A program made the translations under genes and the position numbers. A stretch of DNA of 12,344 nucleotides from contig JAITMP010000012.1 of assembly GCA_031277315.1 (NCBI GenBank), forward strand, positions 1 to 12,344. The letters run 5' to 3'. The first letter of the stretch is position 1, and every line of letters begins with the position of its first letter. The DNA is from Zoogloeaceae bacterium (GTDB lineage Bacteria > Pseudomonadota > Gammaproteobacteria > Burkholderiales > Rhodocyclaceae). The notes under the pieces are model-generated. The model was not told where the DNA came from and searched no databases. It worked only from the letters and a program-made list of their open reading frames with translations. Positions 1 to 12,344 of the stretch are shown here, one piece after another.

Positions 1-1
1 C

Positions 2-178
2 GAATACCATCGCGCGCATATCCGGAGCAAACGCAACCCGCTCGATTTGCTGGCGGGTTATGTTGGCGCGGGCGACGGCCCGCAGGATTTGTCCGCCAAT
101 TACAAGTCGTATCTGACCCAGGCGCTGGAAGACAAAATCCCGCTTGCGGTGCACGAAAAGGACCCCACGGATTCATGA
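2..178 (+). CDS. 3' part of a small ORF (frame 2) ending TGA at 176-178, overlapping the downstream PIN gene start by 4 nt (ATGA); putative type II antitoxin (VapB-like), 5' end outside the window
   Basis: Frame 2 is open from the window edge. GC3-rich codon usage, unlike frame 1. The ATGA stop/start overlap with a PIN-domain gene is classic TA operon architecture. The family cannot be assigned from the C-terminal 58 aa. Confidence 0.4.
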   Translation, partial: EYHRAHIRSKRNPLDLLAGYVGAGDGPQDLSANYKSYLTQALEDKIPLAVHEKDPTDS

Positions 179-591
179 TACTGGCCGATAGCGGGTTCTG
201 GATTGCGCTGGGCAACCGGCGTGATCGCCATCATGCCGCCGCGCGCGCCGCCGCTGAACGCTGGGCCGGCGAAGGGTTCGTCAGCACTTGGCCGGTGCTG
301 ACTGAAGTGACGCATTTGTTGACTGCGCGCATCGGCATTCATCAAGCGCTGGAATTCATGGATGCCATCGCGCAAGGCGCATGCGAAGTGCCGCCGCCGC
401 CCGACAACGCGCTGGCGCACGCTGCCGCGCTGATGCGCCGCTACCGTGATTTACCCATGGACCTGGCCGATGCCTCGCTGGTTATTTTGGCCGAGCAACT
501 GAATGAAGGCCGCATTCTTTCCACCGATCTGCGCGACTTCGGCGGCTACCGCTGGAAAAACACGCAGCCTTTCACCAACCTGCTGCTGTAA
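175..591 (+). CDS. vapC: PIN-domain toxin (VapC family ribonuclease), 138 aa
   Basis: N-terminal [11 protein letters not shown] motif. Acidic residues spaced as in a PIN fold (D at 5, E at 44 in TEVTHLL, D at about 99-102 in DLADASL, D at 120 in STDLRDF). Its size and the translationally coupled upstream small ORF also fit. Confidence 0.75.
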
Positions 592-629
592 CCGGGATCA
601 GGGTCAGCGAAGCGCCGGCATCGAATCGC

Positions 630-1358
630 TCACGCCTCGTCGATGGCGGCGGTTGTATAGACTTCCTGCACGTCGTCGAGCGCGTCGAGCGCGTCGAGCA
701 GCCTTTGCATTTTGGCGGCGTCTTCGCCAGCGAGCGTGGTTTCGTTGAGCGGCTTCAGGGTGATGTCGGCGATTTCGGTTTTCAGACCGGCTTGCTCCAG
801 ACCGGCCTTGACGGCGTGGAAATCGACCGGAGCGCAGATGACTTCAATGCTGCCGTCTTCGTTGGCGAGCACGTCTTCAGCGCCGGCTTCCAGCGCTGCG
901 TCCATCACCTTGTCCTCGCTGGCGCCCGGCGCGAAGATGAACTGGCCGCAGTGCTTGAACTGGAAGGCGACCGAGCCTTCCGCGCCCATGTTGCCGCCGT
1001 GCTTGGAAAAAGCATGGCGCACGTCGGCGACGGTGCGCGTCTTGTTGTCCGTCAGACAATCCACCATCACCGCCGCGCCGCCGATGCCGTAGCCCTCGTA
1101 GCGGATTTCCTCGTAGGTGACGCCATCGAGCTGCCCGGTGCCGCGCTTGATGGCGTTGTCCATATTGTCCCTGGGCAGGCTTTGCGCCTTGGCTTTTTCG
1201 ATCGCCAGACGCAAGCGCGGATTGCTGTTGGGATCGCCGCCGCCCATTTTGGCGGCAACGGTGATTTCCTTGATGAGCTTGGTGAAAACTTTGCCGCGCT
1301 TGGCGTCCTGACGCCCTTTGCGGTGCTGGATGTTGGCCCATTTGGAGTGGCCGGCCAT
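630..1358 (-). CDS. yebC: YebC/PmpR family DNA-binding transcriptional regulator (DUF28), 242 aa
   Basis: N-terminus [32 protein letters not shown] is the hallmark YebC/PmpR start. Length is about 242 aa. RBS GAGAGG lies 6 nt upstream of ATG (cat at 1356-1358). The longer 689-aa ORF in the same frame is an upstream read-through with no support. Confidence 0.9.
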
Positions 1359-1421
1359 GATCAACCTCTCGTCGAAACGCTGCTGATAAAATGCGATTTT
1401 ACACTTACGGGGAATCCGCCG

Positions 1422-2915
1422 ATGGCCCAGCCACTTGTTATTGCACAGACCGGCGCGCTCGAACTGGCGCTGCTGCCGGCGCTCGCTAACCGCCACGGCC
1501 TGATTACTGGCGCCACCGGCACCGGCAAGACTGTCACCCTGCAAGTGCTGGCCGAGCGGTTGTCCTCGATCGGCGTGCCGGTGTTTCTGGCCGATGTGAA
1601 AGGCGATCTTTCCGGGCTGGCCGCGCCCGGCGCCATGACGTCGAAGCTGAAAGCGCGTCTCGATTCGCTTGGCATCGCGGCGCCGGAACCGGCGGCGTTT
1701 CCGGCGGTGTTCTGGGACGTGTTCGGTGAAGCTGGCCATCCGGTGCGCGCCACCGTCTCTGACATGGGGCCGCTGTTGCTTGGTCGTCTGCTCAATCTCA
1801 ACGACACGCAGGCCGGCGTGTTGCAGCTTGTTTTCAAGATCGCCGACGATGCCGGCTTGCTGCTGCTCGATCTGAAAGATCTGCGCGCGATGGTGCAGCA
1901 TGTCGGCGACAATGCCAAACAATTTACCACCGAATACGGCAACGTTTCCACTGCCTCGATCGGCGCCATTCAGCGCAACCTGCTGGCGCTGGAAGCGCAG
2001 GGCGGCGAACAATTCTTCGGCGAGCCGATGCTGGATATCGCCGACCTCATGCAAACCGATGGGCAAGGCCGCGGCATCGTCAATATCCTCGCCGCCGATA
2101 AGCTGCTCAACGCGCCGCGCCTGTATTCGACCTTTCTGCTCTGGTTGCTGTCCGAACTGTTCGAGCGGCTGCCGGAAGTCGGCGATCCCGAGCAGCCGAA
2201 GCTGGTCTTTTTCTTCGACGAAGCGCATCTGCTGTTCAACGAAGCGCCGCCCGCGCTGCTGGAGAAAATCGAGCAGGTCGTGCGCCTGATTCGCTCCAAG
2301 GGCGTCGGCGTTTACTTCATCTCGCAGAATCCGCTCGATGTGCCGCAGACGGTGCTCGGGCAACTCGGCAACCGGGTGCAGCACGCCCTGCGCGCCTTCA
2401 CGCCGCGCGACCAGAAAGCGGTGAAAACGGCGGCGCAAACCCTGCGCCAGAATCCCGCCATCAATACCGAAACCGCCATCACGGAGATGGGCGTCGGCGA
2501 GGCGCTGATTTCCTTCCTCGATGAAAAGGGTCGACCGAATGTGGTCGAACGCGCTTTCATCCTGCCGCCGGCTTCCCGCATCGGGCCGTTGACGGCGGAA
2601 GAACGCAGCGCCGTCATCCGGCGCTCGCTGCTGTCCGGCCATTACGAAAAAGCGGTAGACCGCGAATCCGCCTACGAAAAACTGAAAGCGCGCGCCCAAG
2701 CGGCGGAAGAAGCCGCGCCGCCCGCGAAAGCGTCGCGGCAGCAGTCACAGCCGCAATCCTCCGGCAGCATTCTCGGCGATCTGTTCGGCGGCGGTGGCCG
2801 CCGCCAGTCGGTGGGCGAAGCGGCGGTCAAGAGCGCCGCCCGCGCCATCGGCTCCGAATTTGGCCGTCAAGTGTTGCGCGGCGTGCTCGGTTCGATCCTC
2901 GGCAAGCGGAGCTAA
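1422..2915 (+). CDS. DUF853 / YjgR-like HerA-type P-loop NTPase, 497 aa
   Basis: Walker A GATGTGKT near the N-terminus in the context [21 protein letters not shown]...[15 protein letters not shown] typical of DUF853 (E. coli YjgR-like). The low-complexity C-terminal tail is typical of this family. ATG at 1422 is preceded by GGGGAA. TAAAAT -10-like box at 1387-1392. Divergent from yebC. Confidence 0.75.
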
Positions 2916-2922
2916 TCTGTTC

Positions 2923-3807
2923 ATGGCGCAGGCGCGCACGCTCGGTCTGTTGCTGGCCGGACTGTCGGCGGTTGCTTTTTCCTTCAAGGCGGTTTTCGTC
3001 AAGCTCGGCCTCGCTCACGGCGCCGACGCGCTGACCCTGCTCGCCTTGCGCATGGGTTTCGCCCTGCCGGTTTTTCTTTTCATGGCCTGGCGCAGCGGCG
3101 CGGGCGGCCTCACGCGGCGCGACTGGCTATGGCTGGCGGCGCTCGGCGCGGTCGGCTATTACCTGTCGAGCCTGTTCGATTTCCTTGGCTTGCAGTACAT
3201 CAGCGTCGGCCTCGAACGCATGATCTTGTTCACCTATCCGACGCTGGTGGCGCTGTTCTCGGCGCTGTTTTTCGGCCATGCCATCCGGCCGGCGGCGTGG
3301 GGCGCGCTGGCGCTGTCCTACATCGGCATCGGCCTCGCCGTTTCGCACGATCTGGCTTTCGCCGGCGCATCGCGCGAGTTGATCGCCGGCAGCCTGTGGG
3401 TGTTCGCCAGCGCGGTCAGCTACGCGCTGTTCTGGATGGGTTCCGGCCACGTCGTCATGCGCGTCGGCGCAACGCGCATGACGGCCTTCGTCTCGATCTT
3501 CGCCTGCCTGTTCGTGCTCGGCCATTTCGCCATAGCGCATCCGTTGGCGTCCTTGGCGGCGCCGATGCCGGTGTACATCGACGCGCTGGCGCTGGCGCTG
3601 CTATGCACGGTGCTGCCGATCTGGCTGCAAGCCGGGGCGCTGCGCCGCATCGACGCGCCCACCGCCGCCCTGATCGGCACGCTCGGGCCGGTCATCACCA
3701 TCCTGCTTGGCTGGTGGATACTCGGCGAAGCCATGTCCCTCACCCAATTCGCCGGCCTGAGTCTGGTCGTCGCCGGCGTCCTGCTGGTGGGCGCGAAGCC
3801 GACCTGA
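2923..3807 (+). CDS. EamA/DMT-superfamily permease (two EamA repeats, about 10 TM segments), 294 aa
   Basis: Hydrophobic protein with the duplicated EamA-like pattern (FKAVFVKLGL... in the N-terminal half, LGEAMSLTQFAGLSLVVAGVLLV at the C-terminus). GGAG sits upstream of ATG 2923. The in-frame extension to 2794 overlaps the upstream gene and is rejected. Confidence 0.75.
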   Translation: MAQARTLGLLLAGLSAVAFSFKAVFVKLGLAHGADALTLLALRMGFALPVFLFMAWRSGAGGLTRRDWLWLAALGAVGYYLSSLFDFLGLQYISVGLERMILFTYPTLVALFSALFFGHAIRPAAWGALALSYIGIGLAVSHDLAFAGASRELIAGSLWVFASAVSYALFWMGSGHVVMRVGATRMTAFVSIFACLFVLGHFAIAHPLASLAAPMPVYIDALALALLCTVLPIWLQAGALRRIDAPTAALIGTLGPVITILLGWWILGEAMSLTQFAGLSLVVAGVLLVGAKPT

Positions 3808-3810
3808 CTT

Positions 3811-4638
3811 TTATAGCCCCAAGCGCTGGCAGATCGTGGCGGTCAGGCCGGCTTGGTTGAGGGTGTAGAAGTGCAGCCCCGGCGCGCCGGCGGCGAGGAG
3901 GCGTTGGCAAAGATCGGTGACGACATCGAGGCCGAAGGCGCGCACGGCAGCGGCATCGTCGCCGAGGCTTTCAAACTTGCGCCGCATCCAGCGCGGAATT
4001 TCGGCGCCGCAGGCATCCGAGAAGCGGGCGATCTTGCTGAAGTTGGCGATCGGCATGATGCCGGGCACGATCGGCACGGTGACGCCGAGCGCTTGCGCCG
4101 CGTCGACGAAGTGCGCGTAGGCGTCGGCGTTGTAGAAGTATTGCGTGATGGCGCCGTTGGCGCCGGCGTCGACCTTGCGCTTGAAGTTGAGAAGATCGTC
4201 GCGCGGGCTGCGCGCTTGCGGGTGGTACTCGGGATAGGCGGCGACTTCAATGTGGAACCAGTTGCCGGTTTCGGCGCGGATGAAGTCGACCAGCTCGTTG
4301 GCATGGCGGAATTCGCCCGGATCGGCCATGCCGGAGGGAAGATCGCCGCGCAGGGCGACGATGCGGCGGATGCCGGCGTCCTGATAGCGCGTCAGCAAGG
4401 CGCGCACGTTCTGCCGCGTCGAGCCGACGCAGGAGAGGTGCGGTGCCGCCGGCAGGCCCTCGGCCTGCATCTCCAGCACGGTTTCCAGCGTGCGGTCGCG
4501 GGTGGAGCCGCCGGCGCCGAAGGTGCAGGAGAAGAAGGCCGGCCCAAGCTGCGCCAACTGGCGCCGCGTGGCGCGCAGCTTTTCGGCGCCCTCGGCGGTC
4601 TGCGGCGGAAAAAACTCGAAGGAAATTTCGGCTTTCAT
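3811..4638 (-). CDS. metF: 5,10-methylenetetrahydrofolate reductase MetF, 275 aa
   Basis: N-terminus ISFEFFPP... and full-length MetF-like sequence (FAD-binding TIM barrel motifs). Start ATG at 4638 lies 4 nt after the ahcY stop, so the two are translationally coupled. Confidence 0.9.
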   Translation of the reverse strand: MKAEISFEFFPPQTAEGAEKLRATRRQLAQLGPAFFSCTFGAGGSTRDRTLETVLEMQAEGLPAAPHLSCVGSTRQNVRALLTRYQDAGIRRIVALRGDLPSGMADPGEFRHANELVDFIRAETGNWFHIEVAAYPEYHPQARSPRDDLLNFKRKVDAGANGAITQYFYNADAYAHFVDAAQALGVTVPIVPGIMPIANFSKIARFSDACGAEIPRWMRRKFESLGDDAAAVRAFGLDVVTDLCQRLLAAGAPGLHFYTLNQAGLTATICQRLGL

Positions 4639-4642
4639 GGCA

Positions 4643-6064
<1,422 letters not shown>

Positions 6065-6134
6065 GTTCTCTCCTTGAACTGTGACCGGAAAGGAATGCCC
6101 CGATTTGATTCGGCTCACCTCCCCGGACAACGGG

Positions 6135-6200
6135 TTAGGCGAGCGCGGTTCTGAAATTCCGAGCCTGGGGGATAAAACCCTCGCAGCGCTCCTCGGAGTG
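6135..6200 (-). promoter_or_regulatory. SAH riboswitch aptamer (S-adenosylhomocysteine-sensing, RF01057-like) in the ahcY 5' leader
   Basis: The minus-strand RNA reads CUCCGAGGAGCGCUGCGAGGGUUUUAUCCCCCAGGCUCGGAAUUUCAGAACCGCGCUCGCC. It contains the signature CCGAGGAGCGCUGCGA ... AGGCUCGGAA ... AACNGCGCUC blocks, including the GAGCGC/GCGCUC pseudoknot complement. It lies about 70 nt upstream of ahcY, the canonical SAH-riboswitch target, followed by metF. Confidence 0.8.
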
Positions 6201-6206
6201 GGCGGG

Positions 6207-6235
6207 ATTATAGCGGGTGATGGAAATTAGAACAA
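6207..6235 (-). promoter_or_regulatory. Putative sigma70 promoter for the riboswitch-ahcY-metF transcript (-10 TATAAT at 6207-6212 rc, -35 TTGTTC at 6230-6235 rc, 17-nt spacer)
   Basis: Perfect TATAAT hexamer on the minus strand about 7-10 nt upstream of the first conserved riboswitch nucleotides. The -35 is weak (TTG only). Confidence 0.4.
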
Positions 6236-6360
6236 AGGGTAATTAACCGCAGGGGCAAGGGTCTCCCGCACGGCTTATAAGATTTACTACAAAAAACGCT
6301 TCACCTTGCACATTCGACCGTGCATCGCAAGACGGCAGGTTATAACGTCGCGCCAGTTGC

Positions 6361-6401
6361 AAAATAAACAATGAAGAAAGACGGCGGCATTTCTGCCGCC
6401 G
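6361..6401 (-). terminator. Rho-independent terminator downstream of rtcB
   Basis: On the minus strand: 8-bp GC stem CGGCGGCA / UGCCGCCG with GAAA loop (plus coordinates 6382-6401), followed by UCUUUCUUCAUUGUUUAUUUUG. It lies 14 nt after the rtcB stop (TAA 6415-6417 rc). Confidence 0.55.
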
Positions 6402-6414
6402 CCGTTTCCCGTCA

Positions 6415-7632
6415 TTACCCTTTCACACACACGATTTGCTTCAGTGTGTACACCACTTCCACCAAGTCCGCCTGCGCGGCCATCACGGCGTCGATGTCCT
6501 TGTAGGCGGCCGGCGTTTCGTCAATCACGCCGGCATCCTTGTGGCATTCGACACCGCGAGTAGCCGCTTCGTGGTCGGCGACGGTGTAGGTCGCTTTCGC
6601 CTTGGTGCGGCTCATCACGCGGCCTGCGCCATGCGAGCAGCTTTCAAAACTCTCCGGATTGCCGAGACCACGCACGATGAAGCTGCGCGCGCCCATGCTG
6701 CCGGGGATGATGCCAAGCTGCCCTTTTCTGGCGCTAACCGCGCCCTTGCGGGTGACGTACACGTCCTCGCCGAAGTGGTGTTCCTTTTGCACATAGTTGT
6801 GGTGGCAATTCACCGCTTCCAGGTGTGTCTGGAAAGGCTTGGCGATTACTTTGCGCACGGCCTCGATGACCGACTGCATCATCACTTCCCGATTCAGCGC
6901 CGCGAACTTTTGCGCCCAGCCGACTGCGCGGACGTAGTCAGTAAAGTATTTGCTGCCTTCCTCGAAGTAAGCCAGATCGCGATCCGGCAGATGAACGTCA
7001 TTTTTCATGGCGTCCTCGCGCGCCAGCGCGATGAACATGGTGCCGATGGCATTGCCCACACCACGGCTGCCCGAGTGCAACATGAACCAGACCGCGCCTT
7101 GCTCATCGAGGCAAACTTCCACGAAGTGATTGCCGGTTCCCAATGTGCCCAGATGGTTGATGTTGTTGGTCTTCGCCAATTGCGGATACTCCTGTGCCAA
7201 CGCTTCAAACTCAGGACGCAATTCAGCCCATGCCTTGCTCACAGATTCCGGCGCTTTCTCCAGCTTCCATGCGCCGGGGTCGCCCATGCCGGGACGCCGC
7301 CCGTGCGGAACGGCCTTTTCGATGGCCGCGCGCATGGGCGCCAGGTTGTCGGGCAAGTCTTCGGCGCACAAGGTTGTCTTGCAGGCGATCATGCCGCAAC
7401 CGATGTCCACGCCAACGGCGGCGGGAATGATGGCGCGCAAGGTCGGCACGACCGATCCCACCGTCGCACCAATGCCCACATGCACATCCGGCATGGCGGC
7501 CACGTGCTTGAACACGATGGGCAACCGGGCAGTGTTCGACAACTGCTCCAGTGCCTTGGGTTCAACAGGCACGCCATTTGTCCATCGCTTCAGCGGAACG
7601 CCGCCTTCGATTTGTTCTTCGATGTATCGCAT
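6415..7632 (-). CDS. rtcB: RNA-splicing ligase RtcB (3'-phosphate/2',3'-cyclic phosphate + 5'-OH RNA ligase), 405 aa
   Basis: Full-length RtcB-like sequence: MPDVHVGIGATVGSV, GVDIGCGM, metal-binding His clusters, and the C-terminal CxHGAGR motif at SCSHGAGRVMSR. Start chosen at ATG 7632 (MRYIEE...) with GGAGGAAAU 9 nt upstream. The ORF-track start at 7653 is a TTG. Confidence 0.9.
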   Translation of the reverse strand: MRYIEEQIEGGVPLKRWTNGVPVEPKALEQLSNTARLPIVFKHVAAMPDVHVGIGATVGSVVPTLRAIIPAAVGVDIGCGMIACKTTLCAEDLPDNLAPMRAAIEKAVPHGRRPGMGDPGAWKLEKAPESVSKAWAELRPEFEALAQEYPQLAKTNNINHLGTLGTGNHFVEVCLDEQGAVWFMLHSGSRGVGNAIGTMFIALAREDAMKNDVHLPDRDLAYFEEGSKYFTDYVRAVGWAQKFAALNREVMMQSVIEAVRKVIAKPFQTHLEAVNCHHNYVQKEHHFGEDVYVTRKGAVSARKGQLGIIPGSMGARSFIVRGLGNPESFESCSHGAGRVMSRTKAKATYTVADHEAATRGVECHKDAGVIDETPAAYKDIDAVMAAQADLVEVVYTLKQIVCVKG

Positions 7633-7647
7633 TTCATATTTCCTCCA

Positions 7648-7683
7648 GAGCAATCCGGAGGAGATTCCTCCTCCGGGTTGCTC
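7648..7683 (-). promoter_or_regulatory. Intercistronic stem-loop (16-bp stem, 4-nt loop, one mismatch) between the SPFH gene stop and the rtcB RBS
   Basis: Plus-strand gagcaaTccggaggag-attc-ctcctccggGttgctc is a near-perfect palindrome. The arms contain GGAGGAG/CUCCUCC (SD and anti-SD-like), immediately 5' of the rtcB SD (UGGAGGAAAU). No U-tract follows, so it is not a canonical terminator. Confidence 0.4.
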
Positions 7684-8818
7684 AATTCAATTTAACCAAG
7701 CCGTTCAGCACCTGATCCAGACCACCGAACACGGAAATCCGGTCGATACGCTCGGCTACGCGCTCCAGCGTTTCCAGCTCTTTCAGACGCAAAGCCACAG
7801 GGTTGTCCTCCATGACCTTGGCGGTGTTGAGCAGGGAACGCGTCGCCGCAGTTTCCTCACGACGGCGGATGACGTTGGCCTCAGCCGTTTTACCCGCTTC
7901 CACGACACGCGCCAGAATGGTTTTCATGTCGCCGGGAAGCACGATGTCCTTCACGCCGACGCCTTCCAGCGACAGGCCGTTTTCTGTCAGACGCGCTTGC
8001 ACTTGCCGAATCACGACTTCGTCGATGACGGTTTTGTTTTCCAGCAATTCATCCAGCGTGCGCGTACCCACGGCAGCGCGCAACGCCAGTTGCAACTCGC
8101 GATACAGATAATCCGCGGGCGAGGAAAGTTCGCGATGCGCCTTGAGCACGTCAACATAACGCCATGTGGCAGACAAATTCAGCCGTAAAGCCACTTTGTC
8201 GCGCGTCAGGATTTCCTGACCGGAAACCTCCATAGCCTGCAAACGCAGATCAACCACATCCACCGACACCACGTGGCTGAACTTCCAGAAAGCATGTGCG
8301 CCGGTATCCAGCAAGCCGATCACTTTGCCATCGACCCGCAGAATGCCCACGCCATGATCCGGCACCTGAATCTGCAACACGCCATGCAAAGCCGTCGCGA
8401 TACGTTGACGCGATTGCATTTGCAGCAGGCGGGAATTCAGCGCTTGCGGTACTTCTACCGTGTCAGCAATATCGATAACTTCCGCCTGCACGTCGATCAG
8501 CCCTTTCCAGTACAGACGGCGCGAACCGGGGCGCAAGATTTCCACCAGCACACCGCTTTCGCTGCGCAGACCGACCTGATTTTCGGAAAGTTCGACACGC
8601 AGGAATTCACGCGCAACCACTTCCGGCTCTTGCGCCAGCAGATAATCCAGCAGCTCGTGCGCGAACTCGGGCTGCTCCAGATTGAAGCGTTGCACCGAGA
8701 GCTTGTCGAAAGCGCTGAATAGATTGTGCGTGCCCGCGTGCAGCACGCGTTCGAAATCGCCGTTGCGCAGCAACAGGCCACGCTCATTTTTTCGAATCGT
8801 AATTCGGTTGAAATTCAT
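7682..8818 (-). CDS. SPFH/Band-7 (stomatin/prohibitin/flotillin/HflKC superfamily, slipin-like) protein without an obvious TM anchor, 378 aa
   Basis: C-terminal region ...DIVLPGDMKTILARVVEAGKTAEANVIRRREETAATRSLLNTAKVMEDNPVALRLKELETLERVAE carries the conserved SPFH coiled-coil and the NP(A/V)AL(R/Q)L(K/R)xLETL motif. AAGGAGA RBS lies 5 nt before ATG 8818. The stop is 49 nt upstream of the rtcB start, consistent with one operon. Confidence 0.75.
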   Translation of the reverse strand: MNFNRITIRKNERGLLLRNGDFERVLHAGTHNLFSAFDKLSVQRFNLEQPEFAHELLDYLLAQEPEVVAREFLRVELSENQVGLRSESGVLVEILRPGSRRLYWKGLIDVQAEVIDIADTVEVPQALNSRLLQMQSRQRIATALHGVLQIQVPDHGVGILRVDGKVIGLLDTGAHAFWKFSHVVSVDVVDLRLQAMEVSGQEILTRDKVALRLNLSATWRYVDVLKAHRELSSPADYLYRELQLALRAAVGTRTLDELLENKTVIDEVVIRQVQARLTENGLSLEGVGVKDIVLPGDMKTILARVVEAGKTAEANVIRRREETAATRSLLNTAKVMEDNPVALRLKELETLERVAERIDRISVFGGLDQVLNGLVKLN

Positions 8819-9098
8819 GATTTCTCCTTTTTTCTTCTTTCAATAACAAGTGCCGTTACAGCAGTAGCGGCGGACAGGGAAGCGCCATACCTTGACCTGT
8901 CGGTGCGCATGGTCAATCAAGATCGACCCGGCTTGCCGAAGGCGCCGATATGGAGGATTCCATGCCGGGCCGCTACCGCTGACGGATGACAGACCGGCTG
9001 ATGCAGAGCCATGCCAGCCTCTGCATGCAACCAAGCTGCAACCCGCGTTCGACGTGGTCTTGCGACCGTTTTTGGTGATTGATTTTCAGTCAATCGTT

Positions 9099-9171
9099 TG
9101 GCTTTTGGAGCGGGATTCGAACCCGCAACAACAGTTATACAGACTGTCGCGCACCGCTGCGCCATCCAAAA
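9099..9171 (-). tRNA. tRNA-like gene, 73 nt with encoded CCA; cloverleaf with anticodon GUA (Tyr-like) but class I (4-nt variable loop), U1-A72, G73 and U37
   Basis: Hand-folded from the minus strand: UUUUGGA-UG-GCGC-AGCGGU-GCGC-G-ACAGU-CUGUAUA-ACUGU-UGUU-GCGGG-UUCGAAU-CCCGC-UCCAAAA-G-CCA. The T-loop UUCGAAU is canonical and all four stems pair perfectly. The anticodon loop differs from the bacterial tRNA-Tyr loop CUGUAAA only by A37U, yet it lacks the long variable arm and A73 of bacterial tRNA-Tyr. Confidence 0.5.
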
Positions 9172-9351
9172 CACTCTCGTTGGTTTTCGGGACCAAGAGA
9201 TTGCATCAACCAATTCCTGCTCGGCGGCATACGCGATCACGACGGAATTTTTCACTCCGGCAATGCGCACCGGCGTGGCGGGATTCCTCCCTAACCCCTG
9301 ACCTGTTAGCGTTGCATTCCTTGATTAATTCTTTACAGCCCGGCTTTACAA

Positions 9352-12344: not shown

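Follow-up and report, generated by a model that had tools for sequence, protein, structure and literature searches.

The tRNA-like element encoded on the minus strand at 9171..9099 of the window (the whole stretch of DNA analyzed, 12,344 nucleotides from a Zoogloeaceae bacterium) is probably a tRNA-shaped module of a structured RNA of about 500 nt located upstream of slipin and RtcB, that is, a tRNA mimic and not a tyrosine-decoding tRNA. The element is very unlikely to be a tRNA-Tyr, and its GUA “anticodon” appears to be incidental, as 20 different triplets occupy this position in related bacteria. The locus is placed where a horizontally acquired tRNA array, now reduced to a remnant with its linked HNH gene, comes to its end. 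Judging from its anatomy and gene neighborhood, the RNA likely serves RtcB repair, either as a cofactor that mimics a tRNA or as a bait.

Sequence and fold of the element

ARAGORN called a tRNA-Tyr(gta) at 9099-9171 on the minus strand, and the Rfam tRNA model (RF00005) matched positions 9102-9171 with a score of 57.7 bits (E 1.5e-10; gathering score 29). Read 5' to 3' on that strand, the element is UUUUGGA UG GCGC AGCGGU GCGC G ACAGU CUGUAUA ACUGU UGUU GCGGG UUCGAAU CCCGC UCCAAAA G CCA, corresponding to a tRNA body of 70 nt that the encoded CCA brings to a total of 73 nt. Every stem is fully paired, including the acceptor (7/7, from U1-A72 to U4-A69); the discriminator is G73, the D-loop is short (6 nt), the variable loop has 4 nt (UGUU), the T-loop is canonical and the 7-nt anticodon loop CUGUAUA (C32 U33 G34 U35 A36 U37 A38) contains the triplet GUA. 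A preliminary description of this DNA had reported, with no indication of strand, a 73-nt cloverleaf with a GUA anticodon, a UUUU/AAAA acceptor start with U1-A72, a 4-nt variable loop, G73 and U37; all of these features were confirmed in the minus-strand reading, with the 73 nt including the encoded CCA, and the folds derived by ARAGORN and the Rfam tRNA model place the same anticodon loop and not a different one. The sequence alone folded into a cloverleaf with a minimum free energy (MFE) of -27.4 kcal/mol (z = -2.14, 200 shuffles), and both the Infernal E-value and the dozens of related loci in which the element keeps its place and its structure put it far beyond chance.

The structured RNA between HNH and slipin

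The gene order on the minus strand is a third tRNA-like gene, tRNA-His, HNH, the element, slipin and RtcB. The HNH endonuclease gene (9352..9915, minus strand, 187 aa; Pfam HNH/HNH_5, E 6e-16) lies directly upstream of the RNA and the slipin/SPFH (Band-7) gene (7682..8818, minus strand, 378 aa; Pfam Band_7, E 6.6e-28) directly downstream; the element, which is on the slipin strand, ends 280 nt before that gene starts. Slipin is directly followed by the RtcB RNA ligase gene (6415..7653, minus strand, 412 aa; Pfam RtcB, E 2e-128), a succession found in most related loci, and the three ORFs are intact and full length. Upstream of HNH, tRNA-His(GUG) (10023..10097, minus strand), which has G-1, C73 and CCA, is a remnant of the upstream array and represents its most constant member in related loci. 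The third tRNA-like gene (10122..10194, minus strand) has a Phe-like body, an 8-nt anticodon loop (UUGAGAGA) and an encoded CCA; it was missed by ARAGORN, scored 40.1 bits with the Rfam tRNA model and is 77% identical to the array tRNA-Phe(GAA) of locus L157. These two genes look like a remnant tRNA array, and the element, which completes the three tRNA-like genes of the window, is parted from them by the HNH gene.

The layout of L-type tRNA array, HNH, gap of about 500 nt, slipin and RtcB was found in more than 80 related loci, mostly of Burkholderiales. The same gene order occurs in L018, in L086-L089 and in 80 loci from metagenomes that were retrieved by way of slipin, and a T-loop motif is present in the gap of 77 of the 81 loci with enough upstream sequence. 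The HNH protein belongs to a family of more than 500 proteins, and its closest relatives on long contigs lie within tRNA arrays of 33-37 genes. The family was nevertheless rejected as a universal marker of tRNA arrays, because relatives of about 50% identity in 80 reference genomes mostly adjoin ribF-ileS with no tRNAs; array linkage is limited to the closer HNH subfamily. For slipin, relatives with about 75% identity number more than 7,800 and bear the name “slipin family protein.” Assignment to a defense system was rejected, as PADLOC gave the HNH protein only generic HNH-motif matches (PtuB, Cas9 HNH) and found nothing for RtcB, slipin, a HicB-like protein and two small ORFs. Seventeen low-threshold ARAGORN “genes” were considered noise, and a putative fourth mini tRNA-like between tRNA-His and HNH (about 9990-9940) was discarded: Rfam did not recover it at E<=5, and a terminator-like hairpin (9959..9947) is the simpler reading. 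The phage-type origin proposed in the preliminary description found no support and was rejected: the context is chromosomal, 50,697 phage records searched by blastn with 8820-10260 contained no match, and no slipin relatives were found in IMG/VR viral contigs.

The whole HNH-to-slipin intergenic RNA (8819..9351, minus strand, 533 nt) is conserved and structured in an alignment of 44 gaps, for which RNAalifold gave 98 pairs, 62 of them with compensatory changes; slipin-linked loci as a whole number at least 483. In the RNA flanking the element (89 pairs, 94.6% paired) double changes were present in 59/89 pairs vs 41.4 upon shuffling (0/500 shuffles as good), with a covariation of 0.442 vs <=0.094 in slid registers. 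Rfam 15 contains no family for the gap RNA. The preliminary description had overlooked this defining context, namely that the element lies inside a conserved structured RNA of about 500 nt within an HNH/slipin/RtcB cassette.

In the window, all on the minus strand, the RNA comprises a multi-helix 5' structured domain (9205..9329; 37 consensus pairs, 28 kept), the hairpin CUCUUGGU-cccgaaa-ACCAACGAGAG (9174..9199), the element, a second anticodon-stem-loop mimic, GAUUGA-CUGAAAA-UCAAUC (9077..9095), the invariant GGUC-GNAA-GACC hairpin (GGTCGCAAGACC, 9056..9067; helix 7, 43/43 paired) and a 3' structured domain (8852..9053; 43 consensus pairs, 37 kept) that terminates in the conserved CUGUAACGGCAC. 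A hairpin at the site of the second mimic occurs in 36/62 unique loci, and the 23 second mimics with a 7-nt loop have C32 (21), U33 (22) and A37 (21) with 15 different triplets. The hairpin at 9174..9199 stands at the site of the “tRNA-like 1” (module 1) of other loci. In related loci two modules share the tRNA features. A 7-bp acceptor, a GNRA hairpin, a T arm and N73-CCA make up module 1, and module 2 combines a D arm and an anticodon-loop mimic with a T arm and 4-5 acceptor pairs only. Module 1 is lost in the lineage of the window, whose single module carries the 7/7 acceptor, the G73-CCA end and the anticodon-type loop.

An alternative, considered rather unlikely, is that the RNA is not free but acts in cis within the leader of the slipin-rtcB mRNA, either as a tRNA-like RNase P/Z processing signal or as a damage sensor that, when cut by an anticodon nuclease, alters the stability or translation of the message. 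Such a leader would agree with a structured RNA that comes within about 30 nt of the ribosome-binding site of slipin, a weak terminator-like hairpin (8863..8851) being the only one there, as well as with the induction of rtcBA by damaged tRNA fragments in Salmonella (PMC7790460) and with the fact that no RtcR-type regulator was identified among the main ORFs of the window. Most copies have a 4-5-bp acceptor and no CCA, suggesting that they are not released as tRNAs; conversely, module 1 ends in N-CCA in 35/54 loci and the window element in G-CCA, which suggests 3'-end maturation to a discrete RNA. In addition, a promoter scan of the locus found nothing, and 500 nt with about 100 covarying pairs are far beyond the needs of a processing signal.

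The module family and tRNA-Tyr identity

The 46 gap tRNAs called by ARAGORN have one common body and at least 14 different anticodons. Counted on 62 unique parsed copies, the family contains 20 triplets, in loops of 7 nt (51 copies), 6 nt (8) or 5 nt (3), and CCA is encoded in 3/62. GUA and U37 occur in the window copy only, A37 being present in 38 of the 51 seven-nt loops, and the window copy is also the only one with a 7/7 paired acceptor, most copies having 4-5 acceptor pairs. In one subfamily a GNRA tetraloop caps the arm. Whereas the triplet varies freely, the loop positions around it (C32 U33 ... A37 A38) are conserved: the triplet changes at 0.47-0.56 per site, which is the rate of unpaired proxy sites, compared to 0-0.05 for core sites and 0.07-0.30 for loop positions 32, 33, 37, and 38. 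Given this rate, and one clade that keeps a CAU triplet over 7.7% divergence, diversifying (positive) selection on the triplet is not supported, and a variability not above neutral lends no positive support to a bait matched to specific toxins.

The cloverleaf itself is maintained in the family. In 33 members it is 89.9% paired, with a covariation of 0.251 vs 0.083 in shuffles (0/500 as good). Pairing reaches 100% in the D, anticodon and T stems, the last two of which also show compensatory changes, evidence that leaves the pseudo-tRNA option of the preliminary description unsupported. In alignment A2 the window element falls where related loci have their gap tRNA-likes, the conserved blocks that flank it align on both sides, and its T arm and 3' acceptor are identical to those of family members. 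A family covariance model (R1) built without the window scored the window copy at 54.1 bits and ordinary array tRNAs at 30-72 bits; this model was rejected as a test of membership because it does not separate the family from ordinary tRNAs and, as the window score falls within the ordinary range, membership rests on position and flanking homology and not on a family-specific score.

Bacterial TyrRS identity depends on A73 and a long variable arm. The element has a GUA anticodon in a 7-nt loop with U33, as expected for a tRNA-Tyr; however, its variable loop of 4 nt (UGUU) departs from the class II architecture, it carries G73 and U37 in place of A73 and a purine (modified A) at position 37, and the anticodon is not conserved among orthologs, GUA appearing once among 20 triplets at the orthologous position. 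Conversely, the tRNA-Tyr genes in the adjoining arrays of related loci are class II, of 86-87 nt, with a long arm and A73-CCA. The preliminary view that this is not a normal bacterial tRNA-Tyr was therefore borne out, the element being class I with G73 and U37. As GUA is present in only 1/51 family members with a 7-nt loop, the Tyr identity would be an accident of one lineage, and the proposal of a Tyr tRNA poorly read by TyrRS is unsupported; among the options that had been considered, that of a decoy tRNA comes close to the best current reading.

It is quite improbable that the element is a decoding tRNA from the mobile array, which would make it either a tRNA-Tyr of unusual class I type or a reader of UAY codons that carries a different amino acid and causes mistranslation under stress. 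The perfect cloverleaf with its complete acceptor, canonical T-loop, U33 and encoded CCA, and the array tRNAs that adjoin it, would suit this function, and 23/26 array tRNAs of Anabaena are aminoacylated in vivo, some of them migrating aberrantly as if mischarged (PMC8421152). On the other hand, both TyrRS identity features and the purine at position 37 are absent from the element, and the arrays of related loci already have a canonical class II tRNA-Tyr. Furthermore, the positional orthologs, with their 20 triplets, mostly 4-5 acceptor pairs and no CCA, indicate that decoding cannot be the selected function of the family. The window copy is the sole family member that looks fully tRNA-competent (7/7 acceptor, G73, CCA), and in its lineage the element could be processed and even aminoacylated.

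Decay of a former array tRNA or b7a module into a pseudogene, with U37, G73, and GUA as mutations, is highly improbable: the window has only 2-3 tRNA genes (one with an 8-nt anticodon loop) compared to up to 23 upstream of HNH in related loci, lacks module 1 and the PcfJ and protease genes of other loci, and retains 80/98 consensus pairs, the most eroded of the 44 aligned copies with the lowest (flanking-) structure score, but the HNH, slipin and RtcB ORFs are complete, acceptor pairs and CCA were gained by the element and not lost, and its fully paired stems include compensatory changes relative to the family in the D stem (GCUC/GAGC to GCGC/GCGC) and the anticodon stem (ACGAC/GUCGU to ACAGU/ACUGU) that imply continued selection for the fold.

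Related systems, possible role and significance

The b7a-tRNA (band 7-associated tRNA) is reportedly a prediction of Burroughs and Aravind that appeared in Nucleic Acids Research in 2016 (44:8525). In the passage of a later preprint that refers to it, this 2016 prediction was still called unvalidated in 2018 and was described as a tRNA-like ncRNA beside Band-7 and RtcB, possibly redundant with YrlA (Wang et al., bioRxiv 10.1101/312249). Compared through this citing description, the element resembles b7a-tRNA in its tRNA-like fold, the adjacent Band-7/SPFH gene and the presence of RtcB in the cluster. Beyond what the citing description names, the sampled family shows a module embedded in about 500 nt of covarying RNA, another mini tRNA-like that ends in CCA, a free anticodon-stem-loop mimic, a freely varying triplet and linkage to HNH and L-type arrays. 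The window copy is atypical for the sampled family in having a full acceptor and CCA and no module 1.

As in the YrlA/Y RNAs of rsr-yrlBA-rtcBA operons (Chen et al., 2014, PMC4201824; RF02553), an ncRNA with a tRNA-like domain is associated here with an RtcB operon and a putative scaffold protein. YrlA has been proposed as an RtcB cofactor or as a competitor of anticodon nucleases (10.1101/312249, PMC7790460), the proposal in the latter case being that its tRNA-like domain inhibits an anticodon nuclease competitively (PMC7790460). In contrast, the partner protein is slipin/Band-7 here and Ro60/Rsr for YrlA, and the RNA is about four times longer than YrlA and has a true anticodon-type loop. 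The Rfam YrlA model gave no match in the window at E<=5 and 26.5 bits on a canonical relative (gathering score 69), no better than over ordinary tRNAs; no Ro60/Rsr (TROVE) domain was found among the ten ORFs scanned with Pfam, the neighbors being HNH, Band_7, and RtcB.

L-arrays have a linked HNH gene and a co-regulated rtcB (Santamaria-Gomez et al., 2021, PMC8421152), and the TrcR regulon of Anabaena comprises the tRNA array, HNH, slipin and rtcB, co-regulated under translational stress (PMC10272220). The window shares the linked HNH gene and the RtcB in its neighborhood, although it retains only two array-type genes, and the element is a separate tRNA mimic downstream of HNH in a structured RNA and not a member of a tandem array; array tRNAs keep canonical identity features, e.g., those of class II tRNA-Tyr, and the element does not. 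A further likeness is to GOLLD, ROOL, and HEARO, large and highly structured bacterial RNAs that adjoin tRNA arrays and, as for HEARO, an HNH gene; GOLLD is reported to occur inside mycobacterial tRNA arrays (reference list of PMC12286853). The Rfam GOLLD, ROOL, and HEARO models gave no match in the window or in L086, L088, L089, L093, L128, and L145, the threshold for the window and three canonical relatives being as lax as E<=1-5, and the HNH protein is a stand-alone enzyme of 187 aa and not IscB/IsrB.

A model can be proposed in which translational or RNA-damage stress would lead to production of the RNA, either along with the slipin-rtcB transcript or as its leader, and the RNA would act as a tRNA mimic by analogy with the YrlA tRNA-like domain in rsr-yrl-rtcBA operons. 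The mimic may serve as a bait or competitor for ribonucleases directed at anticodon loops or, alternatively, the RNA may be a cofactor through which the slipin scaffold and RtcB reach broken tRNAs; under both options the GUA triplet would have no coding meaning. More tentatively, the element may be one module of a previously undescribed RNA of about 500 nt and about 100 bp that forms, together with a soluble slipin scaffold and RtcB, a Y-RNA-like or vault-RNA-like RNP, which would bait anticodon-directed ribotoxins or present cleaved tRNAs for religation. Between two covarying flanking domains, such an RNA would contain three mimics: one of the acceptor and T arm with a CCA end, one of the D, anticodon and T arms, and a free one of the anticodon stem-loop.

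Annotation pipelines will label the element and its relatives as tRNA-Tyr, -Ile, -Met, -Thr, etc.; given that the triplet is without conserved coding meaning, such calls inflate and distort the tRNA gene sets of many Burkholderiales genomes. The present analysis adds about 60 non-redundant examples and a covariation-supported structure of the tRNA-like module, together with evidence that the module belongs to a far larger structured RNA linked with HNH, slipin, RtcB and mobile tRNA arrays. Related loci are carried by cultivable hosts, Piscinibacter sp. XHJ-5 (L088; CP123228.1, about 6.2525-6.2656 Mb) and Variovorax, and an old question, the role of tRNA mimics in bacterial RNA-repair operons, is made concrete. 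If the RNP reading were true, an RNA-repair RNP would be attached to mobile tRNA arrays across Burkholderiales.

The tRNA-like element and its surroundings

On the minus strand, ARAGORN identifies positions 9099-9171 as tRNA-Tyr(gta), and the Rfam tRNA model matches there with 57.7 bits (gathering score 29; E 1.5e-10). The RNA (UUUUGGA UG GCGC AGCGGU GCGC G ACAGU CUGUAUA ACUGU UGUU GCGGG UUCGAAU CCCGC UCCAAAA G CCA) forms its cloverleaf unaided (MFE -27.4 kcal/mol, z = -2.14). The observation made in the preliminary description is confirmed: the sequence holds GUA within a 7-nt anticodon loop (as placed also by ARAGORN and Rfam), U37, a variable loop of 4 nt, an acceptor start of U1-A72 through U4-A69, and the discriminator G73. 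The cloverleaf length of 73 nt also stands, although it includes the encoded CCA, leaving a body of 70 nt. A phage-type origin had been proposed as well, and a search among viral contigs and phage genomes found no relatives.

In minus-strand order along this 12,344-bp contig of a Zoogloeaceae MAG, the C-terminus of metK is followed by a HicB-like ORF, a tRNA-like gene whose anticodon loop has 8 nt (10194..10122; 40 bits in Rfam, missed by ARAGORN), tRNA-His(GUG) (10097..10023), an HNH endonuclease gene (9915..9352), the element (9171..9099), a slipin/SPFH (Band-7) gene (8818..7682), an RtcB gene (7653..6415) and, on the same strand, an SAH riboswitch (6134-6200; Rfam RF01057, 58 bits) directly upstream of ahcY-metF, its ordinary and expected placement. 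The G+C content drops from 0.63-0.68 in 1-6000 to about 0.55 (0.50-0.57) from ~6000 to 12344; this low-G+C segment holds RtcB, slipin, the RNA, HNH, the tRNAs and the HicB-like ORF. Flanked by metK and the SAH-riboswitch-ahcY operon, it resembles an acquired island.

The two other tRNA-like genes have peculiarities of their own. The one at 10122-10194 (minus strand) has a fully paired, GC-rich acceptor stem, ends in G73-CCA and carries the 8-nt anticodon loop UUGAGAGA. Its body shares 77% identity with an array tRNA-Phe(GAA) of the related locus L157, as though the loop had gained a base; a pseudogene and a tRNA of the +1-frameshift type are both possible. The tRNA-His(GUG) (10023-10097, minus strand) has an encoded G-1, C73 and CCA, plus a G3:U70 wobble in the acceptor stem, the main alanine identity element, which is absent from the array tRNA-His genes of related loci. 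In most arrays (those of loci L086, L091, L093, L128 and many others) T or C, not G, precedes the tRNA-His gene (GTGGCCG...CGGTCACCCC), meaning that G-1 is not genomically encoded there, unlike in the window and in arrays of the L115/L124 type. The stretch from tRNA-His to the start codon of HNH contains a terminator-like hairpin at 9947-9959 (minus strand), CCUUCCGUGAAGG, then CCAUUUUUCA. Its surroundings (~9940-9990, minus strand) look at first like a truncated tRNA with a terminal CCA, for which Rfam gives no support.

A conserved loop frame with a free triplet

In 46 loci ARAGORN detected a tRNA that lies 300-400 nt upstream of slipin; these tRNAs share a common body (…UGGAUAGCUCAGUCGGGUAGAGCAACG…CGUCUGUCGCGGGUUCGAcUCCCGCUCCA…) and carry "anticodons" that include GAU, CAU, CGU, AGU, UGU, GUU, CUU, UCU, AAU, GAC, AGC, ACC, GAA and GUA. 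A structure-guided parse covered 62 unique copies, the window included. The loop measures 7 nt in 51 of them (also in the window), 6 nt in 8 and 5 nt in 3, and one subfamily has a GNRA tetraloop in its place. The loop frame is well kept (C32 in 41/51, U33 in 37/51, A38 in 44/51), and the window has all three residues. Position 37 is A in 38/51; the window is the sole instance of U. Four of seven acceptor pairs form in 28 copies, five in 20, six in 10 and three in 3, the window being the only copy with 7/7, and CCA follows the discriminator in 3/62 (loci L101 and L102, and the window).

The cloverleaf was evaluated by covariation in 33 family members, the window excluded. Pairing reached 89.9% vs 80.9% in shuffled alignments, the covariation score was 0.251 vs 0.083 in shuffles (0/500) and at most 0.064 in slid registers, and compensatory changes occurred at 5/5 anticodon-stem pairs; the nominal acceptor pairs 1-73 and 2-72 were unpaired in 28/33 and 24/33 members, respectively. 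The triplet behaves differently from this frame. Among copies with 47 nearly identical core sites it differs by 0.47-0.56 per site, the same rate as unpaired proxy sites (0.48-0.60), vs 0-0.05 for core sites and 0.07-0.30 for loop positions 32, 33, 37 and 38; relative to whole-gap divergence its rate is 4-5 times that of the average site. One clade keeps CAU up to 7.7% whole-gap divergence, and rate tests among copies found no evidence of positive selection on the triplet. Thus, the shape of the loop is selected and the triplet is not, the opposite of what a decoding tRNA family would show.

The reading of the element as a Tyr tRNA is unsupported, as GUA occurs only in the window copy among 62 unique family copies with 20 different triplets. 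The genuine tRNA-Tyr genes in adjoining arrays are canonical class II molecules (86-87 nt, A73-CCA). A 76-nt class I 'tRNA-Tyr(GUA)' with U1-A72 and G73 was observed in locus L109, in an array slot held by tRNA-Asn(GUU) in sister arrays and 3617 nt ahead of the start of slipin. It looks like an Asn tRNA with its anticodon mutated to GUA; false 'class I Tyr' calls can arise in this second way, independent of the first.

The larger structured RNA

The HNH-slipin gap is filled by a larger structured RNA, of which the element forms one domain. An end-to-end alignment of whole gaps from 44 loci, the window included, gave 98 pairs predicted by RNAalifold, of which 62 show compensatory double changes. 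With the tRNA-like module set aside, 89 pairs were assessed: 94.6% of cells were paired vs 80.9% in shuffles, double changes affected 59 pairs vs 41.4 (0/500), and the covariation score was 0.442 vs 0.191 in shuffles and at most 0.094 in slid registers. From 5' to 3' the RNA comprises a 5' multi-helix domain, tRNA-like 1, tRNA-like 2 (the free-triplet family above, at the position of the element), an optional anticodon-stem-loop mimic, an invariant GGUC-GNAA-GACC hairpin and a 3' multi-helix domain whose terminal CUGUAACGGCAC lies about 30 nt ahead of the slipin ribosome-binding site. tRNA-like 1 contains a covarying 7-bp acceptor (7/7 in 41/54 unique copies, 6/7 in 13/54), a GG-containing linker, a mostly GNRA-capped hairpin, a T arm and, in 35/54, N73-CCA. 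The mimic is found in 36/62 loci, and its 7-nt loops show C32 in 21/23, U33 in 22/23 and A37 in 21/23, with 15 different triplets. Rfam 15 contains no family for this RNA, giving only a generic tRNA match and a non-specific, sub-threshold YrlA match.

In the window (all minus strand) the 5' domain spans 9329..9205, a hairpin at 9199..9174 takes the place of module 1, and the element (9171..9099) is followed by a mimic with the loop CUGAAAA (9095..9077), the GGUC hairpin (9067..9056) and the 3' domain (9053..8852). This copy retains 80/98 pairs, the joint lowest of the set. Decay is argued against by compensatory changes with respect to the family in the D stem (GCUC/GAGC to GCGC/GCGC) and the anticodon stem (ACGAC/GUCGU to ACAGU/ACUGU), which speak for continued selection on the fold. 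Its resemblance to a real tRNA has a structural counterpart: typical loci split the tRNA features, with the full acceptor stem and CCA in module 1 and the D arm and anticodon-type loop in module 2, whereas the window lacks module 1 and carries them all in a single module. We infer that two parts are indispensable to the RNA, an acceptor/T helix ending in CCA and one or more anticodon-loop mimics; they would be merged in the window lineage, whose copy may possibly be excised and even charged. Against the family covariance model it scores 54 bits, within the 30-72 bits of ordinary array tRNAs; its membership in the family rests on position and flanking homology.

Genomic linkage and possible roles

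The slipin protein as query retrieved >7,800 relatives at about 75% identity and gave the informative set of loci, mainly Burkholderiales metagenome contigs picked by slipin similarity. Four of these loci (L086-L089) and 80 metagenome loci repeat the order tRNA array (up to 23 genes), HNH, ~500-nt gap, slipin and RtcB, with optional PcfJ-like genes before HNH and protease-like genes between slipin and RtcB; the RNA is in fixed linkage with HNH, slipin and RtcB and usually also with a tRNA array. In L086, L088 and L089 these optional genes are a PcfJ-like gene (PF14284, ~380 aa) and a 339-aa protease-like gene (faint SDH_protease match), both absent from the window.

With HNH as the reference, tRNA arrays of 33-37 genes surround the closest long-contig relatives (65-70% identity), which come from Variovorax and a compost MAG; in 80 reference genomes, relatives at ~50% identity mostly occur as a chromosomal gene beside ribF-ileS without tRNAs. 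The giant tRNA arrays of Variovorax ~800-kb replicons also neighbour genes (L084/L085, 11826-12869) for SecB and a 172-aa PCRF/RF-1 domain protein that resembles PrfH, a known partner of RtcB. The closest HNH relative (88% identity; L081, 3600-4315) is followed by an RtcB start 12 nt past the HNH stop (RtcB N-terminus 79% identical), without structured RNA, slipin or upstream tRNAs, so the RNA-plus-slipin unit behaves as an insertable or removable module. In a distant Gammaproteobacteria MAG (L018, 6573-7153) the order of the two modules is apparently reversed, a full-length tRNA-like with the 5-nt loop GAAUA preceding a second T-arm element ~60 nt downstream, and the flanks do not align with the Burkholderiales RNA.

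Related associations have been reported. Horizontally transferred long tRNA arrays (L-arrays) were defined as having a conserved linked HNH gene and an rtcB that is co-regulated with them, and they are induced by translational stress; it was speculated that the array tRNAs may sponge toxin RNases (Santamaria-Gomez et al., 2021; PMC8421152). In Anabaena, a tRNA array, HNH genes, rtcB and a gene for slipin all belong to the TrcR regulon (PMC10272220); the window represents a physically clustered version of this functional association, known from cyanobacteria. The term "b7a-tRNA" (band 7-associated tRNA), which within the literature searched appears in a single paper (10.1101/312249), denotes a predicted tRNA-like ncRNA beside Band-7 and RtcB genes; it is credited there to Burroughs and Aravind (2016), and the RNA is described as experimentally unvalidated and perhaps functionally redundant with the tRNA-like Y RNA YrlA, whose tRNA-like domain, it was suggested, could competitively inhibit anticodon nuclease (Hughes et al., 2020; PMC7790460).

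In the favoured reading the RNA would be expressed with the slipin-rtcB unit upon RNA-damage or translational stress and would act as a tRNA mimic. It may then bait ribonucleases directed at anticodon loops, or compete for them, or else be an RNA cofactor or scaffold coupling the slipin assembly and RtcB to broken tRNAs. A cis-acting leader or sensor is a serious alternative, as the RNA structure abuts the slipin RBS and the terminator-like hairpin seen there is weak. The element fits the b7a-tRNA as the citing paper describes it and, by that description, adds an atypical new member to the predicted class of tRNA mimics associated with Band-7 and RtcB; the ~500-nt structured RNA around it is the most interesting by-product of the analysis.
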